A stretch of 64,000 bases of DNA, from positions 37,129-101,128 of the forward strand of contig CALQYT010000002.1 of the NCBI GenBank assembly GCA_943348815.1, in the 5' to 3' direction. Under the pieces are notes generated by a model. That model saw only the letters and a list, made by a program, of their open reading frames with translations, searched no databases and was not told the DNA's origin. Positions 1 through 64,000 of the stretch are shown here, piece by piece. Origin of the DNA: Candidatus Nomurabacteria bacterium (GTDB lineage: Bacteria; Patescibacteriota; Minisyncoccia; Phycocordibacterales; SBAW01). Numbering within the stretch: position 1 is the first letter of the stretch; every line of letters starts with the position of its first letter. A program made the position numbers and the translations under genes.

Positions 1-623
1 CGAGCGTGGAGTATGAAGTACAACAGGCTCTGAGCGGGAACTACGCGTTTATTCTCCCGAGGGATAATATTTTCTTATACCCGCGGCAGTATCTGGCCAC
101 CAAGCTCGTGCGTAATTATCCCGTGTTGGGAAGCGTGGATGTCCATGCGGCAGATTTTCATACCGTGGTGGTCAATCTCGTTGAGCGACAGCCACGAGCG
201 CTTTGGTGTTTGGATGAACCGCATTGTTTTTTTATGGACGAGAGCGGGATGATCTACGCGCCGGCGCCCACCTTTTCTACCGCCGTCTATGTAAGCTATT
301 TTGGCACTACCACACACGGTGAATATTTTTGGCGATTTTTAACGCCCGAACAATTTCCAACCCTCTCGGCTTTAGTTGATGCACTGGCTCAAAAAGTCCC
401 AACCGAAAAAGTTTTGCAAGTGGTGGTTGATGCCAACAGCGATGTATCGGTGGTGTTTGCTGAAAGTTTTACGCTCAAGTTTGGGTTACACGACCAAGGT
501 GGCGATGTGTTTGAGCGTTTTTCGCTCGCCCTTACCTCTGCCGTAATCTCCGCCCACAAACTCTCCGACTTCGACTACATCGACCTGCGCTTTGGCGACA
601 AGCTGTACTATAAGTTGAAATAA
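1..623 (+). CDS. ftsQ: Cell division protein FtsQ/DivIB, C-terminal part. The gene start lies upstream of the window.
   Basis: The C-terminal region resembles the FtsQ beta domain, including the motif 'YIDLRFGDKLYYK'. The ORF is open to the window edge. Confidence 0.55.
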   Translation, partial: SVEYEVQQALSGNYAFILPRDNIFLYPRQYLATKLVRNYPVLGSVDVHAADFHTVVVNLVERQPRALWCLDEPHCFFMDESGMIYAPAPTFSTAVYVSYFGTTTHGEYFWRFLTPEQFPTLSALVDALAQKVPTEKVLQVVVDANSDVSVVFAESFTLKFGLHDQGGDVFERFSLALTSAVISAHKLSDFDYIDLRFGDKLYYKLK

Positions 624-928
624 AAAAAGGCCGCTCAGTGAGCGTCCTTCTACTTGGTGGTCTGCGGCGGCGGATGAACTTGGCCGGCGGGTTTCAAACA
701 AAAACGCTTGTGCATGCCCACCCGTTCAAGAAATCTACGGGTGTTCGGTTCGAGGCTGGCCCTCTCCGACATCCGCCAGTGGATCGCCCTTTCGGCGAGC
801 CTGACTGCTTGCTGCAGACTGCGATAGTCGCCGTAGAGGTACGCTCCTGGTCCGTGACTGCTCATGGGTGTGGTCCTCGCGATCTTCCCGTTGACTACTG
901 TGCATTTTTAAAATAAAGTTGTCAAATA

Positions 929-1909
929 ATGTCGTCTGATAACTTTTGGGCAGAGCTGAAGAAACCCTTTTTTGTATTGGCGCCGATGGCGGATGTTACC
1001 GATGGGGCTTTTCGGCGCGTCATAGCAAAATATTCCAAACCCACTCAGTTTGTAACCTACACCGAGTTTGTGTCAGCAGATGGCTTGGCTTTGGCGCCTG
1101 AGGAGGGGCGAAAAAAGTTGCTGCGCGATTTGGTGTTTACCGATGCGGAGCGGCCGATTGTCGCGCAGTTTTTTACGAGCACGCCCGAGTATATGGAAAA
1201 GGCCGCGGCCCTGGCGCAAGAAATGGGGTTTGATGGCGTTGATATCAACATGGGTTGCCCCGCCGATGCGGTAGAGAAGCAAGGCGCTGGGGCAAAGTTG
1301 ATTTTAAACCCGGAGCGTGCGCAAGAACTTATTGCCGCGGCAAAGCGCGGCGCGCCCAACTTGCCCGTGTCGGTTAAGACGCGCCTTGGTTTTAACACCG
1401 ATATTTTAGAAGAATGGTTGCCCCAGCTGCTTGTGGCAGAGCCGGTCATGGTGGCTATCCACGCGCGCACGCGCAAAGAAATGTCGGCTGTACCTGCACG
1501 CTGGGAGCGTGTCAAGCGAGCGGTCGAAATCCGCAACGAGTTGGGAAGCAAAACTTTGATTGTTGGGAATGGTGACTTAAAAGATGTCGCAGATGCCGAA
1601 CAAAAAATAAAAGAGACGGGGGCCGATGGCGCGATGTTGGGGCGAGCTATTTTTGGTAAGCCCTGGCTATTCTCTTATTCTCACGAATTAGAGAATGAAG
1701 AAGCGCGGCTCAGGATACTGGTAGAACATACAAAGTCATTTGAAGAACTTCTGGGCGACATTAAAAGCTTTGCGATTATGAAAAAGCATTTTAAGGCGTA
1801 TGTAGAGGGCTTTACGGGTGCCAAAGAATTGCGGATGCAGTTGATGGAGGCAGAAAATGCGAGCCAAGTTGAGAAAATAATCGAGGAGTTTCTAAAAATG
1901 GAGTTATAG
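929..1909 (+). CDS. dus: tRNA-dihydrouridine synthase (Dus family)
   Basis: The N-terminus carries 'VLAPMADVTDGAFRRV', a Dus signature. Length 326 aa. The conserved 'MGCP' FMN/active-site region is present. Confidence 0.85.
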   Translation: MSSDNFWAELKKPFFVLAPMADVTDGAFRRVIAKYSKPTQFVTYTEFVSADGLALAPEEGRKKLLRDLVFTDAERPIVAQFFTSTPEYMEKAAALAQEMGFDGVDINMGCPADAVEKQGAGAKLILNPERAQELIAAAKRGAPNLPVSVKTRLGFNTDILEEWLPQLLVAEPVMVAIHARTRKEMSAVPARWERVKRAVEIRNELGSKTLIVGNGDLKDVADAEQKIKETGADGAMLGRAIFGKPWLFSYSHELENEEARLRILVEHTKSFEELLGDIKSFAIMKKHFKAYVEGFTGAKELRMQLMEAENASQVEKIIEEFLKMEL

Positions 1910-1941
1910 TTTAATAGGCAGCACATTCGCAATCCCTGTGG

Positions 1942-2772
1942 ATGGCCAGCCTCGATATTTTTGGAGGTCCCATGAAGGACGACGTAGCGGCTGATGTCGC
2001 AGACGACTCGTGGGAACCAACACGAGGAAAAGACGGCAAAATCCAAGTTGGTGTCAATCACAACGATACCAACTTTGGTCGGTATCAGTTCGATACCGTG
2101 GACTTGCCACGCTATATCGAACTTCACAAAAAAGGTGCTTTGGATTTTCAAGATCCAGACAAACACAAGTCCAGACCCTCTCACTTGCCGACTCTGGAGT
2201 GTGCCGAGGCGGAGTTGAAAAAGGAAAGTGGAGTAGTTATTGCACCACCAAAACCTGATTTAGTGGAACCTGAACCCGCACCTCGGCGTCCCAATCCCGT
2301 CCGTAAGCCGAAACCGCCTGCCCCAGCTCCAACGCCTCCAACCGAAGGAGCGGAAGGAGATTCTGAGACAGAGTCGGACGACTTGTTGATTCGGGCGGAG
2401 TACCAGCGGGTTGCGGTCATTCTGCCGCAACGTACTCCGGAAGCTTTTGGGGTGGCACTCAGACTGGACCCCTCGATAGTGAGGAAGTTCTTCGGGGATA
2501 ATCCTGTCTTTGCCCGAAGCCTTGAAGTTGTCGAGGCACCCAAGCCATTGCCGGCACCTCCTAAGCCGCCGGTAATCAAGCGCGCTAAGGCGAAGGTGAA
2601 GAAACCAAAGCCCAAGCCTCAACGTGCATTGGCTAAAAAGCCCGTCGAGAAGCGTACCCGAGCTAGGCCAAAACGTCGGAAAATGTCGCATGACGAGCAG
2701 CAGTTCCATAACTTGAAGTCCCAGCTAGTTGCCAAGATCAAAGCGACATTGGCCAAGATCAAACGAGGATGA
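1942..2772 (+). CDS. Hypothetical Pro/Lys-rich protein
   Basis: A 276-aa ORF with low-complexity PKP/PAP repeats and a highly basic C-terminus. No recognizable catalytic motif. Confidence 0.4.
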   Translation: MASLDIFGGPMKDDVAADVADDSWEPTRGKDGKIQVGVNHNDTNFGRYQFDTVDLPRYIELHKKGALDFQDPDKHKSRPSHLPTLECAEAELKKESGVVIAPPKPDLVEPEPAPRRPNPVRKPKPPAPAPTPPTEGAEGDSETESDDLLIRAEYQRVAVILPQRTPEAFGVALRLDPSIVRKFFGDNPVFARSLEVVEAPKPLPAPPKPPVIKRAKAKVKKPKPKPQRALAKKPVEKRTRARPKRRKMSHDEQQFHNLKSQLVAKIKATLAKIKRG

Positions 2773-2817
2773 GCCGACGAGAATACCGCCGGCTTTTTAA
2801 TTTGTTACACTAAGCCC

Positions 2818-3894
2818 ATGGCATCCTACTCCGCCAAGGCTACGCAGGATAAAAAAGGGGCTACTGAACGCACGCCTATGGCTTTGTATCGCAAGTACCG
2901 CCCCAGCGTATTTGGCGAGGTGCGCGGGCAAGAAGAGGTGGTGTCGGTGCTGCAAGCTGCGGTTAAAGATCGCACTATTGCGCACGCGTATTTGTTTGCG
3001 GGCGGGCGCGGCACGGGCAAAACATCGATGGCGCGCATTTTGGCCAAAGCGGTGGGCACGAACGACGAAGATGTTTATGAAATGGATGCGGCGAGCAATC
3101 GCGGCATCGACGAAGTGCGGCAGCTGCGCGAGGGTGTATCGACGCTGCCGTTTAGCTCGACCTACAAATTTTACATAATCGACGAAGCGCATGCGCTGAC
3201 GCGCGATGCGTGGGGCGCACTGCTAAAAACTCTTGAAGAGCCGCCCGAGCACGCTATTTTTGTATTGGCCACGACCGAACTTGATAAGGTGCCCGAAACG
3301 ATAGTCTCGCGCTGCCAGGTGTTTAGTTTTAAAAAGCCTTCGCACGCAACGCTCAAAAAGTTGGTGCTCGATGTCGCCAAAAAAGAAGGGGCAACGATAG
3401 AGCCCGCGGCCGCCGAACTTATTGCGCTCATGGGCGACGGCTCCTTCCGCGATACGCACGGGATTTTGCAAAAGGTGCTCACGGTCTCTGCTGATAGCAA
3501 ACTCACCGAAGCAGAAGTTGCCAAAGTGGTGGGCGCGCCCAAAGGTGCACTCGTGAATCAATTTGTCGAAGCGATGGGAGCCAAAAACACCGATACTGCG
3601 CTTAGCGTGCTGCAGCAGGCCACCCAGGGCGGGGTAGAGCCGCGTGTTTTTTGCCTCTTGGCGGTCGCCAAAGTGCGAGCAATCTTGCTGCTGCGCTTTG
3701 CCCCCAAACAAAAGGAGGCGCTGCTCGAGGAGTTTGGCCAAGATGACGTTAAATTTTTAGAGACGCTCGCCAAAGGAGCCCCGGCAATAAACGCCGCCCT
3801 GTTGGCCGAGCTTTTGACCGCACTTATCGAGATTCCGCGCTCGCCGCTACCGCAATTACCGCTCGAGTTGGCCCTCTACCGGGCCCTTGCGTAA
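2818..3894 (+). CDS. dnaX: DNA polymerase III subunit gamma/tau, compact form
   Basis: Contains 'YRPSVFGEVRGQEEVV...FAGGRGTGKTSMARILAKAV' (AAA+ clamp-loader Walker A) and 'YIIDEAHALT'. Only 358 aa, so the tau C-terminal domains are absent. The true start may be the internal Met at about 2878. Confidence 0.85.
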   Translation: MASYSAKATQDKKGATERTPMALYRKYRPSVFGEVRGQEEVVSVLQAAVKDRTIAHAYLFAGGRGTGKTSMARILAKAVGTNDEDVYEMDAASNRGIDEVRQLREGVSTLPFSSTYKFYIIDEAHALTRDAWGALLKTLEEPPEHAIFVLATTELDKVPETIVSRCQVFSFKKPSHATLKKLVLDVAKKEGATIEPAAAELIALMGDGSFRDTHGILQKVLTVSADSKLTEAEVAKVVGAPKGALVNQFVEAMGAKNTDTALSVLQQATQGGVEPRVFCLLAVAKVRAILLLRFAPKQKEALLEEFGQDDVKFLETLAKGAPAINAALLAELLTALIEIPRSPLPQLPLELALYRALA

Positions 3895-3951
3895 GGCTTC
3901 ACAAACGGGTGTATACTAGGGGCGTTCATTATTACTATAATTTTTTAGACT

Positions 3952-4341
3952 ATGGGAAAGACTTTATTGTGGATCTTCGGTGTTGTGTTTGTAGTGGTCG
4001 GCCTTTTGGGCTGGGTGGACAACCCGCTCGTAGGCGCTAACGGCCTCTTCCAGACCAACACCATGCACGACCTTGTGCACCTGGTCATTGGAGTCATCTT
4101 TATCCTCGTTGCGCTCTTTGCGGCAGACAGCGGTCCGATGGCCTTCAAGGTTATTGGCGTTGTCTACCTCTTGGTGGCAGTGCTTGGCTTTGTAATGACG
4201 CCGAATGGCGGCGCGTTGCTTGGCTTGGTGCAAACTAACATGGCGGACCATTGGTTGCACGTGGTCTTGGGCGTAGTCTTGCTTGCCATCGGCTTCCTGA
4301 TGCCGGCAGACGACGCATCCTCGGGCTCCGCGATGGCGTAA
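3952..4341 (+). CDS. Small polytopic membrane protein with an internal tandem duplication
   Basis: Two hydrophobic halves share a motif: 'LLGWVDNPLVGANGLFQTNTMHDLVHLVIGVI' and 'LGFVMTPNGGALLGLVQTNMADHWLHVVLGVV'. Confidence 0.5.
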   Translation: MGKTLLWIFGVVFVVVGLLGWVDNPLVGANGLFQTNTMHDLVHLVIGVIFILVALFAADSGPMAFKVIGVVYLLVAVLGFVMTPNGGALLGLVQTNMADHWLHVVLGVVLLAIGFLMPADDASSGSAMA

Positions 4342-4401
4342 GCCACGACCTCTGTGTTCTAAACAAACGCCCCGTAAGGGGCGTTTGTTATTTTCAGCAA
4401 G

Positions 4402-5580
4402 GTGGGGTGTTATGATTGGTTCATGACTCCAGAAGGGCTTTCTAAGGTATCCCAAGAAGTATCTTTAAAAGAAAATTTATTTGAAGCTGCTGATCGTGCC
4501 GATACTATACGCAAATGGGGGTTACTTCCAATTGCAACAGCCCTCGCTCTTACGACCATTTCGACTTATAAGGAAGGATCGGCACAGGCAGCGGAAGTGA
4601 CTCCCGGCATGACCTGGGAGGAGGGATTTAACGCTTTGAGAGATGATGTATTTACTAATCCGAACGAGCAGGCAGCATATGTAATTGTCAAAAAAGATGG
4701 CACCGTGTATTGGTCGGGGTCGACGGCTGGACAACGAGGGCGAGTGTTGCCTTCGACGAAGACAATAACCGAAGCGTTGGGGCGCGAGGCCCCCGGTTCC
4801 TTACAAGGACTTTGTTCTTTTCATACACATCCGCCGCGATCAGGTGGTTTGATTTCGATTGATGAGAAACGCGTCCTCGGCAATAGAGCGACCACTTTTT
4901 CGGTACCACCAAGTGGAGGGGATGTTGGTGCTACAAAAGTCGTCGATAGGGAGATCCGCGCGTTACTCGAAAGGAGCAACGCGTATACAGTGGATGTCAT
5001 TTTTGATCCATCTCGGGTGTGGCGTCATCGCATTGCCACCGACTCGGATCTTCAAAAATCTCCAATCGTCTGGAATGAGCTGGCCACCAGACGCGCAAAC
5101 AGCGAGAAATACCGATCTCATATAGAGACACGATTGGCCGCTTTTTCTGAAAGTGAACTCGATCAATTTATTGCGCTTTTAGGACCGGAGGATAGCCGTT
5201 TCATCAAAATGGTCGAATCTAACCGGGGTAAAATCTTTTCTGACAGTGAGGTTATTCAATCCAAAAAATCGGCTGTGCAATACGCACTCATTAAAAATAA
5301 TGTTGCTCTTATTGCTGCATTTTTTAAAAATGATACGAAGGGGGCAGACTTACAGAAGCTATGGTACGACGCTCTGAAAGAAGTTGAAAGAGAGTCGGAT
5401 AGTTGGAATGACGTTGTCTACGGCCAGTGGGTACCCGCTTCGTATGAAGGGAAACTTACGCAAGATTTATACAAAAAGCTACAAGAGGCCTATCTTCGGC
5501 TGGGGGTTGTGCTCGAGTCGTTTACTTATGAAGAAGTTGCCAAAGATCCGTTAAAGCTTTGTAAGTGGCCTGAGAGATAA
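4402..5580 (+). CDS. Hypothetical protein (392 aa)
   Basis: Long ORF with an N-terminal hydrophobic segment and a central 'SFHTHPP...PPSGGD' motif. Otherwise unrecognised. Confidence 0.45.
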   Translation: MGCYDWFMTPEGLSKVSQEVSLKENLFEAADRADTIRKWGLLPIATALALTTISTYKEGSAQAAEVTPGMTWEEGFNALRDDVFTNPNEQAAYVIVKKDGTVYWSGSTAGQRGRVLPSTKTITEALGREAPGSLQGLCSFHTHPPRSGGLISIDEKRVLGNRATTFSVPPSGGDVGATKVVDREIRALLERSNAYTVDVIFDPSRVWRHRIATDSDLQKSPIVWNELATRRANSEKYRSHIETRLAAFSESELDQFIALLGPEDSRFIKMVESNRGKIFSDSEVIQSKKSAVQYALIKNNVALIAAFFKNDTKGADLQKLWYDALKEVERESDSWNDVVYGQWVPASYEGKLTQDLYKKLQEAYLRLGVVLESFTYEEVAKDPLKLCKWPER

Positions 5581-5641
5581 ATCGTGTTTCTATTCAAGAC
5601 CACGTTTTTCTGATATTCTCAAATCGTTATTGGGCATATAT

Positions 5642-5680
5642 TGGGGGATCGTCCCTGGCCGGGCAGGCTAACGGTAGGAC
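5642..5680 (+). repeat. Partial duplicate of the tRNA-Gln 5' half ('tgggggatcgtc'+15-nt insert+'taacggtaggac'), placed directly before the GIY-YIG start codon
   Basis: Compare 5642-5680 with tRNA-Gln 5930-5955. The 12-nt and 13-nt blocks are identical. They are separated by the insert 'cctggccgggcaggc'. Confidence 0.6.
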
Positions 5681-5926
5681 ATGCATTACCTTTATATTCT
5701 TCGAAGTCTTGCGGACAAAAAGCATTACGTGGGAATAACCACTGACTTAGGTAAACGTCTTCGTTATCACAATGCAGGAAGGGTGCGTTCAACGAAAGCA
5801 AGAATCCCCTTTGAGCTTTTGTATAAAGAAGTTTATGCTACAAGAGTTGAGGCCCGGGCTCGTGAGAAGTACTTGAAGAGCTATAAGGGTTCAAAAGAGA
5901 AACTCACAATTCTGGAAAACCTCTAA
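5681..5926 (+). CDS. GIY-YIG nuclease family protein (YhbQ/UPF0213-like, 81 aa)
   Basis: Contains 'MHYLYILRS...KHYVGITTDLGKRLRYHN', the GIY-YIG core. The stop codon lies 3 nt before tRNA-Gln. Confidence 0.8.
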   Translation: MHYLYILRSLADKKHYVGITTDLGKRLRYHNAGRVRSTKARIPFELLYKEVYATRVEARAREKYLKSYKGSKEKLTILENL

Positions 5927-5929
5927 TTT

Positions 5930-6003
5930 TGGGGGATCGTCTAACGGTAGGACAGCGGCCTTTGAAGCCGTGAATCTAGGTTCGATTCCTAGTCCCCCAG
6001 CCA
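5930..6003 (+). tRNA. tRNA-Gln (anticodon UUG), CCA encoded
   Basis: Cloverleaf read by hand. The acceptor stem is TGGGGGA/TCCCCCA with U1:A72. The anticodon loop is CTTTGAA. The T-arm is GGTTCGATTCC. Discriminator G is followed by CCA. Confidence 0.85.
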
Positions 6004-6023
6004 GTTAAAGTAGATTAAAAAAC

Positions 6024-6641
6024 ATGAGCAAAAAACAAATCTTAATGATCCATGGCGGAATGACTTTTAAAAACCAAAAGGATTATTTGCATTACCTAAA
6101 AACAAAAAAAGTTTCCGCAAAGAAGAGGCAGTATTGGGAAGCTGATCTTGAAGAGAGGTTGGAAAAAAAGTTTGAAATCATAAGACCTCGCATGCCTTTG
6201 CAAGATAATGCAAAGTATCGTGACTGGAAGATTCTCTTTGAAAGATACACACCCCTTCTCAAGAAAGACTACATTCTGATAGGTTCTTCGCTCGGGGGAA
6301 TTTTCTTGGCACAATATTTGTCAGAACACAAAATGTCTAAGAAGGCCTTGTCAGTATATCTAGTATGCGCACCTTTCGATAGCGACATTCCGACGGAAGA
6401 TCTTGTCGGCGGTTTCAAACTTAGGGGTGATTTATCTTTGTTGGAAAAGAACTGTAGAAATTTGTACCTGATGTTTTCTAAAGACGACGACGTAGTGCCG
6501 GTCTCGCACGCGGAGAAATATAGAAAGAGACTAAAAAATGCGAAGATCTTGGTCTATAAAGGAAAGAAAGGACATTTCACTGTTTCTAAATTCCCCGAAA
6601 TCATCGGCCTAATTAAAAAAGACGTTTTGCTAAAGGTATAA
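6024..6641 (+). CDS. Alpha/beta hydrolase, serine hydrolase family
   Basis: Contains the 'GSSLGG' nucleophile elbow. The coding sequence is markedly AT-rich compared with its neighbours. Confidence 0.6.
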   Translation: MSKKQILMIHGGMTFKNQKDYLHYLKTKKVSAKKRQYWEADLEERLEKKFEIIRPRMPLQDNAKYRDWKILFERYTPLLKKDYILIGSSLGGIFLAQYLSEHKMSKKALSVYLVCAPFDSDIPTEDLVGGFKLRGDLSLLEKNCRNLYLMFSKDDDVVPVSHAEKYRKRLKNAKILVYKGKKGHFTVSKFPEIIGLIKKDVLLKV

Positions 6642-6648
6642 TCAGAAA

Positions 6649-6972
6649 ATGCCGAGCCAAGTTATTTTTCTCCTCCTATTGTTCGTTGCGGTTGCGTTAG
6701 AAACTATCGCCGACATTTTGTTTAAGGCGTCGTACCTTCAAAATCGTTCAGTCTTAATTGTTGCGGGAGTCGTTTTGTACACTGTAGGGACGGTCATATG
6801 GGCGCTCTCGTTGCGCTATGAGTTTCTGTCAAAAGCAATTTCTATTTTTACGGTCTTAAATCTGATTGCGGTACTCTTAGCGGGCTTTGTTATTTTTAAC
6901 GAACATCTTTCATTACTAAACAAAGTAGGCATTGGTTTGGGGATTATCAGTGTGATTTTGATGCAGCTTTAG
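6649..6972 (+). CDS. Small 4-TM membrane protein, SMR/EamA(DMT)-like
   Basis: 107 aa with four hydrophobic helices. The first helix carries 'ETIADILFK'. Confidence 0.45.
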   Translation: MPSQVIFLLLLFVAVALETIADILFKASYLQNRSVLIVAGVVLYTVGTVIWALSLRYEFLSKAISIFTVLNLIAVLLAGFVIFNEHLSLLNKVGIGLGIISVILMQL

Positions 6973-6983
6973 CTACGTAAATT

Positions 6984-7727
6984 ATGCAAATCATAAAAAC
7001 AAAAAGTTTTGAGATAGCGGTATATGTCAAAGGAGATCCGCGGTCATCCAAACTCGCCATTGTTATACCCGGTAGACTAGATACCAAAGACTACATTCAT
7101 AACACTAGCCTTGTAGATCTTTTGGCAGACAAAAATTATTTTGCCCTGTCTTTTGACCCGCCGGGAACGTGGGAGAGCTCGGGTGATATAGATTTGTATA
7201 CGACAACCAACACTATCAAGGTGGTTGATGAACTTATAGAATATTTTGGTAATAAACCTACGCTGCTTGCGGGTCACAGCAGGGGTGGGACGGTTGCGAT
7301 GCTTGTGGGGCCAACCAATCCGTATGTCACGCACATAATCCCAATTTTTTCGCACCCTGGAGCGCCAAGCGACCCGGAACCCGAGCGTGTAGTGGCTGGA
7401 AAGCTCATAAGTTATCGAGATCTTCCTCCGGGTACAGAAAAGACAAAAGAGCAGAAGAAATTCGAGCTGCCGCTTAGCTACTTTGAAGATGGGGCGCGGT
7501 ATGATGCATTGCCAGGGTTAAAAACTTACACGAAACCAAAACTTTTCTTTTTTGGGGCGCTCGATGTCATGAATACGCCTGATGGGGTAAAAGAAGCTTT
7601 TGATGCAAGCGCAGAACCAAAAGAAATCTGCGGTATAGAGTCTGAACATGATTATCGTCTGAGAGCTGAAGCTGTACGAGAAGTGAATAGCAAAATAGGG
7701 AAGTTTTTAGAAAATTTTACCTGGTAA
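6984..7727 (+). CDS. Alpha/beta-fold hydrolase
   Basis: Contains a 'GHSRGG' nucleophile motif. Length 247 aa. Confidence 0.6.
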   Translation: MQIIKTKSFEIAVYVKGDPRSSKLAIVIPGRLDTKDYIHNTSLVDLLADKNYFALSFDPPGTWESSGDIDLYTTTNTIKVVDELIEYFGNKPTLLAGHSRGGTVAMLVGPTNPYVTHIIPIFSHPGAPSDPEPERVVAGKLISYRDLPPGTEKTKEQKKFELPLSYFEDGARYDALPGLKTYTKPKLFFFGALDVMNTPDGVKEAFDASAEPKEICGIESEHDYRLRAEAVREVNSKIGKFLENFTW

Positions 7728-7740
7728 ACCTCTTTCGTTT

Positions 7741-8232
7741 ATGACCTACCACCCAACTGTAGAAAAAATAAAAAGCCTGCTTATTGAAAACGGGTATTGG
7801 TTTGAGACGTTTGAACATGAGCCGGTGCGCACGAGCGAGGAGGCTGCAAAGATACGGATAGGGTACACCCTCGAACAAGGCGCAAAGGCTATTATTGCCC
7901 GGGTAAAAGAGCTCGGCGTCGGCAAAAAGTTTGTTATGTTGGTAATGCCCGCGAATAAAAAATTTGATCCGGCCAAAATTAAAAGCAATTTAGGATTGAT
8001 TGATATTAGATTTGCCACCGAGCCAGAAGTTACAGAAATTACCAATGGGGTATTACCGGGCGGCGTGCCCCCGTTTGGAAATTTGTTTAACCTGCAAGTA
8101 TTTGCAGACAAAACGCTGTTTGATAACGAAAAAATAGTATTTAACGCCGGCGACCGCAGCTACTCTATTGCGATGAAATCAGCCGACTATCAGAAGATTG
8201 TTGTCCCGACCGTAGCAGACATTTGCCAATAG
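7741..8232 (+). CDS. YbaK/ProX-type aminoacyl-tRNA deacylase domain protein
   Basis: Typical YbaK-like domain. Contains '...GVLPGGVPPFGNLF...'. 163 aa. Confidence 0.7.
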   Translation: MTYHPTVEKIKSLLIENGYWFETFEHEPVRTSEEAAKIRIGYTLEQGAKAIIARVKELGVGKKFVMLVMPANKKFDPAKIKSNLGLIDIRFATEPEVTEITNGVLPGGVPPFGNLFNLQVFADKTLFDNEKIVFNAGDRSYSIAMKSADYQKIVVPTVADICQ

Positions 8233-8261
8233 AAAATTTTGATGTTATAGTTGGCCTATCT

Positions 8262-8594
8262 ATGGCCGACTTTAAACGGGGCGGGTTTGGGAAGGGCAAA
8301 TTTGGCGGTGCGCCGCGGCGCGAGTCGTCGGGCCCGGTGGTGCTGCACCAAGCTATTTGTGCGCAGTGCCAAAAAACCTGCGAGGTGCCTTTTCGCCCCA
8401 ACGGCAAAAAGCCGGTCCTCTGCCGCGACTGCTTTGGCGGCGCTAAGTTTGAAGGCTCTCAGCGCAAAGAGCGCCATGTGCCTCGTCCAAACTCTCATTT
8501 CGACTCTCGCCCCGACAATGTAGCCGCACAGATTGCCGAACTCAACGCAAAAATTGATGTGCTTACCCGCTTGGTCAAAGACCTCGCCAACTAG
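8262..8594 (+). CDS. CxxC-x17-CxxC zinc-ribbon protein
   Basis: The sequence 'CAQC' + 17 residues + 'CRDC' is an exact C-x2-C-x17-C-x2-C arrangement. The N-terminus is Gly-rich and basic. The Met at 8262 is preferred over the 8223 start, which overlaps the upstream gene. Confidence 0.55.
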   Translation: MADFKRGGFGKGKFGGAPRRESSGPVVLHQAICAQCQKTCEVPFRPNGKKPVLCRDCFGGAKFEGSQRKERHVPRPNSHFDSRPDNVAAQIAELNAKIDVLTRLVKDLAN

Positions 8595-8614
8595 CTTTTC
8601 CGCTGATTGCGGTT

Positions 8615-9859
8615 ATGTACGACCTCATAGTTATTGGCGGTGGTGCATCGGGGCTCATGGCGGCAGGGCGCGCGGCCGAGCTGGGAGCGCGCGTATTGGT
8701 GCTCGAAAAAAATAAACGCGTCGGCGAAAAGTTGCGTATATCGGGTGGCGGGCGGTGCAATATTACTAACGCCGAGCCCGACCCGCGGGTGCTGCTTCGT
8801 GCCTACGGCAAAGCCGAGCAATTTTTGTATTCGCTCTTTGCACAATTTGGCGTCAAAGATACGTTTACTTTTTTTGAGTCGCGCGGTTTGCCATTGGTGG
8901 TGCAAGCTAGGCAGCGCGCCTTCCCCAAAAGCGAAAAGGCTGCCGATGTGGTCAATACCTTGCTCGCGTACACGAAGAAGGGGAATGTAACTATCAAAAC
9001 CAGTGCGGCCGTAACACGGGTACATTCGGGCCCCAGCGGCATCGAGGGTGTGTCGGTGGGTGCCGAAACCTATCAGGCCAAAAACTATTTGTTTGCAACC
9101 GGCAGTGTCTCGCACCCGGAGACCGGTTCGAGTGGCGACGGCTTTGCCTGGCTGCGTACGCTTGGCCACACGGTGCGCAAGCCAACGCCAACGATAGTGC
9201 CGCTGTCGGTTAAAGAGGAGTGGGTCAAGCGGCTTGCGGGCGTGTCGATGGCGGGGATGAAAATAACTTTTTTTGTTGAGGGGGTAAAAGCGTTTGCCGA
9301 GAGCGGCAAAGTATTATTTACGCACTTTGGGGTTTCGGGCCCACTCATTTTAAATAGTGCACACAAAGTTGCCGATCTTTTGCACGATGGGGCCGTGACG
9401 GCAACTATCGATGCGTACCCCAAAGTTGATTTGGGTGCTCTTGAAAAAAAGATACTCGCTACGTTTGATGCCAATAAAAATAAAACACTGAAAAATGTGC
9501 TCAAAGAGTTTATCCCCGAGGGTACGACCGCCGGGATTGCCCATTTGGTCGGTGCCGAGATAGATATAAATAAAAAAGTACACTTGGTAAGCAAAGAGGA
9601 GCGTAAACGCCTGGCCTCTTTGCTCAAAGCGCTCCCACTTACGATTAATGGGCTTATGGGCTTTGACCGCGCGGTGGTTGCCGATGGTGGCGTGCCACTA
9701 AGCGAAGTGGACATGCGCACCATGCAGTCAAAAAAAATCCCCAACTTATATCTCACCGGTGACCTCCTCGACATAAACCGCCCCTCAGGCGGCTACTCAC
9801 TGCAGCTGTGCTGGTCATCGGGTTTTGTCGCAGGGACGCATAGTGCAAAGCAAAATTGA
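8615..9859 (+). CDS. HI0933/BaiN-family FAD-dependent flavoprotein
   Basis: Contains 'MYDLIVIGGGASGLMAAGRAAELG' (Rossmann fold) followed by 'RISGGGRCNITN'. Confidence 0.8.
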   Translation: MYDLIVIGGGASGLMAAGRAAELGARVLVLEKNKRVGEKLRISGGGRCNITNAEPDPRVLLRAYGKAEQFLYSLFAQFGVKDTFTFFESRGLPLVVQARQRAFPKSEKAADVVNTLLAYTKKGNVTIKTSAAVTRVHSGPSGIEGVSVGAETYQAKNYLFATGSVSHPETGSSGDGFAWLRTLGHTVRKPTPTIVPLSVKEEWVKRLAGVSMAGMKITFFVEGVKAFAESGKVLFTHFGVSGPLILNSAHKVADLLHDGAVTATIDAYPKVDLGALEKKILATFDANKNKTLKNVLKEFIPEGTTAGIAHLVGAEIDINKKVHLVSKEERKRLASLLKALPLTINGLMGFDRAVVADGGVPLSEVDMRTMQSKKIPNLYLTGDLLDINRPSGGYSLQLCWSSGFVAGTHSAKQN

Positions 9860-9867
9860 GATAAACA

Positions 9868-9898
9868 AAAAACCGGATGCATTTTAGCGCTTCCGGTT
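9868..9898 (+). terminator. Hairpin terminator after the flavoprotein gene
   Basis: AACCGGA...TCCGGTT stem immediately after the stop codon. Only a weak U-tract follows. Confidence 0.4.
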
Positions 9899-10150
9899 GA
9901 ATTTATTGAACACAGTCGGGCATCATCGCAACATAATTTTCCTTCTTACCGTCGAGGATGATCAGGCCCTGTTTGCTGGAACGGGGAGGGAATCCGACTC
10001 GCGTCTCACCAAAATCCGCAGCAGCAACGGCGCCTCGGCGGTGTGATGGGAAGCATGTATCCTCCTGCCGCATATTGCGGCTCTAGCAGAGACTCACCAG
10101 GGTCGAATATAGCACAAAACAAATGGCTGTTTTGTACGTCCGGGAGTATT

Positions 10151-10178
10151 AAAAAGAGCACCCCCGAAAAGGTGCTCT
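10151..10178 (-). terminator. Rho-independent terminator for the minus-strand gene ending at 10183
   Basis: Read on the minus strand, GAGCACC-loop-GGTGCTC is followed by TTTTT. Confidence 0.6.
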
Positions 10179-10182
10179 GAAG

Positions 10183-10695
10183 CTAGCGCGGCTCTACGAT
10201 GATGCGGATCATTCCTTCGTCTAGATCGCGCTCAAGCATTGCCCGCATCCACCTCTCGAAGCCGGTGTTGTACTCCCGGCGGCGACCGGCCACCATGAGA
10301 CAGCCATAGGTTGCGGCTGCACCAAAGTGGATTTGGATATTCTGTCGCGGGGTTTCGCTCGCACCGATGATGGTGTAATCGTTTCCGCATTTCTCTTCGT
10401 ACAGCTGGATGCGGAAGCCGACCGGTCCATCTTCGCGTATCCTGCCAAAGTAGGGTAGATCTCCACTCGCCGGGCACTCTCCCTTCTCGCCAAATGGGTT
10501 CTCCGGCATTATTTCGCGGAAGGCGTGGTCCGAAGAGTCCCGCACCACCGCAAAGTTGAAACGCTCGCCACTGGGCAGAAGTTGAGCGAAGGCGGCGTAG
10601 GTGCGGACAAACTTGCGTCTACCTTGCTTGCGGGGCAGCTCATAGAGAAGGGCTTTTCTCATAGTGAGCTTACGGGTGATGTTTATCACAATCAC
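10183..10695 (-). CDS. Hypothetical protein (possible L,D-transpeptidase-like fold)
   Basis: 170 aa. Contains 'IQIHFGAAATYGCLMV', a His...Gly-Cys arrangement reminiscent of YkuD/Tlde1. Not a confident match. Confidence 0.4.
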   Translation of the reverse strand: MIVINITRKLTMRKALLYELPRKQGRRKFVRTYAAFAQLLPSGERFNFAVVRDSSDHAFREIMPENPFGEKGECPASGDLPYFGRIREDGPVGFRIQLYEEKCGNDYTIIGASETPRQNIQIHFGAAATYGCLMVAGRRREYNTGFERWMRAMLERDLDEGMIRIIVEPR

Positions 10696-10779
10696 GGGTC
10701 GCTCCCTGGCTGGAGTGTTGAAGAGCTAGTTACTTCGTCACCACTGTATACGAAATAGGTACTTTGGTATACTGTCTCT

Positions 10780-11127
10780 ATGAAAAAATTTGTGGTTATC
10801 TATCGCGTGCCGGCCGAGACCATGCAGGAGTGGAAGAGCAAGACCCCGCCCGAGGAGATGAAAAAGCAGGGCGAAGAGTTGGGAGTCAAGATGATGGCCT
10901 GGACGAAGAAGAACGAGAAGTCGTTTGTTGGCCAAGGTCTGCCGCTTGGCAAAAACACTCGGGTCACGAGCGCGGGTGCACAAGCGGTGACCAACGATCT
11001 TAACTATATGTGTGTAGTCGAGGCAGAGTCGGCCGATGCGGTAGTGGCGATGTTTAAAGATAACCCGCACTTCGATATACCAACCTCTTACGTCGATATT
11101 ATGGAAGTCCCACACATGGGGATGTAG
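10780..11127 (+). CDS. Hypothetical small protein
   Basis: 115-aa ORF with a consensus-like -10/-35 and an RBS upstream. No motif recognised. Confidence 0.4.
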   Translation: MKKFVVIYRVPAETMQEWKSKTPPEEMKKQGEELGVKMMAWTKKNEKSFVGQGLPLGKNTRVTSAGAQAVTNDLNYMCVVEAESADAVVAMFKDNPHFDIPTSYVDIMEVPHMGM

Positions 11128-11129
11128 GC

Positions 11130-11546
11130 ATGAAAATAATGATTATTGGGAGCATGCGGTTTGCTAAAGAAATGCTCGAGACAAAAGAAAAACTCGAGCA
11201 ACTAGGGCATACGGCCGAAGTTCCGTGTGATACCGATTTGCACGTGCAAGATCCAAATTTGCGCAACGATTTTGAGCGCGACGCCGCCCATGTCAAAGAA
11301 AATAACATTATGCACCGTTGTTTTGAGTTGGTGGCTGAGAGCGATGCGGTGTTGGTACTCAACCACAAACATAATAACGTTGATGGGTATGTTGGCGCTT
11401 CAGCACTTATGGAGGCAGGACTCGCGGCCTACTTGGGCAAGAAACTGTTTTTACTCAACCCAATCGCTTCTACCGAGCGATACCGCCATGAGTTCGATGT
11501 GTTAGGGGGCGTATGTATCAACGGTGATCTGATCAAAATTGCTTAA
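11130..11546 (+). CDS. Nucleoside 2-deoxyribosyltransferase-like protein
   Basis: 'MKIMIIGSMRFA' at the start and 'DAVLVLNHKHNNVDGYVGASALMEAGLAAYLGKKLFLL' resemble the NDT/PF05014 fold pattern. Confidence 0.45.
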   Translation: MKIMIIGSMRFAKEMLETKEKLEQLGHTAEVPCDTDLHVQDPNLRNDFERDAAHVKENNIMHRCFELVAESDAVLVLNHKHNNVDGYVGASALMEAGLAAYLGKKLFLLNPIASTERYRHEFDVLGGVCINGDLIKIA

Positions 11547-12282
11547 TATGAAACAAAAAAAGATTTTTATTTATGGCAAACACGCGGTGAGCGAAGCCTT
11601 GCGGCATGCACCACAGTTGCTGCGCACCGTGTACCTATCGCCTTTGATGAAAGACAAAGAGATTTTGTCGCTCATTAATCGTGCAAATATAAAAACCGAA
11701 AAGCTCGACCCCCGCAAAGCAACCTCGCAGGTGGAGGGCAACGCGCCGCACCAGGGGATTATTGCGCTCATGTCGGTGTTTGGATTGGCGCTCCCGTTTG
11801 AGGATTTTATAAAAGACTTCAATCCTGCCGGCTCGCTGCTTGTCTACTTAGACGGAATACAAGACCCACACAATGTTGGTGCGATTATCCGCGCCGCAGC
11901 AGCCTTTGGTGCCAGCGGGGTACTCTTGCCCGGGCATGGCCAGTCGCCGATAACCGCCGCCGTGATAAAAGCTTCTGCGGGTGCGGTGTTTAGCGTCCCG
12001 CTTGTTAGCGTCACTAACACACAGCAAACACTCGCCGAATTGCGCCGCAAAGGAGTTGCAGTATACGGTCTTGCGGGAGGGGGCTCGAGCATTGTTAAAG
12101 AAGAATTTACAAAACCAACGTTGTTTATTTTGGGTAATGAATCCACCGGCATTTCACCTGCAGCGCGCGCGGTGTGCGACAAAATGTTGGAGATTCCTAT
12201 TTCTAAAAAAGTAGAGTCACTCAATGTGGCAAGTGCCGCCACCGCGGCGCTCTATGCCTGGAGCAGCAAAAACTCCTCTTAA
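11539..12282 (+). CDS. rlmB: 23S rRNA 2'-O-ribose methyltransferase, SpoU/TrmH family (RlmB-like)
   Basis: Contains 'GIQDPHNVGAIIRAAAAFGASGVLLP', the SPOUT motif. Length 247 aa. Confidence 0.8.
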   Translation: MLNMKQKKIFIYGKHAVSEALRHAPQLLRTVYLSPLMKDKEILSLINRANIKTEKLDPRKATSQVEGNAPHQGIIALMSVFGLALPFEDFIKDFNPAGSLLVYLDGIQDPHNVGAIIRAAAAFGASGVLLPGHGQSPITAAVIKASAGAVFSVPLVSVTNTQQTLAELRRKGVAVYGLAGGGSSIVKEEFTKPTLFILGNESTGISPAARAVCDKMLEIPISKKVESLNVASAATAALYAWSSKNSS

Positions 12283-12349
12283 TGCTGAGTTCAGGCTCAT
12301 CTGTTAGCCTAAATCTCGGTCGAGCATTATCCAAATATCACTGAGATAT

Positions 12350-12484
12350 ATGGACTACAACAACGACAAAGATAAGAAGAAAGACGCTCAGGGCACGACT
12401 CAAGTAGAGGAGAAAGTTGAAAAAAAGGAAGATGGTGAGAAAACACAGCACGATAAAGCAGCCGACAAAATAGGTAAGTTCTAG
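12350..12484 (+). CDS. Tiny highly charged ORF (44 aa). Absent from the ORF track.
   Basis: 'MDYNNDKDKKKDAQGTTQVEEKVEKKEDGEKTQHDKAADKIGKF' is followed by a hairpin (AACGGCCC...GGGGCCGTT). Confidence 0.25.
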   Translation: MDYNNDKDKKKDAQGTTQVEEKVEKKEDGEKTQHDKAADKIGKF

Positions 12485-12559
12485 CGAACCGCAAACGGCC
12501 CTGTCTTCCGGGGCCGTTATGCGCTCAGAGTGTAGTATTATCACTTAACCAAAATTTTT

Positions 12560-12712
12560 ATGTTAGTAACCATCGCGGCAGTATTGGTAGTTCTTTGGCT
12601 GTTGGGGCTCGTTACGTCCTACACCATCGGTGGTTTTATCCACATCCTCCTGGTCGTGGCCATCATTATGGTGTTGGTGCGGCTCATCCAGGGTAGAAAC
12701 CCCATAGCGTAA
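12560..12712 (+). CDS. lmo0937-family micro-membrane protein (50 aa). Absent from the ORF track.
   Basis: 'MLVTIAAVLVVLWLLGLVTSYTIGGFIHILLVVAIIMVLVRLIQGR' matches the lmo0937 family pattern. Confidence 0.55.
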   Translation: MLVTIAAVLVVLWLLGLVTSYTIGGFIHILLVVAIIMVLVRLIQGRNPIA

Positions 12713-12731
12713 CGAGAGTTATAGTGAGTGC

Positions 12732-13337
12732 ATGAAAGTATTTTGGTTGTGGCTCTACGCAGCAGTGCCCATTACGGCCTTGTGTGTGGGTATTTACTGC
12801 GCCGGGCAGCAAATGTACCGGCAGTTGGCTAACGACCCGCAGATTCAACTTGCCGAAGACGGCGCGGCGCGTCTCAATGGCGGCGAGATGCCAGCGGCAT
12901 TAGTGGAGCGGGGGGTACCACCGATAGATATTGGCAGCAGCCTTTCGCCATGGATTGCGGTGTATGACTCAGCAGGCACGGTGCTTGAGGCTTCGGCAGT
13001 GTTCGATAACGCGCCACCCAAACTTCCTGCGGGCGTGTTTGATACCACCAACGCTTCGGCGCAGGTTGATGACCCTATTTGGATTAAGGGTGAATACAAA
13101 GTCACTTGGCAGCCGCGCGCGGATGTTCGGCAAGCCGTGGTAGTTGTGCAAACAAAAGATAAAAAATATTTTGTAGCGGCGGGTCGGAGTTTGCGGTTGA
13201 GCGAGGAGCGCACCCAGTTGCTTGGCGGAAGTATGATTTTTGGTTGGTTTGTCACGCTTGTTGGACTTTTGGTTGTATTATTAGGGTATGGCTACGTTAG
13301 CGGAAGAACTCAAAAAGATACTCAAGGGCGAGGTTGA
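12732..13337 (+). CDS. Hypothetical membrane-anchored protein
   Basis: N-terminal and C-terminal hydrophobic helices. 201 aa. Confidence 0.4.
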   Translation: MKVFWLWLYAAVPITALCVGIYCAGQQMYRQLANDPQIQLAEDGAARLNGGEMPAALVERGVPPIDIGSSLSPWIAVYDSAGTVLEASAVFDNAPPKLPAGVFDTTNASAQVDDPIWIKGEYKVTWQPRADVRQAVVVVQTKDKKYFVAAGRSLRLSEERTQLLGGSMIFGWFVTLVGLLVVLLGYGYVSGRTQKDTQGRG

Positions 13338-14982
13338 GGATAGTGTGGAGGCACGCGAGAAGGTAAGTCGGGATGCGAGCCTCTTTAAGGTGCTCCCCGA
13401 GGTGGTCGTGCGGCCTATTGACGCGCAAGATGTCTGCAAAGTAGTGCAGTTTGTCACCGAGCAAAAAACCAAAAGCCCAAAATCCACTATTTCGCTCACG
13501 GCACGCTCGGCGGGGACCGACATGTCGGGTGGGCCGCTTAACGACTCGATTATTTTGGATATGACGGCACACCTCAACAAGCTTGTTGAGATGGTGGAGT
13601 AAGACGCGGTGGTGGAACCGGGGATGTATTTTAGAGATTTTGATAAAGAAACGAAGAAAAAAAACTTAGAGTTGCCGAGCTACACCGCAAGCAGGGAGCT
13701 AAACACGGTGGGTGGGATGGCCGCCAACAACTCGGGTGGCGAAAAAAACTTAAAATACGGTAAGACTGCGCGCTACGTTGAGGGGCTTGAGGTGGTTTTG
13801 AGCGATGGGCAGGTACATACTTTGGTGTCACTTGAGGGCGAGGTGTTACAGAAAAAACTACAGGAGCAAAGTTTTGAGGGAGAGTTATACCGAAAAGTTG
13901 CCGCGCTGGTGGGGACTCCGGCACATGCCAAAGTGATCGAAAAAAATAAACCCCAAGTAGAAAAAAATTCTTCGGGCTATGCGGTATGGGATATTGGGGA
14001 TGGAAAAACTAAACTAAACCTCGCGCGGCTTATGGTGGGGGCGCAAGGCACACTCGGCATAATCACCAAAATACATTTTAAGTTGGTGCATCCCAAGCCC
14101 TACGCTTCGATGGCGGTGATTTTTGTTAAAAATCTTTCACAACTCGGCGAGCTGGTGCCTGAGGTGTTGAAGTATCAGCCCGACTCATTTGAGTCGTATG
14201 ACGACCACACCTTTAGTATTGCGATGAAGTACTTACCCGAGCTCGCAACGCAGATGAAGTCGGGGCTCTTGTCGCTCGGTATCTCATTTTTGCCGGAGTT
14301 ATGGATGGCCCTTACTGGTGGCATCCCTAAGCTCGTACTTATTGTCGAATTTAGGGGCGACACTCAGGCCGAGGCTCTGCAAAAGGCCCAAAAACTTGCG
14401 GGAGAGGTGGCTCATAATAAAGACCACGTGTCGGTCCGGGTGGCTAAAACCGAGGCACAGGCGCGCAAATATTGGGCCGTACGTCGTGAGAGCTTTAATT
14501 TGTTGCGCAAAAAGGTGCGGGGCAAGCGTACCGCGCCGTTTATCGACGATTTTGTGGTGCCGCCGCACACCCTGCCGGAGTTTTTGCCCAAATTGCAAAA
14601 AGTTATGGCAGAGTACCCCAGCCTCACCTACACGATTGCGGGCCATGTGGGGGACGGCAACTTTCACATTATCCCCTTGGTCGACCCCAACGATCCAACC
14701 ATCCGCACTACGATCGACGAGTTGAGCCACAAAGTGTATGACTTAGTGGTGCAATACCACGGCTCAATCAGTGGCGAGCATAACGATGGTCTTATCCGCA
14801 CGCCGTATGTCGAAAAGATGTTTGGCCCCGAAATGTACGGATTGTTTATGGAAGTAAAAAAGATCTTTGATCCGCAAAATATCTTTAATCCGGGTAAAAA
14901 AGTCGGTACGACTTTTAGCGATGCGCTCGCAAAGTTGGATTTACCGCCGCAACCTTCAGTCAAAACTCAGCAAGGCAAATGA
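13288..14982 (+). pseudogene. FAD-linked oxidase (GlcD/D-lactate dehydrogenase family) interrupted by an in-frame TAA at 13600-13602
   Basis: The two ORFs 13288-13602 and 13609-14982 are in the same frame. Read across the stop the sequence is '...LNKLVEMVE*DAVVEPGMYF...'. This is the conserved V-x-V-E-P-G-V stretch of the FAD-binding PCMH domain. The C-terminal part carries 'GGMAANNSGGEKNLKYG'. Confidence 0.6.
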
Positions 14983-14994
14983 TATAGTAGTGCA

Positions 14995-15639
14995 ATGAAG
15001 ATAACGAAGTTGGGGCACTGCGCGATGATTGTAGAGCACGAGGGGGTGCGGCTGCTTACCGACCCGGGTAGCTTTACCGCTGACGCGCAAGATAAGCTTA
15101 CTGGCCTGCACGGTGTTTTAATTACGCACGAGCATCAAGACCATCTGCATATCGACTCGCTCAAACAAATAATCGCCAACAATCCGACGGCGATTATTGT
15201 CGGCAACAGCGCGGTGGCAAAGTTGGTGGAAGAAGCTATTGCCGATACGGTGGTAACGGTAGTGGGGGATGGCCAACAAACTGAGGTAAACGGGGTGGTG
15301 ATTGAAGGTTTTGGGAAAAATCATGAACCAATTTATGGCACGATGGGGTTGGTAGAAAACACGAGTTATTTTGTGGGCGACCAATTTTATTTCCCGGGCG
15401 ACGCCTTCAACAATCCGGGCAAAAAAGTTGACGTATTGGCGCTCCCCGTTGCAGGTCCGTGGATGAAGATGTCGCAATGCATTGATTATGCTAAAGAAAT
15501 GCAGGCTAAGCGTGCGTTTGGCGTGCACGACGGCATGATACAGCCGTTCTTCCGCGGATTTGTTTATAAGGCGCTACAAATGTTTGTCCCGGGCACCGAA
15601 TTTATCGAAATCAAAGACGGCGAGTCTAAGGAGTTTTAA
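14995..15639 (+). CDS. MBL-fold metallo-hydrolase
   Basis: Contains the 'ITHEHQDH' metal-binding motif. Confidence 0.75.
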   Translation: MKITKLGHCAMIVEHEGVRLLTDPGSFTADAQDKLTGLHGVLITHEHQDHLHIDSLKQIIANNPTAIIVGNSAVAKLVEEAIADTVVTVVGDGQQTEVNGVVIEGFGKNHEPIYGTMGLVENTSYFVGDQFYFPGDAFNNPGKKVDVLALPVAGPWMKMSQCIDYAKEMQAKRAFGVHDGMIQPFFRGFVYKALQMFVPGTEFIEIKDGESKEF

Positions 15640-16697
15640 GCGGCCTCGCGCTCCTGGAAGCGGAAGGTCACGGTGGCGAGGGTAATAAGGATTACTCCCC
15701 ACACCGCCATGCCCAAAAGGTCGGGCCACAGCGTGGCGAGACCAGCGCCTTTGGTCATAATCTCGCGGAGCGAATCGGCAAAATAGGTGAGCGGCAGGAG
15801 TTTGGCTACAACCTGCAGCCAGCCCGGCATATTGGAGATCGCAAAGAAGGTCCCACCCAAGAACATCATCGGGAAGACAATAATGTTGGCAAACACGGGC
15901 ACGACATCGACCGTCTTAGCGAGCCCCGAGATAGTAAAGCCGAGCCCCAAAAACATCGAGGCACCGAGTATGACGCACAGCAGGAGTAGTGCGTACGAGC
16001 CAACGACGTGGATGTGAAAGAGCAATATGCCCATCACAATAAAGATGACTGCTTGCACGACGCTCACCATGAGCCGCGTAATGGCGTTGGCTGCGACAAA
16101 TTGGATTGGCTTCATCGGCGTGGCAAGCAAGCGTTTGAGCACGCCGTTTTGTTTGTACTGCGTAAACATAAACGAGACCGAGAATACCGACATTTGCATA
16201 ATCGAGAGCGCCAAGATGCCCGGCAGTAAGAATTCGATGTAGCGCAAGTTGTGGGCGTTTACTTCGTGACTCTCTACTTTAACGAGGGGAGTGACGTGTG
16301 CTGATTGTAGCGTGGCCGAAGAAATAAATTGATTGAGGATAGACACTACTGCCTGACTTTCGGGCTTGCTGGCATTAGTGTAGGCCACGATGCTACTACC
16401 GCTAAAATCCAACACCGCCGCGCGATTGCCTTGATTTAGCTGTTCTTGTTCGTCGGCCAGCGTTCCTTCGTGGATGGTGAGGTTGGGGAACTTTTTTATC
16501 TGCTCGGCTAGAGCAGCGGTTTGAGGCGTTGGTTTCTCAGACGACACACCCACATCAATAAGTTGCGGCCTATCAAACCCGATGTAGCCGAAGATGAGCA
16601 TAATAAACACCGGCATAACGAGGGTAAAGAAAAATGCTTGCCGGTTGCGCGTCAGCATCTTGATTGCGGCGATGGTGAGTTTGTAGGTGGTATACAT
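15636..16697 (-). CDS. ABC-2 type exporter permease
   Basis: Six TM helices. Overlaps and follows the ATPase gene. Confidence 0.7.
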   Translation of the reverse strand: MYTTYKLTIAAIKMLTRNRQAFFFTLVMPVFIMLIFGYIGFDRPQLIDVGVSSEKPTPQTAALAEQIKKFPNLTIHEGTLADEQEQLNQGNRAAVLDFSGSSIVAYTNASKPESQAVVSILNQFISSATLQSAHVTPLVKVESHEVNAHNLRYIEFLLPGILALSIMQMSVFSVSFMFTQYKQNGVLKRLLATPMKPIQFVAANAITRLMVSVVQAVIFIVMGILLFHIHVVGSYALLLLCVILGASMFLGLGFTISGLAKTVDVVPVFANIIVFPMMFLGGTFFAISNMPGWLQVVAKLLPLTYFADSLREIMTKGAGLATLWPDLLGMAVWGVILITLATVTFRFQEREAA

Positions 16698-16698
16698 A

Positions 16699-17454
16699 TT
16701 ATTCGCGCAGGGCGTGGCCGGTGGTTGCCAAAAATACATCCTCTAAATTTGCTTTTTGTTGCAGTACTGGTTTGCTAAAGCCTTTTGCAAGCAGTTGTTC
16801 GATCAGCATGCGGGGAGTATCAAGCGAAACAATCTTTCCGTGATCCATAATCGCGACGCGCTCGCAAAGTACCTCGGCCTCATCCATGTAGTGGGTGGTG
16901 AGCACCACCGTGGTGCCTTTTTTGCGTACCTGCAAAATGAGGTCCCACAAATTGTGCCGGGCTTGCGGGTCGAGCCCGGTAGTCGGTTCGTCCAAAAAGA
17001 GCACGCGCGGGTTGTTGACCATGCCTATCGCAATAGAGAGGCGCTGGCGTTGGCCGCCCGAAAGTTCTTTGGCTTGTGCCTTGGCTTTGTCGGTAAGTTG
17101 CACCTCCTCTAAAAGTTCCATAGGGTCGACGCGGCGGTTATACATCGCGCCAAAGGTGTCGAGTAGTTCGGTAAGGGTAAGCGCCTCAAAAAAGCTTGAC
17201 GATTGCAGCTGTACGCCAATAACTGCCTTAACCGCCTCGGTCTCGCGCTCCACATCCTTACCGTCGAGCATAATACTGCCGCTGCTGGGGCGTTTGAGCC
17301 CTTCGATCATCTCGAGGGTCGTGGTTTTGCCGGCACCGTTGGGGCCCAAGATGCCAAAAATTTCCCCCTCTTTTACGGAGAAAGAAATATGGTCAACCGC
17401 CAATAACTCGCCGTATTTTTTGGTGAGGTCTTTAACTTCGATGATATTGGGCAT
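16699..17454 (-). CDS. ABC transporter ATP-binding protein
   Basis: Walker A 'GPNGAGKTTT', signature 'LSGGQRQRL', Walker B 'LFLDEP'. Confidence 0.9.
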   Translation of the reverse strand: MPNIIEVKDLTKKYGELLAVDHISFSVKEGEIFGILGPNGAGKTTTLEMIEGLKRPSSGSIMLDGKDVERETEAVKAVIGVQLQSSSFFEALTLTELLDTFGAMYNRRVDPMELLEEVQLTDKAKAQAKELSGGQRQRLSIAIGMVNNPRVLFLDEPTTGLDPQARHNLWDLILQVRKKGTTVVLTTHYMDEAEVLCERVAIMDHGKIVSLDTPRMLIEQLLAKGFSKPVLQQKANLEDVFLATTGHALRE

Positions 17455-17528
17455 GAAGCATCCATTATACTCTTTTCTTCTCTATGTTTTAAGTGAATTA
17501 AAAAAGCGACGCTCGGGTGAGTGTCGCT

Positions 17529-18119
17529 CTATTCTGCTGCTACCGGAACCAGAGTTTCGATCTCCACCTTCGGTCGTGGGATCATCCCCCAATTCTCCCG
17601 GTGTAGTTCGAAGTCGAGAGGGGGATTTGAGGGTTTGTAGTTGATAGCAATCCGCACTGCCGCCGTGTTGTCAAGACGGTTTGCAGGGAAGTACGCCGAC
17701 AACATATCTTCCGAAGCCACCAGGAAGTAGGTTTCTCCATATCCGGCCACTGCCTGGTAGAAGCAGTGACCGACGGTGACCCCCAATACCTCCCGATGGG
17801 TTTTGCTATCCATGTAGAGGTGGTTTTTATTCCCCCAACTCGTGTGACTGTTGTACAGCAGATGGAAGAGCCAAAGGCCCCCGTCCACGGTAAATCCACG
17901 CAAATTGGTTTTTGGGCACCGCAGCCTGGTAGCTGCCAGCGACAAAACCTTAACCTTGAACCCAGCTTTCCTGCCCGCCTCCCAAACCTTTTCTATTTTT
18001 GGACAGGTGGGACGATCGATGATCGGTTCCTCACATCGCTCGACCCATGCACCGAAACCTGACGGTGCACCAAGAATGCCGGTAGTCATCTTTTTACCCC
18101 CTTTGTACGTACCCAGCAA
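17529..18119 (-). CDS. Hypothetical protein
   Basis: 196-aa ORF with no recognised motif. Confidence 0.35.
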   Translation of the reverse strand: MLGTYKGGKKMTTGILGAPSGFGAWVERCEEPIIDRPTCPKIEKVWEAGRKAGFKVKVLSLAATRLRCPKTNLRGFTVDGGLWLFHLLYNSHTSWGNKNHLYMDSKTHREVLGVTVGHCFYQAVAGYGETYFLVASEDMLSAYFPANRLDNTAAVRIAINYKPSNPPLDFELHRENWGMIPRPKVEIETLVPVAAE

Positions 18120-18204
18120 AGATACCTCCGTTTAAGCTTGGAAAGCAAGGTCAATTTTCCACCTTTTTATTTGTGTACCTTGTGTACGGGCAAAAGAGTA
18201 TAGT

Positions 18205-19374
18205 GTGGGTATGGAGCCTCTCGCTAATAAAATACGTCCAACAACCCTCGACGACTTTGTTGGTCAAGAGCACTTGGTAGGCGAGGGCAAACCTTTGCGC
18301 GAGGCAATAGAGCAAAAGCATCTTTTTAGTTTTTTGTTGTGGGGGCCGCCGGGGAGCGGCAAAACAACGCTTGCCCGGATTTATGCCAACGCGCTCGATG
18401 CCGAATTTCATGAACTCTCGGCGGTCGATGCGGGTAAAGAGGATATCAAAGAGATTCTAGGTCGCGGGAAGGTCAGACCTTCCCAAAAAGGGCTAAATTT
18501 CCCACAGAAGCCAAAGATAGTGTTTGTCGACGAAATCCATCGGTTTAATAAAGCGCAGCAAGATTTTTTGCTGCCGTTTGTAGAGCGGGGTGATTTGACG
18601 CTCGTTGGTGCAACGACCGAGAATCCCAGTTTTGAGGTCATTGGCGCACTCCTTTCGCGGGCGCGAGTATTTGTGCTTAACGAACTTTCAGAAAAAGATA
18701 TGGAAAAAATCATTGCGCGTACTAAGTTGAAGGTGCCCAAAGATGCTAAAGAGTGGTTGATACAACTGTCGCAGGGCGATGCACGGCAAGCAATAGGGGT
18801 TTTGGAAAATGCGCAAAAGTTATACGGCAAAATTTCGCTTGAGACGCTCAAGGAAACCGTGCAAAGCAAGCACTTGCGCTACGACAAAAAAGGCGAGGAA
18901 CATTACAACACTATCTCGGCATTTATAAAATCTATGCGCGCCTCGCAGCCGGATGCCGCGCTTTACTATTTGGCCCGCATGGTAGAGAGCGGGGAGGATC
19001 CGCTGTTTATTGCTCGCCGCATGGTGGTGTTTGCGAGCGAAGACGTTGGCTTGGCCGCGCCGACCGCGCTCGTAGTTGCCAATGCCGTGTTTGAGGCCTG
19101 CGAAAAAATTGGTTATCCGGAATGTGCGATCAATTTGGCGCATGGCGTGGCCTACTTGGCCGAATGCAAAAAATCCCGCAAAAGTTACGACGCGTATTTC
19201 GAAGCGGTAGATGATGTCAAAAAATTCGGCAATCTCCCCATCCCCATGCGTGTGCGCAACGCACCGACTAAATTGATGAAAGAGCTTGGCTATCACAAGG
19301 GCTACAAGTTGTATGACAAAGAGTCGTATTTGCCGGATAAATTAAAAGGGAAGAAGTATTTGAAAGAAAAATAA
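18205..19374 (+). CDS. rarA: Replication-associated recombination protein A (MgsA/RarA AAA+ ATPase)
   Basis: Contains 'LLWGPPGSGKTTLARIYAN', 'VDEIHRFNKAQQD' and the C-terminal MgsA helical domain. Confidence 0.85.
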   Translation: MGMEPLANKIRPTTLDDFVGQEHLVGEGKPLREAIEQKHLFSFLLWGPPGSGKTTLARIYANALDAEFHELSAVDAGKEDIKEILGRGKVRPSQKGLNFPQKPKIVFVDEIHRFNKAQQDFLLPFVERGDLTLVGATTENPSFEVIGALLSRARVFVLNELSEKDMEKIIARTKLKVPKDAKEWLIQLSQGDARQAIGVLENAQKLYGKISLETLKETVQSKHLRYDKKGEEHYNTISAFIKSMRASQPDAALYYLARMVESGEDPLFIARRMVVFASEDVGLAAPTALVVANAVFEACEKIGYPECAINLAHGVAYLAECKKSRKSYDAYFEAVDDVKKFGNLPIPMRVRNAPTKLMKELGYHKGYKLYDKESYLPDKLKGKKYLKEK

Positions 19375-19375
19375 A

Positions 19376-19395
19376 AACAGGCCGTTAGGCCTGCT
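19376..19395. terminator. Bidirectional hairpin between convergent genes
   Basis: CAGGCC-GTTA-GGCCTG. Confidence 0.45.
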
Positions 19396-20065
19396 ATAGA
19401 ACACGGTTTCGATAGGCTGGTGTGCCAACTTGGCTATTGGACCGGTTTAGAAAGTGCCACCGAAGTAGCGGTTCCTTATAAGGTCCATTGAGATAGATTG
19501 CCGGAACGGCTTTTTCGCCGGGAGGAGCTACCAAACGGTAGCGAGACTTTGCGGCGACAACCCCGTGTCGAGTAAGCACCGAAGTATGCGTACATAGGGC
19601 GATGATCTCGTAGAGATTCATTACCCAGCGTCCTTGGTTGGCGATCCCGTCGGCCGCAACCGACGGAGGCATGCCACAGATGGTATCGCCATCCGTTGGG
19701 CGCACAAGATAGTACGGTGTGGACGGTACCATTGCCCCAACTTCTGGTATTAGCATTTTCGGGTTGAAGTCAGTTGTCCCAGTTTTACCAGTGAAGCTCA
19801 CCACCAATTGCATCTGTTGGACGCTGCTGAGCAATGAGGGTGGGATAACCGGAATAAATGGGACGACGTCTGGACGGTCATGTCTCATACGGACATTGGC
19901 CGCACTAGTGAGCACCGCCGTTTTTTTAACCGCCAGCAGTTCAAGAAGATTTTTCGGCGCCCCTCTTCTTTCTAATGTTTCCAATTGTCCGTCGAATAGT
20001 TGGTCGTAGCGACTATGTCGCGCCGATTGGGTTGGCAAGGTGGTCGTGCCATAGGTTTGGGCCAT
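19394..20065 (-). CDS. Hypothetical protein
   Basis: 223-aa ORF with no motif recognised. Confidence 0.35.
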   Translation of the reverse strand: MAQTYGTTTLPTQSARHSRYDQLFDGQLETLERRGAPKNLLELLAVKKTAVLTSAANVRMRHDRPDVVPFIPVIPPSLLSSVQQMQLVVSFTGKTGTTDFNPKMLIPEVGAMVPSTPYYLVRPTDGDTICGMPPSVAADGIANQGRWVMNLYEIIALCTHTSVLTRHGVVAAKSRYRLVAPPGEKAVPAIYLNGPYKEPLLRWHFLNRSNSQVGTPAYRNRVL

Positions 20066-20130
20066 AGAAAGCTCCTGAGGCCGTTTGAGTGGTTACGATA
20101 GGAACTACTTAAATGCTAAAATAGCATGGT

Positions 20131-20613
20131 ATGGACCGGGAAACCATAGTTTTTGGCGGGGGATGTTTTTGGTGCACTGAGACCGTATTTTTGATGATCA
20201 GAGGTGTCGAGAGTGTAGAGCCAGGATATGCAGGCTCGCCGAAGGCCGAGGTGGTAGAAATAAAATACGATCCCGATGTAATTTCATTTGAGGAACTACT
20301 ACAAATTTATTTTTCGACCCACGACGCCACTTTGCTTAATCGCCAAGGGGCTGATGTAGGGACACAATATCGCTCGATAATTTTGTATACCACCGAGCGA
20401 CAGCGCGAAAAGGCTCAACATTATATTGACGTAATAAATAAATCTGCAACTCAGCGTTTGGTTACCGAAGTGCAAAAACTTGACCGGTTTATACCTGCAG
20501 AGGAATATCACAAAAACTTTTACCAAAGCGGCCAACGTCCTGATTATTGCGAGCTTGTTATAGACCCAAAAATAGATAAAGTGCGGGCAAAGTTTAAACA
20601 TCTTTTAAAATAA
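20131..20613 (+). CDS. msrA: Peptide-methionine (S)-S-oxide reductase
   Basis: Contains the 'GGGCFWC' active site. 160 aa. Confidence 0.85.
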   Translation: MDRETIVFGGGCFWCTETVFLMIRGVESVEPGYAGSPKAEVVEIKYDPDVISFEELLQIYFSTHDATLLNRQGADVGTQYRSIILYTTERQREKAQHYIDVINKSATQRLVTEVQKLDRFIPAEEYHKNFYQSGQRPDYCELVIDPKIDKVRAKFKHLLK

Positions 20614-20975
20614 TGACCCGCGAGGAGTTTGAAAAAATAATCGAGCAGGAGTTTGAGCAGGCTATACCGGAGAAATTTCGGCCACATATTAAAAACGTTG
20701 CTTTTTTGGTAGAGGACGAAGCATCGGGCAAAGATTTGCTTGGGTTTTATCACGGTGTCCCCACCCCCGAACGTGGCGATTGGTACGGCATGGGTACCAC
20801 GATGCCCGACACGATTACCCTCTACCAAAAAACTATCGAGGAGCACGCGCGCGAAACAGGCACTCCGGTAGCCCAGGTAATCCGCGAAACCATCTGGCAC
20901 GAAGTGGCCCATTTGTTTGGGATGGACGAACACGAAGTTAGGCAGCGCGAAAGCAAAAGGGATCTGCTAGAATAG
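20613..20975 (+). CDS. Zincin-like metallopeptidase family protein
   Basis: Contains 'HEVAHLFG' (HExxH). 120 aa. Confidence 0.6.
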   Translation: MTREEFEKIIEQEFEQAIPEKFRPHIKNVAFLVEDEASGKDLLGFYHGVPTPERGDWYGMGTTMPDTITLYQKTIEEHARETGTPVAQVIRETIWHEVAHLFGMDEHEVRQRESKRDLLE

Positions 20976-20980
20976 GGGGC

Positions 20981-21547
20981 ATGAAATGGCTTGCAGCGGT
21001 TGTGATACTACTTGCGGTTGCGGTTGCAGCCTATGCTATTTCGGTTAATAAAACCCGCTATAACGTGCCTAGCGACACAACCACCACCGTGCCGGGACAA
21101 AGTTATTTCTCCTCCGAACCGCTCCACTTAAGTTTTTCGTACCCCTCTCTATATGAGGCGACAACTACTCAATTGAATAATGGAAAAGATTCGTGGGATG
21201 TCGTGACCCTGGTACCCAAAGGTTATGTTGCTCCCGAAAATGGTGATGGTCCGGCGGCGATAAGTGTGCAGGTGATCCCCAATAATAAAAAACTTTCGGT
21301 CGAGCAGTGGATTATGAAAGATGCGCGTTCAAACTGGAAGTTGGCCACCGACCCAGGCGGCTTGGGCTCTACAACGGTGGGTGGCGAGGCGGGGATGGCA
21401 TACAAATACTCAGGCCTCTATAACACTTCGGCGGTAGTGGTGGCACACGGCGGCTCGATCTACTTCTTTACGGGTGAGTGGAACTCATCGGAAGATAGAT
21501 TGTATGCGGATTTCCAAACGACGCTGCAGTCGGTTAAATTTAATTAA
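20981..21547 (+). CDS. Hypothetical exported protein
   Basis: N-terminal signal/anchor helix. 188 aa. Confidence 0.4.
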   Translation: MKWLAAVVILLAVAVAAYAISVNKTRYNVPSDTTTTVPGQSYFSSEPLHLSFSYPSLYEATTTQLNNGKDSWDVVTLVPKGYVAPENGDGPAAISVQVIPNNKKLSVEQWIMKDARSNWKLATDPGGLGSTTVGGEAGMAYKYSGLYNTSAVVVAHGGSIYFFTGEWNSSEDRLYADFQTTLQSVKFN

Positions 21548-21558
21548 CTGAAATTAGT

Positions 21559-21996
21559 ATGGATAATAAAATTTCTATCACTCCTTATATTTTGCTTGCG
21601 CTTGCCATGATTGGTCTCGGCGACACCCTTTATCTTTCGTACTTTCAATATTTAAATTTGGTTCCGACCTGTGCGATAAGCGGCTGCGAGATAGTGCTCA
21701 CCAGCGCACAGTCAAAGTTTTTTGGTGTGCCATGGAGCTACCTTGGGTTGGTCTACTACGCCTATATGTTTTGTCTTGCCCTGCTGCTGTGCATCGAACC
21801 GCGCTCGTGGGCGCTCCGGTTTGGAACGTTGGTCTATGCCGGGATAGGATTGCTGTACTCGATTTGGGCGATTTTTTATATCGAACTTATGGTGATTCAT
21901 GCACTCTGTCAGTACTGCGCAATCTCGGCAGTCACCACGTTGCTATTGTTTGCAGTAGCGGTATGGCATTGGCGCGCTAGTACGCAGGGCGTCTAA
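21559..21996 (+). CDS. Vitamin K epoxide reductase (VKOR) family protein
   Basis: Contains a loop CxxC 'CAISGC' and the active-site 'CQYC' inside a 4-TM core. Confidence 0.7.
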   Translation: MDNKISITPYILLALAMIGLGDTLYLSYFQYLNLVPTCAISGCEIVLTSAQSKFFGVPWSYLGLVYYAYMFCLALLLCIEPRSWALRFGTLVYAGIGLLYSIWAIFYIELMVIHALCQYCAISAVTTLLLFAVAVWHWRASTQGV

Positions 21997-22621
21997 AGCG
22001 CCGCACGATTCGCCAGAGCACGTACAAAAATATAATCGCGATCAGCGGATAAAACACCGCGGCGCTGCCGACAATAAACCGCAAGAGAGTTAGAAGGTAT
22101 AGGTAAAGTGTTTGCAAGATATACCAAAACGTACCCATCGGATCTGAGGCGGCATTTTTAGTTTGTTGGGCGCTCAAGACGTCGCCTACATTCCCGGCAC
22201 TGGGGCCCAGGCGTGTTTTGGTTTGAACAATCTGATTGTCGAGCGCATCGGCAGTCGCGTTGCGTCCGCCGTCGACCATCACAAAAAACGGCGCCACGGT
22301 GCTGGCTGCCGTGGGGGAGAAGCTCGCAATACCTTGCTGTATCGGTTGTGATGATTCCACGGCGGCCGGTTGGCTAGCCGGGGGAGGCGGAGGAGGCGGC
22401 TTTGGTGAGACGTAAAAGGTAATGGTGACTGGCACAGCTCCTGCAGTTTTGGTTTCGCTCAACTGAAAATCCTCACTATTTTTTGCCGATACCGCGGCAG
22501 TGACCGGCACCCTCGTGCCATTAACCGTAGCGGTTTGGGACAGCGTCAGTTCGGTCGAGGTGCTGGCTGCGAGCGCAAACGCGGGCAGGAACAACAAGGC
22601 AAGAACCGGGGCCAACTTCAT
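21977..22621 (-). CDS. Hypothetical Pro-rich exported protein with a C-terminal membrane anchor
   Basis: Signal peptide, a PPPPPPPP tract, and a C-terminal TM helix followed by an RRFRR stop-transfer sequence. Confidence 0.4.
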   Translation of the reverse strand: MKLAPVLALLFLPAFALAASTSTELTLSQTATVNGTRVPVTAAVSAKNSEDFQLSETKTAGAVPVTITFYVSPKPPPPPPPASQPAAVESSQPIQQGIASFSPTAASTVAPFFVMVDGGRNATADALDNQIVQTKTRLGPSAGNVGDVLSAQQTKNAASDPMGTFWYILQTLYLYLLTLLRFIVGSAAVFYPLIAIIFLYVLWRIVRRFRRPAY

Positions 22622-22635
22622 GCTAAAATTTTACC

Positions 22636-23535
22636 ATGTCATTTTGGAGCAAGGGCCCTCTTGTACCCTCGCGCGACAACGCCTACCGACCCCACTTGTT
22701 GCGCCGCGGGCCGCTCCTGTGCCTACTCGGCTTAGCCCTGTTGACCGAGGCGCTATTGGTGGGTAATTTGCTGCTGCGCCCCGGGCACGACTTTTTGGCC
22801 GCCGTAGTACAGAGCGAAATTTTGACCCTCACTAACACCGAGCGGGTCGACAACCATGTTGGTATGCTCACCGAAAGTGAGCTCTTGGACAAATCGGCGC
22901 AAGCCAAAGCCGACGACATGGCGGCCAAGGGATACTTCGCGCATGTGAGCCCCGACGGCAAACAACCGTGGGATTTTATTACCAACGCCGGATATGACTA
23001 CCACTATGCGGGCGAAAATTTGGCCGTGCGTTTTGTCGATTCTAAAGATGTCGTGGATGCGTGGATGGCATCGCCCTCGCACAAAGCCAATATTGTTAAG
23101 GGGGCGTATCGCGAAATAGGCGTTGGCGTTGCGCAAGGGACCTACAAAGGCGAGCCGGCGACCTTTGTCGTTGAGCATTTTGCCAGCCCTTCGGGTGTAG
23201 TGCTTGGGGCGCAAGTGGCGCAACTCAACAACTCGATTGTGCGACAAGTTGGCCGATTGTTTGCCGAGCCGCGCACCACGACCGCATGGGTATTGGGCGG
23301 CATTGCAGTCCTCCTGCTGGTCGCGTTGGCGTTTGCCTTCTTTCATCACATACAAATTCAGGCATACGATCTGCTTGTCCCCGGCGGGGTAGTGGCCGCA
23401 GTGGTGCTTGTCCTGCTGGTGCTTAATGCTAATGCGCTTTCAGCCCCAGCTACCCAGACTGCCAGCGTGGCCGGGAGTGTCGATACATCCGCCGCGGTGG
23501 TTATCAACGCGGCAGCGGCGAGCACTTTGCGGTAG
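22636..23535 (+). CDS. CAP/SCP (PR-1-like) domain protein with C-terminal TM helices
   Basis: Contains 'YFAHVSPDGKQPWDFITNAGYDYHYAGENLA'. Confidence 0.7.
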   Translation: MSFWSKGPLVPSRDNAYRPHLLRRGPLLCLLGLALLTEALLVGNLLLRPGHDFLAAVVQSEILTLTNTERVDNHVGMLTESELLDKSAQAKADDMAAKGYFAHVSPDGKQPWDFITNAGYDYHYAGENLAVRFVDSKDVVDAWMASPSHKANIVKGAYREIGVGVAQGTYKGEPATFVVEHFASPSGVVLGAQVAQLNNSIVRQVGRLFAEPRTTTAWVLGGIAVLLLVALAFAFFHHIQIQAYDLLVPGGVVAAVVLVLLVLNANALSAPATQTASVAGSVDTSAAVVINAAAASTLR

Positions 23536-23550
23536 TGCTATACTCTTGCT

Positions 23551-23994
23551 ATGTCAAAACAGTTACAAGTTGGGATAGCGATTGCCGCGGGTCTTGCGGT
23601 GGTTGGGTTTTTCTTTTTATATCAGCAATTTAATGTAGGCAGCATGTTGACCCCTAGTTCCTCCGCAGATAATTCTTCGCTTGTGGTCCAAGACGAGGCA
23701 GCGGGTTCTGGTTCTGAGGCACAGGTTGGCGATACGGTTACGGTCAATTACACCGGTAAATTTGAAAACGGCACGGTCTTTGACACTTCGGTGGGCAAAC
23801 AACCGTTTAGCTTTCAGCTTGGCGCGGGGAACGTAATCCCCGGTTGGGATCAAGGCTTAGTGGGCATGAAAGTTGGCGGCAAGCGCATGCTCATTGTGCC
23901 GCCCTCGCTCGCGTATGGCTCTCAAGATTATGGCCCGATTCCGGCTAACTCCACATTGATTTTTGAGGTAGAGTTGGTGAGTGTCAAAAAGTAA
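23551..23994 (+). CDS. FKBP-type peptidyl-prolyl cis-trans isomerase
   Basis: Contains 'GDTVTVNYTGKFENGTVFDTS...FQLGAGNVIPGWDQGLVGMKVGGKRMLIVPPSLAYG'. Confidence 0.85.
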   Translation: MSKQLQVGIAIAAGLAVVGFFFLYQQFNVGSMLTPSSSADNSSLVVQDEAAGSGSEAQVGDTVTVNYTGKFENGTVFDTSVGKQPFSFQLGAGNVIPGWDQGLVGMKVGGKRMLIVPPSLAYGSQDYGPIPANSTLIFEVELVSVKK

Positions 23995-25192
23995 ATTAGC
24001 AATTTTGCATCGCGGACCGGGGCTTGCCCGGGCTGGCGTGCTGCATACCCCGCACGGTGACATACAGACGCCGGCGTTTGTTGCCGTATCCACCAAGGCC
24101 GATGTTAAAGGCGTGCCCGCGACGCGTTTTGGCGAGCTGGGGATACAAACGATTATTGCTAACACGTACCACCTCTACCTTTCGGGGTTAGAGGCGATAG
24201 AGAAAGCGGGCGGGGTCGCCAAGTTTATGGGCTTTAATGGCCCTACGATGACCGACTCGGGCGGGTTTCAGGTATTTTCGCTCGGTGCCGGGTTTGGTAA
24301 AAAACTTTCTAAATTTTTGCCCGAGCAAGCTTCGCCCGAAGAGGCGATAAGCGTGTACGACGAAGAATTGGCAACCAGCCACGGCAAGCTCGCAATAATC
24401 GACGAAGAAGGGGTTTCGTTTACCTCGCATCTCGACGGCTCGCTGCATCGCTTTACTCCCGAGCGTTCGATAGAAATCCAGCACCAACTTGGCGCCGATA
24501 TTATTTTTGCGTTCGACGAATGCACGTCGCCCACGGCCGATCATGCCTACCAAAAAGAGGCAATGGACAGGACACACCGTTGGGCCGACCGGAGTTTAAA
24601 AGCGCACCGGCAAAATATTGAAAAAGATTCAGAGCAGGCGCTCTACGGGATAGTACAGGGTGGACGTTTTGAAGATTTGCGATTGGAGAGTGCACAGTAT
24701 TTAGCGGCAAAAGATTTCGATGGTTACGGCATCGGCGGTTCGTTTTCTAAAGATGATATTTTGGGAATTTTAGATAAGGTTAACCGCGAGTTGCCCGAAG
24801 ATAAACCGCGTCACTTGTTGGGCATTGGCGAGCCGGAGGATTTGTTTATTGGTGTCGCGGCAGGCGTCGACACCTTTGATTGCGTGCTGCCAACGCGCAA
24901 TGGTCGCACGGGTGGGATTTATACGAAACGCGGCAAAATCCAGATCCCCAATGCGGGATATCAATATGATTTTGGGCCACTAGACGAAGGGTGCGAGTGT
25001 TCGGTATGTCAAAATCATACGCGCGCCTATGTACACCACTTGTTTAGAACGCACGAAATGCTTGGGCCAATTTTGGCGAGCATGCACAACCTCTACTTTC
25101 TCACCACCCTCACCAAAAATATTAGAGAGAGTATTCTTAAGGGGAATTTCGAGGTGTTTCGTGATGACTTCTTGTCAAAGTATAAGAAATAA
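23981..25192 (+). CDS. tgt: Queuine tRNA-ribosyltransferase
   Basis: Contains 'PRHLLGIGEPEDL' and the zinc site 'CECSVCQNHTRAYVHHLF'. Confidence 0.9.
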   Translation: MSKSKLAILHRGPGLARAGVLHTPHGDIQTPAFVAVSTKADVKGVPATRFGELGIQTIIANTYHLYLSGLEAIEKAGGVAKFMGFNGPTMTDSGGFQVFSLGAGFGKKLSKFLPEQASPEEAISVYDEELATSHGKLAIIDEEGVSFTSHLDGSLHRFTPERSIEIQHQLGADIIFAFDECTSPTADHAYQKEAMDRTHRWADRSLKAHRQNIEKDSEQALYGIVQGGRFEDLRLESAQYLAAKDFDGYGIGGSFSKDDILGILDKVNRELPEDKPRHLLGIGEPEDLFIGVAAGVDTFDCVLPTRNGRTGGIYTKRGKIQIPNAGYQYDFGPLDEGCECSVCQNHTRAYVHHLFRTHEMLGPILASMHNLYFLTTLTKNIRESILKGNFEVFRDDFLSKYKK

Positions 25193-25203
25193 GATTTAGT
25201 GAG

Positions 25204-25662
25204 GTGGGGAGAAAGCGAGGTGTTGACGTGGATCTTTCAAAGATCATGACTCCTAGCATGATTGTATTACGATTCGAACGTGGCCGGAAAGATGCCAAAC
25301 TGTTTGGACTTCGTTATCTTTGGAAACGAGGAGATGGTGAGGCAACCTACGACGCAGTCGAATTCGAGACCGGGAAAGACTGTCAGGTGACTTTGAAAAC
25401 CGAAGGTCCTGCCGTAGTTGTCGGCGACGAAGACATTGCCGGCGAATATTCCGAAGCAGTCTATCCGTGGGAAGAACGCCTCATGGTGCAAGACTTTGCT
25501 AGCGGATGGGGTGCACGGCAGCGTGCAGTCGAAAAGGCCAATCAAGGCCTCCGGGACTATATCCGGAATGCCCGTAACTTTTGCTCCGCAATGAACCTCA
25601 CCCCTAGCCCTTTCATGGAAAAAGAGTACAAGGAGAAGTGTTTGGGGAAAGGTCGAGTTTAG
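25204..25662 (+). CDS. Hypothetical protein
   Basis: 152 aa. Lies between tgt and the transposase. Confidence 0.35.
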   Translation: MGRKRGVDVDLSKIMTPSMIVLRFERGRKDAKLFGLRYLWKRGDGEATYDAVEFETGKDCQVTLKTEGPAVVVGDEDIAGEYSEAVYPWEERLMVQDFASGWGARQRAVEKANQGLRDYIRNARNFCSAMNLTPSPFMEKEYKEKCLGKGRV

Positions 25663-25688
25663 CCGATGACTATGTCGTCGGCTTTTTG
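25661..25688 (+). terminator. Rho-independent terminator
   Basis: AGCCGATGAC...GTCGTCGGCT followed by TTTTTG. Confidence 0.55.
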
Positions 25689-25700
25689 TTCTCGGGTTGC

Positions 25701-26357
25701 TCATTTGAGCGAGGTCGAACCTCGCTCACTTCCGTAACCTATCCATCCTTGTATTTCTTTTTTGAACTCTTTGGGCGTAGGAAAATAATTCGGCAACACA
25801 GTTTTGTTTAATATTTTTCCTTGGGGACGCAATATGCCAGCAAGATCTGAGTAGCTTGAATATGGATAGTCGTCTAAAGTAACCCTTTCCTTTGGATTAA
25901 TTGGATTAAGGTGTATGTAAGCAATTAAATATTTTAAATATCGATCTTCTCCTGCATGTACAGATTTAAATTTTCCTTGAAACAATGCGCCAGTACGTTC
26001 GTTTTTGGTATTGAAATACATGGTGTATGCTGTTACAAGTTTTTGCATAAATCGACTGATACCGTTATCAACTTGTTGATGTAGTAAAAGATGGAAATGG
26101 TTAGGCATAAGACAGTAGCTAACAATAGCGACCAAAGGCTCGTTTCGGTCAACTTCGAGCGCACGAGTGAGTAAGGTCGAGCCTCGTTCAGAGCGGCGGA
26201 TATTTTCTATCTTTATAGATTCGGAACTGTTGGCTAAATACAAGAGGGAAAGAAAACGTTCGTAATCAGTTTTTGTAAGAAAAATTTTGCGTTTTTCGGT
26301 GCCGCGATTATAGATGTGGTAAAACTCGCCCTTACTTAGAGGAGGTCTATTTCCCAT
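25701..26357 (-). CDS. Y1 HUH transposase, IS200/IS605 TnpA / REP-associated tyrosine transposase (RAYT)-like
   Basis: Contains 'GEFYHIYNRG', the HUH motif 'YCLMPNHFHLLL', and a catalytic Tyr region 'IAYIHLNPINP'. Confidence 0.75.
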   Translation of the reverse strand: MGNRPPLSKGEFYHIYNRGTEKRKIFLTKTDYERFLSLLYLANSSESIKIENIRRSERGSTLLTRALEVDRNEPLVAIVSYCLMPNHFHLLLHQQVDNGISRFMQKLVTAYTMYFNTKNERTGALFQGKFKSVHAGEDRYLKYLIAYIHLNPINPKERVTLDDYPYSSYSDLAGILRPQGKILNKTVLPNYFPTPKEFKKEIQGWIGYGSERGSTSLK

Positions 26358-26395
26358 ATCAATACTTTACCATGAGCGAGGTCGAACCTCGCTCA
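25706..26395. mobile_element. IS200/RAYT-type mini-element: transposase gene bracketed by two identical 23-bp palindromic hairpins
   Basis: The palindrome TGAGCGAGGTCGAACCTCGCTCA occurs at 25706-25728 and at 26373-26395. The two copies lie 3 bp and 15 bp from the ends of the transposase ORF. Confidence 0.6.
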
Positions 26396-26439
26396 AATAT
26401 AACACCCGAATTATATGAAATATGCTAAAGTAGTTTTTC

Positions 26440-28443
26440 ATGGGGAAGTTTAAACTTAAAACACCACACCGGCCGGCGGGGGATCAGCCCAAGGCTATTG
26501 AGGCTTTGGTTAAGGGGCTCGAGCGCGGCGAGCGGCACCAAACGCTGCTGGGCGTCACCGGCTCGGGCAAGACCTTCACCGTGGCCAATGTTATAGAAGC
26601 GGTACAAAAGCCGACCCTCGTTATTGCGCACAACAAAACGCTCGCGGCACAGTTGGCGCAGGAATACCGCGAGTTTTTCCCCGATGCAGCCGTGCATTAT
26701 TTTGTTTCCTACTACGATTACTACCAACCCGAGGCCTACATCGCGCACTCGGATACGTATATAGAGAAGGAGGCGCAGATTAACGAAGAGATCGAGCGCC
26801 TGCGCCATGCCTCTACCCAAGCCCTGCTCACGCGTAACGATGTCATCGTGGTCGCGTCGGTGTCCTGCATTTATGGTTTAGGGAGCCCGGATGAATATCG
26901 CAAAGTGCATTTGGAATTAAAGGCGGGTGTGGCAAAAAATCGTTCAGAATTAATTCGCGAACTCATTGGCGTGTACTTTGAGCGCACCAATGCCGACCTT
27001 ACGCCGGGCACCTTTCGTGCAATCGGCAACAGTGTGGAGATTATGCCGACCGGCGAGCGGGTTTTGTATCGTGTCGAGTTTTTGGGGGAGAAGATAGAAA
27101 AGTTGCGCGTTATTGATGCTATTACGCGCGAGGAAAAATCTGCGCCAGACTCGATATTTTTGTTCCCCGCCAAACATTATGTAACCCCCGAAGATGAGCG
27201 CGACCGCGCTATTGCCGACATTCGTGCCGAGCTTAAGGAGCAGCTGGCAAAGCTTGAGCGTAAAGGCAAATTGCTAGAGGCCGAACGTCTGAAGCGCCGC
27301 ACCAACTACGACTTGGCGATGATACGCGAGCTTGGCTACTGCAACGGGATCGAAAATTACTCGCGCCACTTTGACGGTCGCAAACCGGGCGAACCGCCCT
27401 ACACCTTGTTGAGTTATTTCCCCGAAGGATTTTTGACGGTGATAGACGAAAGTCATGTAACCGTGCCGCAGATTGGCGGTATGTATAATGGCGATCGCGC
27501 ACGCAAAGAAACGTTGATCGACTTTGGATTCCGTTTGCCGAGCGCCGTCGACAACCGCCCCCTGCAGTTTGAAGAGTTTGAAGAGCGGGTGGGACAGGTG
27601 ATTTATACTTCGGCGACACCCAGCACCTACGAAAAAGAAAAATCGGGCAAAAATATTGTCGAGCAGATTGTGCGCCCCACCGGACTTTTAGATCCGATTA
27701 TAGACATCCGTCCGGTTATTGCGCAAAAAAATTATCCGGGCCAGGTGCAAGATGCGATAGAAGAAATTACAAAAGTTGTTAAAAATGGCAACCGCGTGTT
27801 GGTCACGACACTCACTAAAAAAATGGCCGAAGATTTGAATGACTATTTGAAAGAACGCAAGATCAAATCAACCTACTTGCATAGCGATGTTGAAACGCTT
27901 GAGCGTATCGAGATACTCACGAGCTTGCGTCGCGGCGAGTACGATGTGTTGGTGGGGGTTAACTTGTTGCGCGAGGGGCTCGACTTGCCCGAGGTTGAGT
28001 TGGTGGCGATTTTAGATGCCGACAAATCCGGATTTTTGCGCAGCGAAGTCTCGCTGATACAAACGATTGGCCGCGCCGCGCGCAACTCGGCCGGCCGCGT
28101 GGTGTTGTATGCCGATGAAGAAACGCCCGCGCTCAAAGTAGCGGTGAGCGAAACACGCCGCCGCCGCGCTGCACAAGAGTTGTATAACAAAGAGCACGGC
28201 ATCACGCCCACGACGATCAAGAAAAATATCAAAGATATTACCGAGGAGTTGCGTAGCGAACATAGCAAGGCGGTGGTGGGGATGTTGGAGGTAGACAAAC
28301 AACTGTACAAAGAAAATCCAAAGAAATTTATTACCGCGAAGCGCCGCGAGATGGCCGATGCGGTCAAAGAGCTTGACTTCGAAACCGCAGCGCTAATCCG
28401 CGATGAGCTGTATGCTTTAACAGGCGGGAAGAAAAAGAAATGA
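26440..28443 (+). CDS. uvrB: Excinuclease ABC subunit B
   Basis: 667 aa. Walker A 'GVTGSGKTFT'. Helicase motifs and the C-terminal UVR domain are present. Confidence 0.95.
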   Translation: MGKFKLKTPHRPAGDQPKAIEALVKGLERGERHQTLLGVTGSGKTFTVANVIEAVQKPTLVIAHNKTLAAQLAQEYREFFPDAAVHYFVSYYDYYQPEAYIAHSDTYIEKEAQINEEIERLRHASTQALLTRNDVIVVASVSCIYGLGSPDEYRKVHLELKAGVAKNRSELIRELIGVYFERTNADLTPGTFRAIGNSVEIMPTGERVLYRVEFLGEKIEKLRVIDAITREEKSAPDSIFLFPAKHYVTPEDERDRAIADIRAELKEQLAKLERKGKLLEAERLKRRTNYDLAMIRELGYCNGIENYSRHFDGRKPGEPPYTLLSYFPEGFLTVIDESHVTVPQIGGMYNGDRARKETLIDFGFRLPSAVDNRPLQFEEFEERVGQVIYTSATPSTYEKEKSGKNIVEQIVRPTGLLDPIIDIRPVIAQKNYPGQVQDAIEEITKVVKNGNRVLVTTLTKKMAEDLNDYLKERKIKSTYLHSDVETLERIEILTSLRRGEYDVLVGVNLLREGLDLPEVELVAILDADKSGFLRSEVSLIQTIGRAARNSAGRVVLYADEETPALKVAVSETRRRRAAQELYNKEHGITPTTIKKNIKDITEELRSEHSKAVVGMLEVDKQLYKENPKKFITAKRREMADAVKELDFETAALIRDELYALTGGKKKK

Positions 28444-28450
28444 AAAACAA

Positions 28451-28476
28451 AAAGACTACGATATATCGTAGTCTTT
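28451..28476. terminator. Bidirectional hairpin terminator
   Basis: AAAGACTACGATAT/ATCGTAGTCTTT is a perfect palindrome flanked by A- and T-runs. Confidence 0.6.
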
Positions 28477-28496
28477 TTGTTTGTTGAACGGAATAC

Positions 28497-28691
28497 TTAT
28501 CTCCAGTGGCGGTAGCCGGAGTAGGCCAAGAAGAGCGCCACTATCGCGACAACCCAAGACACCTCAACCGGCACCACCCAGCCCATAAGGTTTACCGGGA
28601 GCGAGTAAAATGCGCGATACAAATGCACGAGACCAACAATAGTAAAGATGACCGTTGCCACCTGCACAAAAGTACTTTTATCCATATGCAC
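28497..28691 (-). CDS. Small membrane protein (64 aa)
   Basis: Two hydrophobic helices. A terminator hairpin (ACAGACGG...CCGTCTGT, 28755-28775) follows the next gene. Confidence 0.3.
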   Translation of the reverse strand: MHMDKSTFVQVATVIFTIVGLVHLYRAFYSLPVNLMGWVVPVEVSWVVAIVALFLAYSGYRHWR

Positions 28692-28774
28692 TATAGTGTA
28701 CCGCTCATAATTTTTTTGAAGTGCGTGGTTGTGTATAAGTCAAAAACAAAAAAAACAGACGGAGTCACCGTCTG

Positions 28775-29248
28775 TTAAGGGTATACAAGCTCAAACTGGC
28801 CAGTCACACAATCAAGAAGCCAGGCTTGAGAGTACTCAAGCGCACCATGCCTAATATTTTGTCCCAGCACGGCAGAGGCATATTGCCCGGGCAACCCCGA
28901 CCAGTCGCCGGTCAGCTCAAGATGGCCAACAACAATCACCGTGTCGGCCTCTTCGGCGAGGTCCATGGTAGGACCGAGGTATGGTGTATTTATTGCTCTG
29001 CTGAGCAAAGGGTCTTCCTCTGCTTGAGTGCCAAACTCCTCGGCGATAATCTTTGCGCTCAACCGACCTCTTGCCATATCGGAGCATTTTACTCGCACCA
29101 GAAGATTTTGCGGAATACGGGCACGGAGTTTCTTTGCAACCGAGCGAGTTTCCGCCTCTCCTTTTTCGGTGATCCCCTCCGGTGCGGGGGAGATCGTTGG
29201 TTCAGCGTGGCGAGTGACCACGATAAACCGGGCTCTTCGTTTTATCAT
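28775..29248 (-). CDS. Histidine phosphatase family protein (SixA-like)
   Basis: 'FIVVTRHAEP' is the RHG-type catalytic motif. A start at MIKRR is preferred. Confidence 0.6.
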   Translation of the reverse strand: MIKRRARFIVVTRHAEPTISPAPEGITEKGEAETRSVAKKLRARIPQNLLVRVKCSDMARGRLSAKIIAEEFGTQAEEDPLLSRAINTPYLGPTMDLAEEADTVIVVGHLELTGDWSGLPGQYASAVLGQNIRHGALEYSQAWLLDCVTGQFELVYP

Positions 29249-29419
29249 GCACGATCTCCCTTTTTGTGCTTTGAAAGAAAAATAACATTGCCTCAATGAT
29301 TGTCAATTTTTTAACACGATATGCTATACTCGTCCGTACCAACCCCCTGGAATAGCCGCGGGGGCTGTTTGCGTGGAAGGAAAAGTTGTGTACCCGTTCG
29401 GCAAGCTCAGGGTAAATCT

Positions 29420-32008
29420 ATGGAAGAGCATATTCATATCAAGGGGGCAAAGACCCACAACCTAAAAAACATCGACCTTAAAATCCCCAGAAATAAAATG
29501 GTGGTTTTTACGGGTTTGTCTGGCTCGGGCAAATCATCGCTCGCGTTTGATACTATTTTTGCCGAAGGGCAGCGCCGCTATATCGAAAGTTTGTCAGCCT
29601 ACGCGCGACAATTTTTGCGCCAGATGCAAAAACCCGATGTCGAGGAGATCACCGGACTTTCGCCCGCAATTTCTATCGATCAAAAATCGCGCAGCAATAA
29701 CCCACGCTCAACCGTGGCGACGATTACCGAAATTTATGACTACCTGCGCATTTTGTACGCGCGCGTGGGCAAGCCGCATTGTTTAATTTGCGGCCGCGAA
29801 ATACGCAAGCACTCGAACGAAGAAATAATCCAAAGTGTAGTTGAGACCGTTTCTTCTCATGTTCCTAAAAAAATCAAAAAAGTGATGGGGGTCGAGATCA
29901 GCGACGATGTGGTGCGGGTGTATGCGCCCGTGGTTGTCGGTCGCAAGGGCGAGTACTATCAATTACTTTACGATTTGTTGGGCAAGGGTTTTGAGCGTGC
30001 CAAAGTAGACGGCAAGCTTATTTCTTTGCGCGAGCGGGTTGAACTTTCGCGCCACAAAAAACACAGTATTGATGTGTTGGTAGATGAGCTTTTGATTTCT
30101 GAATTCCAGCGCGAAAAAAAGCCGGCAATCGAGCGTTTGTCCGAAGCCGTTGAACGTGCGCTGCAAGAGGCGGACGGCTTGGTCAAAATAGAGGAGGCAG
30201 GACAAGAGCGGATTATCTCGAGCAAATTCATGTGCGCCTATGACGGATTTTCTTTCCCCGAAGTTGAACCTCGTCTGTTTTCGTTTAACTCGCCGTATGG
30301 CGCATGCCCCCACTGTAACGGCTTGGGTACTAAACACTTTTGGTCCGATGAGCCGTGTCCGGAGTGTAAAGGCAAACGTCTGCGCCCCGAAGCGCTGCAT
30401 GTGTTTGTAAGCACGAAATCCGAAGCACGAAATCCGAAAAATATTGTAGACGTTACGAGTCAATCGATTAAAGAGGCGTATGATTTTTTTGAAGGACTTG
30501 AGCTTTCTAAAAAAGATCAAGAAATTTCTAAAACGGTCGTCAAAGAAATCTGTGCGCGGCTTAAATTTATGCTCGATGTGGGTCTCGACTACCTGACGCT
30601 CGATCGCAAGGCCAACACGCTCTCCGGCGGCGAGGCGCAGCGCATACGGCTGGCATCGCAGTTGGGGAGTGGGCTGGTGGGCGCTCTCTACGTGCTCGAC
30701 GAGCCGACGATCGGCTTGCACCAGCGTGACAACGAGCGGCTGATTAAAACACTGCTCAACCTGCGCGACTTAGGTAACACGATTATTGTGGTCGAACACG
30801 ACGAGGATACTATCTATTCTTCGGACTACATTGTCGACATTGGCCCGGGCGCCGGCGTGCACGGGGGCGAAATTGTAGTGGACGGTTGGCTCGAAAAATT
30901 ATTGACCGCTAAAAAGAATGACAGCGGCTCGGTCACGTTGTCCTACTTGCGCGGTGAAAAGGCAATAGAGGTGCCCGAGGAACGCCGCGAAAAAGATAAA
31001 GGCAGCCTCAAAATTAAAGGTGGCAACGCGCACAATATAAAAAACTTGGATGTCGAAGTGCCGCTCGGCCGACTATCGGTAATCACGGGTGTTTCCGGCT
31101 CGGGTAAATCGACCTTTTTGTACGACCTGGTGTATGAAAATTTGCGCGCGCGATTCGACAAAAGCCATCGCACCAACAAAGTGCACAACGCGGCTAAGTT
31201 TGAGGGTACCGAGCATCTGTCACGGGCAATACTTATCGACCAAAGTCCTATAGGCCGTACACCACGCTCTAACCCGGCAACCTACACGGGCGCGTTTTCG
31301 TTTGTGCGCGAGTTGTTTGCAGAGAGTTCGGAAGCTCGCGCTCGCGGATGGAAGGCGTCGCGCTTTTCGTTTAACGTCCCGCAGGCGCGCGGTGGCGGGC
31401 GTTGTGAGGCCTGCGAGGGCAACGGCATGATTGCCGTCGAAATGCACTTTTTGCCAACCGTCTACGTTACCTGCGATGTTTGCAATGGCAAACGGTTTAT
31501 GAAGGAGACGCTCGAGATTAAGTACAACAAAAAGAGCATTCACGACATACTCGAGATGACGATAGAGGAGGCCATCAAATTCTTTGGCGATATCCCGGCG
31601 ATCTATGATCGGCTCAAAACCTTGGAAGAGGTTGGTTTGGGGTATTTAAAACTGGGTCAATCGGCAACAACGCTCTCGGGTGGCGAGGCACAGCGCGTCA
31701 AAATCTCTGCGGAGTTGTATCGTCCTCACTTGCAAAAAACTATCTACTTGCTCGATGAGCCCACCGTTGGGTTGCACTACGAAGATGTCCGCAAACTCAT
31801 CGATATTCTCAATCGCCTGGTGGCAGCGGGGAATACGGTGCTCTTGATTGAGCACAATATGGACATCATCAAATCATCTGACTATGTGTTGGACTTTGGA
31901 CCCGAAGGCGGTGTGGGGGGCGGCAAATTGGTCGCCAAAGGCACCCCTGAGGATGTGGCTAACAATAAGAACTCCCACACAGGCAAATACTTGCGCAAAG
32001 TGTTATAA
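29420..32008 (+). CDS. uvrA: Excinuclease ABC subunit A
   Basis: Two ABC modules with '[14 protein letters not shown]' and '[10 protein letters not shown]', zinc-finger cysteines, and the motif 'LDEPT(I/V)GLH'. The start is set at the '[10 protein letters not shown]' Met. Confidence 0.95.
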
Positions 32009-32017
32009 AAAGAGCGC

Positions 32018-33271
32018 ATGACGCTCGAGCAATTTAAGAAGAAGGCCAAGCAAATACCCGACTCGCCGGGAGTGTATTTCTTTCTTGGCCCGCCGAAGCC
32101 TCGGCGAAGGGGGCTTGGGCATACTAGAGAGATTCTCTACATTGGCAAGGCCACCAGTTTGCGCGACCGCGTGCGTAGCTACTTTGCTAACGATTTGGCC
32201 GAGACACGCGGGGCGCTGATTGTGCAAATGCTGGAGAAGGCAGTGTCTATTGATTTTAGAAAGACCGATTCGGTACTCGAAGCACTGTTGCTTGAATCGT
32301 CGCTGATACACTCGCACAAACCACCGCACAACACCGACTCCAAAGATGATAAGAGTTGGAATCATGTACTTATAACTGATGAAAATTTTCCCCAAGTGTT
32401 GGTAGTGCGGACGACCAATCTTGGGGAGTACAAGGCCAAAAAAATATTCGGTCCCTTCCCACATGGGCTCCAACTACGCGAGGCGATGAAATTAATCCGC
32501 CGAATATTTCCGTATCGCGATGAAAAATGCAAGCCAGGTCAAAAGAGGCCGTGCTTTAATCGCCAAATTGGTTTATGTCCCGGGGTCTGCACCGGCGAAA
32601 TTTCTGCAAAAGAATACCGCAAGACCGTGCGACACATTGTGTTGTTGTTTGAGGGCAAGAAAAAGCAACTCCTTAAGAGCTTGGCCAAAGAGATGCGCGC
32701 CGCCGCAAAAGAAGAAAATTTTGAACAAGCAAAAGAGCTTCACCGGCAACTATACGCACTGCAACATATCCAGGACATTTCGCTGATAAAATCCGAATAT
32801 CGAAATCCGAAATTTGATGGTTTAGCATATCGGATTGAGGCGTACGATATCGCACATCTGCAGGGTTCGGCTCATGTCGGAGTAATGACCGTAGTCGAGG
32901 GCGGGGAGGCGGCCAAAAGTCAGTATCGTAAGTTTAAAATCAAAACCGCCAAGCAGGGTGACGATCCGGGCGCCTTGCGCGAGGTGTTGAGTCGCCGCCT
33001 GGGGCACGACGAGTGGCCACTACCACGATTGATAGTGGTAGACGGCTCGACCGCGCAGATTAATGCCGCCCAAACGGTGCTTGCTGAGTACGGTATGAGT
33101 ATCCCGGTGGTCGGTGTAGTGAAGGACGAAAAGCATCGACCGCGCAATATTTTAGGTGGTCGCGAACTTATTAAAACTAAAGAACGCGAGATTTTGCTTG
33201 CCAATGCCGAAGCCCATCGGTTTGCTATTGGGTATCATCGCAACAAAAGTCGTAAGAATCTCGTTATATAA
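32018..33271 (+). CDS. uvrC: Excinuclease ABC subunit C, compact form (417 aa)
   Basis: The N-terminal GIY-YIG domain carries 'GVYFFLG...ILYIGKATSLRDRVRSYF'. A UVR motif follows. The C-terminal endonuclease domain carries 'YDIAHLQGSAHVGVM...VVDGSTAQ'. There is no C-terminal (HhH)2 region. Confidence 0.85.
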   Translation: MTLEQFKKKAKQIPDSPGVYFFLGPPKPRRRGLGHTREILYIGKATSLRDRVRSYFANDLAETRGALIVQMLEKAVSIDFRKTDSVLEALLLESSLIHSHKPPHNTDSKDDKSWNHVLITDENFPQVLVVRTTNLGEYKAKKIFGPFPHGLQLREAMKLIRRIFPYRDEKCKPGQKRPCFNRQIGLCPGVCTGEISAKEYRKTVRHIVLLFEGKKKQLLKSLAKEMRAAAKEENFEQAKELHRQLYALQHIQDISLIKSEYRNPKFDGLAYRIEAYDIAHLQGSAHVGVMTVVEGGEAAKSQYRKFKIKTAKQGDDPGALREVLSRRLGHDEWPLPRLIVVDGSTAQINAAQTVLAEYGMSIPVVGVVKDEKHRPRNILGGRELIKTKEREILLANAEAHRFAIGYHRNKSRKNLVI

Positions 33272-33280
33272 TTAACGGAT

Positions 33281-34243
33281 ATGCGCACAGTCGTAGCGGT
33301 AGTTCGCGGTGGCCCAAGCTCGGAGTACGGCGTGTCTCTAAAAACCGGCGCCTCGGTACTGGAATCGCTGGATAGAGAAAAGTACGAGCCGCGCGATATT
33401 TTTATTGATCGCATGGGCAATTGGCACTTGCACGGAGTGTTGGTACCACCCGAAAAGGCTCTTTTTGGCACCGATGTAGCGTTTAATGCCCTGCATGGCG
33501 AGTTTGGCGAGGATGGCGGCGTACAGCGACTTTTTGAGCGCCTAGGCATGCCTTATACGGGCTCTGGCCCGGTTTCATCGGCGACGGCCTTTAACAAACA
33601 TCTGACCAAAGAGCAGGCGCGGAGGTTTGGCGTCAAAGTGGCTCATGGGGTAGTGGCAGACCGCTCGGATGATATCGAGGCCCTCAGTCATCAGCTATTC
33701 CGTAGTATGCCGCACCCGGTGATTGTAAAGCCGGTCGCGGGCGGATCGTCGGTAGCAACGACAATCGCTCATAATTTTCAACAACTACAAAATGCGCTCG
33801 GTACGGCATTTGATCACTCGCCGCAGGCATTGGTTGAGGAATTTATCAAAGGTCGCGAGGCGACGGTTGGTGTGATTGATAATTTTAGGAATCAAAAGAC
33901 CTACGCGCTTATGCCGGTCGAAATAATCCCGCCCTCGCATCAGCCTTTCTTTTCGTACGATGCGAAATACGGCGGCGAAACTATCGAGCGCGTGCCGGGC
34001 AACTTTTCGCATGCAGAAACTACTGAGTTAGAAAAGATAGCAAAGTTGGTGCACGAAGGTCTCAACCTCAGCCACTACTCACGCTCTGACTTTATTATTT
34101 CGCGTCGGGGTATTTATTTTCTCGAAGTTAATACGTTGCCGGGTCTTACCTCTGAGTCTCTGCTGCCTAAAGCATTGCGTGCAGTAGGCTCTTCTCTCGG
34201 ACAATTCATCGACCATGTGATACAGTTGGCCCGCCGTCGCTAA
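33281..34243 (+). CDS. ddl: D-alanine--D-alanine ligase
   Basis: ATP-grasp protein. Contains 'VVRGGPSSEYGVSLKTG', 'LHGEFGEDGGVQRLFE' and 'FLEVNTLPG'. Confidence 0.9.
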   Translation: MRTVVAVVRGGPSSEYGVSLKTGASVLESLDREKYEPRDIFIDRMGNWHLHGVLVPPEKALFGTDVAFNALHGEFGEDGGVQRLFERLGMPYTGSGPVSSATAFNKHLTKEQARRFGVKVAHGVVADRSDDIEALSHQLFRSMPHPVIVKPVAGGSSVATTIAHNFQQLQNALGTAFDHSPQALVEEFIKGREATVGVIDNFRNQKTYALMPVEIIPPSHQPFFSYDAKYGGETIERVPGNFSHAETTELEKIAKLVHEGLNLSHYSRSDFIISRRGIYFLEVNTLPGLTSESLLPKALRAVGSSLGQFIDHVIQLARRR

Positions 34244-34273
34244 AGCTATGGCGGGGCAAGCCCGCAAAACGAA

Positions 34274-34606
34274 ATGAGTAAATTATCTAAGAAAAAATGT
34301 ATACCGTGCGAGGGTGGGGTAGTGCCGCTGACTGAAGCGCAGGCCAAGACCATGATGCCCGAGCTCGATCAGGGTTGGATGCTTATCGATGGCGGCCGCA
34401 TGTTGGCTAAAAGTTTTAATTTTAAAAACTTTGTCGAGACGATGAAGTTTGTAAATAAAATTGCTGACGTTGCCGAAGAAGAAAATCATCACCCGATGAT
34501 GACGGTTACGTATAACATGCTTTCGATCGAGCTTATGACCGACGCCATTCAGGGTCTTTCAGAAAACGATTTTATTTTGGCGGCGAAGATTGATGAGTTG
34601 AATTAA
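34274..34606 (+). CDS. Pterin-4a-carbinolamine dehydratase (PCD/DCoH)
   Basis: Contains 'EENHHPMMTVTYNMLSIELMT'. Confidence 0.75.
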   Translation: MSKLSKKKCIPCEGGVVPLTEAQAKTMMPELDQGWMLIDGGRMLAKSFNFKNFVETMKFVNKIADVAEEENHHPMMTVTYNMLSIELMTDAIQGLSENDFILAAKIDELN

Positions 34607-35679
34607 TGGAAAGGAAGTCAAAAATTGTTTGGAACAAACCTGACGACGACACCTTAGGCAGGCCAAAGTCCCTACCTGCAACTGAGTCGATAGACAAAGT
34701 TCAAGAGGCCCGAGAAAAAATGGCCAAGATGCCCGAAGGTGTCATGACGAAAAGACTGTTGGGACATTTTGCACCCGTATCGACCATAGAGACAATTCTC
34801 TCGGAGGGTATATTATCTCCAGCAGAACAGAAACGACAATACGGACGCGTTGCTAAAGGAGTAGATCCTGCTTTGCAAAGGATTTTATGTGCTTGGGATT
34901 ATATTTCTGTCTTAGACCCGTGGACAGGATACGGCACTAATCCCCAAGTTATTGCTAACCTGAAAAAGGCACTCCCTCAAATCAGCGCAAAATTACGACC
35001 ATACGCAGCATCAACCCTACCGCGCTATGAAGATACAAAAGCCCTGATTGCGTATATAGACAATAATTTCGTTCATTTCCAGGGAAATGCACTGGAATGG
35101 AATCTCGCACGTTTAACAGGAAATACAAAAAATTTGAGGATTGAGACGACGTTTGAGCATGCAGTAGATCCGCAGTATCGAGATGTCGTTGCGGAGGTCA
35201 ACCAAATATTTGAAGAAGCAGCAATGTATGTTGGCGACTTACCTGATTACTCCAAGGACTATCTGCCAGTTAGTGAATATGGAACAAAAGCCTTTCCTCC
35301 CCACCTATATGGAAAAGATGGCGAGATAAATCCTGCAGAGGTTTTCCATGACTTTAAAACGATGCTTTTGATAGATCCTGCAAAAGAACGGTTTGCGGGA
35401 CCAAGTGCGTGGCCTGCACCGGAGTCTCTAGTGAAAAACAAAATCTCCCCTAAAGATATCGTCGGAATTATTATGGCAGATCCGCACCCAAATTCGAAGG
35501 ATCATCCAAAATTTCGTCTCCCAGATAACTATGAAAAACATATTTTAAATCTTGCACAAAAGTCGGGTACACCACTGTATCGTTGGAAGGAAGAAGTAAG
35601 GAATTGGAAGCAGCGTGCACAGGCTAGCGATTTGGAGTTGATTTGGCCAAAAAACGACGGATCGAGTTCCATCTCCTGA
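34606..35679 (+). CDS. Hypothetical protein (357 aa)
   Basis: AT-richer ORF with no recognised motif. Ends 8 nt before tRNA-Ala(UGC). Confidence 0.4.
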   Translation: MERKSKIVWNKPDDDTLGRPKSLPATESIDKVQEAREKMAKMPEGVMTKRLLGHFAPVSTIETILSEGILSPAEQKRQYGRVAKGVDPALQRILCAWDYISVLDPWTGYGTNPQVIANLKKALPQISAKLRPYAASTLPRYEDTKALIAYIDNNFVHFQGNALEWNLARLTGNTKNLRIETTFEHAVDPQYRDVVAEVNQIFEEAAMYVGDLPDYSKDYLPVSEYGTKAFPPHLYGKDGEINPAEVFHDFKTMLLIDPAKERFAGPSAWPAPESLVKNKISPKDIVGIIMADPHPNSKDHPKFRLPDNYEKHILNLAQKSGTPLYRWKEEVRNWKQRAQASDLELIWPKNDGSSSIS

Positions 35680-35686
35680 AACGTTG

Positions 35687-35759
35687 TGGACCCGACCGGG
35701 ATCGAACCGGTTACCTCCTCATTGCAAATGAGGCGCTCTACCAAGTGAGCTACGGGCCC
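35687..35759 (-). tRNA. tRNA-Ala (anticodon UGC), no encoded CCA
   Basis: The reverse complement reads GGGCCCGTAGCTCA...anticodon loop TTTGCAA...GGTTCGATCCCGG...GGGTCCA. A G3:U70 pair is present. Confidence 0.85.
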
Positions 35760-35815
35760 GTAGGGGCGTCGCTCATACTGTACAGCAAATCTTTTTTCTC
35801 TGCTACTATTGAAGT

Positions 35816-36109
35816 ATGAAATCCGTGCTCGGTGTTGCGATTATGTTGGCGCTCCTTACGGGAGGTTTTGTGCACGCTGTGGTGCCGCACGACGATGGAG
35901 ACGACCACCACACGGCCACGGGCGTAGTGTGGGGGAGCTTGCACGCTGCTATACAACACGAGGACAAGCAAGTTGCCGCGCTACCCGCGATGTTTTTCTT
36001 GGCGATTTTGTCGGTACTATTTGTTGAACTCTGTTTTGTATCATTTCGTTTAATCCCCGCGCGCGACGAGCTGCGCAGAGGCATAGCAGCATATAGGCGG
36101 TTTGGCTAA
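35816..36109 (+). CDS. Small His-rich exported/membrane protein
   Basis: Signal-like N-terminus, then 'HAVVPHDDGDDHHTATG', then a C-terminal TM helix. Confidence 0.4.
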   Translation: MKSVLGVAIMLALLTGGFVHAVVPHDDGDDHHTATGVVWGSLHAAIQHEDKQVAALPAMFFLAILSVLFVELCFVSFRLIPARDELRRGIAAYRRFG

Positions 36110-36148
36110 CGAAGAGACCTTTCTCTTATTTGCGTTAGCTAAGCAAAA

Positions 36149-36829
36149 ATGAAAAAAATTCTGTTTGTTTGTTCGGCACTGTTTTTGTGCGCGCCTTTTT
36201 TGGCGAGTGCGCATCAGCATGGGACGTTTACCTTCGGCGGTTCAACCTACAGCTTTGTGGTGGGCTCGCTCAACGAGCCGGTCGCCGTTGATGACAAAAC
36301 CGGTGTCGACCTCACGGTTACCAAAGGTGCGGGGACGCCGACGATGTCAGCTGACGGTGACATGGATGGTATGCCAAAAAGTTCGACCCCGGTAACCGGT
36401 TTGGAGAAGACGCTGCAGGTTGAGCTTTCTGCCGGAGGAAAGACCAAAGTTCTCGCGCTCTCTCCCGCCTATGGCAAACCGGGTTCTTACACCGCGCCGT
36501 TTTATCCGACCGTTGCGACCTCTCTTTCGTACCGTTTTTTCGGCACGATTGATGGTACGAAAGTAAATATTACTTTTGTTTGCCGGCCAGAAGGTGCAAC
36601 CGCAATCGACGAAGGACAAAAAGATCTCGGCGGTGGCGTGATGCAAGTGTCCAAAATGGGTGGGTTTGGCTGCCCGATGGATAAAGCGTCGATGGGCTTC
36701 CCTGAACAGTCAGCGTCGGTCATCTCATTGAGTAGCGACAGCAATAGCGCGCGCACCTACTCATACGCAGGCATCGTGCTTGGCGCGGTCGCGTTGGTGT
36801 TTGGGTTGATGTGCCGCCGCAGCAACTAA
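36149..36829 (+). CDS. YcnI-like (DUF1775-type) exported copper-binding protein with a C-terminal TM anchor
   Basis: Signal peptide cleavage at 'ASA|HQHG' would expose an N-terminal His. Mono-topic C-terminal anchor 'YAGIVLGAVALVFGLMCRR'. Sits directly upstream of the CopC-CopD gene, as ycnI does with ycnJ. Confidence 0.4.
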   Translation: MKKILFVCSALFLCAPFLASAHQHGTFTFGGSTYSFVVGSLNEPVAVDDKTGVDLTVTKGAGTPTMSADGDMDGMPKSSTPVTGLEKTLQVELSAGGKTKVLALSPAYGKPGSYTAPFYPTVATSLSYRFFGTIDGTKVNITFVCRPEGATAIDEGQKDLGGGVMQVSKMGGFGCPMDKASMGFPEQSASVISLSSDSNSARTYSYAGIVLGAVALVFGLMCRRSN

Positions 36830-36834
36830 GCACG

Positions 36835-39582
36835 ATGCGGAAGATTGCAGCCATAGTGCTCGTGCTTGCCTGCGCGCCGCTCTTAGCGAGCGCGCACGCC
36901 ACACCCGTCTCATACGAGCCGGCGTCTTCTGCCGTGCTCACAAACCCTCCTAAAGAGGTTTCGATCCACTTTAGCGAAAGGGCAGATGCGGCAGCCAGTT
37001 CGTTGCAAGTACTTGCGCCGGATGGCGAGGTGGTGTCGCAGGGGAGTCCGCGCGTCGCACAGGGCGACGCGCGAGTGCTCTCTGTGTCTATCGTTGCAAC
37101 GACGAGCGGTACCTACGTGGTTAATTGGAGCGTCGTGTCGGCAGATGACGGGCACTTTACCAAAGGAGGTTACTTGTTTGCCGTTGGACAAGCGGTTGAT
37201 GCCTCTAAACAAACGTCCTCGTTTGAGTTAGTGACCACCAACAACATTCCCGAAGCACTCGGCATGACGGTCGAGTTAATGGGGCATGGGTTACTGTGGG
37301 CAATCCTATTATTTTTTGTATTCGCATTACGGCCGGTCTTAGGGCGTTTTATTGCTGAAAAACCCCTGTTGCGTCGATTGCATGCACGAGTGCTTTTTGG
37401 CGCCATCGCACTCGTCATACTGGGCGGACTGTTGCAGCTTTACACCAAGTCGTCTGATCTTTCGAGCTTGCATAGTGTTGGATTGCTCTCCGCCTTTTGG
37501 CTGTATCTCGGCACTTCGGCTGGGTTAGCCACACTCGTTCGTATGGGAGCCGCCACAATTATTGCGATCGTTTTTGCTTTTGCAAGAAAAAAGATTTTTG
37601 ATTCTGCGCATTTTACGCTGTGGGAGGGAATAATTTTTGGACTACTCTGTATTTTTGCTTTCGCGCGGGCAGTTATTAGCCACGCTACCGCAAACCCTTT
37701 TCATCCGTATTTTTCTATCCTCGTTAACTTTTTCCACGTAATAGAGAAGGACGTGTGGGCCGGTCTGCTATTTATTCTGCTCTTGCTACTGCTTATGCCG
37801 CGCCTGCGCGGGGTCTTTAGTGCGGTCGTGCAACGGGTGTTTGTGATGCTTTTGTGGGATGCAGCGGCTGTTGCGGTAACGGCAAGCTACATCGTATGGC
37901 TGCATCTAAAAAGTTTTAACAATCTCTTTTCGACCGAATGGGGGACCGCGTTTTTATACTTGCTTTGCGCCGCAGTGGTGTTGGTGCTGGTGCGGACTTG
38001 GAGCACGTGGGCACTTTGGCGCGGCCATGCCAAACAGCTCCCACTGGCGCTTGGTACAGAATTTATTTTTGCGGTGTTCGTAATCTACTTCTCGAGCATC
38101 GTTATTATTACCTCACCGCCGCTGTTAACGCCGCCAACTAAAGTTTTTAGCACCACGAGCCAAGGGATGACGATTAATCTTGGGCGCGACACTTCAGATG
38201 ATTCCGCGCTTTTGTTGCGCGCGGGCGGTGCGCCAACGGTTAGGATCGACTCACTCTCGGTCGACGCACACGCCCGTTATCCGGGTGCCTACGACATTCC
38301 TTTGGCCTTGCTTACCGGGACTACTACACACACAGTTTCGATCACCGTGCCACAGCAGAGGAGCTATGATGCGCACGCTGAGTTTGAAGTTACAAAAAGT
38401 GATTTTGTGCCACCGGCAGGATGGGAGTCGCAGCGACCGTTCGACTTTTTTACCATCGCGATAATCGTACTGGCTTTGTTGGCACTCTTATACTCCTTTG
38501 GTCTTTTGTGGATTTTGCGGCACACAAACGCACCTCCTATGTTGGTGGGCGCTACGACGCTTCAGGTCGCTGGCGCTGTGGTAGCGGCAAGTGTGGTTGG
38601 TATAGGATTTTTTGCCATCGTCATGAGTCTGGGCCTGGCAAATCCCTTTAAGGCGCTCTGCGAGAGCGACGGTAACAGGTGGCACACGATGCCGCCCAGC
38701 ATAGCGGGTGTCGCGACCAGTATGACCCCGCGCGAGGGCTGCATGTGGGGGATGGGTAGTTACACTTATCTTTTTGCCGATCAACAAGAATATAAATATT
38801 ATGAATCATTGCCACACGCAGAAGTTTCGCTCGCGGCGTCGCCAAAAATATTGGTTGCCGGAGTGCCCACCACGCTTACCGTATCGCTCACAAATGCAGA
38901 CGGGACTCCGGCGACGCTGTTTGTCGATATGGAAAAGTTGGTGCACTTGGTAATTGTCAGCAAAGACGAAACTACGTTTGCGCATATTCATGCCGCGCAA
39001 ACTGGCGACGAAATTGCGGCGTCGACTTATCACTTTACATACACCTTCCCCAAAGCGGGGGAATACTTAGTGTCAGCCGACTATGCACATGGACTGACAT
39101 TCGAATCAAAACAATTTGTAGTTATGGTCAGAGGTGCTCCGACACAAACAGTACAAGCAAAAGAGTATCCATCGCCCGGCGCTTTTGGCGGTTACCAAGT
39201 TGCGCTTAAATACGCGCTGCCGCTTGCCGGCAAAGTAGCAACGCTGCAATACACGATTACTAAAGATGACAAACCAATTACTACGATTGAGCCGTATCTT
39301 TCGGCTGCAGCGCATGTATCGATAGTAAAAAATGATTTCTCAACTTTTATTCATACGCACGGTGAGTTGCATCCGCCCGGCGTGCCGCTGCCGCCTATCG
39401 TCGTTAAAAACGGCCAAGTAGTGCACACGATGGCACAAATGATGAATGTGCCCGAGCATTTTGGCCCGCTGGTGGAAACGCATCTTATTTTCGGAACGGC
39501 GGGGCTGTATACGGTTTGGGCAGAGTTTAAAGTAAACGGTACGGTAATTCCTACCGCATTTACGGTGCGGGTGGAAGAGTAG
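36835..39582 (+). CDS. CopC-CopD fusion copper transport/resistance protein (YcnJ-like) with an extra TM segment and a duplicated C-terminal extracytoplasmic domain
   Basis: The N-terminus after 'ASA|HATPVSYEPAS...' has a CopC fold with 'WSVVSADDGHFTKGGYLFAV'. A polytopic CopD-like core follows. The C-terminal ~330 aa has two similar halves carrying 'FAHIHAAQTGDE' and 'FIHTHGELHPPG'. Confidence 0.7.
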   Translation: MRKIAAIVLVLACAPLLASAHATPVSYEPASSAVLTNPPKEVSIHFSERADAAASSLQVLAPDGEVVSQGSPRVAQGDARVLSVSIVATTSGTYVVNWSVVSADDGHFTKGGYLFAVGQAVDASKQTSSFELVTTNNIPEALGMTVELMGHGLLWAILLFFVFALRPVLGRFIAEKPLLRRLHARVLFGAIALVILGGLLQLYTKSSDLSSLHSVGLLSAFWLYLGTSAGLATLVRMGAATIIAIVFAFARKKIFDSAHFTLWEGIIFGLLCIFAFARAVISHATANPFHPYFSILVNFFHVIEKDVWAGLLFILLLLLLMPRLRGVFSAVVQRVFVMLLWDAAAVAVTASYIVWLHLKSFNNLFSTEWGTAFLYLLCAAVVLVLVRTWSTWALWRGHAKQLPLALGTEFIFAVFVIYFSSIVIITSPPLLTPPTKVFSTTSQGMTINLGRDTSDDSALLLRAGGAPTVRIDSLSVDAHARYPGAYDIPLALLTGTTTHTVSITVPQQRSYDAHAEFEVTKSDFVPPAGWESQRPFDFFTIAIIVLALLALLYSFGLLWILRHTNAPPMLVGATTLQVAGAVVAASVVGIGFFAIVMSLGLANPFKALCESDGNRWHTMPPSIAGVATSMTPREGCMWGMGSYTYLFADQQEYKYYESLPHAEVSLAASPKILVAGVPTTLTVSLTNADGTPATLFVDMEKLVHLVIVSKDETTFAHIHAAQTGDEIAASTYHFTYTFPKAGEYLVSADYAHGLTFESKQFVVMVRGAPTQTVQAKEYPSPGAFGGYQVALKYALPLAGKVATLQYTITKDDKPITTIEPYLSAAAHVSIVKNDFSTFIHTHGELHPPGVPLPPIVVKNGQVVHTMAQMMNVPEHFGPLVETHLIFGTAGLYTVWAEFKVNGTVIPTAFTVRVEE

Positions 39583-39628
39583 CTTTTTATTTTGACTAAT
39601 TTCCGCTATAGTTTCCGTGCGCACCCTT

Positions 39629-39672
39629 AGTCCCGACGCTTGGGTCGGGATCCCGACAGAATCGTCGGGACT
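39629..39672. repeat. Nested palindrome, a potential cruciform or double hairpin
   Basis: Outer stem AGTCCCGACG (39629-38) pairs with CGTCGGGACT (39663-72). The inner perfect palindrome is GTCGGGATCCCGAC (39644-57). Confidence 0.45.
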
Positions 39673-39695
39673 CAGAGATAGGAAGTGTGCCAAAG

Positions 39696-39769
39696 GCACC
39701 CTTAGCTCAGTTGGTTAGAGCGCACCCTTCACACGGGTGAGGTCGGGAGTTCGAGCCTCTCAGGGTGCA
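39696..39769 (+). tRNA. tRNA-Val (anticodon CAC), no encoded CCA
   Basis: Acceptor GCACCCT/AGGGTGC, D-arm TAGCTCAGTTGGTTAGAGC, anticodon loop TTCACAC, T-loop TTCGAGC. Confidence 0.85.
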
Positions 39770-39794
39770 CTGCTTCGCCAAGGCTTCGCAGTGC
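39770..39794 (+). repeat. 25-nt tRNA-trailer repeat, copy 1 (CTGCTTCGCCAAGGCTTCGCAGTGC)
   Basis: Begins immediately after the tRNA-Val discriminator. Together with the tRNA 3' end it forms GCACTGC...GCAGTGC. Confidence 0.6.
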
Positions 39795-39812
39795 GAGCAC
39801 AGGCAAGCGATT

Positions 39813-39883
39813 CGGGCTGTAGTATACCGGTAGTACGCGCGCTTCGGGTGCGTGAAGACTGGGTTCGATTCCCAGCAGCCCGA
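39813..39883 (+). tRNA. tRNA-Pro (anticodon CGG), no encoded CCA
   Basis: C1:G72 acceptor CGGGCTG/CAGCCCG, anticodon loop TTCGGGT, T-loop TTCGATT. Confidence 0.8.
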
Positions 39884-39909
39884 CAAAGTGATATAGTTTT
39901 TTGGCTTAA

Positions 39910-39980
39910 GGGCCCATAGTAAAGTGGTATTACGCGTCATTCGCATTGACGAGGCTCGAGTCCGATTCTCGATGGGTCCA
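39910..39980 (+). tRNA. tRNA-Ala (anticodon CGC), no encoded CCA
   Basis: Acceptor GGGCCCA/TGGGTCC with G3:U70. Anticodon loop TTCGCAT. Confidence 0.8.
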
Positions 39981-40005
39981 CTGCTTCGCCAAGGCTTCGC
40001 AGTGC
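39981..40005 (+). repeat. 25-nt tRNA-trailer repeat, copy 2
   Basis: Identical to copy 1. Begins right after the tRNA-Ala(CGC) discriminator. Confidence 0.6.
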
Positions 40006-40020
40006 AGGCACAAGAAGCCA

Positions 40021-40050
40021 GCAAAACTCCCCAAATGGGGAGTTTTGCTT
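40021..40050 (+). terminator. Rho-independent terminator
   Basis: AAAACTCCCC-AAAT-GGGGAGTTTT perfect hairpin followed by GCTTT. Confidence 0.6.
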
Positions 40051-40106
40051 TAAGTGGAGAAGCAGTGTCCTGCGTAGCTTTAGCGGAGCAGGGCTATAAT
40101 CGAATC

Positions 40107-40346
40107 ATGCACTATGTGTATATTCTCCAAAGTCAGGTGGATGGAAGTTTATATGTGGGTGTCACCGAGGATATAAAACGTCGTTTTGTCGAACACAATA
40201 ATGGTAATGCTAAATATTCAAGCTCGAAACGGCCTTATAAACTGAAATGGTTTTGTGCATTCCCAACGAAACAAAAGGCACTTATCTTCGAAAGATATCT
40301 AAAACACGGTTCCGGTTTTGCTTTTGCACGAAAACATTTAATTTAA
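40107..40346 (+). CDS. GIY-YIG nuclease family protein (YhbQ/UPF0213-like, 80 aa)
   Basis: 'MHYVYILQSQVDGSLYVGVTEDIKRRFVEHNNG'. The ORF-track call 39924-40346 runs through tRNA-Ala. The real start is the Met at 40107. Confidence 0.8.
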   Translation: MHYVYILQSQVDGSLYVGVTEDIKRRFVEHNNGNAKYSSSKRPYKLKWFCAFPTKQKALIFERYLKHGSGFAFARKHLI

Positions 40347-40616
40347 AAATAAAAAACAGACATCGTTAGTTAGTGTCTGTCAGCTTGCGGCATGAATTTG
40401 CCGATCTTCGCCAGAATTTCCCCGGCGATCGATGTGGATCAGATCACCTTCTTTCGGGTAGGTTCTGGGTATATCGAATTTGATCTGGAAGCTCGGGGCT
40501 TCCAGGACCCGTTCGGTGACGTCTAGCCGCCATACCATTTGTCGTGCCCTTTTGTGCGTACCCTACTAGAAACTACAGAAGATTAAGAAAAGATACAATC
40601 GCGTTATACTAGGGAT

Positions 40617-41162
40617 ATGGGGGGTTCAGAAACGATAAGCATTGCGGTGGCGCTGTTGGCGCTGTTTTTGGTGTTGAGTACGGCGCTCAAGTATGCCGTG
40701 CGCGATAACTTTCATCGCACGAGGCTTATCATGACGCTGTTTTTCTTTTTCATTATCATCACGCTCACGATGGCGTTTTGGCGCTACACGCTCGCCTCGT
40801 TGCCCTCTACCATCCCTGCGGCGCTTGCAGGCGTGGCGCTTGGCTATGTGGCGGGAGTGCGCGAGGCGCAACGCAAATTAATGGAGCAAGGAGTTGAGTT
40901 TTATCGCGAGCACTTCCATCACGTGCACTTTATGGATATCCAAAACCTCAGTTGGTGGAGCGTTATTAACTTTTACTCCGTGATGGGCGCATTAGTGTTG
41001 ATTAACCTGGTAGGATTGAGCACCGTATTTTTTGTTGGGCGCGAGTCGTGGGCTATTGCGAGCTGTGTGGTGGGCGCCCTCCTTTTAGGATCCTTGGTGC
41101 CGTATCTCGTGCACCTGTGGAGCCTGCCTGCCGGCAAGGCAGGTATTAAAGCAGCGGACTAG
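40617..41162 (+). CDS. Hypothetical polytopic membrane protein
   Basis: 181 aa with five predicted TM helices. Confidence 0.4.
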   Translation: MGGSETISIAVALLALFLVLSTALKYAVRDNFHRTRLIMTLFFFFIIITLTMAFWRYTLASLPSTIPAALAGVALGYVAGVREAQRKLMEQGVEFYREHFHHVHFMDIQNLSWWSVINFYSVMGALVLINLVGLSTVFFVGRESWAIASCVVGALLLGSLVPYLVHLWSLPAGKAGIKAAD

Positions 41163-41847
41163 CAATAAGCGCTGCACAAGCAAACAAAAGTACGATAAGC
41201 GAGCTGTGGAATATGCGGCGCGCGATCTGGCGTGTGTGGTTGCTTGGTGTTTGGTGGACAAATAACGGCACTCCGGCTGCTTGGTATTCTTCGTAGCGAT
41301 AATACGCAATTGCCATAAAGTGCGGTATCTGCCATAAAAATAGCGCCGCAAAAAGTATGAACGCATACCAATCGAGCAGGTTGGTTGCTGCAACATATCC
41401 GACGACCGGCGGCATGGCACCGGCGAGTGCTCCAACCCAAAGCGCGTGCGGGGTTTTTGGTTTAAGGGGGGTGTAAACGAAGACGTAAATCACAAATCCC
41501 AACAAACCAAATACCAAACTTAAAAGGTTAATCTTCCACAAAAGGACAATACCCAGAGTTAAAAATGCTGAAGCAAAGAGTATCGCGTGCCGTACACTGA
41601 TGCGCCCTGCAGCGATGGCGCGGTTGTTGGTGCGCGCCATTTTGGCATCCATGTAGCGATCGGAGACGTTATTGCAAACACAGGCGGCGGCGACTACGCA
41701 CGACAACCCGATCAACAGTTCCCAAAAAGGAATACTTGCGCTGAGCGTAGTCGAACCAAAAAAGAATCCCGCTACTGCCGCGAGCGCGTTGCCCGCCACC
41801 ATGCGGGGTTTGGCGAGTTCGAAATAATCACGGAGCGTCCTAGTCAA
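41146..41847 (-). CDS. cyoE: Protoheme IX farnesyltransferase (heme O synthase)
   Basis: UbiA-family topology and motifs ('NNVSDRYMDAKMARTNNR'). It is the last gene of the cyo operon. Confidence 0.85.
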   Translation of the reverse strand: MTRTLRDYFELAKPRMVAGNALAAVAGFFFGSTTLSASIPFWELLIGLSCVVAAACVCNNVSDRYMDAKMARTNNRAIAAGRISVRHAILFASAFLTLGIVLLWKINLLSLVFGLLGFVIYVFVYTPLKPKTPHALWVGALAGAMPPVVGYVAATNLLDWYAFILFAALFLWQIPHFMAIAYYRYEEYQAAGVPLFVHQTPSNHTRQIARRIFHSSLIVLLFACAALIASPLL

Positions 41848-42175
41848 GTTGGTGTTCGGGGGATGGCTCGCCTATAAACATTTCGGATTGATTGTGTTGG
41901 AGATTGCTCATGATCCATAGCGAGCCACCAACCACGAGCACGACTATCAAGATTGCAAAACCATAGACAAATTTGTTCCACCCATTGCCTTGAGGTAGGT
42001 GCAAGAAATACACGGTTTGTACCAACAGTTGAGCCACCGCAAACAGCGGTAATACAACATAGAGCAGCTCGTGAGGAATTGCCGTGTGATTCATATGCAC
42101 ATGCATCCCCACCAATCCAAAACTCAAAAGAGTAAATAAGAGCGAGAGGATCAGGCCGTCAAAATAGTGCTTCAT
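41840..42175 (-). CDS. cyoD: Cytochrome o quinol oxidase subunit IV
   Basis: Roughly 110-aa 3-TM protein directly after cyoC. The start is taken at 'MKHYFDGL', which overlaps the cyoC stop as ATGA. Confidence 0.55.
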   Translation of the reverse strand: MKHYFDGLILSLLFTLLSFGLVGMHVHMNHTAIPHELLYVVLPLFAVAQLLVQTVYFLHLPQGNGWNKFVYGFAILIVVLVVGGSLWIMSNLQHNQSEMFIGEPSPEHQLD

Positions 42176-42666
42176 ATAATTCCAAAGAGATACACAAAGG
42201 TGAAGATAAAGATCCAGATGATGTCGAGGAAGTGCCAAAAGAGCACGAGACGCTGCAGTTGATAAAACCGTTGGGTGACGAGCATCACCAGCATCCACAA
42301 ACATCCTGCGGCAACATGCAGGCCGTGCGTGCCGACGAGGGCAAAAAATGAGGAGAGGTAGGCCGAGTGAGAAGGTCCAAAACCCTCGAGCATTAAATTT
42401 TTAAATTCGTAGACTTCCAACCCAAGAAAGCCCAAGCCAAGCAGAAGGGTCAGTATTAGAAAAGTATTTTGTTTTTTAGTGACAAAAGCGAGCCCGACCG
42501 TAAAACTTGAGATAAGCAGGGCGAGGGTTTGGACAAAGACGAACGGTAACGAAAAAATATCTTCGCTGCCGCGCAACACCGCAAACGTAGCAAAGAGGCT
42601 CGCAAAGAGCACGCAATCGCTCATGATATAGAGCCAGAATCCCAGCGTTGTTTTGTCAGTCGGCAT
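42172..42666 (-). CDS. cyoC: Cytochrome o quinol oxidase subunit III
   Basis: Five TM helices, '[21 protein letters not shown]'. Heme-copper oxidase subunit III family. Confidence 0.8.
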
Positions 42667-44467
42667 ATTCTGGTTTAGGGAGAGTGATGAGGGACAACAA
42701 AATACCGATCAAAGCCAGCGCAGCGAGCCACCAAATGTGCCAGATGAGTCCAAAACCAAAGAGTGCGGCGACCGCGCCTATGGCGACGCCGCGTGCGCTG
42801 CGCTCATGCAATGGTTCGGCCGGTTCTTGCCACTCAGGGCCCTGCGAGCGCCACGGATTTTCGCCCACATGATGTTTATGTTTATTCCAAATGCTCACGA
42901 TTATTTGAATTATTTGGAATAGGACCGCGAGCGCTATTACGGCTGCACCAGCCGCTGCGATATCAAATAACCAATGTGCCCACGGTTGTGTGTACAAGCC
43001 ACTTGCAACGTCGATATGGTCGAGCCGGCGGGTGACGCCCATTAACCCAAGCGCGTAGAGCGGCATAAAGGCCATAAGGAAGCCCACGATCCATGCCCAA
43101 AACGCAGCTTTGCCCCAGCGCTCATTTAACATAATCCCCGTAAATTTGGGGAACCAGTAGGTAAACCCGGCAAAGAATCCAAACACCACGCCGCCGATAA
43201 TCATGTTGTGAAAGTGCGCGACCAAAAACAAACTGTTGTGAAGCTGAAAGTCGGCTGCGGGGATAGACATTAAGACGCCCGTCATTCCGCCAATGGTAAA
43301 CGTGGTGAGGAAGCCTATAAACCACAGCATCGGTGTGGCAAAAATAATCCGTCCGCGGAACATCGTGAAGAGCCAGTTAAATACTTTAACCCCGGTGGGG
43401 ATAGCGATAGCCATCGTCATGATGCCAAAAAAGGCGTTGACATCGGCACCGGCGCCCATGGTGAAGAAGTGGTGCACCCACACCATAAACGACAACACCA
43501 CAATGAGCATGGTGGCGACGACCATGGAGGTGTAGCCAAAAAGTTTTTTCTGCGAAAAGGTCGCGACCACTTCAGAAAATATGCCAAACGCGGGGAGTAC
43601 CAAAATATACACCTCTGGGTGGCCCCACGCCCAAATGAGGTTGACGTACATCATCGCGTTGCCGCCCAGATCGGTGGTAAAAAAGTGGAAGCCGAGCGTG
43701 CGGTCAAGTGCAAGCAGTGCCAACGTGACCGTGAGTATGGGGAAGGCAAAAATAACCAACAACATCGAGCCGAGGGTTGTCCACGTAAACATTGGCATTT
43801 GCATGAGCCGCAGGTGGCCACGCATGGTGGCAATGGTGGTAAGAAAGTTGATGCCCGAAAGTAAAGTACCAATACCCGCAATTTGGAGGGCCCAAATATA
43901 ATAGTCGACACCAACCCCCGGGGAGTAGGCAAGTTCGGAGAGCGGCGGGTAGGCAAGCCAGCCCGTTGCCGCAAATTGTCCGACGACGAGCGAAAGGTTT
44001 AAAAGCAACGCGCCGGTTGCGGTGAGCCAAAAGCTAATCGAGTTGAGGAGGGGGAAGGCGACGTCTTTGCTACCTAGTTGGAGCGGCAACACCAGGTTTA
44101 TGATGCCAAACATAAACGCCATTGCCGCAAAAAAGATCATAATGACACCGTGCGCGGTAAAGAGTTGGGCAAAATGGTCGGGTGAAATATAGCCTGGCGC
44201 GCCAACGGCAAGCGCTTGCTGCGATTTCATCATCAGTGCATCGACAAAGCCGCGGCCAAACATCACAAACGACAGCAGAATGTACATGATGCCAATGCGT
44301 TTTGGGTCAAGCGAGGTGAGCCACTGTTGCCAGAGCCATCGCCAACGACCTAAGTAGGTGATCGCGAGTACGGTGACGAGCACTGCGACAATAACGATGA
44401 TTTGCGCGCCCGTTTCGATAGGGCCGTGGATGAATGCTTGCGGAGTTAGGAGTCCAAAGAGCGACAT
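42656..44467 (-). CDS. cyoB: Cytochrome bo3-type quinol oxidase subunit I (heme-copper oxidase catalytic subunit)
   Basis: Contains '[23 protein letters not shown]' and '[16 protein letters not shown]'. The His ligands for heme and CuB are conserved. Confidence 0.9.
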
Positions 44468-44468
44468 G

Positions 44469-45230
44469 TTAGTGGCCGAATTGTTTCAGTATCGCATGGT
44501 AGAGGTCGATGCGATATGCATACGTGCGTTCTTGTTCGGTACTTGGTGCGCGTAGCGCGCTGTAAGTTGCCTGATCGAGCACGGGCGAGGTAGAGGCAGT
44601 TGCAGCTACCCACGCTTCAAAATCTTTTTGAGCGACCGCGTGCACCACAAAGTGCATACCGGCAAAACCCGCGCCGCTGTAGTTGGCCGAGTAGCCGGGA
44701 TAATCACCGGGTTTGTCGGCCATCAAGTTGAGCCTATTATCCATCCCGGTCATCGCATAAATTTGCCCGCCTAACTGTGGCACCCAAAACGAATTCATGG
44801 GCGCATCGGCGGTAATGTGGAACTCAACCGGTATGTTGGCCGGAATTTCTAGCGTGTTAAGGCTGGCAACCCCAAGAGAGGGGTATAAAAAGAGCCATTT
44901 CCACGGCAGTGCGACGACCTCGACTTGTAATGCGGGGACGGTCGAGGGGAGGGGTTTACGGGGATCGAGTGCATGCGTGCTGCCCCAGGTGAGTGCGCCG
45001 AGTACCAAAATAATTTCGAGCGGGATCGCCCACCAAATAAGCTCGTCCATCTTAGCGTGCTCCCAGTTAGGAGAGTAGCGAGCTTTGTGGTTACCAGCGC
45101 GATAGTAGTAGGCAAAGAAAAAAAGCAGCACAAACACCGGTACCACGACAATAAGCATAAGAAGCGTCGCTTGGATAATAAGCGACGCTTCTTGGCTCGC
45201 GATGATGCCGCTGCTCTGCAGCAAGTACAT
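44469..45230 (-). CDS. cyoA: Quinol oxidase subunit II (CyoA-type, CuA site absent)
   Basis: '[52 protein letters not shown]' aligns to E. coli CyoA. The CuA Cys/His ligands are missing. Confidence 0.85.
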
Positions 45231-45237
45231 CGCTACA

Positions 45238-45897
45238 TTATATGCCGACTTTTATACCGGTCTCGTGATCGGTCTTAATTCCGCCCTCGCCACCCTTAAC
45301 ACTCGTGCCGGTTTGCACCTGTACGTTTGCGTTGGTGTCTGCGTTGTTGTTAGTAGTTTCGGTTGTTGAAGCTTCAGGATGAGTTGCCGCATCAGCAGTA
45401 GCTTTAGCCGAAAGTTGTGAAGCAACGTCGAGGGTTGCCCGCACGTTGTTGATGACGACACCGAGCGCTGCTTGCGCGTTCGTGTTGGCGTGAGCGCTTG
45501 CTTGGGCAAGCACCTGAATGCGCGAGGCTACTGAGGCTTGAAATTTGGCCGCAACATCGGCGGCGGCTTGGTAGTCGCCATCGGCCTGCAAGTTGGCGAT
45601 GCGCTCAGCAACGCCGCGTGCGTGGGCGTCAAAGTTGCCCTGCAAGTCGGCCTCAAGGTTGGCATCGAGCTTGTTTTCTGCGGCAAGTTTTTGTGCCTCG
45701 TCGAGGCGTGCTTCGGCAAGGGCGATGTCCCAGTTAGCCTTGGCTTCGTCGCCCACGGCGATAGACTCGGCTACGCGTTCGTTAACCTGAGTTTTAAATC
45801 CCCACAAAGCGTCGCCCGGGAGCGCGTTTTGCGCCGCGACGGAAGTACCGCCGCCAATGGCTGCGGCAAGAATGAGTGCTAGTGCAATAAAAGGCAT
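45238..45897 (-). CDS. Hypothetical Ala-rich exported coiled-coil protein heading the cyo operon
   Basis: Signal peptide 'MPFIALALILAAAIGGGTSVAAQ'. The rest is Ala/Gln/Asn-rich low-complexity sequence. Confidence 0.4.
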   Translation of the reverse strand: MPFIALALILAAAIGGGTSVAAQNALPGDALWGFKTQVNERVAESIAVGDEAKANWDIALAEARLDEAQKLAAENKLDANLEADLQGNFDAHARGVAERIANLQADGDYQAAADVAAKFQASVASRIQVLAQASAHANTNAQAALGVVINNVRATLDVASQLSAKATADAATHPEASTTETTNNNADTNANVQVQTGTSVKGGEGGIKTDHETGIKVGI

Positions 45898-46020
45898 GGT
45901 ATTAGTTTTTAGTTACTAATCTATACGAACAGTATATATGACGAGCTCAGCTATGAGGACTTACACGTAGACAATAGAGTCTTTTTTCTTGGCCAAATAT
46001 AGGCTAAAATACCTTTATCT

Positions 46021-46987
<967 letters not shown>

Positions 46988-46993
46988 ACGTTT

Positions 46994-47434
46994 GTGCAGG
47001 CAATTCTTACCACATTCGGGATAGATTGGCGGCTCTTGCTCGTCAACATCATTAACTTCGGGCTCTTGCTCGCGGCGTTGTGGTACTTTTTGTACGGTCC
47101 GGTTACCAAAATGTTAGAGGAGCGTCGGCAGCGAGTCGCACAAGGGGTTGCCGACGCTGAAGCGGCTGCGCAAAAACTTGCCGAGGTAGAAGTAAAGCGC
47201 CGCGAGGTGCTAGGTGCCGCCGGCAAAGAGGCCGACGAAATACTATTGGGTGCGCGCTCTGCGGGTTCTGCAAAAGAACGCGAGTTGGTCAAGAAGGGAG
47301 AGTCGTCTGCGGCAGCGGTATTACGCGAGGCAGAGGCTCAAGCCGCCGAACTAAAGACCCGCGCTATCGACGAAAGTCGCCAGGAGGTCGCCAAACTGAT
47401 TGTCTTGGGGATAGAAAAGGCTTTAAAACAATGA
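46994..47434 (+). CDS. atpF: F0F1 ATP synthase subunit b
   Basis: N-terminal TM helix plus a long charged helix. Confidence 0.8.
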   Translation: MQAILTTFGIDWRLLLVNIINFGLLLAALWYFLYGPVTKMLEERRQRVAQGVADAEAAAQKLAEVEVKRREVLGAAGKEADEILLGARSAGSAKERELVKKGESSAAAVLREAEAQAAELKTRAIDESRQEVAKLIVLGIEKALKQ

Positions 47435-47667
47435 TAGAAGCTGATTACGCAAAAGCGCTATATGCACTCGGGGATAAGGCATCTATGCCGGCTTTTCTTG
47501 TCACACTTAAGCGTCATCGGCACCAAAAGCTCTTATCAAAAATTTTTTCTGAATATCAAAAACTTATTTTGCAAGGACAACGATTGGCGATGCACAAAAA
47601 AGTAACTCCTGAACAAGAACAAACACGGGTGCTGTTGGAGTTGTATAGAAAACTAACCCATGTCTAA
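47431..47667 (+). CDS. atpH: F0F1 ATP synthase subunit delta, severely shortened (78 aa)
   Basis: In the delta position between atpF and atpA. 'DYAKALYAL' resembles the OSCP N-terminus. Confidence 0.45.
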   Translation: MIEADYAKALYALGDKASMPAFLVTLKRHRHQKLLSKIFSEYQKLILQGQRLAMHKKVTPEQEQTRVLLELYRKLTHV

Positions 47668-49216
47668 TTTTATCGAACAATTTAAAAAAGAAATTGAAGG
47701 CTTTATCCCGACCGAGCGGCCTAAAAATGGCGGCGTAGTGCTGCGCGTGGGTGACGGTGTTGCCGAGATAGAGGGGCTCGAGGGCGCAGCCATGTCGGAG
47801 ATGGTCAAGTTTGAGGTGTCGCACGGCAAACAACTGAAAGATGCAATCCAAACCCGCGATGTGTTTGGCGTGGTACTTAACCTCGAAGAGACCTCGGTAC
47901 GCGTGATTATTTTAGGCGACAGTTCCACGGTAACAGAGGGGATGGGTGTTACCCCGATGGGTCAGGTACTCTCTATCCCGGTCGGTGATGAGTTGCTTGG
48001 TCGTGTGGTGAGCGCACTTGGCGAGCCGCTTGATGGTTTGGGCGCGATTAAATCGACAAAAAAGAATGCAATCGAACGCGAGGCCTATGGTGTGATGGAC
48101 CGCGAGTCGGTAAAGCAGCCTCTGCACACGGGTATTAAAGCGATCGACTCGATGATCCCCATAGGTCGCGGCCAGCGTGAGTTGATTATCGGCGACCGCT
48201 ATACCGGCAAAACGACCGTTGCTATCGACACCATCCTCAACCAAAAAAGCGAGCCGAAAGAAAGCCGCCCTGTTTGTATTTATGTTTCGGTGGGGCAAAA
48301 AGAAAGTAAAACCGCACGTCTGGTGCAACAACTTAAAGAAGCGGGCGCGATGGAGTACACGATTGTGGTTGATGCCGGTGCTTCGGCTCCGGCGGCGCTG
48401 CAATACCTAGCACCATTTGCGGGTGCCGCTATTGGGGAATTCTTTTTGGACAGCGGTCGCGATGCGCTCGTAATTTATGACGACCTTTCTAAACACGCGG
48501 TAGCGTATCGCCAACTCTCGCTCTTGCTGCGCCGCCCCCCGGGCCGCGAGGCATACCCGGGCGACGTGTTTTATCTCCACTCGCGCTTGCTTGAACGTGC
48601 GGCAAAGCTCAATAAAGAAAAAGGGGGTGGATCACTGACGGCTTTGCCGATTATCGAAACGCAGGAAGGCGACGTCTCGGGTTACATCCCAACGAACGTC
48701 ATCTCTATTACGGACGGACAGATCTTTTTGGAGACTGATTTGTTTAACAAAGGTATGCGCCCGGCAATCAACGCCGGTATCTCAGTGTCACGCGTCGGTT
48801 CATCGGCACAAACCAAAGCGATGAAGAAAGTCTCGGGCCGTATCAAACTCGAGTTGGCGCAATTCCGCGAGTTGGAGGCCTTTATGCAGTTTGCACAAGA
48901 CCTTGATGCGGACACTAAAAAGCGCATCGACTCCGGCCAGCGCATGATGGCAATCTTGCGCCAAAAAAACGGCAACCCGTTGTCGTTTGAGAATCAGGCA
49001 ATCGTCATTTATGCCGCGGTTAATGGCTACTTGGCCAAGGTGCCGGTAGCGCGCGTGCCGGAGTATGAAGAAAAGATGCTGCAATTTATTGAGGCAGAGG
49101 CTAAATCTATCCCTGAGTCTATTGCACGCTCTAAAGAGATTGCCACACAGACCGAAGAGGAGTTGAAGGTGATGCTCAAAAAATTTGAAGAGACACATCC
49201 AGATTTATTTCAATAA
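47660..49216 (+). CDS. atpA: F0F1 ATP synthase subunit alpha
   Basis: P-loop 'GDRYTGKTT'. 518 aa. Confidence 0.95.
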   Translation: MSNFIEQFKKEIEGFIPTERPKNGGVVLRVGDGVAEIEGLEGAAMSEMVKFEVSHGKQLKDAIQTRDVFGVVLNLEETSVRVIILGDSSTVTEGMGVTPMGQVLSIPVGDELLGRVVSALGEPLDGLGAIKSTKKNAIEREAYGVMDRESVKQPLHTGIKAIDSMIPIGRGQRELIIGDRYTGKTTVAIDTILNQKSEPKESRPVCIYVSVGQKESKTARLVQQLKEAGAMEYTIVVDAGASAPAALQYLAPFAGAAIGEFFLDSGRDALVIYDDLSKHAVAYRQLSLLLRRPPGREAYPGDVFYLHSRLLERAAKLNKEKGGGSLTALPIIETQEGDVSGYIPTNVISITDGQIFLETDLFNKGMRPAINAGISVSRVGSSAQTKAMKKVSGRIKLELAQFRELEAFMQFAQDLDADTKKRIDSGQRMMAILRQKNGNPLSFENQAIVIYAAVNGYLAKVPVARVPEYEEKMLQFIEAEAKSIPESIARSKEIATQTEEELKVMLKKFEETHPDLFQ

Positions 49217-49219
49217 TCT

Positions 49220-50137
49220 ATGGCACTTAAACAAATAAAATCTAAGATCCTGGCAATGAAAAAGTCGCAAACCGTCACCAAAGCGATGGAGGCGGTCTCG
49301 GCTGCCAAAATGCGCAAAAGCCAACTCAAAGCTCTGAACGGCCGCGCGTACGCTAAAGCGGCCGTTTCTGTCCTCTCCCGAGTATCCGGGAGCCGGCTTT
49401 TTTCGAGTTTGCCGCTCACGACGGAGCGTAGTGTTACTGCCGCACTCTACATTGTGATCACGAGCGACAAAGGTCTCGCCGGGGCACTCAACTCAGGGGT
49501 GTTGCGGACGGCGGTGGCCGACATACAAGCCTCGGGACTTAAGAAAGATGTCGTTTCGATTATTGCGGTAGGCAAGAAAGCAAGTGACTTTTTTGAGCGG
49601 CGCGGTTTTCATGTCGTACATCACGCCAACACCGACCACATTTCCTCCGAGTTTATCGACACGGTGGTCCGGCAGGCGATACAACGCTTTTTGCTCGGGG
49701 CGGTTGACCTCGTGAAGATCGCATACCCCAACTTAATTTCAACGTTTGAACAGCGCCCAACCATGAGGACGATATTGCCGCTTACGCTCGGCGAATTACA
49801 AAAAGTAGTTAGTGATATTGTTCCGGCTCGTGGTGTAGCAACCTCTGCGTTGGTTGAATCCACAAAAAAAGTAGTACAGTCCTATAGTCTTGAGCCTTCA
49901 GAAGAGGAGATATTAGAAATGATATTGCCCAAACTCGTTTCTATTTTTGTATATCACGCACTGCTCGAGTCGCAAGCATCCGAGCACTCGGCGCGTATGG
50001 TGGCGATGAAGTCGGCCTCGGACAAAGCAGGGGAGATGCAAGAAAGTTTGACGCTGAAGTTTAATAAAGTGCGGCAAGCAGCTATTACGCGCGAGGTGAG
50101 CGAAATTACCGGCGGTATGGAAGCAATGGCGAGCTAA
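49220..50137 (+). CDS. atpG: F0F1 ATP synthase subunit gamma
   Basis: 'MALKQIKSKILAMKKSQTVTKAMEAVSAAKMRK' and the C-terminal helix 'ITREVSEITGG'. Confidence 0.9.
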   Translation: MALKQIKSKILAMKKSQTVTKAMEAVSAAKMRKSQLKALNGRAYAKAAVSVLSRVSGSRLFSSLPLTTERSVTAALYIVITSDKGLAGALNSGVLRTAVADIQASGLKKDVVSIIAVGKKASDFFERRGFHVVHHANTDHISSEFIDTVVRQAIQRFLLGAVDLVKIAYPNLISTFEQRPTMRTILPLTLGELQKVVSDIVPARGVATSALVESTKKVVQSYSLEPSEEEILEMILPKLVSIFVYHALLESQASEHSARMVAMKSASDKAGEMQESLTLKFNKVRQAAITREVSEITGGMEAMAS

Positions 50138-50141
50138 CTAA

Positions 50142-51530
<1,389 letters not shown>

Positions 51531-51626
51531 CAAGTATCAAACAAATATAAAAGTATAAAAACTTAAATATTTAAAATTTGTTACTTATTTGTCACTTGAT
51601 ACCTGATACTTGATACTTACAAAATT
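51531..51626. repeat. AT-rich spacer with short direct repeats (AACAAGT x3, GATAC(C)T x3) arranged as an imperfect inverted repeat
   Basis: Seen between atpD and atpC: '...gtaacaagtaacaaataacaagtatcaaacaaat...atttgttacttatttgtcacttgatacctgatacttgatactt'. Confidence 0.4.
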
Positions 51627-51863
51627 ATGCATTTAGTAATCGCCAAAGTAGATGAAGTTTTATTTGAGGGCGAGGCACACTCGCTGACGGTCCCCGGCAC
51701 AGCTGGCGAGATGACCGTGCTCGGCGAGCATATGCCGCTTATTACGACGCTCAAAGCGGGCGAGTTGCGCGTGCATCTAACCGTGCATGATGAACCAAAA
51801 ATATTTCCGGTCGAAAAGGGTGTCCTCGAAGTCCGCCGCGACGGGGCTACGGTGATTTTGTAA
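51627..51863 (+). CDS. atpC: F0F1 ATP synthase subunit epsilon, beta-sandwich domain only (78 aa)
   Basis: 'MHLVIAKVDEVLFEGEAHSLTVPGTAGEMTVLGEHMPLIT'. The C-terminal helical hairpin is absent. Confidence 0.75.
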   Translation: MHLVIAKVDEVLFEGEAHSLTVPGTAGEMTVLGEHMPLITTLKAGELRVHLTVHDEPKIFPVEKGVLEVRRDGATVIL

Positions 51864-51922
51864 ACAAAAACCCACCCAATAGTTTAGAAGGGTAGGTTTG
51901 TAGCTTTAACCGCCTGATGCGG

Positions 51923-52378
51923 TCAGACGTATTCGGCGCGTTCCTGGCGTTCCTTCTCGACCTTGTTGGTCGGCTTGGCCGGTAGGGTGAGGATGGTCGC
52001 TTCCTGACCAGCGAAGAGCGTGGTGAGCAGCACGATGTTACCGTCAGGGAATTCCAACGCATCGTGGTGGCGATCCTTGTGTTGCTGGTCCACCTGGATG
52101 AACGTCGCGACGCGCTCGGTGGCCTTAGGCGGCACGCCGATGATCCGCTTGGTCGCGCTCACCATCGCTTCGATCGGATTGGTGGTGACGGTACGGATCG
52201 CCTTATCGAAGCTCAGCTCAGTGCCGGGTAACACGCAGATAGCCGTAGCGCTGGCAGCCGCACCCTTGTCGTTGGTGGCGCGAAAGCCGTTGGTGCCGGT
52301 CATGAAGTTATGCGTCGTAATCTTGTCACCGACCACTGCGGGACGGGACTTGACACCCTTGAGGCTGTAATCGCACAT
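51923..52378 (-). CDS. Hypothetical protein (152 aa), high-GC
   Basis: Starts 'MCDYSLKGVKSRPAVVGDKITTHNF'. GC content is markedly above neighbouring genes. Confidence 0.4.
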   Translation of the reverse strand: MCDYSLKGVKSRPAVVGDKITTHNFMTGTNGFRATNDKGAAASATAICVLPGTELSFDKAIRTVTTNPIEAMVSATKRIIGVPPKATERVATFIQVDQQHKDRHHDALEFPDGNIVLLTTLFAGQEATILTLPAKPTNKVEKERQERAEYV

Positions 52379-52573
52379 GGGGGTAGCCTTTCCTGTTGAT
52401 TTCAGACTATGGAGACGCGAACTGAGCCCTCCGTACTTAAGGGTACGCTCCTCTTTTAAAAACGCAAGCAAGAAAAAGCTTTTTGGTTTTATATGGATTT
52501 TCTTTACACCCAGAAACGTTTCTGCAATAGTTGATACGGAAGTCGGATTAACCACCAACCCCAGGGGGTAACC

Positions 52574-53392
52574 ATGGGTGTGATGTCGATCTCGGCAGCA
52601 ACCGTCAAACCAACGGCTGCAGTCGAATTCAAGATTGGCTGGGGCGCGGTGGGCGAGCAGTTTGCCACGGCGCTTTTTGAAGTTGAACCTCAGCTACGAG
52701 AGATCATCGAGCGGCAAGAGGTATCGATCGAGCCCCTGAAGAAGGCGTTTGCAATGGTGTTTCAATATACCACTGCGGTGCAGAGCGTACGCTTGGTCGG
52801 CAAGGCGGACTTCAGATCGTCGATGACTGATGAGACTCGAGGCGCGATCCTCAAGGATCAATCGATAGCAGATAACAGGGTTACTTTGCGAGTGATCCTG
52901 CACAAGAACTTCTATGTCGACCTGCGACTGGAACTTTCCCCGCCGGGAGTGCTCGCGCGTTCGGTGGTTCAGATGAATGACGGAGTGCGGGACTATGCCC
53001 CAGAACCTGAAGTAAATGCACTTCTTAAAGCCGATCAGGAGCGTTTTGATCGCCAAACTGAGGCGCTCAAAGATCTGTTGATTGAGTACTCCGCTACAAC
53101 GCTAGAAGACTATGTGCTAGTGGCGCTTGAGGCGTTCCTCAAGTCTGTCCGCGAAAGCAAAGTAAACGGTAAGCGTCGCACCGCTTTCTCTCGGGCACGT
53201 ATTGCTCAGGTGTTGACGCGAAGCTACAAGGAAATCTGTCCGACCGTCACCGCAGGCGAAAAGGCAGCCGAGCAGCTGATTGAGAAAGGGTTGGTACAGT
53301 CGGTGGAACGCAAGCACTCCAAACACACGCCCTCCAACCTGATTACCTTTACCCCGGCCGGCACGCAACGGCTTTTGGAGTTGAGGAAGTAG
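52574..53392 (+). CDS. Hypothetical protein (272 aa), high-GC, with a possible C-terminal winged-helix region
   Basis: Divergent from 51923-52378. Followed by a strong terminator. Confidence 0.4.
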   Translation: MGVMSISAATVKPTAAVEFKIGWGAVGEQFATALFEVEPQLREIIERQEVSIEPLKKAFAMVFQYTTAVQSVRLVGKADFRSSMTDETRGAILKDQSIADNRVTLRVILHKNFYVDLRLELSPPGVLARSVVQMNDGVRDYAPEPEVNALLKADQERFDRQTEALKDLLIEYSATTLEDYVLVALEAFLKSVRESKVNGKRRTAFSRARIAQVLTRSYKEICPTVTAGEKAAEQLIEKGLVQSVERKHSKHTPSNLITFTPAGTQRLLELRK

Positions 53393-53400
53393 TTCGAGAG

Positions 53401-53422
53401 GCAGCACCGTGCTGCCTTTTTT
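53401..53422 (+). terminator. Rho-independent terminator
   Basis: GCAGCACCGTGCTGC followed by CTTTTTT. Confidence 0.65.
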
Positions 53423-53651
53423 GTTTTATAAAAACAGTGGCGGCGCCCATAAATGGACGCCGCTGGGGTAGATAGGGCATTCGAGGCTGCTCCGCACCTT
53501 GGTAAGAAACCCGCAATGGGTTGCCAACTACATGACACGCTCTCCTTGTGTCTAGGCGGTATATTGTACTCTTTATATTTTATTTGTCAAGTTTAGAAAA
53601 TTATGTAAAATAAGGAGGAAAAAAGGGCCCGCCCGACACACTAGAACGGCC

Positions 53652-53933
53652 TTGCAAGACGACATGTACTACGTCTATTTGTTGAAAAGTAGAAAAGATA
53701 AAAAATTGTACACGGGATACACTGACAACTTGCGTCGTCGTCTTGCAGAACATACCTCTGGTAAAAATATTTCTACCCGTTCACGTTTACCTCTCGATTT
53801 GATATATTACGAAGCGTACTTGTCGAAGGCTGACGCGATATCCCGAGAGCAGCGTCTCAAATCGTCACTTGGTGCTCGAACTGCACTTAATCGCAGAATA
53901 GGGGATAGCCTTCGACTAGGCCGTTCAGTGTGA
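53652..53933 (+). CDS. GIY-YIG nuclease family protein (YhbQ/UPF0213-like)
   Basis: 'MYYVYLLKSRKDKKLYTGYTDNLRRRLAEHTSG'. The stop TGA lies 1 nt before tRNA-Ala(GGC). Confidence 0.8.
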   Translation: MQDDMYYVYLLKSRKDKKLYTGYTDNLRRRLAEHTSGKNISTRSRLPLDLIYYEAYLSKADAISREQRLKSSLGARTALNRRIGDSLRLGRSV

Positions 53934-53934
53934 C

Positions 53935-54007
53935 GGGCCCGTAGCTCACTTGGTAGAGCGCTTCCATGGCATGGAAGAGGTAACCGGTTCGATCCCGGTC
54001 GGGTCCA
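53935..54007 (+). tRNA. tRNA-Ala (anticodon GGC), no encoded CCA
   Basis: Acceptor GGGCCCG/CGGGTCC with G3:U70. D-arm TAGCTCACTTGGTAGAGCG. Anticodon loop ATGGCAT. T-loop TTCGATC. Confidence 0.85.
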
Positions 54008-54073
54008 CAAAGTGCCACATTAATAGGTTTTTGTCTTCTTGTTGCTCATAAGGAACCCATTTATAGTGCCTTC

Positions 54074-57000
54074 ATGTATACCCATAAACTAGGGCTCGGG
54101 GGCACTTTTATTATCTCCGCATTCATTGGCTTTAGTTTATTTTTGGCCATTACCGCACACGCGGCAACGGTCTTGCATGTAGACAATACGGTTACTTGCG
54201 ATAACGCAACCGTAGATTCGTCCGTAACTCCTTTTTGTACGATTAGCGCAGCGGTGACTGCCGCAACTGCCGGCGACACGATCCAAGTTGCCGCAGGAAC
54301 GTATAACGAATCAGTGGTCATTGATAAAACCCTCACGCTGCAGGGTGCACAACAGGGTGTTGATGCGCGCACGCGCTCCGCGTCTGAATCTGTAATTAAT
54401 GGCACCAGCCCTATCGCGATCATGGCAGATAACGTCGTGATAGACGGTTTTACCATCCAAGGTTCAGATAGTAGTAGCTTTATCTCCGGTATTTGGGATA
54501 ACCCAAGTTACTCGGGTACTCATGGTGGGTTTCAGATTCTCAATAACATTATCCAAAACAATGTAAGCGGCATAGGAGTAGGCAATGACGGCACTATTCA
54601 AGCGTTAGTGGAGTACAACCTCATAAAAAACAACAATACCGCTGGCCCAGGAAGCGGCAACGGCTTTTCGGCTGCTTTTGAGACGAAAAACGTCGTGATC
54701 AGCTACAACACGTTTGACAACAACCAACTCTACGTAAACGGTTTTGAGTCATCGGGCAGCACCGGGGTACAGAATGTTACCGTTTCGTACAATGAAGTTG
54801 AAAATGTTTCCTCATCGGGCTTCTTCCTTATGGGTGCTTCGGGAATGACGCTCAGTGATAACGATATCCATGACAACGCAGGAAATGGTCTTTCTATGGC
54901 CGGTGCCGTTGATAGCACCACCATCTCAGGTAGTACGTTTAAAAATAATACCGGGTACGGAGTTAAGGTTTCGGACGACTACACGGTAGGAGCCAATAGC
55001 AATATTTCTGTGCAGACGAGCGACATAGAAGCCAATACTCTTGGGGGTCTTTTGGTTGATGTGGGCACTTATACGGGAACGCTCGATGCGTCTCAAAATT
55101 GGTGGGGAGCACTCTCAGGGCCGGCTAATGCAACTACTAACCTCTCTGGCACCGGTAACTCAGTGTCCGATGGGGTAACTTTTAAGCCCTGGTATATCGA
55201 TAGTGGTCTTACCACCCTCAGTAACGCGGCACCGACCATCGACACCTTTACCATCCTCGGTGATGGCACGGTCGATCAGGGCACCAAAACAGTTGCCGTA
55301 ACGGTAGCGTACGGCACCGATGTTACGGCGCTCACACCAACCTTTACCTTTACTGGTTCATCGGTCTCGCCAAACAGTGGTGTGGTAAACAATTTTTCGA
55401 CTCCGCAAATTTATCCGCGTATTCTATCGACGGCACGGTAACCGAGGCTTACACCGTCACGGTCAAGCAAGCACAAGCGATCTCGCCTATTATTTCTGCA
55501 CCGGCGAGCGCCAACTACAAATCGAGTTTTAATGTCGCGGCTATAGCCAACTCAGGCCTGAGTGTTGCTATCACTACGACCGGCGGTTGCTCGGGCAGCG
55601 GCACGGGTGCAGCAGCTATAACCATGACGAGCGGCACGACCGCTTGCGTGGTGCACTACAACCAAGCCGGCAATGCGTCATACGCTGCAGCCACCGAGGT
55701 AACCGAATCAACCACGGCACAAAAGCTCCCCCTTACGGTCACGGGCGTCACCGCAAACGACAAAGTGTATGATGCCGGCATAGTGGCATCACTCAACACC
55801 GGCAGCGCGGTATTGGTAGGCGTTGCAAGTGGTGACACCGTTAACCTCAATGTCGCAAGTGCCGCGGGAGCCTTTGCCAACAAAAACATAGGTTCTAACA
55901 AAACAGTAACGATTACCGGTATTACGACCGATGCAAACGCCAACAATTACTCACTCTCTCAGCCAAGCACAACTGCTTCTATTACTGCCCGCGCACTCAC
56001 TATTACGGCAAACACGGATACCAAAGGATACGACGGCACCACCAACTCGAGTGTCGCGCCGACGATCACCTCGGGAGTTATACAAGGCAGCGACGCGAAT
56101 GGTTTTTCTCAAGCCTTTAGCACCAAAAACGTTGGCACCGGCAAAACCTTGGTCCCGAGCGGTGTCGTCAACGACGGCAACAGCGGCAACAACTACACCT
56201 ACACGTTTGTTAATAACACCACGGGTGTTGTTACGGCCGCGCCGCTTACGTTGACCGCACAAATTAACACCAAGGTGTACGACAGCACCACCAGCGCTGC
56301 AGCGGTGCCTACGATCTCGGGCCTTCAAACAGGCGACAGCGTAACTAGCCTTACTGAAACCTACAACACGGCAAGCGTTGGTACGGGCAAGTCGCTCTTT
56401 GTCTCGACCTACACGGTTAATGACGGCAACAGTGGCAACAACTACAGTGTTTTGTTGATCTCAACCAACTCTGGTGTCATCACGGCGCGGCCGATTACGG
56501 TTACGGCAGATGCGCAGTCTAAAACGTATGGCTCAAGCGACCCCACGTTGACTTACCAAATTACCTCGGGCGCGTTGCAGGGGAGTGATACGATCTCTGG
56601 CTCGTTGACGCGTACTGTGGGTGAGACAGTCGCCAGCTCGCCGTACGCAATTGCGCAGGGTACGCTCAGCGCGGGTAGCAATTACTCGCTCACCTTTGTT
56701 CCTTCGACTCTGACGATCAATAAAAAGGCGTTGACCGTAAGCGGTATCACCGCAAGCAAGGTTTATGACGCAAGTACGGCAGCTACGCTCGTTACCTCGG
56801 GCGCATCATTTACCGGTGTGGTCGGTAGTGATGCAGTCACTCTGGATAGCTCGGCGGTCTCGGCTGCAACTTACGCTGATAAAAATGTCGGTACCGGCAA
56901 AAGCATCTCTTACAGCGGCTCTTTTGCGCTCGGTGGTGCTGATTCGGGCAACTACACGCTGACGCAACCGGCTATTACGGGCACTATCACGCAGAAGGCG

Positions 57001-58599
57001 CTTACGGTTTCGGCAACGGGTATCAATAAAACCTACGATGCTACGACCGCGGCTACCGTCACACTTTCTGACGACAAAATTTCTGGCGACACCGTCACCG
57101 ACAGCTACACAACGGCGACGTTTGACACCAAAAATGTTGGCAGCGGCAAGACCGTAAGCGTTAGCGGTATATCGATCAGTGGCACGGATGCGGGTAACTA
57201 CTCCTTCAACACCACGGCAGCGACGACCGCCACGATCATCCAAAAAGCCCTCACGATAACGGCACAGACCAACACCAAAACGTACGATGCAACCACCGTT
57301 GCCGCAGCAACGCCGTTAGTATCAGGCTTGCAGGGTAGTGACACGGTAACCGGTCTTGCCGAGACGTATGCCAACGCTAATGTCGGCACTAGCAAAACAC
57401 TCTCGGTTTCGGCATACACGGTTAATGACGGCAACAGTGGCAACAACTACGCGGTCTCGAGTGTTAACGACACGACTGGCGTGATCAGCCAAAAAGCTAT
57501 TACCGTAACTGCTACCGACACCAGCAAAGTCTACGGAAGTTCTGATCCTGCGCTGGCTTACACTGCGAGCACACTTTCGGGCAGTGATACTTATAGCGGC
57601 ACCCTTGCACGTGTTGCGGGCGAGACGGTCGGTACCTACGCCATAGGGCAGGGGACGGTAAATGCGGGTAGCAACTACAACATCACCTTTACTGCCGGCA
57701 CGTTTACCATCACGATCGGTCCTAGCAGCTCGGCGGTTGTTTTGACCACCACAACCAATCTTGATGGCACCAAGTCGGGTACGACCCCAACCTCCAGCAA
57801 TACCTCGACCTCGACCCCAACTGAAGGGAAGAACATCACGGTTAGCATCCCGTCTGGTTTGACGGTCACCGGTCCTTCGACCTGGGACGGCTCGATCAAC
57901 TTCCTCCCCGCTGATGTTGGTGCCGTATCGCCAGTGGCGCCATCGGGCAGCTCGGTAGTTGAGCAAGGTTCCATCAATCTTGGGTTTGGCGACAGCACGC
58001 TGACCTTCGACAAAGGAGTACGCATACTCTTTAGTGGTAAAGCAGGCAACCTGGTGGGTTACTCGCACGGCGCGGGTACCTTTACCGAAATAACCGCCGC
58101 ATGTACGGCTGATACACAGGCCGCGGGCGATGCACTCTCCACAGGTGGTGATTGCAAAATGGACGTAGGTTCCGACCTCGTAGTCTGGACCAAACACTTC
58201 TCGGCCTTTACGCTCTACACCTTAAAATCGACAACCTCTTCGTCGGGCGGGGGTGGTAATGGTCCTGTTGCGGGCGGCGGTGGCGGAGGAGGAGGTTCTA
58301 ACTTCTCCACGCCAGCTTCGGTATCTGCAACCTCAAACGGGGGAGGCGAGGTATTGGGTGCAGAAGGATTCAAATTCACCCTCAATCTCTCGCTCGGTAT
58401 GCACAACAGCGATGTGACCGAACTCCAAAAACTACTGATCGCGCAGGGCTTCCTTAAAGTTGCCGCGCCGACGGGATGGTTTGGTCCGCTCACGCAAGCA
58501 GCGGTAAAGAAATATCAAACGGCGCATAAGATCTCTGCTACCGGTTTTGTTGGTCCGCTCACGCGCGCGCAACTCAATCTGGATATCGCCAAGCAATAA
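54074..58599 (+). pseudogene. Giant surface protein (about 1500 aa if joined) split by a frameshift in a T5 run at about 55393-55397. The ORF-track parts are 54074-55441 and 55624-58599.
   Basis: Frame 2 reads '...SPNSGVVNNFSTPQ'. Frame 1 reads '...FDSANLSAYSIDGTVTEAYTVTVKQA...', continuous with the 55624 ORF. Both look coding. The shift sits at 'caatttttcgac'. Domain layout is an N-terminal right-handed beta-helix, then about 9 MBG(YGX)-type repeats ('YDxTTxA'), then a C-terminal peptidoglycan-binding domain. Confidence 0.55.
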
Positions 58600-58626
58600 A
58601 AAAATCTTTGGTGATACACTGAAGGA

Positions 58627-59538
58627 ATGTCAGGGGGCGAATTGCTGCAGCTAAGCATCTATATTTTTCAGCAAGCGGGCATCATGCTCGGCATTGGCGC
58701 GCAGACCGTAATACTCTGTACGCATTTGCTCGTGCTGCACCGCCATGAAAGTGAGTCGACTGAAGTTACGCTCGAGAGCGCCGCACGCACCACGTTGTGG
58801 ATTAGCTTTGCCCTGATTATATTGTCGGGCTTGGGTGCGGTTGCGCTGCATTGGCAGGCGGTGCAGTTGGAAATTTTGCTCGCGCCCGCGTTCTTGTTTA
58901 AGTGGATACTGATCTTGGTACTCTTGTTTGCCCTCGCGCTCGAAAGCACTCTTGGACATTGGAATGATGCCGCGCGCGGTTTTGTGGGGGCAACCTGGTA
59001 TGCACTTTTTGTGATACATACACTCGGGCTTGCGAGTTCGTGGCTAACGCTCGGCATACTGTATGCGGTGTGGCTTGTCTTTTTTGGCCTCGTGTGGAGT
59101 GTGTTTGTGTGGATGTTGCGCCGACACAATGGGGGAGTTATTCCTGAAATTAAAAAAGAAGTTCCAAAGCCTGTTCCTCCGCCCAAGCCCTTGCCCCCTC
59201 CTCCACCTATACCAAAACCTATACCTCCGCCACCTCCGTCCCCACCTCCCAAACCCATTCCTCCCCCCGCACCTTTACCGATGGTAATACCGCCCCCGCC
59301 TCCTCCTAAACCAGTACCACCACCTGCTCCGGTCGTACCTCCACCTCCTGCCTTGCCCGCCGTAGCCTTGGCGAAGGAGGGACCTAAACCTCTGGTCCCT
59401 CAGCCGATAATCGCCACAACGCCTGCACCTACCACTACAGAGCCTGTCCATAACCCCGACGTCCCCGCATTGCGCATCATGCCGCAGAAGCCTGAGGATA
59501 TCGGCAACGCGACACGCCCTCAGGTGGTAAAATCCTAA
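58627..59538 (+). CDS. Polytopic membrane protein with a poly-proline C-terminal tail
   Basis: Five TM helices followed by 'KPVPPPKPLPPPPPIPKPIPPPPPSPPPKPIPPPAPLP...'. Confidence 0.45.
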   Translation: MSGGELLQLSIYIFQQAGIMLGIGAQTVILCTHLLVLHRHESESTEVTLESAARTTLWISFALIILSGLGAVALHWQAVQLEILLAPAFLFKWILILVLLFALALESTLGHWNDAARGFVGATWYALFVIHTLGLASSWLTLGILYAVWLVFFGLVWSVFVWMLRRHNGGVIPEIKKEVPKPVPPPKPLPPPPPIPKPIPPPPPSPPPKPIPPPAPLPMVIPPPPPPKPVPPPAPVVPPPPALPAVALAKEGPKPLVPQPIIATTPAPTTTEPVHNPDVPALRIMPQKPEDIGNATRPQVVKS

Positions 59539-59542
59539 CAGC

Positions 59543-60157
59543 ATGGGATTTTTTACCGACCACGGAAGGCGCAAGATTGTACTTTTGTTGGGACACCCCA
59601 ATAGCGATCCGACACTCTCGAGCGAGTTAGCGCTTATTTACGAAGCGGCGGCCAAAAAAGCCGGGCACGAGGTTAAGCGGTTTAACTTAACCGATATAAA
59701 GTTTGACCCGATTTTGCACAAAGGATACAAAGCGATCCAAGAGCTCGAGCCCGATATAAAAAATTTGCAGGAGGCAATAAGGTGGTGCGATCATTTTGTA
59801 CTTATTTATCCAAACTGGTGGCAAACCATGCCCGCGCTCTTAAAAGGATTAATCGACCGCCTATGGTTGCCGGGATTTGCGTTTAATATGCGCAAAGATA
59901 AAAACGGCAAGCAAACAATTGGCTGGTACAAACGGCTCAAAGGCAAAACGGCGCGCGTGTTTGTGCTCTCGGGCTCGCACCCGCTGCTTATCTGGCTCTT
60001 TTTTGGCGATTACACTAACGAAATTAAGATGGGGATTTTGTGGTTTGCCGGATTTAAGACAAAAGTTTCGCGCTTTGGCCCGACCGACCAAGCGCCCGAA
60101 TGGAAGAAAAACGAATGGCGCAAAAAAGTGGCACGGCTTGCGACGTTAGGGGAGTAA
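59543..60157 (+). CDS. Flavodoxin-like NAD(P)H-dependent (quinone) oxidoreductase
   Basis: 'KIVLLLGHPNSDPTLSSELA' and 'HFVLIYPNWWQTMPALLKGLIDR' match the Flavodoxin_2/MdaB-like pattern. Confidence 0.65.
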   Translation: MGFFTDHGRRKIVLLLGHPNSDPTLSSELALIYEAAAKKAGHEVKRFNLTDIKFDPILHKGYKAIQELEPDIKNLQEAIRWCDHFVLIYPNWWQTMPALLKGLIDRLWLPGFAFNMRKDKNGKQTIGWYKRLKGKTARVFVLSGSHPLLIWLFFGDYTNEIKMGILWFAGFKTKVSRFGPTDQAPEWKKNEWRKKVARLATLGE

Positions 60158-60269
60158 CCCTTCGACAAGCTCAGGGTAAATTAAAAATCGCCCCGCGCTC
60201 ACTTAGTGAGTAACATCAGGGCGACGATACCAATGCCGATACAGACCCCGCCTAATACAAGGCGCCACA

Positions 60270-60512
60270 TCAATTTCGCGGGATGGGGCCGGGGGAAGTG
60301 ATATTCGGCGCTGGCTCCGAGCTGCGGGGATTCGTGGGCGTATTCGGCCCACGGCCGAAGACGAACACCAGCAGCAGGGCCATCACGATGCCGCCGGCAA
60401 TCCAGCCCCAGACGGCATTGGAATTTTCGAGCTCTTGCATGCGGCGGCGGCGTTCGTCCGCCGAAACTGGTTGGTCAGAAAGGCGCGGGTCGGTGTAGCG
60501 GGGGTCCGACAT
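60270..60512 (-). CDS. Small membrane protein (81 aa)
   Basis: 'MSDPRYTDPRLSDQP...AVWGWIAGGIVMALLLVFVFG'. The start is chosen at MSDPRY rather than the longer ORF-track call. Confidence 0.3.
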   Translation of the reverse strand: MSDPRYTDPRLSDQPVSADERRRRMQELENSNAVWGWIAGGIVMALLLVFVFGRGPNTPTNPRSSEPAPNITSPGPIPRN

Positions 60513-60771
60513 GGTCGGTGCTCCTCTATGGGTGGACCGTGTACTCAGTACGGAAAGAATAATAGGACAAAGTAGAAAATTGTCAAAAGTGTAAATTAAA
60601 AATCGCCGCAGAACAAGTCTACGGCGGAAAACTAACGGATGATCAGTGGTGCGAAGAGGGAGAAGGCTACTATGGGAATCACCACAGCCATACCCAGTCG
60701 AATAGCCCAATCATTCTCCGGCTCGGCGTCTCCGCTCCACTCGAGGTCTTGTTGGTGCATGCGGCAGCTCC

Positions 60772-60918
60772 TTAGCGCGGTTGCGTGGTGACGTAGGTGT
60801 TACTTTTCGGAGTAACTTTTTTAGCACCTCCGAAAAACGGTGACAATAAAACGCCAACTATACCAATCAGAACCCACGTCAGTGGTTTCTGAAGGAGGGT
60901 GTTTATGCGTGAAAACAT
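60772..60918 (-). CDS. Small membrane protein (48 aa)
   Basis: 'MFSRINTLLQKPLTWVLIGIVGVLLSPFFGG'. The longer ORF-track version would overlap ychF. Confidence 0.25.
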   Translation of the reverse strand: MFSRINTLLQKPLTWVLIGIVGVLLSPFFGGAKKVTPKSNTYVTTQPR

Positions 60919-60979
60919 CTTTCCCCCGCGGGTGTTGGTGATTGCGAAACTTGTTCTGACTTGATAATGTAATCCATAC

Positions 60980-61924
60980 ATGAGTTTGTCAATTGGCATT
61001 GTGGGGCTTCCCAACGTGGGGAAGTCGACCCTTTTTCAGGCGCTTACTAAAAAGAGCGTGCTTATTGCTAACTACCCGTTTGCAACAATCGACCCCTCAG
61101 TTGGGGTGGTTGCGGTGCCTGATGAGCGGCGCGAAAAGCTGGCTGCGCTCAGCGAATCCAAAAAAGACATTCCTGCGGCAATAGAGTTTGTCGACATTGC
61201 GGGGTTGGTACGCGGCGCAAGCGAGGGTGAAGGGTTGGGCAACCAGTTTCTCTCGCACATTCGTGCCGTGGATGCTATTGCGCATGTAGTGCGGATTTTT
61301 GAAAACCCAAACATCACCAACACCCAGCAGCTTATAGACCCGCTTGCCGACATCGAGCTTATCAACGCCGAGTTGATGCTTTCTGATATCGAACAAAAGG
61401 ATAAATCCAGATTACTGGCGACCAAACCGGTGTTGTATGTTTTAAATAAAGAAGCAGAGGGTCATAACTTAAGTGACACACCCGACGATGGGCGTTGGAT
61501 ACGGTTGATGGATTTTTTGAAGGATAAAAAGTATGTGATAGTCGATGCCAATGTCGAAAACGAGCTGCGCGAGCTGCACATCGACGACAAACAACAGTTT
61601 CGGCAGGAGTATGGGATGTTTGATGACGGCATTAACGCGCTTATCCGCGCCGGTTATGAGTTGCTGGGGCTTATGTCATTTTTTACAACCGGCAAAGATG
61701 AAACACGCGCTTGGACTATCAAAGTAGGTTCAACGGCCCCGCGTGCGGCTGCAGCCATACACACCGATTTTGAAACTAAGTTTATTCGAGCCGAAGTAAT
61801 TAACTGGCAAAAGCTGCTTGAGGCAAAAAGTTGGTCAAAAGCGCGCGATTTGGGTTGGATAAGAACAGAAGGAAAAGAGTACATTGTCCAGGACGGCGAT
61901 GTGATAGAATTTCTGCATGGATAA
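60980..61924 (+). CDS. ychF: Ribosome-binding ATPase YchF, compact form
   Basis: 'IGIVGLPNVGKSTLFQALT', 'FVDIAGLVRGASEGEGLGNQFL', and a C-terminal TGS-like segment 'KEYIVQDGDVIEF'. Confidence 0.85.
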   Translation: MSLSIGIVGLPNVGKSTLFQALTKKSVLIANYPFATIDPSVGVVAVPDERREKLAALSESKKDIPAAIEFVDIAGLVRGASEGEGLGNQFLSHIRAVDAIAHVVRIFENPNITNTQQLIDPLADIELINAELMLSDIEQKDKSRLLATKPVLYVLNKEAEGHNLSDTPDDGRWIRLMDFLKDKKYVIVDANVENELRELHIDDKQQFRQEYGMFDDGINALIRAGYELLGLMSFFTTGKDETRAWTIKVGSTAPRAAAAIHTDFETKFIRAEVINWQKLLEAKSWSKARDLGWIRTEGKEYIVQDGDVIEFLHG

Positions 61925-62858
61925 ACCTAAAGCAACGCCGAAGGATTTCTTTTTGTGGGTAGGGGCGATGGTTGCTTTATACGTAGGTGTTTTTTCTTTT
62001 ATTGGTCTTTTGTTCGACTATCTTAACTACGTTTTCCCCGACACCGCACTTTCGTACTCGTTTAACCCGTATCAGGGTTCTATCAGCTACGAGATGGCAA
62101 GTTTGATAGTGCTTGCGCCCGTTTTCTTGATACTGATGCGCGTTATCCGCCGCTCTATGCAAACCGACCCGTCTCGACGCGAAATTTGGGTACGCCGTTG
62201 GGTGTTGTTTCTTACACTCTTTGTTGCCGGCGCCACGGTCGTTGTCGACCTGATCGTGCTACTCAATACCTTTCTGCAAGGCGAGGAACTCTCGATGCGG
62301 TTTATCTTGAAAGTTCTGGTAGTACTGTTGGTGATGAGCGCGGGCTTTATGCACTTTATGGCCGACCTCTGGGGTTATTGGGAGCAGTTTCCGCAACGTG
62401 CCAAATCGGTATCGTGGGGAGTTGCGGCGCTCGTGGTGCTTAGCATTGTCGCTGGTTTTGTAATAATTGGCTCGCCGCAGACGCAGCGCAATTATCGTCT
62501 CGACGAGCAGCGGGTTTCTGATCTCCAGGGTATTCAATCGCAGATAATTTATTATTGGCAGCAAAAGGGTTCGTTGCCCGCGCAGCTCGCTGACTTAAGT
62601 GATTCATTATCCTATTACACGATCCCGGTCGATCCGCAGACCAAACAGTCGTATGAGTACAAACGGCAGTCGCCTCTGGACTTTACCTTGTGCGCTACAT
62701 TCGCCACAGAAAACATGACAGATTCGCCGACTGCTGGCCCCGCGTCTTCTCCAAATCGTGTTGGCACTTCGGACAAATGGCAGCATGGCGAAGGACAAGT
62801 CTGTTTTGACCGCTCCATCGACCCGCAACTCTACCCGCCGGTTCCAAAAGGGCGGTAA
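61917..62858 (+). CDS. Membrane protein: an N-terminal 5-TM domain fused to a pseudopilin-like C-terminal domain
   Basis: After the last TM helix, 'PQTQRNYRLDEQRVSDLQGIQSQIIYYWQQKGSLPAQLADL' follows the GspG/type-IV-pilin pattern (RD-x-x-R-x-x-DL...Y...G-x-YP). Confidence 0.4.
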   Translation: MDKPKATPKDFFLWVGAMVALYVGVFSFIGLLFDYLNYVFPDTALSYSFNPYQGSISYEMASLIVLAPVFLILMRVIRRSMQTDPSRREIWVRRWVLFLTLFVAGATVVVDLIVLLNTFLQGEELSMRFILKVLVVLLVMSAGFMHFMADLWGYWEQFPQRAKSVSWGVAALVVLSIVAGFVIIGSPQTQRNYRLDEQRVSDLQGIQSQIIYYWQQKGSLPAQLADLSDSLSYYTIPVDPQTKQSYEYKRQSPLDFTLCATFATENMTDSPTAGPASSPNRVGTSDKWQHGEGQVCFDRSIDPQLYPPVPKGR

Positions 62859-62919
62859 AAAGAATTAAAAAAAGACACCTGCTGACAAAGTGGGTGTTTT
62901 TGTGTTATTTTGATATTCA

Positions 62920-64000
62920 ATGGCTGAGAAGTACGATCATGCAGCGATAGAAAAAAAGTGGCAGGAGCGTTGGGAAAAAAGCAACGCTTTTGCGGCGGAC
63001 GATACTTCTGCTGAACCTAAAAAATATGTACTCGACATGTTCCCGTACCCCTCGGGCGAGGGGCTCCATGTCGGCCACCCAAAGGGTTACATAGCTACTG
63101 ACATATACTCCCGCCATATGCGGATGAAAGGTCACAATGTTTTGCACCCGATGGGCTGGGATGCTTTTGGCTTGCCCGCCGAAAACTACGCGCTGAAAAA
63201 TAAAATTCATCCGCGAGTCGCGGTTGAACAAAACATTGCGACGTTTAAAGCACAATTGGCGCATATTGGGTTTGATTACGACTGGAGCCGTGAGATAAAC
63301 ACTACCGACCCGAGCTACTACAAATGGACACAGTGGATCTTTTTGCAACTGTTTAAAAAGGGTTTGGCTTTTCAATCTAACGAGCCTATTAATTGGTGCC
63401 CGTCTTGCATGACTGGTCTTGCGAATGAAGATTTGGACGGTGCAGCCTGCGAACGTTGCGGCACGGTCGTTGAGAAGAAAAAGCTCCCGCAGTGGGTGCT
63501 TAAAATTACCGCTTATGCCGACCGTATGCTTGCCGACTTGGATGCTTTGCAATGGCCGGAGCATATTAAAGAAGCGCAACGCAACTGGATAGGGAGGAGT
63601 GAGGGTATCAATATTACTTACGAAATTGTTGACTCTAATGAACGTGTAGTTTGTTTTACTACTACCCCGGTAAACTTCGGGGCAACGTTTATCGTACTCG
63701 CTCCGGAACATCCTCTCGTTTTCAAAATAACCACTAAAGATCAATCTGCAGCTGTTGTGGCATATGTTGAGCAAGCTCGAAGTAAAGATGCTATTGAGCG
63801 TGCAGCACAGAAAGAAAAAACAGGAGTATTTACGGGAGCCTATGCCCTTAATCATGTAACCGGAAAACAAATTCCAATTTGGGTTGCAGATTTTGCGTTA
63901 GCAGATGTCGGGACGGGAGCTGTACAAGGTTGCCCGGGCCATGACATGCGAGATTTTGAGTTTGCTAAGAAATATGGCATTGCAATTCCACGAGTGGTGG
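62920..64000 (+). CDS. leuS: Leucine--tRNA ligase, 5' part. Continues beyond the window.
   Basis: 'MAEKYDHAAIEKKWQERWEK...KKYVLDMFPYPSGEGLHVGHPKGYIATDIYSRHMRMKGHNVLHPMGWDAFGLPAENYA' includes the class I HIGH motif. Not in the ORF track because no stop codon falls inside the window. Confidence 0.85.
   Translation, partial: MAEKYDHAAIEKKWQERWEKSNAFAADDTSAEPKKYVLDMFPYPSGEGLHVGHPKGYIATDIYSRHMRMKGHNVLHPMGWDAFGLPAENYALKNKIHPRVAVEQNIATFKAQLAHIGFDYDWSREINTTDPSYYKWTQWIFLQLFKKGLAFQSNEPINWCPSCMTGLANEDLDGAACERCGTVVEKKKLPQWVLKITAYADRMLADLDALQWPEHIKEAQRNWIGRSEGINITYEIVDSNERVVCFTTTPVNFGATFIVLAPEHPLVFKITTKDQSAAVVAYVEQARSKDAIERAAQKEKTGVFTGAYALNHVTGKQIPIWVADFALADVGTGAVQGCPGHDMRDFEFAKKYGIAIPRVV

Follow-up and report, generated by a model that had tools for sequence, protein, structure and literature searches.

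To our knowledge, what has been characterized of RAYT/REP systems comes almost wholly from Proteobacteria, with a handful of further phyla, and carries GTAG-tagged REPs; a full-text literature search turned up no account of such systems in genomes of the candidate phyla radiation. In the REPtron, REP/BIME stand on either side of an E. coli-type RAYT/TnpA_REP gene (yafM) (Nunvar 2010; Ton-Hoang 2012; Messing 2012, PDB 4ER8). A second group, TnpA_Y1 subclass 2.1 (Bertels Group 1, TIRYT-TIRtron), harbors the motifs NH[YF]H, FQ, Y[IV]HLNP and an SS tail (Table 1 of PMC6006769). Its genes are reported to lack REP-like hairpins nearby, and their TIRs carry GGGGWSAS (PMC6006769); some of the repeats beside TIRYT genes are self-complementary (Quentin et al. 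2018, PMC6006769; Di Nocera et al. 2013, PMC3733652). Subclass 2.4 (Group 4 tnpA_REP), found in Cyanobacteria and Bacteroidetes, shows in-frame REP insertions and GTAG "double-foot" REPs (Quentin et al. 2018, PMC6006769).

We analyzed a RAYT-like gene of a candidate-phyla-radiation bacterium in a 64-kb stretch of DNA, which at its full length is called the window. The features of the locus are the following.

25193..26439, no strand assigned: lineage-specific insertion of 1,247 nt at the ancestral tgt/uvrB overlap, delimited from relatives and junction sequences
25204..25662, plus strand: orphan ORF of 152 aa (144 aa in public records), in the same insertion as the RAYT-like gene
25214..25233, no strand assigned: possible degenerate fourth hairpin copy, AGCGAGGT-GTTG-ACGTGGAT, at the left edge of the insertion
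25661..25690, plus strand: intrinsic-terminator-like hairpin with T-run, closing the orphan ORF and lying between it and hairpin D
25701..26357, minus strand: RAYT-like (TnpA_REP class 2) HUH/Y1 gene, 218 aa, with HFH at 26091-26099 and Tyr147 at 25917-25919
25706..25728, no strand assigned: hairpin D, the downstream copy, equal to hairpin U and lying within the last 9 codons of the ORF (SERGSTSLK*)
26168..26190, no strand assigned: internal copy I, decayed, TGAGTAAGGTCGAGCCTCGTTCA, 19/23 identical, residues 55-63
26373..26395, no strand assigned: hairpin U, the upstream copy, with a 10-bp stem and a 3-nt loop; 15 nt separate its end from the ATG
26410..26415, minus strand: TATAAT, a candidate -10 box read off the sequence; hairpin U follows 14 nt downstream of it

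The RAYT-like protein and the insertion between tgt and uvrB

An earlier note on this DNA had recognized a RAYT-like Y1 enzyme with an HUH motif, and our results bear this out. The 218-aa protein, whose N terminus reads FYHIYNRG, matched Pfam PF01797 (Y1_Tnp) with 39.2 bits against a gathering cutoff of 23 (E = 8.7e-10). Y1_Tnp was its sole Pfam domain at E <= 0.01, and no C-terminal HTH (Bac_DnaA_C/HTH_23/HTH_28-like) was found at that threshold. In an alignment of 28 homologs, H87-F88-H89 and Y147 were invariant, as were L150, N151 and P152 of the motif YIHLNP, in which I148 and H149 were nearly so; altogether, N86-H87-F88-H89, F126-Q127, Y147-P152 and S167-S168 were invariant or nearly so. 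YIHLNP is a RAYT class-2 Y motif (Y---NP, as opposed to Y---Q in IS200). The AF2 model of the protein had a pLDDT of 81, and its best PDB match by Foldseek was 4ER8, the E. coli TnpA_REP with REP hairpin (E = 4e-4, probability 1.00), followed by IS608 TnpA and ISDra2 TnpA, TM-scores being modest (0.40-0.50). Y147 aligned with the tyrosine of DYIYINP in 4ER8, the catalytic Tyr115 of that protein. With NCBIfam NF047646 (REP_Tyr_transpos), the protein scored 47.5 bits against an equivalog cutoff of 80, which makes it a relative outside the curated equivalog. With more than 7,500 matches in the databases, its homologs make up a very large family of Patescibacteria. With regard to phage carriage, a single distant IMG/VR match (23% identity) was seen. 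By tblastn, the 64-kb window holds one copy of the transposase gene; the further copy for which the earlier note had suggested searching did not turn up there, and neither did TnpB, the absence of which it had proposed to check.

The same note placed a compact element between tgt and uvrB. The location holds, whereas the inserted segment is larger, since its 1,247 nt include the orphan ORF. We located close relatives via homologs of UvrB, the orphan ORF giving none. In four of them (L143, L147, L148 and L150), with UvrB proteins 84-88% identical, tgt and uvrB overlap by 1-20 nt or abut, and 25193-26439 is therefore a lineage-specific insertion, at whose junctions about 12-15 nt of target are apparently duplicated. 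The orphan ORF, with a host-like GC content of 51%, matched nothing in Pfam or NCBIfam and, among 5.8e9 proteins, only itself.

Hairpin copies in the window and in homologous loci

The 23-mer TGAGCGAGGTCGAACCTCGCTCA occurs exactly and in the same orientation at 25706-25728 and 26373-26395, that is, twice in the window compared to 0 copies expected from dinucleotide shuffles of it. It consists of 10-nt complementary arms (TGAGCGAGGT-N3-ACCTCGCTCA) around a CGA loop that is not self-complementary, with 3 mismatches to the reverse strand, and folds as ssDNA with -10.9 kcal/mol (z ~ -6). Hence, of the two identical and perfect palindromes described in the earlier note, the identity was right, while the perfect palindrome is in fact a 10-bp stem with a 3-nt loop. 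Similarly, one copy does lie 15 nt before the ATG, but the other is located inside the end of the ORF rather than 3 bp beyond its stop. Indeed, the stop codon at 25701-25703 lies 2 nt past hairpin D, and the last sense codon shares one base with the palindrome. Hairpin D encodes the C-terminal tail (...SERGSTSLK*), where the pLDDT of the AF2 model falls below 50. The note also overlooked a third copy, internal copy I, which encodes SERGSTLLT in the frame shared with the C-terminal copy D. Copy I has lost its folding (-1 kcal/mol, z ~ 0), and its residues lie in a coil in the AF2 model (pLDDT ~67). The segment at 25214-25233 lies 22 nt past the tgt stop. About 0.7 matches of such quality are expected per 64 kb, so that the case for a degenerate fourth copy, which is only suggestive, draws on its position 22 nt from the junction.

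Beyond these copies, the 64-kb window contained no other with 7 or fewer mismatches, and another 9 kb of the source contig contained none with 3 or fewer (73 kb in all). Neither GTAG, GTGG nor CGTC adjoins hairpin U or D, so that the canonical REP foot (GT[AG]G/CGTC) is absent from both. A sigma-70 consensus scan returned no promoter on the strand of the gene, and the TATAAT stands without a -35 box; if used, this candidate -10 box would place hairpin U in the 5' UTR.

We examined 79 related loci and counted 66 unique homologous loci. In 54 of the 66, a U-type copy matched the 3' copy with an identity of 85% or more (82% with matching hairpins on both sides). At the same level of identity, an in-CDS copy was present in 28 (42%), at one fixed in-frame point; in a control coding region, the best match was 57%. 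The internal hairpin had the same codon position and frame in 40 homolog loci, and the 3' hairpin lay about -35 to +55 nt from the stop codon. Hairpin copies were alike inside a locus and unlike between loci, and compensatory changes altered amino acids on both sides. Conservation was 74-94% at stem pairs 2-4, counted from the loop, whereas pairs 7-9 were near-random between loci. Near the loop, the stem A-G-G-(T)/(A)-C-C-T is kept family-wide, and the distal stem is free, yet identical among the copies of one locus.

At the internal hairpin, 85% of cells were paired versus 69% in shuffles and 23-46% when slid. The loci had been picked because their internal segment resembled a hairpin; this choice raises the paired percentage but does not inflate the locus-specificity. 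Double-change cells numbered 65 versus 20 in shuffles (0/500). Paired codons co-varied (CAA/TTG, CGA/TCG, GGA/TCC, GAA/TTC and ATA/TAT), and the third base of the Gly codon, although synonymous, predicted the residue past the loop (T for Thr, C for Ala, A for Ser and G for Pro). In one family member, the internal hairpin is read in another frame. Concerted change and loop flips were also seen among the syntenic orthologs L084-L087 and L097, a clade spanning genomes ~81-84% identical, and this synteny indicates vertical inheritance. Across loci, the relative loop orientation of the two end hairpins was direct in 28 and inverted in 17.

The dispersed REP-like copies anticipated by the earlier note were found neither in the window nor elsewhere in the 73 kb of source contig; dispersal of a hairpin with the same stem does occur in another Patescibacteria genome. 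There, the MAG JAHIYV01 contains 16 same-stem copies on 10 contigs, 15 of them extragenic and 1 in the RAYT-like gene. The flanks of homologs, 205 kb in total, yielded 12 extra hairpin copies.

Two other readings of these sequences were discarded. A mimic of the tRNA T-arm (GGTTCGA core) is disfavored by the 3-nt loop and by loops that vary and flip (TCA, TCG, TTA, CGA, TGA and others). Simple block insertion of the internal hairpin is disfavored by the equal length of the segment in hairpin-less homologs, and the internal site looks, from its sequence, converted or decayed instead.

Explanations of the hairpin-bracketed gene

We consider it probable that the locus is a REPtron-like unit, in which a class-2, subclass-2.1-like RAYT-type gene, single-copy in the window, is embedded in its own cognate hairpins, these being without GTAG. 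The enzyme would bind the hairpin as ssDNA via the conserved AGGT/ACCT core and, by analogy with E. coli TnpA_REP and IS608 TnpA, may cut and rejoin DNA beside it. The hairpins could be copied and homogenized by the activity of the enzyme, or else by hairpin-templated strand switching or gene conversion. Such homogenization would explain why the copies evolve in concert and why loops are flipped. The in-frame copy, sitting in a permissive surface coil, would be overwritten by the same process; the one in the window may have escaped it and now be decaying, with the hairpins unspread. The gene itself presumably moves rarely, through horizontal acquisition. The unit is an acquired RAYT-like gene, which probably still functions, and its hairpins have not spread over the 73 kb of contig examined.

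Several observations count against the REPtron-like reading. No extra hairpin copies occur in the 73 kb, so that REP behavior of the hairpins in the source genome is putative. The GT[AG]G/CGTC foot is absent, and the score is below the RAYT equivalog cutoff. Subclass 2.1 was reported as not REP-associated (PMC6006769). The apparent target duplication of ~12-15 nt is unexpected for Y1 transposition. Finally, quasipalindrome template-switch mutation could yield perfect complementarity without selection or action of an enzyme.

A different view, which we regard as unlikely, is that the in-frame internal hairpin is a maintained functional site rather than a passive passenger, either an operator by which the nuclease would sense or restrain its own gene (in ssDNA or mRNA) or a protected master copy that would re-seed the flanking and dispersed copies. 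This would explain why it keeps one codon position and one frame throughout deep branches of the family, and also why the internal copy tracks the flanking copies despite amino-acid changes on both arms. It would equally account for the sole intragenic copy among the 16 in JAHIYV01 and for the tolerance of another reading frame. If true, a master copy inside the CDS would guarantee that enzyme and substrate are inherited together.

We also regard as unlikely an autonomous IS200-like insertion sequence, i.e., a unit of ~700 bp from hairpin D to hairpin U, mobile as ssDNA via its own Y1 transposase and with the hairpins as its ends. The size is near that of IS200, the hairpins tightly bracket the gene, and the unit lies inside a lineage-specific insertion. 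Its GC content is 38.8% versus 50.8% for the window, and the closest homologs of the transposase (62-69% identity) are found in other, unrelated genomic contexts. However, the two hairpins do not form the edges of the insertion, which also holds the orphan ORF, and the apparent duplication of target again does not fit. Neither does the single gene copy in the window, the lack of tnpB there or the Y---NP motif in place of the Y---Q of IS200. The ends are identical perfect hairpins with mixed loop orientation, and one clade is syntenic, in line with vertical inheritance. General flanking signatures and an orientation bias are both absent. IS200/IS605 elements target the lagging strand; taking the orientation relative to neighboring genes as a stand-in for this, we saw no bias (25 versus 20 upstream, 20 versus 27 downstream). 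Likewise, no general pattern of target-site duplication or of longer terminal repeats emerged beyond the hairpins, one clade only having a 10-22-nt direct repeat.

It is quite improbable that the hairpins act mainly at the RNA level, where those in the 5' UTR, inside the gene and at the stop codon would tune the stability or translation of the transposase mRNA as a form of self-limitation and owe their identity to local gene conversion instead of recognition by the enzyme. Hairpin U is probably transcribed, since the 15-nt gap to the ATG is too short for a promoter, in most loci hairpin D and the stop codon overlap, and the orientation of the loop, which is not conserved, is of little matter to an RNA stem. 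mRNA is stabilized by 3' REPs. Liang, Rudd and Deutscher are also said to have reported in 2015 that E. coli REPs near stop codons lower translation. An RNA-level role would nevertheless leave unexplained why the same hairpin is dispersed outside genes in JAHIYV01 and why a specific AGGT/ACCT core is kept across a family of hairpin-binding HUH enzymes. Furthermore, the internal copy of the window no longer folds, and a search of the known RNA families in Rfam gave no match at E <= 1. Nor does the sense strand show an excess of G-T over A-C mismatches. Imperfect stems on the coding strand had 12 versus 5 in U, 7 versus 4 in D and 13 versus 21 in I, with no consistent bias that would point to an acting strand or to an action as RNA.

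A coincidence or an ordinary pair of terminators beside a decayed transposase remnant unlinked to them has next to no probability: intergenic hairpins are common, and many GAGCGAGGT...ACCTCGCTC matches in unrelated phyla resemble terminators with T-runs, but this reading is effectively refuted already by the 23/23 identity (expectation 0) and by the three-site layout recurring with locus-specific sequences in dozens of homolog loci, and it is further opposed by the lack of a T-run after either exact copy and by an intact ORF with invariant catalytic residues.

Comparison with known systems

The practical result for this window is modest. The motifs match a subclass reported without REPs, yet short hairpins without a tag stand on both sides of the gene, and gene and hairpins change together in evolution. 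At the fixed in-frame copy, DNA base-pairing dictates protein sequence with unusual clarity. With their short sequences and many independent lineages, these loci offer a natural system on REP homogenization, in which enzyme-mediated copying can be set against template switching.

Among the systems compared, the Rickettsia palindromic elements (RPEs) resemble the locus in that they, too, are palindromic repeats accepted in-frame by a protein-coding gene, where they encode a surface peptide. They differ by their length of 100-150 bp and their occurrence across many unrelated genes, and no transposase is known to be associated with them. With IS200/IS605 (IS200, IS608, ISDra2), the locus shares the Y1 HUH fold, the recognition of hairpin ends and a unit of ~0.7 kb. 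In contrast to these elements, it has the class-2 NP rather than Q, is single-copy and without tnpB in the window, and is vertically syntenic in one clade. Its two ends are identical and perfect, whereas those of IS200/IS605 are distinct, imperfect and on one strand.

In-frame REPs within tnpA_REP genes have been published only for another subclass (2.4) and at another position. As in subclass 2.4, a cognate repeat lies inside the transposase gene, in a peripheral loop and with the frame unbroken. However, the internal copy (residues 55-63) is upstream of HuH (87-89), between helix A and the strand before HuH. Its codon position and frame are fixed in the 40 loci, it changes in concert with the flanking copies, and the segment has the same length as in hairpin-less homologs, all unlike subclass 2.4. 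Compared with TnpA_Y1 subclass 2.1/Bertels Group 1/TIRYT-TIRtron, the motifs NHFH, FQ, YIHLNP and SS match, the assignment being set by motif comparison with Table 1 of PMC6006769, and the length class (median 238 aa) and the low copy number, one in the window, are similar. Unlike subclass 2.1, the locus has hairpins, GGGGWSAS is absent from 25600-26500, and Pfam detected no HTH or DnaA_C-like C-terminal domain.

From the REPtron, the locus departs in its family's short perfect stems of 8-10 bp with 3-5-nt loops and without a 5' GT[AG]G guide tetranucleotide, and in the low hairpin copy number, with none elsewhere in the 73 kb. With 218 aa the protein is longer, it scores under the RAYT cutoff of NCBIfam, its host belongs to the candidate phyla radiation, and a conserved in-frame hairpin copy lies within the gene. 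Like the REPtron, the locus has a class-2 Y1 HUH gene, found once in the window, with a Y---NP motif and with 4ER8 as the best structural match. Its own cognate hairpins bracket the gene and co-evolve with it, and the repeat is dispersed extragenically in at least one genome. Overall, the arrangement of the REPtron, with one palindromic family on both sides of the gene, is found here as exact copies and recurs in 54/66 homolog loci.

The RAYT-like gene and its hairpins between tgt and uvrB

The RAYT-like gene between tgt and uvrB is associated with three copies of a short hairpin, upstream (U), downstream (D) and internal (I). The features of this region are listed below.

Features of the tgt-uvrB region of the window
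25204-25662, plus strand: orphan ORF, 152 aa
25214-25233: degenerate hairpin-like match, AGCGAGGT-GTTG-ACGTGGAT, 22 nt past the tgt stop
25661-25690: strong terminator of the orphan ORF
25701-26357, minus strand: RAYT-like ORF, 218 aa
25706-25728: hairpin D, TGAGCGAGGTCGAACCTCGCTCA, exact 23-mer, same orientation as U
26168-26190: internal copy I, TGAGTAAGGTCGAGCCTCGTTCA, 19/23 identical to the 23-mer, within the ORF
26373-26395: hairpin U, TGAGCGAGGTCGAACCTCGCTCA, exact 23-mer, same orientation as D

The earlier note had described two identical perfect palindromes, one 15 bp before the start of the gene and one beyond its stop. U and D are indeed exact copies, and no exact match to the 23-mer was found in dinucleotide-preserving shuffles of the window. 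They are, however, not perfect palindromes, since the 10-nt complementary arms are separated by a loop, CGA, and 3 positions of the reverse strand are mismatched. As described, U ends 15 nt before the ATG. In contrast, D lies within the ORF and encodes its last residues (...SERGSTSLK*, with the stop codon at 25701-25703), and copy I, which reads SERGSTLLT in the frame shared with D, had been overlooked. Beyond U, D and I, we found no copy matching at least 16/23 positions in the 64-kb window and none with up to 3 mismatches in an additional 9 kb of the contig. As ssDNA, U and D each fold into a 10-bp hairpin (-10.9 kcal/mol, z ~ -6), whereas the stable hairpin is lost in copy I (-1 kcal/mol, z ~ 0). 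The flanking copies are thus perfect and the internal one is decaying, and the RAYT-like gene looks intact. A perfect 8-bp hairpin (GGGAAGGT-CAG-ACCTTCCC, 18466-18484), with the AGGT/ACCT core seen in the hairpins of the RAYT-like family, is found in-frame close to the 5' end of a gene for an MgsA/RarA-like AAA ATPase (CDS 18205-19374, plus strand). It may have arisen by chance and be unrelated, or another repeat family may have a copy within this gene.

The identification of the 218-aa protein as a HUH/Y1 transposase was borne out. It passed the Pfam Y1_Tnp profile (39.2 bits, cutoff 23) and scored 47.5 bits with the NCBIfam RAYT equivalog model, under the cutoff of 80. When the protein was aligned with 27 homologs, H87 and H89 (HFH) and Y147 (YIHLNP) proved invariant. 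Y147 aligns with the tyrosine of the DYIYINP motif of Escherichia coli TnpA_REP, the catalytic Tyr115. The best PDB match to the AlphaFold model (pLDDT 81, pTM 0.81) was 4ER8, TnpA_REP with a REP hairpin, followed by the IS608 and ISDra2 TnpA proteins. The motif set NHFH, FQ, YIHLNP and SS agrees with subclass 2.1 (Table 1, PMC6006769), which corresponds to Bertels Group 1, TIRYT (Quentin et al. 2018, PMC6006769). IS200 transposases carry a Y---Q motif, as opposed to Y---NP in class 2 (PMC6006769). The Y---NP signature places the protein in the RAYT-like class 2, apart from the IS200 transposases. As for the check on TnpB, neither tnpB nor a second RAYT-like gene copy was found within the 64-kb window.

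Judging by UvrB homologs, the host is a Paceibacteria-type Patescibacterium, the nearest named groups being Kaiserbacteria, Adlerbacteria and Nomurabacteria. Four relatives (L143, L147, L148 and L150) with 84-88% identical UvrB keep the order FKBP-tgt-uvrB, with a 1-20-nt overlap between tgt and uvrB. The window has 1,247 nt between the two genes, from the end of tgt at 25192 to the uvrB start at 26440. Because the genes overlap in all four relatives, this gap is lineage specific, which agrees with the earlier proposal of an insertion. It also holds the orphan ORF, for which we found no homolog among 5.8e9 proteins other than its own record (99% identical, called at 144 aa) and no Pfam or NCBIfam match. 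The GC content of this ORF is host-like, and that of the RAYT-like gene is 38.8%, compared to 50.8% for the window (GC3, 0.34 compared to 0.55-0.61 in tgt and uvrB). Comparing the junctions (25170-25192 and 26425-26460) to L143, L147 and L148, we found that both insertion edges (ATAAGAAA-TAAG and ATGGGGAAGTTTAAA) carry ~12-15 nt of the ancestral overlap between the tgt stop and the uvrB start (ATGGAAAAGTTTAAG). The left copy is degenerate and supplies a new tgt C terminus (SKYKK* versus SSYGKV* in the relatives). Target duplication of this kind is not expected from Y1 transposition; a duplication would be needed in any surviving insertion at overlapping genes to keep both intact. The closest protein homologs are only 62-69% identical and are located elsewhere, at gatB|obg and rpiB|gap. 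The RAYT-like unit seems to be a horizontal acquisition. Matches as good as that at 25214-25233 are expected by chance at ~0.7 per 64 kb, and its position at the insertion edge, which alone makes it noteworthy, is suggestive. If real, hairpin copies bound the whole insertion and not the RAYT-like gene alone.

Hairpin copies within and between loci

Database relatives of the protein number more than 7,500, and those with a named source are nearly all from Patescibacteria; the family is essentially absent from viral contigs. We scanned 80 homologous loci from metagenomes and found, in almost every one, a hairpin ~20-50 nt 5' of the start codon and another at or just past the stop codon, and in many a fixed-position hairpin inside the CDS. 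A strong 3' hairpin was present in 66 unique loci. The upstream copy matched it at 85% identity or more in 54 of these (82%) and the internal copy in 28 (42%), with 4 more at 70-85%, compared to a best match of 57% for a control coding segment. Furthermore, upstream and internal sites were better matched by the hairpin of their own locus than by those of other loci.

Such likeness could reflect shared selection for recognition by the enzyme. Stem pairs 2-4 from the loop are kept family-wide (G-C in 94%, G-C in ~75% and A-T in ~90%), giving a conserved core A-G-G-(T)...(A)-C-C-T. Pairs 7-9 are near-random between loci, yet at any one locus they are paired and shared by all copies. Where the family sets no constraint, such sameness points to homogenisation, or concerted evolution, and not only to shared selection.

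Across loci, the loops of U and D were direct in 28 cases, inverted in 17 and unrelated in 7. Concerted change is directly visible in five syntenic orthologous loci (L084, L085, L086, L087 and L097; DNA 81-84% identical): the loop in both U and D is CGAGA in three and CGAAA in two, and the U loop, at ~-90 nt relative to the YNRG anchor, is inverted (TCTCG versus CGAGA) in two of the five. These orthologs also show that the RAYT-like gene can pass on vertically while staying at one site. L097 also has a ~20-nt direct repeat, AAGCACTTCC[G/A]TTGTTCAAG, outside both hairpins; flanking direct repeats showed no general pattern. We found no strand bias in the types of stem mismatch, no orientation bias toward neighbouring genes, no Rfam match and no sigma-70 consensus promoter on the strand of the RAYT-like gene. 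In each of the 62 homolog loci compared (L063-L142), this gene had a lower GC content than its flanks (mean, 37% versus 47%), the difference never being positive. The syntenic clade with vertical inheritance is no exception. Mutational bias, selection or frequent transfer could account for this.

The internal hairpin occupies one codon position and one frame in 40 loci. In 36 distinct sequences of its 10-bp helix, 85% of the cells were paired, compared to 69% when partners were shuffled between sequences and 23-46% after sliding the partner. The paired fraction is inflated, because loci were chosen for a hairpin-like segment, but locus-specific covariation is not: 65 cells carried double changes compared to 20 in shuffles (none of 500 reached 65), and 7 of the 10 pairs showed two-sided changes. 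Compensatory changes recode both arms, as in Gln/Leu (CAA/TTG), Arg/Ser (CGA/TCG), Gly/Ser (GGA/TCC), Glu/Phe (GAA/TTC) and Ile/Tyr (ATA/TAT), and the residue that follows the loop can be predicted from the synonymous third base of a glycine codon (GGT-ACC, Thr; GGC-GCC, Ala; GGA-TCC, Ser; GGG-CCC, Pro). In JAHIYV01, another Patescibacteria metagenome-assembled genome (MAG), the internal hairpin is read in another frame (...MSEVEPRS...), which indicates that the constraint is on the nucleic acid and that the protein tolerates the resulting peptide. In the structural model, residues 53-61 are a coil (pLDDT ~67) between helix 29-42 and strand 76-83, and the hairpin-encoded tail 212-218 has a pLDDT below 50. 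Hairpin-less homologs have a segment of equal length at this position, and a rough NJ tree places hairpin-bearing members on several of the deep branches, among sporadic absences; one large clade has no hairpin. This pattern fits an old hairpin that decayed repeatedly or a site that was converted more than once, and does not fit a single block insertion.

Dispersal of the hairpins and a possible mechanism

We scanned 185,579 species-representative genomes, a set outside which the source genome falls, for GAGCGAGGT-NNN-ACCTCGCTC. One Patescibacteria MAG, JAHIYV01, harbored 16 same-stem copies spread over 10 contigs. Its RAYT-like gene accounts for four: two upstream, one internal and one downstream. 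The remaining 12 lie in short stop-free stretches, i.e., between genes or at gene ends, so that the only copy within a long ORF is that in the RAYT-like gene. Tandem partial arm duplications often adjoin the dispersed copies on either side (L013, L026, L037, L044, L053, L056 and L060), for example GGTGAGCGAGAGGTGAGCGAGGGGTGAGCGAGGTTGAACCTCGCTCA; the same stutter is seen in the RAYT-like gene copy (L060, ~2000-2034). The flanks of the metagenome loci contained 12 extra copies in 205 kb, with at least one in 10 of 65 loci. Dispersal thus occurs in the family at low copy number, although none was seen in the window. A Kaiserbacteria contig (L028) has the window's stem and loop at U, I and D. Three other loci (L131, L136 and L138) carry REPIN-like long inverted doublets with 21-27-bp stems on both gene flanks, and their internal coding copy is a single arm of these doublets. 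A family member with an internal same-stem hairpin was also found at 2686-3336 of L008 (JAQUYY010000195.1), in a MAG labelled Gastranaerophilales, which could mean that the contig was mis-binned or that the gene moved beyond the radiation.

The homologous TnpA_REP and IS608 TnpA suggest that the enzyme would bind the hairpin in ssDNA, probably recognizing the AGGT/ACCT core, and would cut and rejoin DNA beside it using Tyr147 and a HUH-bound metal. Enzyme-mediated copying is one route by which copies near, within and away from the gene might be kept alike. Hairpin-templated strand switching or gene conversion is another, which would also yield perfect stems and flipped loops. An additional role of the hairpins at the RNA level is possible: U probably lies in the 5' UTR, as it ends a mere 15 nt short of the ATG, with a TATAAT 14 nt upstream of it, and in most loci D overlaps the stop codon.

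Comparison with known RAYT-REP systems

REPtrons and the co-evolution of RAYTs and REPs are already well described (PMC2817692, PMC3116915 and PMC5581495). In-frame REPs are on record in tnpA_REP genes, where they were described as unique to subclass 2.4, and subclass 2.1 was reported to lack nearby REP-like hairpins (PMC6006769). The 218-aa protein shares the motifs of subclass 2.1, but here, unlike in the reported subclass, hairpins flank the gene. Canonical REPs are defined by a GT[AG]G or CGTC foot, and TIRYT repeats carry GGGGWSAS; the hairpins here have neither. A full-text literature search found neither RAYTs in Patescibacteria nor such an arrangement, which does not prove their absence. 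We therefore rate this RAYT-like system of candidate-phyla-radiation bacteria, with its untagged short hairpins, as a variant of known systems, distinguished by an in-frame copy that precedes the HuH motif, keeps a fixed position and co-evolves.

Follow-up and report, generated by a model that had tools for sequence, protein, structure and literature searches.

Copper import by bacteria is far less understood than copper export, and it was only in 2021–2026 that the YcnJ/YcnI and YebZ systems were characterised. In Bacillus subtilis, the 541-aa protein YcnJ combines a signal peptide, a CopC domain of class C0-1 (N-terminal His, DxH), an eight-helix CopD core with outer-face His residues and a C-terminal YtkA-type domain. 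Its neighbour YcnI is a DUF1775 monohistidine-brace Cu(II) protein with a cleavage-exposed, invariant His (PMC8424229). YcnI and YcnJ's CopC domain exchange Cu(II), and YcnJ supports a CuB-only quinol oxidase when cells are starved of copper (PMC12362106, PMC13344008). In C0-1 CopC, the brace of N-terminal His and DxH constitutes a defined Cu(II) site, with mutant data for YcnJ His24 and His110 (PMC12362106). Escherichia coli uses a similar CopC (YobA) and CopD (YebZ) logic in the YobA-YebZ-YebY (AZY) system, in which the H135A substitution in YebZ reduces and H154A abolishes copper uptake (PMC11923076); YebZ His135 is the counterpart of YcnJ His295 (PMC13344008).

Here, we describe a three-gene locus, found in a 64,000-nucleotide stretch of DNA (the window), which is probably a YcnJ/YcnI-type operon for membrane-bound copper acquisition in a monoderm-like cell of the Patescibacteria (CPR). 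This kind of system is known, and the present version is a variant not previously described: a conserved elaboration with two partner proteins that family models do not recognise and a duplicated His3Asp domain.

Results

Organisation and conservation of the locus

Three genuine ORFs were tightly clustered on the plus strand with tRNA genes on both sides, namely p1 (35816–36109, 97 aa), p2 (36149–36829, 226 aa) and p3 (36811–39582, 923 aa with a GTG start), in exact agreement with the positions given by a first-pass annotation of the same DNA. The gap between p1 and p2 was 39 nt, and the source record starts p3 at an ATG at 36835 (915 aa), 5 nt past the p2 stop. Current pipelines label p3 as "copper resistance CopC" and p2 as "hypothetical". 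Unlike the YcnJ system, the operon contained no YcnK-type repressor gene.

The flanks of 77 other loci were searched within 10 kb for p1, p2, p3 and three cyo genes (COX1, COX3 and heme O synthase). In almost all of these loci, which spanned CPR, Acidobacteriota, Ignavibacteriota and Binatia, the p2 gene lay immediately upstream of a p3 homologue, and in one locus a read-through had fused the two. Homologues of p1 were found upstream of p2 in ~25 Paceibacteria-type loci. A cupredoxin-like neighbour gene was present in some loci.

In all three proteins, as first noticed in the earlier annotation, a hydrophobic N-terminus is followed by His (p1, GGFVH20AVVPH; p2, FLASA|H22QHG; p3, LLASA|H29ATPV). 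The accompanying proposal that cleavage would leave an N-terminal His in p1 and p2 is supported for p2 but not for p1, and p3 takes the place of p1 as the second His-exposing protein. Among homologues, the His followed an AxA site in 234/243 for p2 and 110/112 for p3, whereas the residue before His20 of p1 is Val, and across 23 homologues mostly Leu, Val, Met or Phe. Because this is a poor signal-peptidase site, processing of p1 to an N-terminal His is unlikely, and the protein is probably not cleaved to expose it. Given their conservation across the families, the His/AxA arrangement and the duplicated motif described below appear to be more than chance.

p3 is an enlarged relative of YcnJ

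We are confident that p3 is a CopC-CopD fusion, and it is related to, but larger than, the Bacillus copper importer YcnJ. The protein (36835–39582, plus strand, from the ATG) has the YcnJ-type order of CopC, CopD and extracytoplasmic YtkA-type domain in a single polypeptide, elaborated as CopC, CopD, an Ig-like domain, two TM helices, a Cys/Met/His linker and two YtkA-like domains. It was modelled by AF2 with a pLDDT of 91.5 and a pTM of 0.89, and has 10 TM helices in total; the model and the hydrophobic segments place the soluble domains and all conserved His residues on the outer side.

The CopC domain (36895–37185, aa 29–125) belongs to class C0-1 and, as predicted, matched PF04234 (62.9 bits, cut-off 23.3) with the residues of the Cu(II) site complete; the NCBIfam copper_CopC model matched at E = 8.8e-17, under that model's equivalog cut-off. 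The domain adopts the CopC beta-sandwich fold, and among solved structures the CopC domain of YcnJ, which binds Cu(II), is closest to it. The predicted Cu(II) ligands are His29, the new N-terminus after ASA|H (110/112 homologues), and Asp113 and His115 of a D-G-H motif (both 112/112). His29 and His115 are 86 residues apart, a spacing equal to that of YcnJ His24 and His110. Met is absent from residues 29–125, and the domain would thus have no Cu(I) site.

The CopD-type membrane core (37246–38118, aa ~146–436) formed eight helices at 146–433 in the model, with His291 (in S-H-A-T-A-N), His309 and His365 on the outer face. p3 itself scored below the PF05425 cut-off (14.9 vs 32.1 bits; E = 0.035, aa 338–425), whereas the full-length homologues P0116, P0113 and P0112 passed it at the same position (37.4, 36.6 and 32.6 bits). 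When the p3 family profile was compared by hhalign with E. coli YebZ, entered as a single sequence (E = 5e-5, probability 67%), His291 and His309 were paired with YebZ His135 and His154 within a common H-A-T-x-N motif. The CopD identity claimed for this region is supported at the family level and by the matched essential His of YebZ. Conservation was 112/112 for His291 and 109/112 for His309, and the invariant TM residue His365 is additional to those of YcnJ. In fold, the core most resembled quinol-site subunits (cytochrome bd, NrfD).

p3 is ~380 residues longer than YcnJ. A middle extracytoplasmic Ig-like beta-sandwich (38128–38445, aa ~440–545; strands at 446–527 in the model) follows CopD; it has conserved residues G493-Y494 and Y519-D520-A521, no obvious metal ligands and no match in a Pfam scan. 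An extra TM hairpin (38446–38631; helices 546–570 and 583–607) then returns the chain to the outside, where a Cys/Met/His-rich linker (38632–38805, aa ~608–665) carries C617, W624-H625 and G643-C644-M645-W-G-M-G, with conservation of 112/112 for both Cys residues, 109/112 for H625 and 107/112 for M645. Two YtkA-like domains, rather than the one of YcnJ, complete the protein: domain A, also Ig-like (38806–39156, aa ~666–782), and domain B (39157–39579, aa ~783–923). These two segments were related to each other by BLASTP (E = 3e-4) and have in common the motif H-x6-D-x5-H-x-H (H712, D719, H725 and H727 in A; H835, D842, H848 and H850 in B), all eight residues of which were present in 112/112 sequences; domain B has in addition a His/Met loop with H872. 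The far greater length than YcnJ, the extra TM block and the duplicated HxH domain reported at first pass were thus all recovered.

Like the CopD core, the YtkA-like regions of p3 have diverged from YcnJ below the Pfam cut-offs. PF13115 (cut-off 25.9) gave 18.3 bits for the segment aa 631–923 and 14 bits for the whole protein, but it was passed at 27–30 bits by the homologues P0108, P0109 and P0110 at the position of domain B and by P0086 at that of domain A, so that the YtkA label fits at the family level; in isolation, the C-terminal domains gave similarly weak matches to YtkA, Filamin and PKD. The p3 domains resemble B. subtilis CtaK (YtkA), a CuA assembly lipoprotein, in that family members reach this cut-off, and in their extracytoplasmic position, conserved His and, in domain B, Met-rich loop. 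They differ from CtaK in being duplicated and fused to a transporter, and the local oxidase has no CuA site.

p2 and p1, two partner proteins outside the described families

p2 (36149–36829, plus strand) is an extracytoplasmic beta-sandwich with a signal peptide at 1–21 (ASA|H) and a C-terminal TM anchor at ~204–222, within a helix spanning 191–225 in the model. Its features include the N-terminal His22 (234/243 homologues), Glu43 (238/243), Asp48/49, the pair Cys145/Cys175 and a variable Met/Asp/His-rich loop at ~59–83. A tail judged DUF305-like by eye was seen in one homologue.

Several of these features recall YcnI: a predicted cleavage-exposed, invariant His; an invariant Glu ~21 residues after it (23 in YcnI), which may be its spatial equivalent; a single beta-sandwich ectodomain with a C-terminal TM anchor; and a gene adjoining that of the CopC-CopD protein, just as the ycnJ gene lies beside one for a small membrane-anchored N-terminal-His protein. 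p2 had been called YcnI-like, which descent does not bear out. Neither p2, at E ≤ 1, nor its distant relatives, at E ≤ 0.1, matched any Pfam or NCBIfam model, an hhalign comparison of the p2 family with YcnI gave a probability of 0.06%, a PDB profile search with p2 did not recover YcnI, and in fold comparisons YcnI was not the nearest structural neighbour. Membership of DUF1775 (PF07987) is ruled out by these HMM, profile-profile and fold tests. p2 also has no equivalent of YcnI Trp137, as its sequence contains no Trp, and it adds the conserved Cys pair, the DD motif and the variable Met/Asp/His loop. We conclude that p2 is an analogue of YcnI outside its family.

The best fold matches of p2 were enriched in copper proteins (CrdA, P19, Tp34, HftA, CopC and PmoD), with CrdA the closest. 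Helicobacter pylori CrdA differs in having no His whatsoever and binding copper through Met (PMC9182242), whereas the N-terminal His of p2 is invariant and the protein is membrane-anchored. Comparison of sequence profiles revealed no similarity to CopC, and in the comparisons run no sequence relationship of p2 to YcnI, CopC or YtkA was detectable; a role in copper binding is consequently suggested by its design, fold neighbours and gene context.

p1 (35816–36109, plus strand) is a small His-rich protein with hydrophobic segments at 4–22 and 59–77, both of which most likely span the membrane, leaving an outer loop between them and a basic tail. An alignment of 24 sequences defined the loop motif H20-A-x-x-P-H25...W39..L-H43...K51 and the tail motif L-R-R-G...Y-R-R-F-G; Pfam and NCBIfam scans of p1 gave no match. 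Judged by sequence, p1 and p2 are members of no described family. The AZY system likewise encodes a third small extracytoplasmic partner, but its YebY (DUF2511) is unrelated to p1 or p2, and AZY further differs in its separate polypeptides, its diderm periplasm and its absence of YtkA-like domains.

Discussion

Copper acquisition and copper resistance

Acquisition of copper was judged the best overall reading of the locus, as the first-pass annotation had proposed, with specificity for the metal inferred. It draws on the identity of the domains, the conservation of ligands and of the operon, and the topology; the inward direction of transport, the client enzyme and copper as the metal of p2, p1 and the YtkA-like domains are our proposals. 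Cu(II) would be captured by His22 of p2, with its imidazole and its free amino group, once signal-peptide cleavage has exposed the residue; Glu43 and the acidic Met/His-rich loop probably help. The ion may then be exchanged with the CopC domain of p3 (the His29 amino terminus, Asp113 and His115) and passed to His291 and His309 on the outer face of CopD, whose core would take the ion across the membrane. Beyond the hairpin that brings the chain back outside, the linker and the two YtkA-like His3Asp domains could form further copper sites and, on the model of CtaK and YcnJ's YtkA domain, store copper or relay it to extracytoplasmic or membrane cuproenzymes. p1, with its His-rich loop set at the membrane surface, may be an accessory.

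The same extracytoplasmic sites (p2, CopC, the linker, the two HxH domains and p1) might instead sequester excess copper at the surface, which would make the module one of resistance or buffering. Homologues are annotated as "copper resistance CopC family protein" in source records, the original description of CopC and CopD came from a resistance operon, YcnI has been suggested to have sequestering and regulatory functions (PMC12362106), and CrdA, the closest fold match of p2, is a resistance determinant. We nevertheless regard this as unlikely, since the characterised CopD-family proteins YebZ, YcnJ and Pseudomonas CopCD raise cellular copper (PMC11923076, PMC13344008) and both import-critical CopD His residues are conserved in p3. 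Furthermore, in the part of the window whose genes were checked for Pfam content, no gene for an efflux ATPase, a multicopper oxidase or a CopB-type protein was detected, and the CopC site of p3 is predicted to bind Cu(II) with high affinity, a Met-rich Cu(I) site being absent.

The neighbouring quinol oxidase

The nearest candidate copper client in this genome is the CuB centre of a cyo-type quinol oxidase encoded outside the module by cyoE-cyoD-cyoC-cyoB-cyoA (41146–45230, minus strand; Pfam UbiA, COX4_pro, COX3, COX1 and, weakly, COX2), with cyoE at 41146–41847 and cyoB at 42656–44467. The operon begins 1.6 kb downstream of the module, close to the ~2 kb estimated earlier. By motif check, CyoB has the CuB ligands and the CyoA-like subunit has no CuA motif; CuB is thus the sole copper site of the local oxidase, which is of the type that YcnJ supports (PMC13344008), and a possible client. 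In all three of the closest relatives examined, module and cyo were kept together 2.2–4.2 kb apart with variable intervening genes, and the upstream flanks differed despite this linkage. COX1, COX3 or heme O synthase was found within 10 kb of p3 in none of the 77 other loci (0/77). The module-oxidase linkage is clade-specific. The dedicated CuB supply that had been suggested from proximity is therefore plausible in the present genome, in line with the synteny in 3/3 relatives, but cannot be the general role of the family. This linkage connects the acquisition of copper with oxygen reduction, a debated capacity of some CPR bacteria.

A stricter version, in which the module is a dedicated CuB assembly factor handing copper over at the outer face with no general import, accords with the short distance to cyoE here and in the relatives, with CuB as the only copper site, and with B. 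subtilis, where a CuB-only Qox is supported by YcnJ, whose YtkA domain has a part in assembling the oxidase (PMC13344008). It is nonetheless improbable: besides the 0/77 count, the phyla that carry the p2-p3 pair differ greatly in their respiratory chains, Qox of B. subtilis does not require the YtkA domain (PMC13344008), and synteny in one clade may be mere inheritance.

Handling of another metal such as Zn, Ni or Fe, for which the genes neighbouring p3, with Fur-family regulators at 13 loci and ZIP transporters at 8, leave room (as they do for a broader metal island), and with which the not copper-specific HxH and Asp sites and poly-His/Glu loops and the further metals bound by P19/Tp34 would agree, is very improbable given the defined Cu(II) site of C0-1 CopC (PMC12362106), the CopD His residues linked to copper uptake (PMC11923076), the DUF305-like tail (by eye) of one p2 homologue and the cupredoxin-like neighbour in some loci.

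Wider occurrence

A further and more tentative proposal is that p1 and p2 found two undescribed copper-handling families. The p2 proteins would be membrane-anchored Cu(II) binders acting through an N-terminal His made by signal peptidase, having come independently, with a CrdA/CopC-like fold, to the solution seen in YcnI, and near-obligate partners of a 10-helix CopCD transporter from CPR to Acidobacteriota. The two His3Asp domains could then relay, and possibly reduce, copper wholly on the outer face, to cuproenzymes and with no cytoplasmic passage. Retention of ~3.7 kb in very small CPR genomes suggests that copper supply matters to these bacteria. For biochemists, the p2 family, with 1284 representative clusters and no Pfam model, offers a large set of candidate N-terminal-His copper binders, the distant members of which carry His/Glu/Met-rich loops.

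Gene cluster and its surroundings

Three plus-strand genes at window 35816–39582 form the candidate copper-acquisition operon, with gaps of 39 nt between p1 and p2 and 5 nt between p2 and p3. They encode p1 (97 aa), p2 (226 aa) and p3, which ends at 39582. Begun at a GTG, p3 has 923 aa; the source record begins it at the ATG at 36835, which gives 915 aa. The cluster is bordered by tRNA-Ala (35686–35759, minus strand) and a run of tRNA-Val/Pro/Ala genes (39696–39981). Promoter and terminator sites in the operon were no more frequent than in shuffled sequence, so that scan was uninformative on transcription units. The window belongs to a metagenomic contig of 137,928 bp, and named relatives of its proteins are found in Candidatus Adlerbacteria, Kaiserbacteria, Paceibacterota and Minisyncoccia, i.e. 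Patescibacteria/CPR.

Other features of the window included a 140-aa GIY-YIG ORF (39910–40346) whose GTG-start call overlaps tRNA-Ala(cgc) at 39910–39981 and whose true start is probably further downstream, an IS200-like Y1 transposase (25701–26357, minus strand), a beta-helix NosD-like protein (54074–55441, plus strand) and a 991-aa surface protein (55624–58599, plus strand) with six YDG stretches, two MBG stretches and a peptidoglycan-binding domain.

p3 joins a CopC domain to a CopD core

The signal peptide of p3 ends in ASA, and the predicted cleavage would expose His29. This exposed His, a DxH motif (Asp113-Gly-His115) and the absence of Met from the CopC domain make up the complete set of features that define C0-1 CopC proteins (PMC12362106). 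The two His residues are 86 residues apart, as are His24 and His110 of YcnJ. Among 112 full-length homologues, 110 have His29 and all have Asp113 and His115.

In the window protein alone, CopD (PF05425) matched below threshold (14.9 bits, aa 338–425). A Pfam scan at the family level took ten distant members of the p3 alignment, and the cut-off was passed at the same position by full-length homologues with 31–34% identity to p3 (P0116, 37.4 bits; P0113, 36.6 bits; P0112, 32.6 bits). hhalign also gave an alignment of 190 columns between the p3 family profile and Escherichia coli YebZ (E=5e-5, probability 67%), pairing His291 (S-H-A-T-A-N) with YebZ His135 (G-H-A-T-L-N) and His309 with His154. 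Copper uptake by YebZ is reduced by H135A and abolished by H154A (PMC11923076), and the YcnJ counterpart of p3 His291 and YebZ His135, His295, is needed for function (PMC13344008). His291 was invariant and His309 present in 109 of 112 homologues; in a model of p3, both lie at the outer face of a core with eight helices within residues 146–433. Since homologues pass PF05425, the profile aligns with YebZ and the histidines match, we regard the CopD identity of the core as well supported at the family level, judged by sequence, and the CopC-CopD fusion proposed in the first-pass annotation stands.

Additional domains of p3

The first-pass annotation had also described p3 as longer than YcnJ, with an extra membrane block and a duplicated domain carrying HxH, and this too was borne out. 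After the CopD core lie a beta-sandwich (Ig-like) domain (aa about 440–545), a TM hairpin (aa 546–570 and 583–607), a linker in which Cys617 and Cys644 are invariant and Trp624-His625 and Met645 near-invariant, and two homologous beta-sandwich domains (aa 666–782 and 783–923; BLASTP E=3e-4 between copies). Both copies carry the motif H-x6-D-x5-H-x-H, as H712/D719/H725/H727 in the first and H835/D842/H848/H850 in the second; all eight residues were conserved in 112/112 homologues, and the second copy has an additional His/Met loop with an invariant His872. These domains matched YtkA, PKD and Filamin weakly in the window protein; the YtkA cut-off was passed by homologues P0086 and P0108–P0110, and hhalign found no relationship between the YtkA-like domains and CopC. 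Ten helices following a cleaved signal peptide are predicted to leave all the soluble domains of p3 outside the cytoplasm.

Shorter relatives of p3 (loci L057, L059, L062, L063, L066–L068 and L081–L083) match to about residue 665, keeping CopC-CopD, the Ig-like domain, the two TM helices and the linker and missing the two YtkA-like domains; thus, the C-terminal pair looks like a separable module.

p2 resembles YcnI in design

In virtually all loci with upstream DNA (77 genome-representative loci), the gene immediately ahead of the p3 homologue is a p2 gene, including loci from Acidobacteriota, Ignavibacteriota, Binatia and Peribacteria, and the p2 family comprises 1284 representative clusters at E≤1e-3. 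The first-pass annotation called p2 YcnI-like. As a statement of homology this failed: hhalign against YcnI, whose sequence was checked against PDB entry 7me6, gave a probability of 0.06%; p2 and its distant relatives matched no Pfam or NCBIfam family; a sequence-profile search of the PDB with the p2 family returned nothing relevant, its sole return being a chance match to MurT; and p2 has no Trp, so YcnI Trp137 has no possible stand-in. A diverged copy of CopC or YtkA was likewise rejected, because hhalign related p2 neither to the CopC domain nor to the YtkA-like domains. As a statement of design, the comparison held. Like YcnI, p2 has a canonical signal peptide, here with ASA as its last residues, a His that cleavage would leave at the N-terminus (234/243 family members, with Ala at –1 in 233/243), a Glu downstream of that His (+21 residues in 238/243; +23 in YcnI, PMC8424229) and a single beta-sandwich with a C-terminal TM anchor. 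What sets the p2 family apart is a DD motif, together with a conserved Cys pair and a variable loop that is Met/Asp-rich in the window version (TMSADGDMDGM) and His/Glu-rich in distant members.

At one locus (L010:9134–12817) an open frame uninterrupted by stop codons spans the p2 and p3 homologues, with about 20 residues separating the p2 anchor from the p3 signal peptide; either the fusion is natural or the assembly is in error. Two p2-family proteins (P0425 and P0440) have additional C-terminal modules, one a tail that appears DUF305-like by eye (motif HHEGAVEM) and the other a domain with H-x-H-x-Y-x-N-G. A 250-aa PG_binding_1 protein encoded between p1 and p2 at 8 loci (e.g. L011:8400–9167) ends in the latter domain too. 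Between p2 and p3, 37 loci from Acidobacteriota, Peribacteria and other distant groups (including L027–L032, L034–L038 and L045–L058) carry a fourth family of ~600 bp, here p4, encoding a weakly YtkA-like beta-sandwich protein of ~190 aa. It has a signal peptide and a C-terminal TM anchor, and its N-terminal His is not conserved. The window holds no stand-alone p4 homologue.

p1 as a putative membrane protein with a His-rich loop

Homologues of p1 lie upstream of p2 in about 25 Paceibacteria-type loci, and p1, scanned directly, matched no family in Pfam or NCBIfam. An alignment of 24 sequences showed TM1, G-x3-H-A-x-x-P-H-x-H and a short variable, often His-rich stretch, followed by W-x-x-L-H-x6-K, TM2 and a basic tail (L-R-R-G-x3-Y-R-x-F). 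Cleavage leaving an N-terminal His, as first proposed, does not fit these sequences: in most members the first His is preceded by Leu, Val, Met or Phe, which makes a poor signal-peptidase site, and cutting after H-A instead would take away an invariant His. We therefore read p1, from its sequence pattern, as a putative two-TM protein with both ends cytoplasmic and a His-rich outer loop that may bind copper, rather than as a secreted protein.

Proposed copper relay

The best-supported model is a relay of the YcnJ/YcnI type, in which p2 would capture Cu(II) at its N-terminal His and exchange it with the CopC brace of p3, from which copper would be handed to His291 and His309 and imported through the CopD core. 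Further putative sites at the outer face, in the linker and in both His3Asp domains, may store copper or supply cuproenzymes, as proposed for CtaK and for the YtkA domain of YcnJ. The analysis establishes what the domains are, which ligands are conserved, the topology and the conservation of the operon; we infer copper binding by p2 and the C-terminal domains of p3, as well as the inward direction of transport. Surface sequestration or resistance is a rival reading of the module. A further rival, that it handles a different metal, is hinted at by Fur-family genes within 5 kb of p2-p3 at 13 loci and ZIP-family transporter genes at 8 (e.g. L005:12646–14002); their recurrence suggests a metal-homeostasis neighbourhood with a possible regulator.

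Systems of this kind are already known; in the literature that could be searched we found no description of the present version, and nothing on the module in CPR. Database entries name p3 'copper resistance CopC' and p2 'hypothetical'. Distinguishing marks of p3 are the ten helices, the extra Ig-like domain and the duplicated His3Asp YtkA-like domains; its distinguishing partners are the p2 family, which lacks a Pfam or NCBIfam model and mimics YcnI on a different fold, and p1, a small His-rich membrane protein.

Link to the quinol oxidase

The adjacent operon, on the minus strand, carries genes for CyoE, CyoD, CyoC, CyoB and a CyoA-like subunit. CyoB (42656–44467) has the CuB ligands HPEVY and HH, and the CyoA-like subunit II (44469–45230) has no Cys-containing CuA motif, leaving CuB as the only copper site of the oxidase. 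In the three closest relatives examined (p3 identity 53–54%), p1-p2-p3 has the same orientation and lies 2.2–4.2 kb from cyoE, despite differing upstream flanks and intervening genes. These relatives were larger contigs paired by length between the COX1 and p3 matches, and absence from the best 120 matches is uninformative for the remaining loci; a fourth paired contig (4,111 bp) was left out as too short to hold both genes complete. The rival reading of the module as an oxidase-dedicated assembly factor is ruled out as a family property, since 0 of 77 other loci had COX1, COX3 or heme O synthase within 10 kb of p3. The dedicated CuB supply proposed initially thus cannot define the family; as YcnJ supports the CuB-only oxidase Qox in copper-starved Bacillus subtilis (PMC13344008), CuB supply is by analogy a reasonable local role, with the oxidase as the presumed client.

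A possible alternative copper client is a 157-aa cupredoxin-like protein encoded divergently from p1 at another locus (L004:8316–8789, minus strand), with relatives nearby in L024 and L033. The window oxidase is of the quinol-oxidase type, in a CPR genome, and adjoins an ATP synthase operon. A multi-pass membrane protein of 181 aa without a Pfam family (40617–41162, plus strand), whose gene runs into the 3' end of cyoE, is kept at the same place in the three closest relatives examined (178–183 aa) and could be an oxidase accessory factor.

Follow-up and report, generated by a model that had tools for sequence, protein, structure and literature searches.

Two tRNA genes in the 64-kb stretch of DNA analysed here (the window), tRNA-Val(CAC) and tRNA-Ala(CGC), are each followed directly by the same 25-nt hairpin element, which raises the question of whether this element belongs to the tRNA precursors or has been placed behind the genes by a mobile system. 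The sequence-only reading of the locus had offered three options: a 3'-processing or RNase Z guide, an attenuator, and a mobile mini-repeat. Our analysis upholds the last of these and neither of the other two. We consider it probable (about 0.6) that hairpins of this type bound cassettes encoding a small GIY-YIG nuclease at the exact 3' ends of tRNA and tmRNA genes, with the copy behind tRNA-Ala(CGC) (copy 2) as the left end of such a cassette and the copy behind tRNA-Val (copy 1) as a solo hairpin.

Hairpins at tRNA 3' ends and elsewhere

The 25-mer CTGCTTCGCCAAGGCTTCGCAGTGC is present on the forward strand at 39770-39794 and 39981-40005 with 0 mismatches, confirming the reported identity of the two copies (Table 1). 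No further match with up to 3 mismatches was found in the window (0 expected in shuffles). Since the Rfam tRNA matches end at 39769 and 39980, both 25-mers begin one base past the discriminator A73. This placement exactly at the mature tRNA 3' end had been noted before, and it recurs across phyla. The bases after both discriminators are CTG; neither tRNA encodes CCA, also as described.

The last bases (G)CA of tRNA-Val form the outermost pairs of copy 1 (CA CTGC TTC GC CAAG GC TTC GCAG TG C), and the predicted fold contains 7 Watson-Crick pairs (GCACTGC/GCAGTGC) plus a U-G pair (-15.1 kcal/mol). The 7-bp stem that the sequence-only reading had drawn with GCA thus applies to the Val copy but not to the Ala copy: because tRNA-Ala ends in CCA and not GCA, the predicted stem has 6 bp there (CACTGC/GCAGTG, -10.7 kcal/mol). 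The suggested competition with the acceptor stem would be marginal: tRNA and hairpin share only 2-3 nt, and the acceptor stem is still formed in the minimum free energy fold of the Val precursor (117 nt). A short tail (GTGC-AG-GCAC, 40001-40012, forward strand) shares the 3' arm of copy 2 and has an equivalent behind copy 1 (39790-39801); in other genomes its counterpart leads on to another hairpin, as in the tandem units of L057 and L127. Copy 1 stands alone between the genes for tRNA-Val and tRNA-Pro.

Table 1. Coordinates of tRNA genes, hairpins and the nuclease module in the window
Feature	Position	Strand	Remarks
Diverged hairpin copy, TCCTAC TCC GC CAAG GC TAC GCAGGA	2824-2849	+	28.7 bits, E 1e-5
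Diverged hairpin copy	32089-32113	-	24 bits, E 3e-4; away from tRNAs
Weak, diverged hairpin copy	34230-34255	+	19.6 bits, E 5e-3; overlaps stop codon of ORF 33281-34243
tRNA-Val(CAC)	39696-39769	+	Rfam; ARAGORN within 1 nt; without encoded CCA
Hairpin copy 1, 'Y' orientation	39768-39794	+	exact 25-mer; covariance model 40.6 bits, E 4e-9
tRNA-Pro(CGG)	39813-39883	+	Rfam/ARAGORN; without hairpin
tRNA-Ala(CGC)	39910-39980	+	Rfam; ARAGORN within 1 nt; without encoded CCA
Hairpin copy 2, 'Y' orientation	39979-40005	+	exact 25-mer, covariance model; left end of module
Perfect 14-bp hairpin, T-rich 3' side	40020-40054	+	terminator-like; between Y and R hairpins
TGGAGAAGCAGTG	40055-40067	+	inverted complement of hairpin 5' arm CACTGCTTC(G)CCA
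Partner hairpin, 'R' orientation	40068-40093	+	covariance-model match on - strand, 36.2 bits, E 7e-8
TATAAT hexamer	40095-40100	+	6 nt 5' of start codon
Stand-alone GIY-YIG nuclease, 79 aa, UPF0213 / SLX1-like	40107-40346	+	Pfam PF01541
Ancestral tRNA-Ala trailer and terminator resume	40342-40446	+	right boundary of insertion
Diverged hairpin copy, CCCTCC TTC GC CAAG GC TAC GGCGGG	59356-59381	-	30.1 bits, E 5e-6; away from tRNAs

In the family to which the two copies belong, the outer stem covaries, the C-G and GC pairs are invariant, and the internal loop is 3x3, reading TNC/TNC on one strand and GNA/GNA on the other. The exact 22-nt core was found in at least 120 loci from Alphaproteobacteria, Verrucomicrobiota, Planctomycetota, Patescibacteria, Omnitrophota, Bacteroidota and others; Brevundimonas sp. 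A19_0, Phenylobacterium sp. J367 and Hyphococcus luteus are among the isolates with the core. Among 77 distinct 26-mers, 94.8% of cells were paired and all 6 outer pairs covaried (covariation score 0.508, compared to 0.126 in shuffles, 0/500 of which reached 0.508). The rules of the hairpin scans were strict and set by hand; the two outer pairs left free by the scan were Watson-Crick in 69-71% of the sequences, and GAA/GAA and TTC/TTC were the top 3x3 loop classes in an unbiased scan. The architecture of the hairpin and its covariation are thereby established. In 83% of copies, two or more further complementary pairs (CC/GG, TC/GA, CA/TG, TT/AA) flank the core, and flanks outside the stem were unconserved except for C/T at +3 (C in 95/125 copies). 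In Rfam 15, only the tRNAs reached the gathering score and the hairpins had no meaningful match at E <=10. A literature search by sequence string returned primers only.

The purine strand, CT-GCGAAGC-CTTG-GCGAAGC-AG, resembles the GCGNAGC mini-hairpins with sheared G-A pairs described by Hirao and co-workers, and their rule, GNA with any N, is followed in the hairpin family. GNA mini-hairpin motifs serve for recognition both in the promoter of phage N4 and in single-stranded origins (PMC13037366). Unlike in mini-hairpin DNA, covariation here favours a single long hairpin whose internal loop is GNA/GNA. A fold into two mini-hairpins (GCGNAGC twice) was set aside, because the base before C-GNA-G covaries with the distant arm and not with the near GC.

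The expectation that copies always abut tRNAs was not borne out. Among the matches listed, 26/125 exact-core copies lay within 300 nt of a tRNA, so most are not tRNA-linked, and about 12 directly adjoin the stop codon of a housekeeping ORF. The covariance model identified 7 family copies in the window, including four diverged copies away from tRNAs, of which the one at 2824-2849 is intergenic, just 5' of the probable dnaX start. Left flanks showed only a two-fold excess of A (CCA, TGA) when inspected for an insertion target motif, which is too small to account for the preference for gene ends.

Insertion of a GIY-YIG module behind tRNA-Ala(CGC)

Copy 2 opens an insertion of about 361 bp (39981 to about 40341) between tRNA-Ala(CGC) and its original terminator. 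The insertion consists of the Y hairpin, a terminator-like hairpin, the R hairpin, a TATAAT hexamer and a nuclease gene, in this order. The Y hairpin stands at the same position in L041, L073, L110, L114, L127, L134 and L135. Hairpins like the terminator-like one at 40020-40054, which a terminator consensus scan flagged on the reverse strand only, are also found in L041, L073, L110, L114, L127 and L148. GAAGCAGTG is kept directly 5' of the R hairpin in related Patescibacteria modules. The R hairpin (TCCTGC GTA GC TTTA GC GGA GCAGGG) carries the GNA/GNA internal loop, and its central 22 nt (40070-40091) are identical to the reverse complement of the core at 18/22 positions. Most of the Patescibacteria modules read have a similar hexamer 6-9 nt ahead of the start codon; in L041 the distance is 1 nt. 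By its sequence and position, TATAAT is possibly the -10 box of a leaderless mRNA, and a promoter scan did not call it as a full promoter. Three features had escaped the sequence-only reading: the neighbouring GIY-YIG gene, the inverted partner of the hairpin at 40068-40093, and the 3x3 loop inside the stem.

The predicted protein is a minimal domain of 79 aa with no auxiliary or DNA-binding domain. It matched PF01541 with E 3e-18 (66 bits, cut-off 22.6) and the PDB entries 1zg2 (E 4e-14), 1ywl (E 1e-7) and SLX1 chains (E 2e-7 to 2e-5), which puts it, among solved structures, closest to UPF0213 proteins and the nuclease domain of SLX1. Y5, Y16, G18, R26, H30 and E62 are invariant in 26 aligned nucleases and present in the window protein; from the motif, we read invariant residues of the Y5/Y16/R26/E62 type as the predicted active site. 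A profile of the subfamily matched about 4,300 clusters at 50% identity with E below 1e-10. Stand-alone Slx1-like or COG2827 proteins have been described as of unknown function or as putative repair proteins (PMC1564403, PMC1839093).

Relatives provide the empty sites. L208 is syntenic (CopC, tRNA-Val/Pro/Ala, a 178-aa gene, UbiA) and has bare tRNA trailers, with neither hairpin nor GIY-YIG gene; the tRNA-Ala(CGC) site of L209 is likewise empty. In a local alignment, the sequence at 40342-40446 scored 46 against the L208 trailer, compared to 25.3 +/- 4.1 in shuffles (maximum 40). The conserved host site is filled in the window and empty in L208 and L209, and the module is thereby established as an insertion relative to empty orthologous sites.

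The same comparison bears on whether the hairpin is a functional tRNA 3'-trailer RNA, serving in processing (RNase Z/E), as an exonuclease block, or as a terminator or attenuator. We regard this as unlikely, since the hairpin is absent from the orthologous trailers of tRNA-Val and tRNA-Ala(CGC) in L208 and of tRNA-Ala(CGC) in L209, where it had been expected, and also from 4/6 tRNAs in the window, while the diverged window copies and most copies elsewhere are not at tRNAs at all. Termination in particular would do harm at copy 1, which sits inside a tight tRNA cluster; no U-tract was seen behind the hairpins (CGAGCACAGG or CAGGCACAAG comes next), the terminator scan did not call them, and copy 2 is followed by its own separate terminator-like hairpin. 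Additionally, the purine-rich, better structured form is the antisense strand, and the predicted Val precursor retains its acceptor stem. A trailer function would explain why the tRNA-linked hairpin always has the orientation of the tRNA and starts at the first base past the mature 3' end (after CCA or discriminator), why tmRNA genes follow the same abutment rule, and why a stable RNA hairpin is predicted. The hairpin may also have been co-opted secondarily to shield the tRNA from the insertion.

Coupling to nuclease genes, flanking repeats and relocation

The association of hairpin and nuclease gene was examined at 80 metagenomic GIY-YIG loci, the best-scoring of 571 confirmed matches and thus not a random sample. 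Of the loci with at least 300 nt upstream, 52/62 had a same-strand tRNA or tmRNA upstream, 31/62 a strict Y hairpin and 28/62 a strict R hairpin 5' of the start, mostly within about 10 nt. At the loci with a strict Y hairpin whose upstream RNA gene was called by ARAGORN, the hairpin started at a gap of -4 to +2 from the 3' end of that gene in all but one. The R hairpin is inverted relative to Y and lies before the nuclease gene, sometimes after it; in most modules the gene is outside the Y-R pair and not between the hairpins. Around the 80 genes, hairpins occurred only at -300 to -1 and at about +40 to +160 past the stop, with approximately none elsewhere within +/-1.5 kb. The same module order was found in Kaiserbacteria, Minisyncoccota and Brevundimonas. 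Positional coupling of RNA-gene end, Y hairpin, R hairpin and GIY-YIG gene is thus tight across distant phyla.

Some modules are flanked by direct repeats of the tRNA end. The order tRNA, Y hairpin, GIY-YIG gene, R hairpin and a repeat of the tRNA 3' end was seen in L185, L197, L179 and L195. With up to 3/16 mismatches allowed, flanking tRNA-end repeats were detected in 7/45 loci and in 0/45 in two controls. A terminator-like hairpin behind the right-hand repeat in L148 and L188 is read as the original terminator. Repeats were detectable in about 1 in 6 modules; in the window, a search for a downstream repeat found neither the tRNA-Ala nor the tRNA-Val 3' end duplicated. Further, closely related modules relocate between tRNAs: among nuclease pairs with at least 70% identity, 21/32 were located behind different tRNAs, and one pair identical over 76 compared residues was located behind Ala(CGC) and Ala(TGC).

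These results have to be weighed against an ordinary REP/REPIN-type repeat that is mobilised by an unlinked enzyme (RAYT), with the GIY-YIG gene merely sharing the landing zone behind tRNAs. The likeness to the REP/REPIN-RAYT systems of Enterobacteria and Pseudomonas is considerable: both involve short imperfect palindromes (about 26-35 nt) that are dispersed, mostly intergenic and located at gene ends near stop codons, often as inverted doublets with a spacer, and both include a single small gene flanked by repeats and a recognition that probably needs a folded single strand. REPs are also known to abut, and even supply, stop codons (PMC3733652), and 113/120 exact-core loci, among the matches listed, have no GIY-YIG gene nearby. 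We nevertheless find an unlinked enzyme improbable. Coincidence would not yield so sharp a positional profile around the 80 GIY-YIG genes, the order Y-R-gene is common to Patescibacteria through Brevundimonas, and some elements have the gene between both hairpins, with flanking repeats. One end of REP palindromes is marked by the conserved tetranucleotide GTAG or CGTC (Di Nocera et al. 2013), whereas the hairpins here lack a terminal tag of either kind (GTAG is only internal, in some R-form variants) and what they conserve is a 3x3 GNA/GNA loop inside the stem. A REP family is as a rule confined to one lineage, while this hairpin core is identical across phyla. Unlike RAYTs, which are HUH Y1 transposases, the enzyme here is a GIY-YIG (SLX1-like) nuclease, and exact targeting of tRNA/tmRNA 3' ends with duplication of the tRNA end also sets the two systems apart.

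It is very improbable that the GIY-YIG protein is a domesticated repair or RNA-metabolism factor, not mobile today, with the hairpins as its operator or RBS-sequestering sites: although the R hairpin covers the presumed promoter in Patescibacteria and in other lineages has GGAGG in its 3' arm, 5-10 nt ahead of the start codon, and a second GIY-YIG subfamily holds a constant position before tRNA-Gln in four genomes, this is opposed by the empty sites in L208 and L209, the tRNA-end direct repeats that flank modules, the near-identical nuclease genes behind different tRNAs, and the hairpins far from any such GIY-YIG gene. A C. crescentus COG2827 paralogue has been reported with an SOS box (PMC1839093); this hints at a host repair role, in line with domestication, and counts against mobilisation.

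Proposed mobilisation and related systems

We infer that the nuclease mobilises the hairpins. In the mechanism we propose, this homologue of a structure-specific endonuclease would recognise or cut extruded hairpins or folded tRNA-gene DNA, with the purine strand and its sheared G-A pairs in GNA/GNA as the recognised form. Both the flanking duplication and the exact abutment would follow from staggered cuts across the final 15-24 nt of the tRNA gene. The nuclease would mobilise its own cassette as well as gene-less hairpin singles and doublets in trans; action in trans has to be assumed because, among the matches listed, 7/120 exact-core loci have the nuclease gene in the 8 kb covered. Copy 1 is then best read, by analogy, as comparable to a solo REP or half a REPIN, that is, as non-autonomous. 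Several points count against mobilisation: the gene mostly lies outside the Y-R pair, flanking repeats are detectable in only about 1 in 6 modules and not in the window, a 79-aa protein without a DNA-binding domain would be an unusual candidate for site-specific insertion, and a target in tRNA structure leaves the exact abutment to housekeeping stop codons unexplained. Two other routes were considered. Retro-insertion primed by tRNA was rejected, because CCA-less tRNAs show no added CCA at the junction. A phage vector is unlikely, given that 2.9 million viral contigs yielded only 3 hairpin matches and 4 gene matches.

A bolder version of the cassette reading, possible but rather doubtful, would make these the smallest autonomous bacterial DNA transposon-like elements, with about 350-400 bp, two inverted hairpin ends with a GNA/GNA loop, one SLX1-like GIY-YIG nuclease of 79-91 aa, and insertion exactly at tRNA and tmRNA 3' ends with a 15-24-bp duplication of the tRNA end. 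If this were true, such elements would have spread across phyla and seeded genomes with gene-less hairpin singles and doublets; they would be a GIY-YIG counterpart of RAYT/REPIN and provide a function for UPF0213 / COG2827 proteins.

Other known systems share single features with the module. Phage T4 SegB, a free-standing GIY-YIG homing endonuclease, is likewise encoded among tRNA genes, is present or absent between relatives and is presumed to spread by DNA breakage and repair. However, Seg proteins and I-TevI exceed 200 aa and have a DNA-binding domain, whereas the proteins here consist of the catalytic domain only (79-91 aa), and Seg genes are phage-borne and have neither hairpin boundaries nor gene-less repeats, unlike the present family, which is almost absent from viral contigs. 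Tyrosine-integrase islands in tRNA and tmRNA genes also insert in the 3' part and leave a functional tRNA; their duplication of the gene's 3' end has a counterpart in 7/45 modules elsewhere and none in the window. With about 0.36-0.4 kb, the fully read modules here are too short to hold an integrase gene, and the insertion in the window contains none (about 361 bp with one 79-aa ORF). In L127, a host gene is the next one called past the nuclease gene. In addition, the direct repeats here, unlike those of integrase islands, extend as far as the mature 3' end, with the element beginning one base further on. The window nuclease is by sequence a member of UPF0213 (COG2827, YhbQ; PDB 1zg2, 1ywl, SLX1 domain), while no link to tRNA genes or hairpin repeats was found in the literature searched. 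Likewise, searches of the literature on GIY-YIG proteins with REP/RAYT or tRNA/tmRNA, on UPF0213/YhbQ/COG2827 and on Patescibacteria turned up no account of the arrangement.

The reproducible tie of Slx1-like proteins to hairpins and tRNA/tmRNA ends gives these proteins a concrete, testable function. If the nuclease does mobilise the hairpins, this would be a second, independent origin, beside RAYT/REPIN, of a lifestyle in which a single gene goes with a population of hairpin repeats, and the first such system with a GIY-YIG fold. The core, being exactly conserved across phyla, can be used as a tracer of horizontal transfer.

The hairpins also affect gene calling. The ORFs containing 'LLRQGFAV' (39737-39919 and the N-terminal portion of 39924-40346) extend over tRNA genes and were rightly regarded as artefacts of the repeat; the real start of the nuclease gene is the Met at 40107, where all homologues start. 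Read-through of hairpins thus generates spurious ORFs or N-terminal extensions (LLRQGFAV, LRQGFAGQA), a common annotation artefact.

Hairpins at the tRNA ends and their family

The 25-mer CTGCTTCGCCAAGGCTTCGCAGTGC occurs twice in the window with 0 mismatches, behind tRNA-Val(CAC) (copy 1) and behind tRNA-Ala(CGC) (copy 2). Allowing up to 3 mismatches revealed no further copy in the window, and shuffled sequences gave no match. The tRNA ends called by Rfam and ARAGORN directly precede the repeats, and therefore both start at the base directly behind the discriminator, as the sequence-only reading had proposed; it was also correct that neither tRNA gene encodes a CCA tail. In the predicted fold, a symmetric 3x3 internal loop (UUC/UUC) separates the outer stem from a 2-bp GC stem, which is capped by a CAAG loop; copy 1 has 7 Watson-Crick pairs and one U-G pair. 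The proposed 7-bp stem with a tRNA-terminal GCA holds for the Val copy; the Ala copy forms only 6 pairs, because tRNA-Ala ends in CCA, not GCA. Competition with the acceptor stem appears marginal, as the minimum-energy fold of the Val precursor (117 nt) is predicted to keep this stem intact. The ORFs containing LLRQGFAV were rightly suspected to be artefacts: both cross tRNA genes, and the true gene starts at 40107.

Features of the window discussed here (positions in nt)
Feature	Position	Basis or remark
tRNA-Val(CAC)	39696-39769	Rfam, ARAGORN
tRNA-Ala(CGC)	39910-39980	Rfam, ARAGORN
Hairpin copy 1, Y	39770-39794	Covariance model, strong
Hairpin copy 2, Y	39981-40005	Covariance model, strong
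R hairpin	40068-40093	Covariance model, strong
Diverged family copies, not at tRNAs	2824, 32089, 34230, 59356	Covariance model
79-aa ORF, stand-alone GIY-YIG domain	40107-40346	PF01541; 3' of tRNA-Ala(CGC)
Other small GIY-YIG genes	5681-5926, 53664-53933	
Split copy of tRNA-Gln 5' part	5641-5680	
Pseudo 5' fragment of tRNA-Val	39621-39695	5' of tRNA-Val
Region of the diverged copy (2824) at dnaX	2818-2880	
Sequence like GIY-YIG gene	40550-40570	Weak tblastn match
Candidate UbiA/CyoE-type and oxidase ORFs	41146-42666	Minus strand

The repeat's 22-nt core was found exactly at at least 120 loci in a search of one genome per species, comprising Alphaproteobacteria (Caulobacter, Brevundimonas and Phenylobacterium, isolates among them), Verrucomicrobiota, Planctomycetota, Patescibacteria, Omnitrophota, Bacteroidota, Armatimonadota and others. 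The core flanks vary among copies yet remain complementary, extending the stem by at least 2 Watson-Crick pairs in 104 of 125 copies (CC/GG 56, TC/GA 31, CA/TG 14, TT/AA 3). Looser scans recovered longer inner stems with compensating changes (GCC/GGC, GCGC/GCGC, GCCC/GGGC, GCTCC/GGAGC) and 3-nt loop strands TTC, TAC, TCC or TGC; when hairpins of the same geometry were scanned for without bias, GAA/GAA and TTC/TTC were far ahead of all other non-complementary loop pairs. Across 77 distinct 26-mers, 94.8% of cells were paired and all six outer pairs covaried, with a covariation score of 0.508 compared to 0.126 when shuffled (0 of 500 shuffles reached 0.508) and at most 0.10 in shifted registers. 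The two outermost pairs, not demanded by the scan, were Watson-Crick in 69-71% of sequences; the C-G closing pair, the GC/GC of the inner stem and the T.C in both strands of the loop varied little or not at all. Rfam contained no family matching the hairpins. The opposite strand, CTGC GAA GC CTTG GC GAA GCAG, presents a GNA/GNA loop between C-G and G-C and contains GCGAAGC twice, a word known as 'mini-hairpin DNA' (reviewed in PMC13037366). The covariation favours one long hairpin rather than two mini-hairpins.

The copies are not always located at tRNA 3' ends, an association the sequence-only reading had put up for checking: 26 of 125 exact-core copies have a tRNA within 300 nt (chance estimated at about 1%), and a covariance model made from the family and run on the window returned four diverged copies away from tRNAs. 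Eleven copies adjoin a tRNA 3' end (gap -1 to +2), all with the TTC strand read along the tRNA (Y orientation) and starting after CCA if encoded, otherwise after the discriminator; two further exact-core copies adjoin tmRNA 3' ends. Inverted copies (R, with GNA/GNA loop strands) form the second hairpin in inverted doublets, 12-110 nt 3' of a tRNA. About 12 Y copies start right behind the TGA stop (TGA, then TCCTGC...) of unrelated housekeeping genes, which from their translations we take to be proS, thrB (two genomes), murA, virB4, a lolE-like gene, queC, nagZ, fliM, an ompR-like gene and ftsE.

Some copies were observed in other settings. A hairpin just 5' of the likely true dnaX start (MALYRKYRP...) spuriously lengthens the longest ORF (2818-3894) at its N-terminal end. 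In a Zixibacteria locus (L042, 24-119), an R hairpin adjoins the 5' end of tRNA-Lys, not a 3' end. Two Kaiserbacteria loci (L121 and L123, ~1710-1780) carry a post-tmRNA Y hairpin with a complete terminator-like hairpin nested in its loop, CACTGCTTCGC[gaaaagcccgcacaaatgtgcgggctttt]CGCTTCGCAGTG; therefore the loop tolerates, or attracts, insertions. In Brevundimonas (L020, L032, L056, L067, L103) the core is framed by a further repeated context, ...CCCCTCCACC[core]GGTCCCCCTCCCCATC...GGGGAGG, which suggests composite repeats made of several hairpin types. Tandem arrays were seen in L032 (period 221 nt) and L120 (period 102 nt).

A conserved module with a small GIY-YIG gene

The 79-aa ORF begins sixteen bases past the R hairpin. 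By sequence, its product belongs to the UPF0213/SLX1 branch (1zg2, E 4e-14; SLX1, E 2e-7), and all family-invariant GIY-YIG-type residues are found in it. Patescibacteria carry homologues, as do Alphaproteobacteria (~50% identity), Brevundimonas among them; both are among the hairpin-bearing groups.

Starting from the gene, we used the best 80 of 571 metagenomic homologue loci, 62 of them with at least 300 nt of upstream sequence. A same-strand tRNA or tmRNA lay upstream in 52 of the 62, ending mostly 90-230 nt from the start codon; 14 amino-acid identities are represented among the tRNAs, with Ala (17) and tmRNA (8) the commonest. Strict Y hairpins were detected in 31/62 loci and, where ARAGORN called an upstream RNA gene, started at a gap of -4 to +2 from its end in all loci but one. 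Strict R hairpins preceded the start codon in 28/62, most often by no more than ~10 nt. Over +/-1.5 kb, strict hairpins were confined to -300 to -1 plus a few R ~40-160 nt past the stop; at other positions their count was essentially zero. The order tRNA/tmRNA, Y, spacer, R, gene is common to three distant lineages, Kaiserbacteria and Minisyncoccota (both SmpB-tmRNA loci) and a Brevundimonas genome (tRNA-Leu). We refer to the two hairpins and the gene, set at an RNA 3' end, as the module; its architecture is conserved and has mobility-like features.

Most Patescibacteria modules read carry a TATAAT hexamer 6-9 nt ahead of the start codon, just past the R hairpin; other lineages have GGAGG in the 3' arm of this hairpin, 5-10 nt before the start. 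The R hairpin therefore occupies a position from which control of expression would also be possible. Many database proteins of the family are annotated with 20-60 additional N-terminal residues, probably read-through of upstream hairpins as in the window's 140-aa ORF.

Insertion and probable movement of the module

The window lies in a Patescibacteria genome, and the nearest homologues of its CopC protein carry the names Adlerbacteria, Kaiserbacteria or Paceibacterota. The syntenic locus L208, from a relative, shares tRNA-Val(CAC), tRNA-Pro(CGG) and tRNA-Ala(CGC) with the window and encodes a CopC-like protein 54% identical to the window's, with no hairpin 3' of tRNA-Val or tRNA-Ala and no GIY-YIG gene; in a second relative (L209) the tRNA-Ala(CGC) trailer also lacks the hairpin. 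The element is absent from these orthologous trailers. Window 40342-40446 matches the trailer and terminator of L208 (alignment score 46; shuffles 25 +/- 4, maximum 40), and therefore ~361 bp (39981 to ~40341) were inserted between tRNA-Ala and the original terminator. The window holds a structured hairpin repeat and a cassette inserted at its tRNA-Ala.

In several loci the gene lies inside the hairpin pair (tRNA, Y, GIY-YIG gene, R). A second copy of the tRNA's last 15-17 nt follows the R hairpin in L185, L197, L179 and L195, and L148 and L188 carry tmRNA/tRNA 3'-end copies on both sides of the whole Y-R-gene module, with a terminator-like hairpin past the right-hand copy that we read as the original terminator. 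A downstream copy of the RNA 3' end (at most 3/16 mismatches) was present in 7/45 testable loci compared to 0/45 in two controls. Among nuclease pairs at least 70% identical, 21/32 lie behind different RNA genes, including a pair identical across 76 compared residues (Ala-CGC and Ala-TGC) and pairs 82-83% identical (Met/Val, Val/Tyr). The earlier suggestion of a mobile mini-repeat is supported and considerably extended by the unfilled sites in relatives, the direct repeats and the relocation between tRNAs, whereas the alternatives raised with it, a processing element or an attenuator, were not supported. Hairpin and GIY-YIG family are nearly absent from viral contigs; the module is unlikely to be phage-borne.

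The sequence TTTTGTGCGTACCCTAC, 3' of the cassette, resembles the gene's own 40251-40267 (82% identity); it may be what is left of another, decayed cassette, or the likeness may be due to chance.

Proposed mechanism and related systems

We propose that the SLX1-like nuclease, which has no DNA-binding domain, probably recognises extruded hairpins or folded tRNA-gene DNA and would cut at single-stranded/double-stranded DNA junctions. If it cut at the 3' boundary of the tRNA and close to the T-loop, a 15-24-nt duplication and exact abutment would result, and gene-less doublets and singles such as copy 1 may have been mobilised in trans as non-autonomous derivatives. This mechanism does not account for the hairpins that directly follow stop codons. 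The hairpin link gives a very large family of orphan nucleases a testable function.

The closest analogue is REP/REPIN with RAYT, in which imperfect palindromes are likewise dispersed, form inverted doublets and accompany a single small gene; here, however, the enzyme has another fold, the core is common to many phyla, and the REP terminal tag GTAG/CGTC (PMC3733652) is lacking. Targeting of tRNA ends is new relative to that system. Free-standing GIY-YIG homing endonucleases of the T4 SegB type likewise lie among tRNA genes, but are much larger, phage-borne and without hairpins. Duplication of the tRNA end, seen in some modules though not at the window's own, is also a trait of integrase-borne islands, which depend on an integrase. 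Stand-alone Slx1-like proteins were described as minimal and of unknown role in a 2006 superfamily survey (PMC1564403), and three COG2827 genes were left unexplained in a Caulobacter repair-gene survey (PMC1839093). We found no description of the hairpin/GIY-YIG/tRNA-end arrangement in searches that covered a part of the journals, so that an earlier description is possible.

All three small GIY-YIG genes of the window touch tRNA genes, and an identical GIY-YIG paralogue is present on a 137,928-bp ENA contig. The two others belong to another subfamily (~37% identical) and end 3-4 nt 5' of tRNA-Gln(TTG) and tRNA-Ala(GGC). The tRNA-Gln-side gene is directly preceded by a duplicate of the initial ~24 nt of tRNA-Gln, split by a small hairpin, TGGGGGATCGTC[CCTGGCCGGGCAGGC]TAACGGTAGGAC; the same split copy and hairpin precede the gene at 601 in three other Patescibacteria loci (L222, L223, L224; proteins 60-65% identical). 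This arrangement resembles a 5'-side equivalent of the modules seen at RNA 3' ends. The tRNA-Val fragment, GCACCCTTAG...CTCAG, is broken by two tandem 20-nt hairpins of a different type (TCCCGAC-GCTTGG-GTCGGGA and TCCCGAC-AGAATC-GTCGGGA) and is absent from L208. Farther downstream lie ORFs that by eye we take to encode a UbiA/CyoE-type prenyltransferase and cytochrome bo3 oxidase subunits, candidates that look notable for a Patescibacteria genome; a UbiA-family gene occupies the corresponding place in L208.
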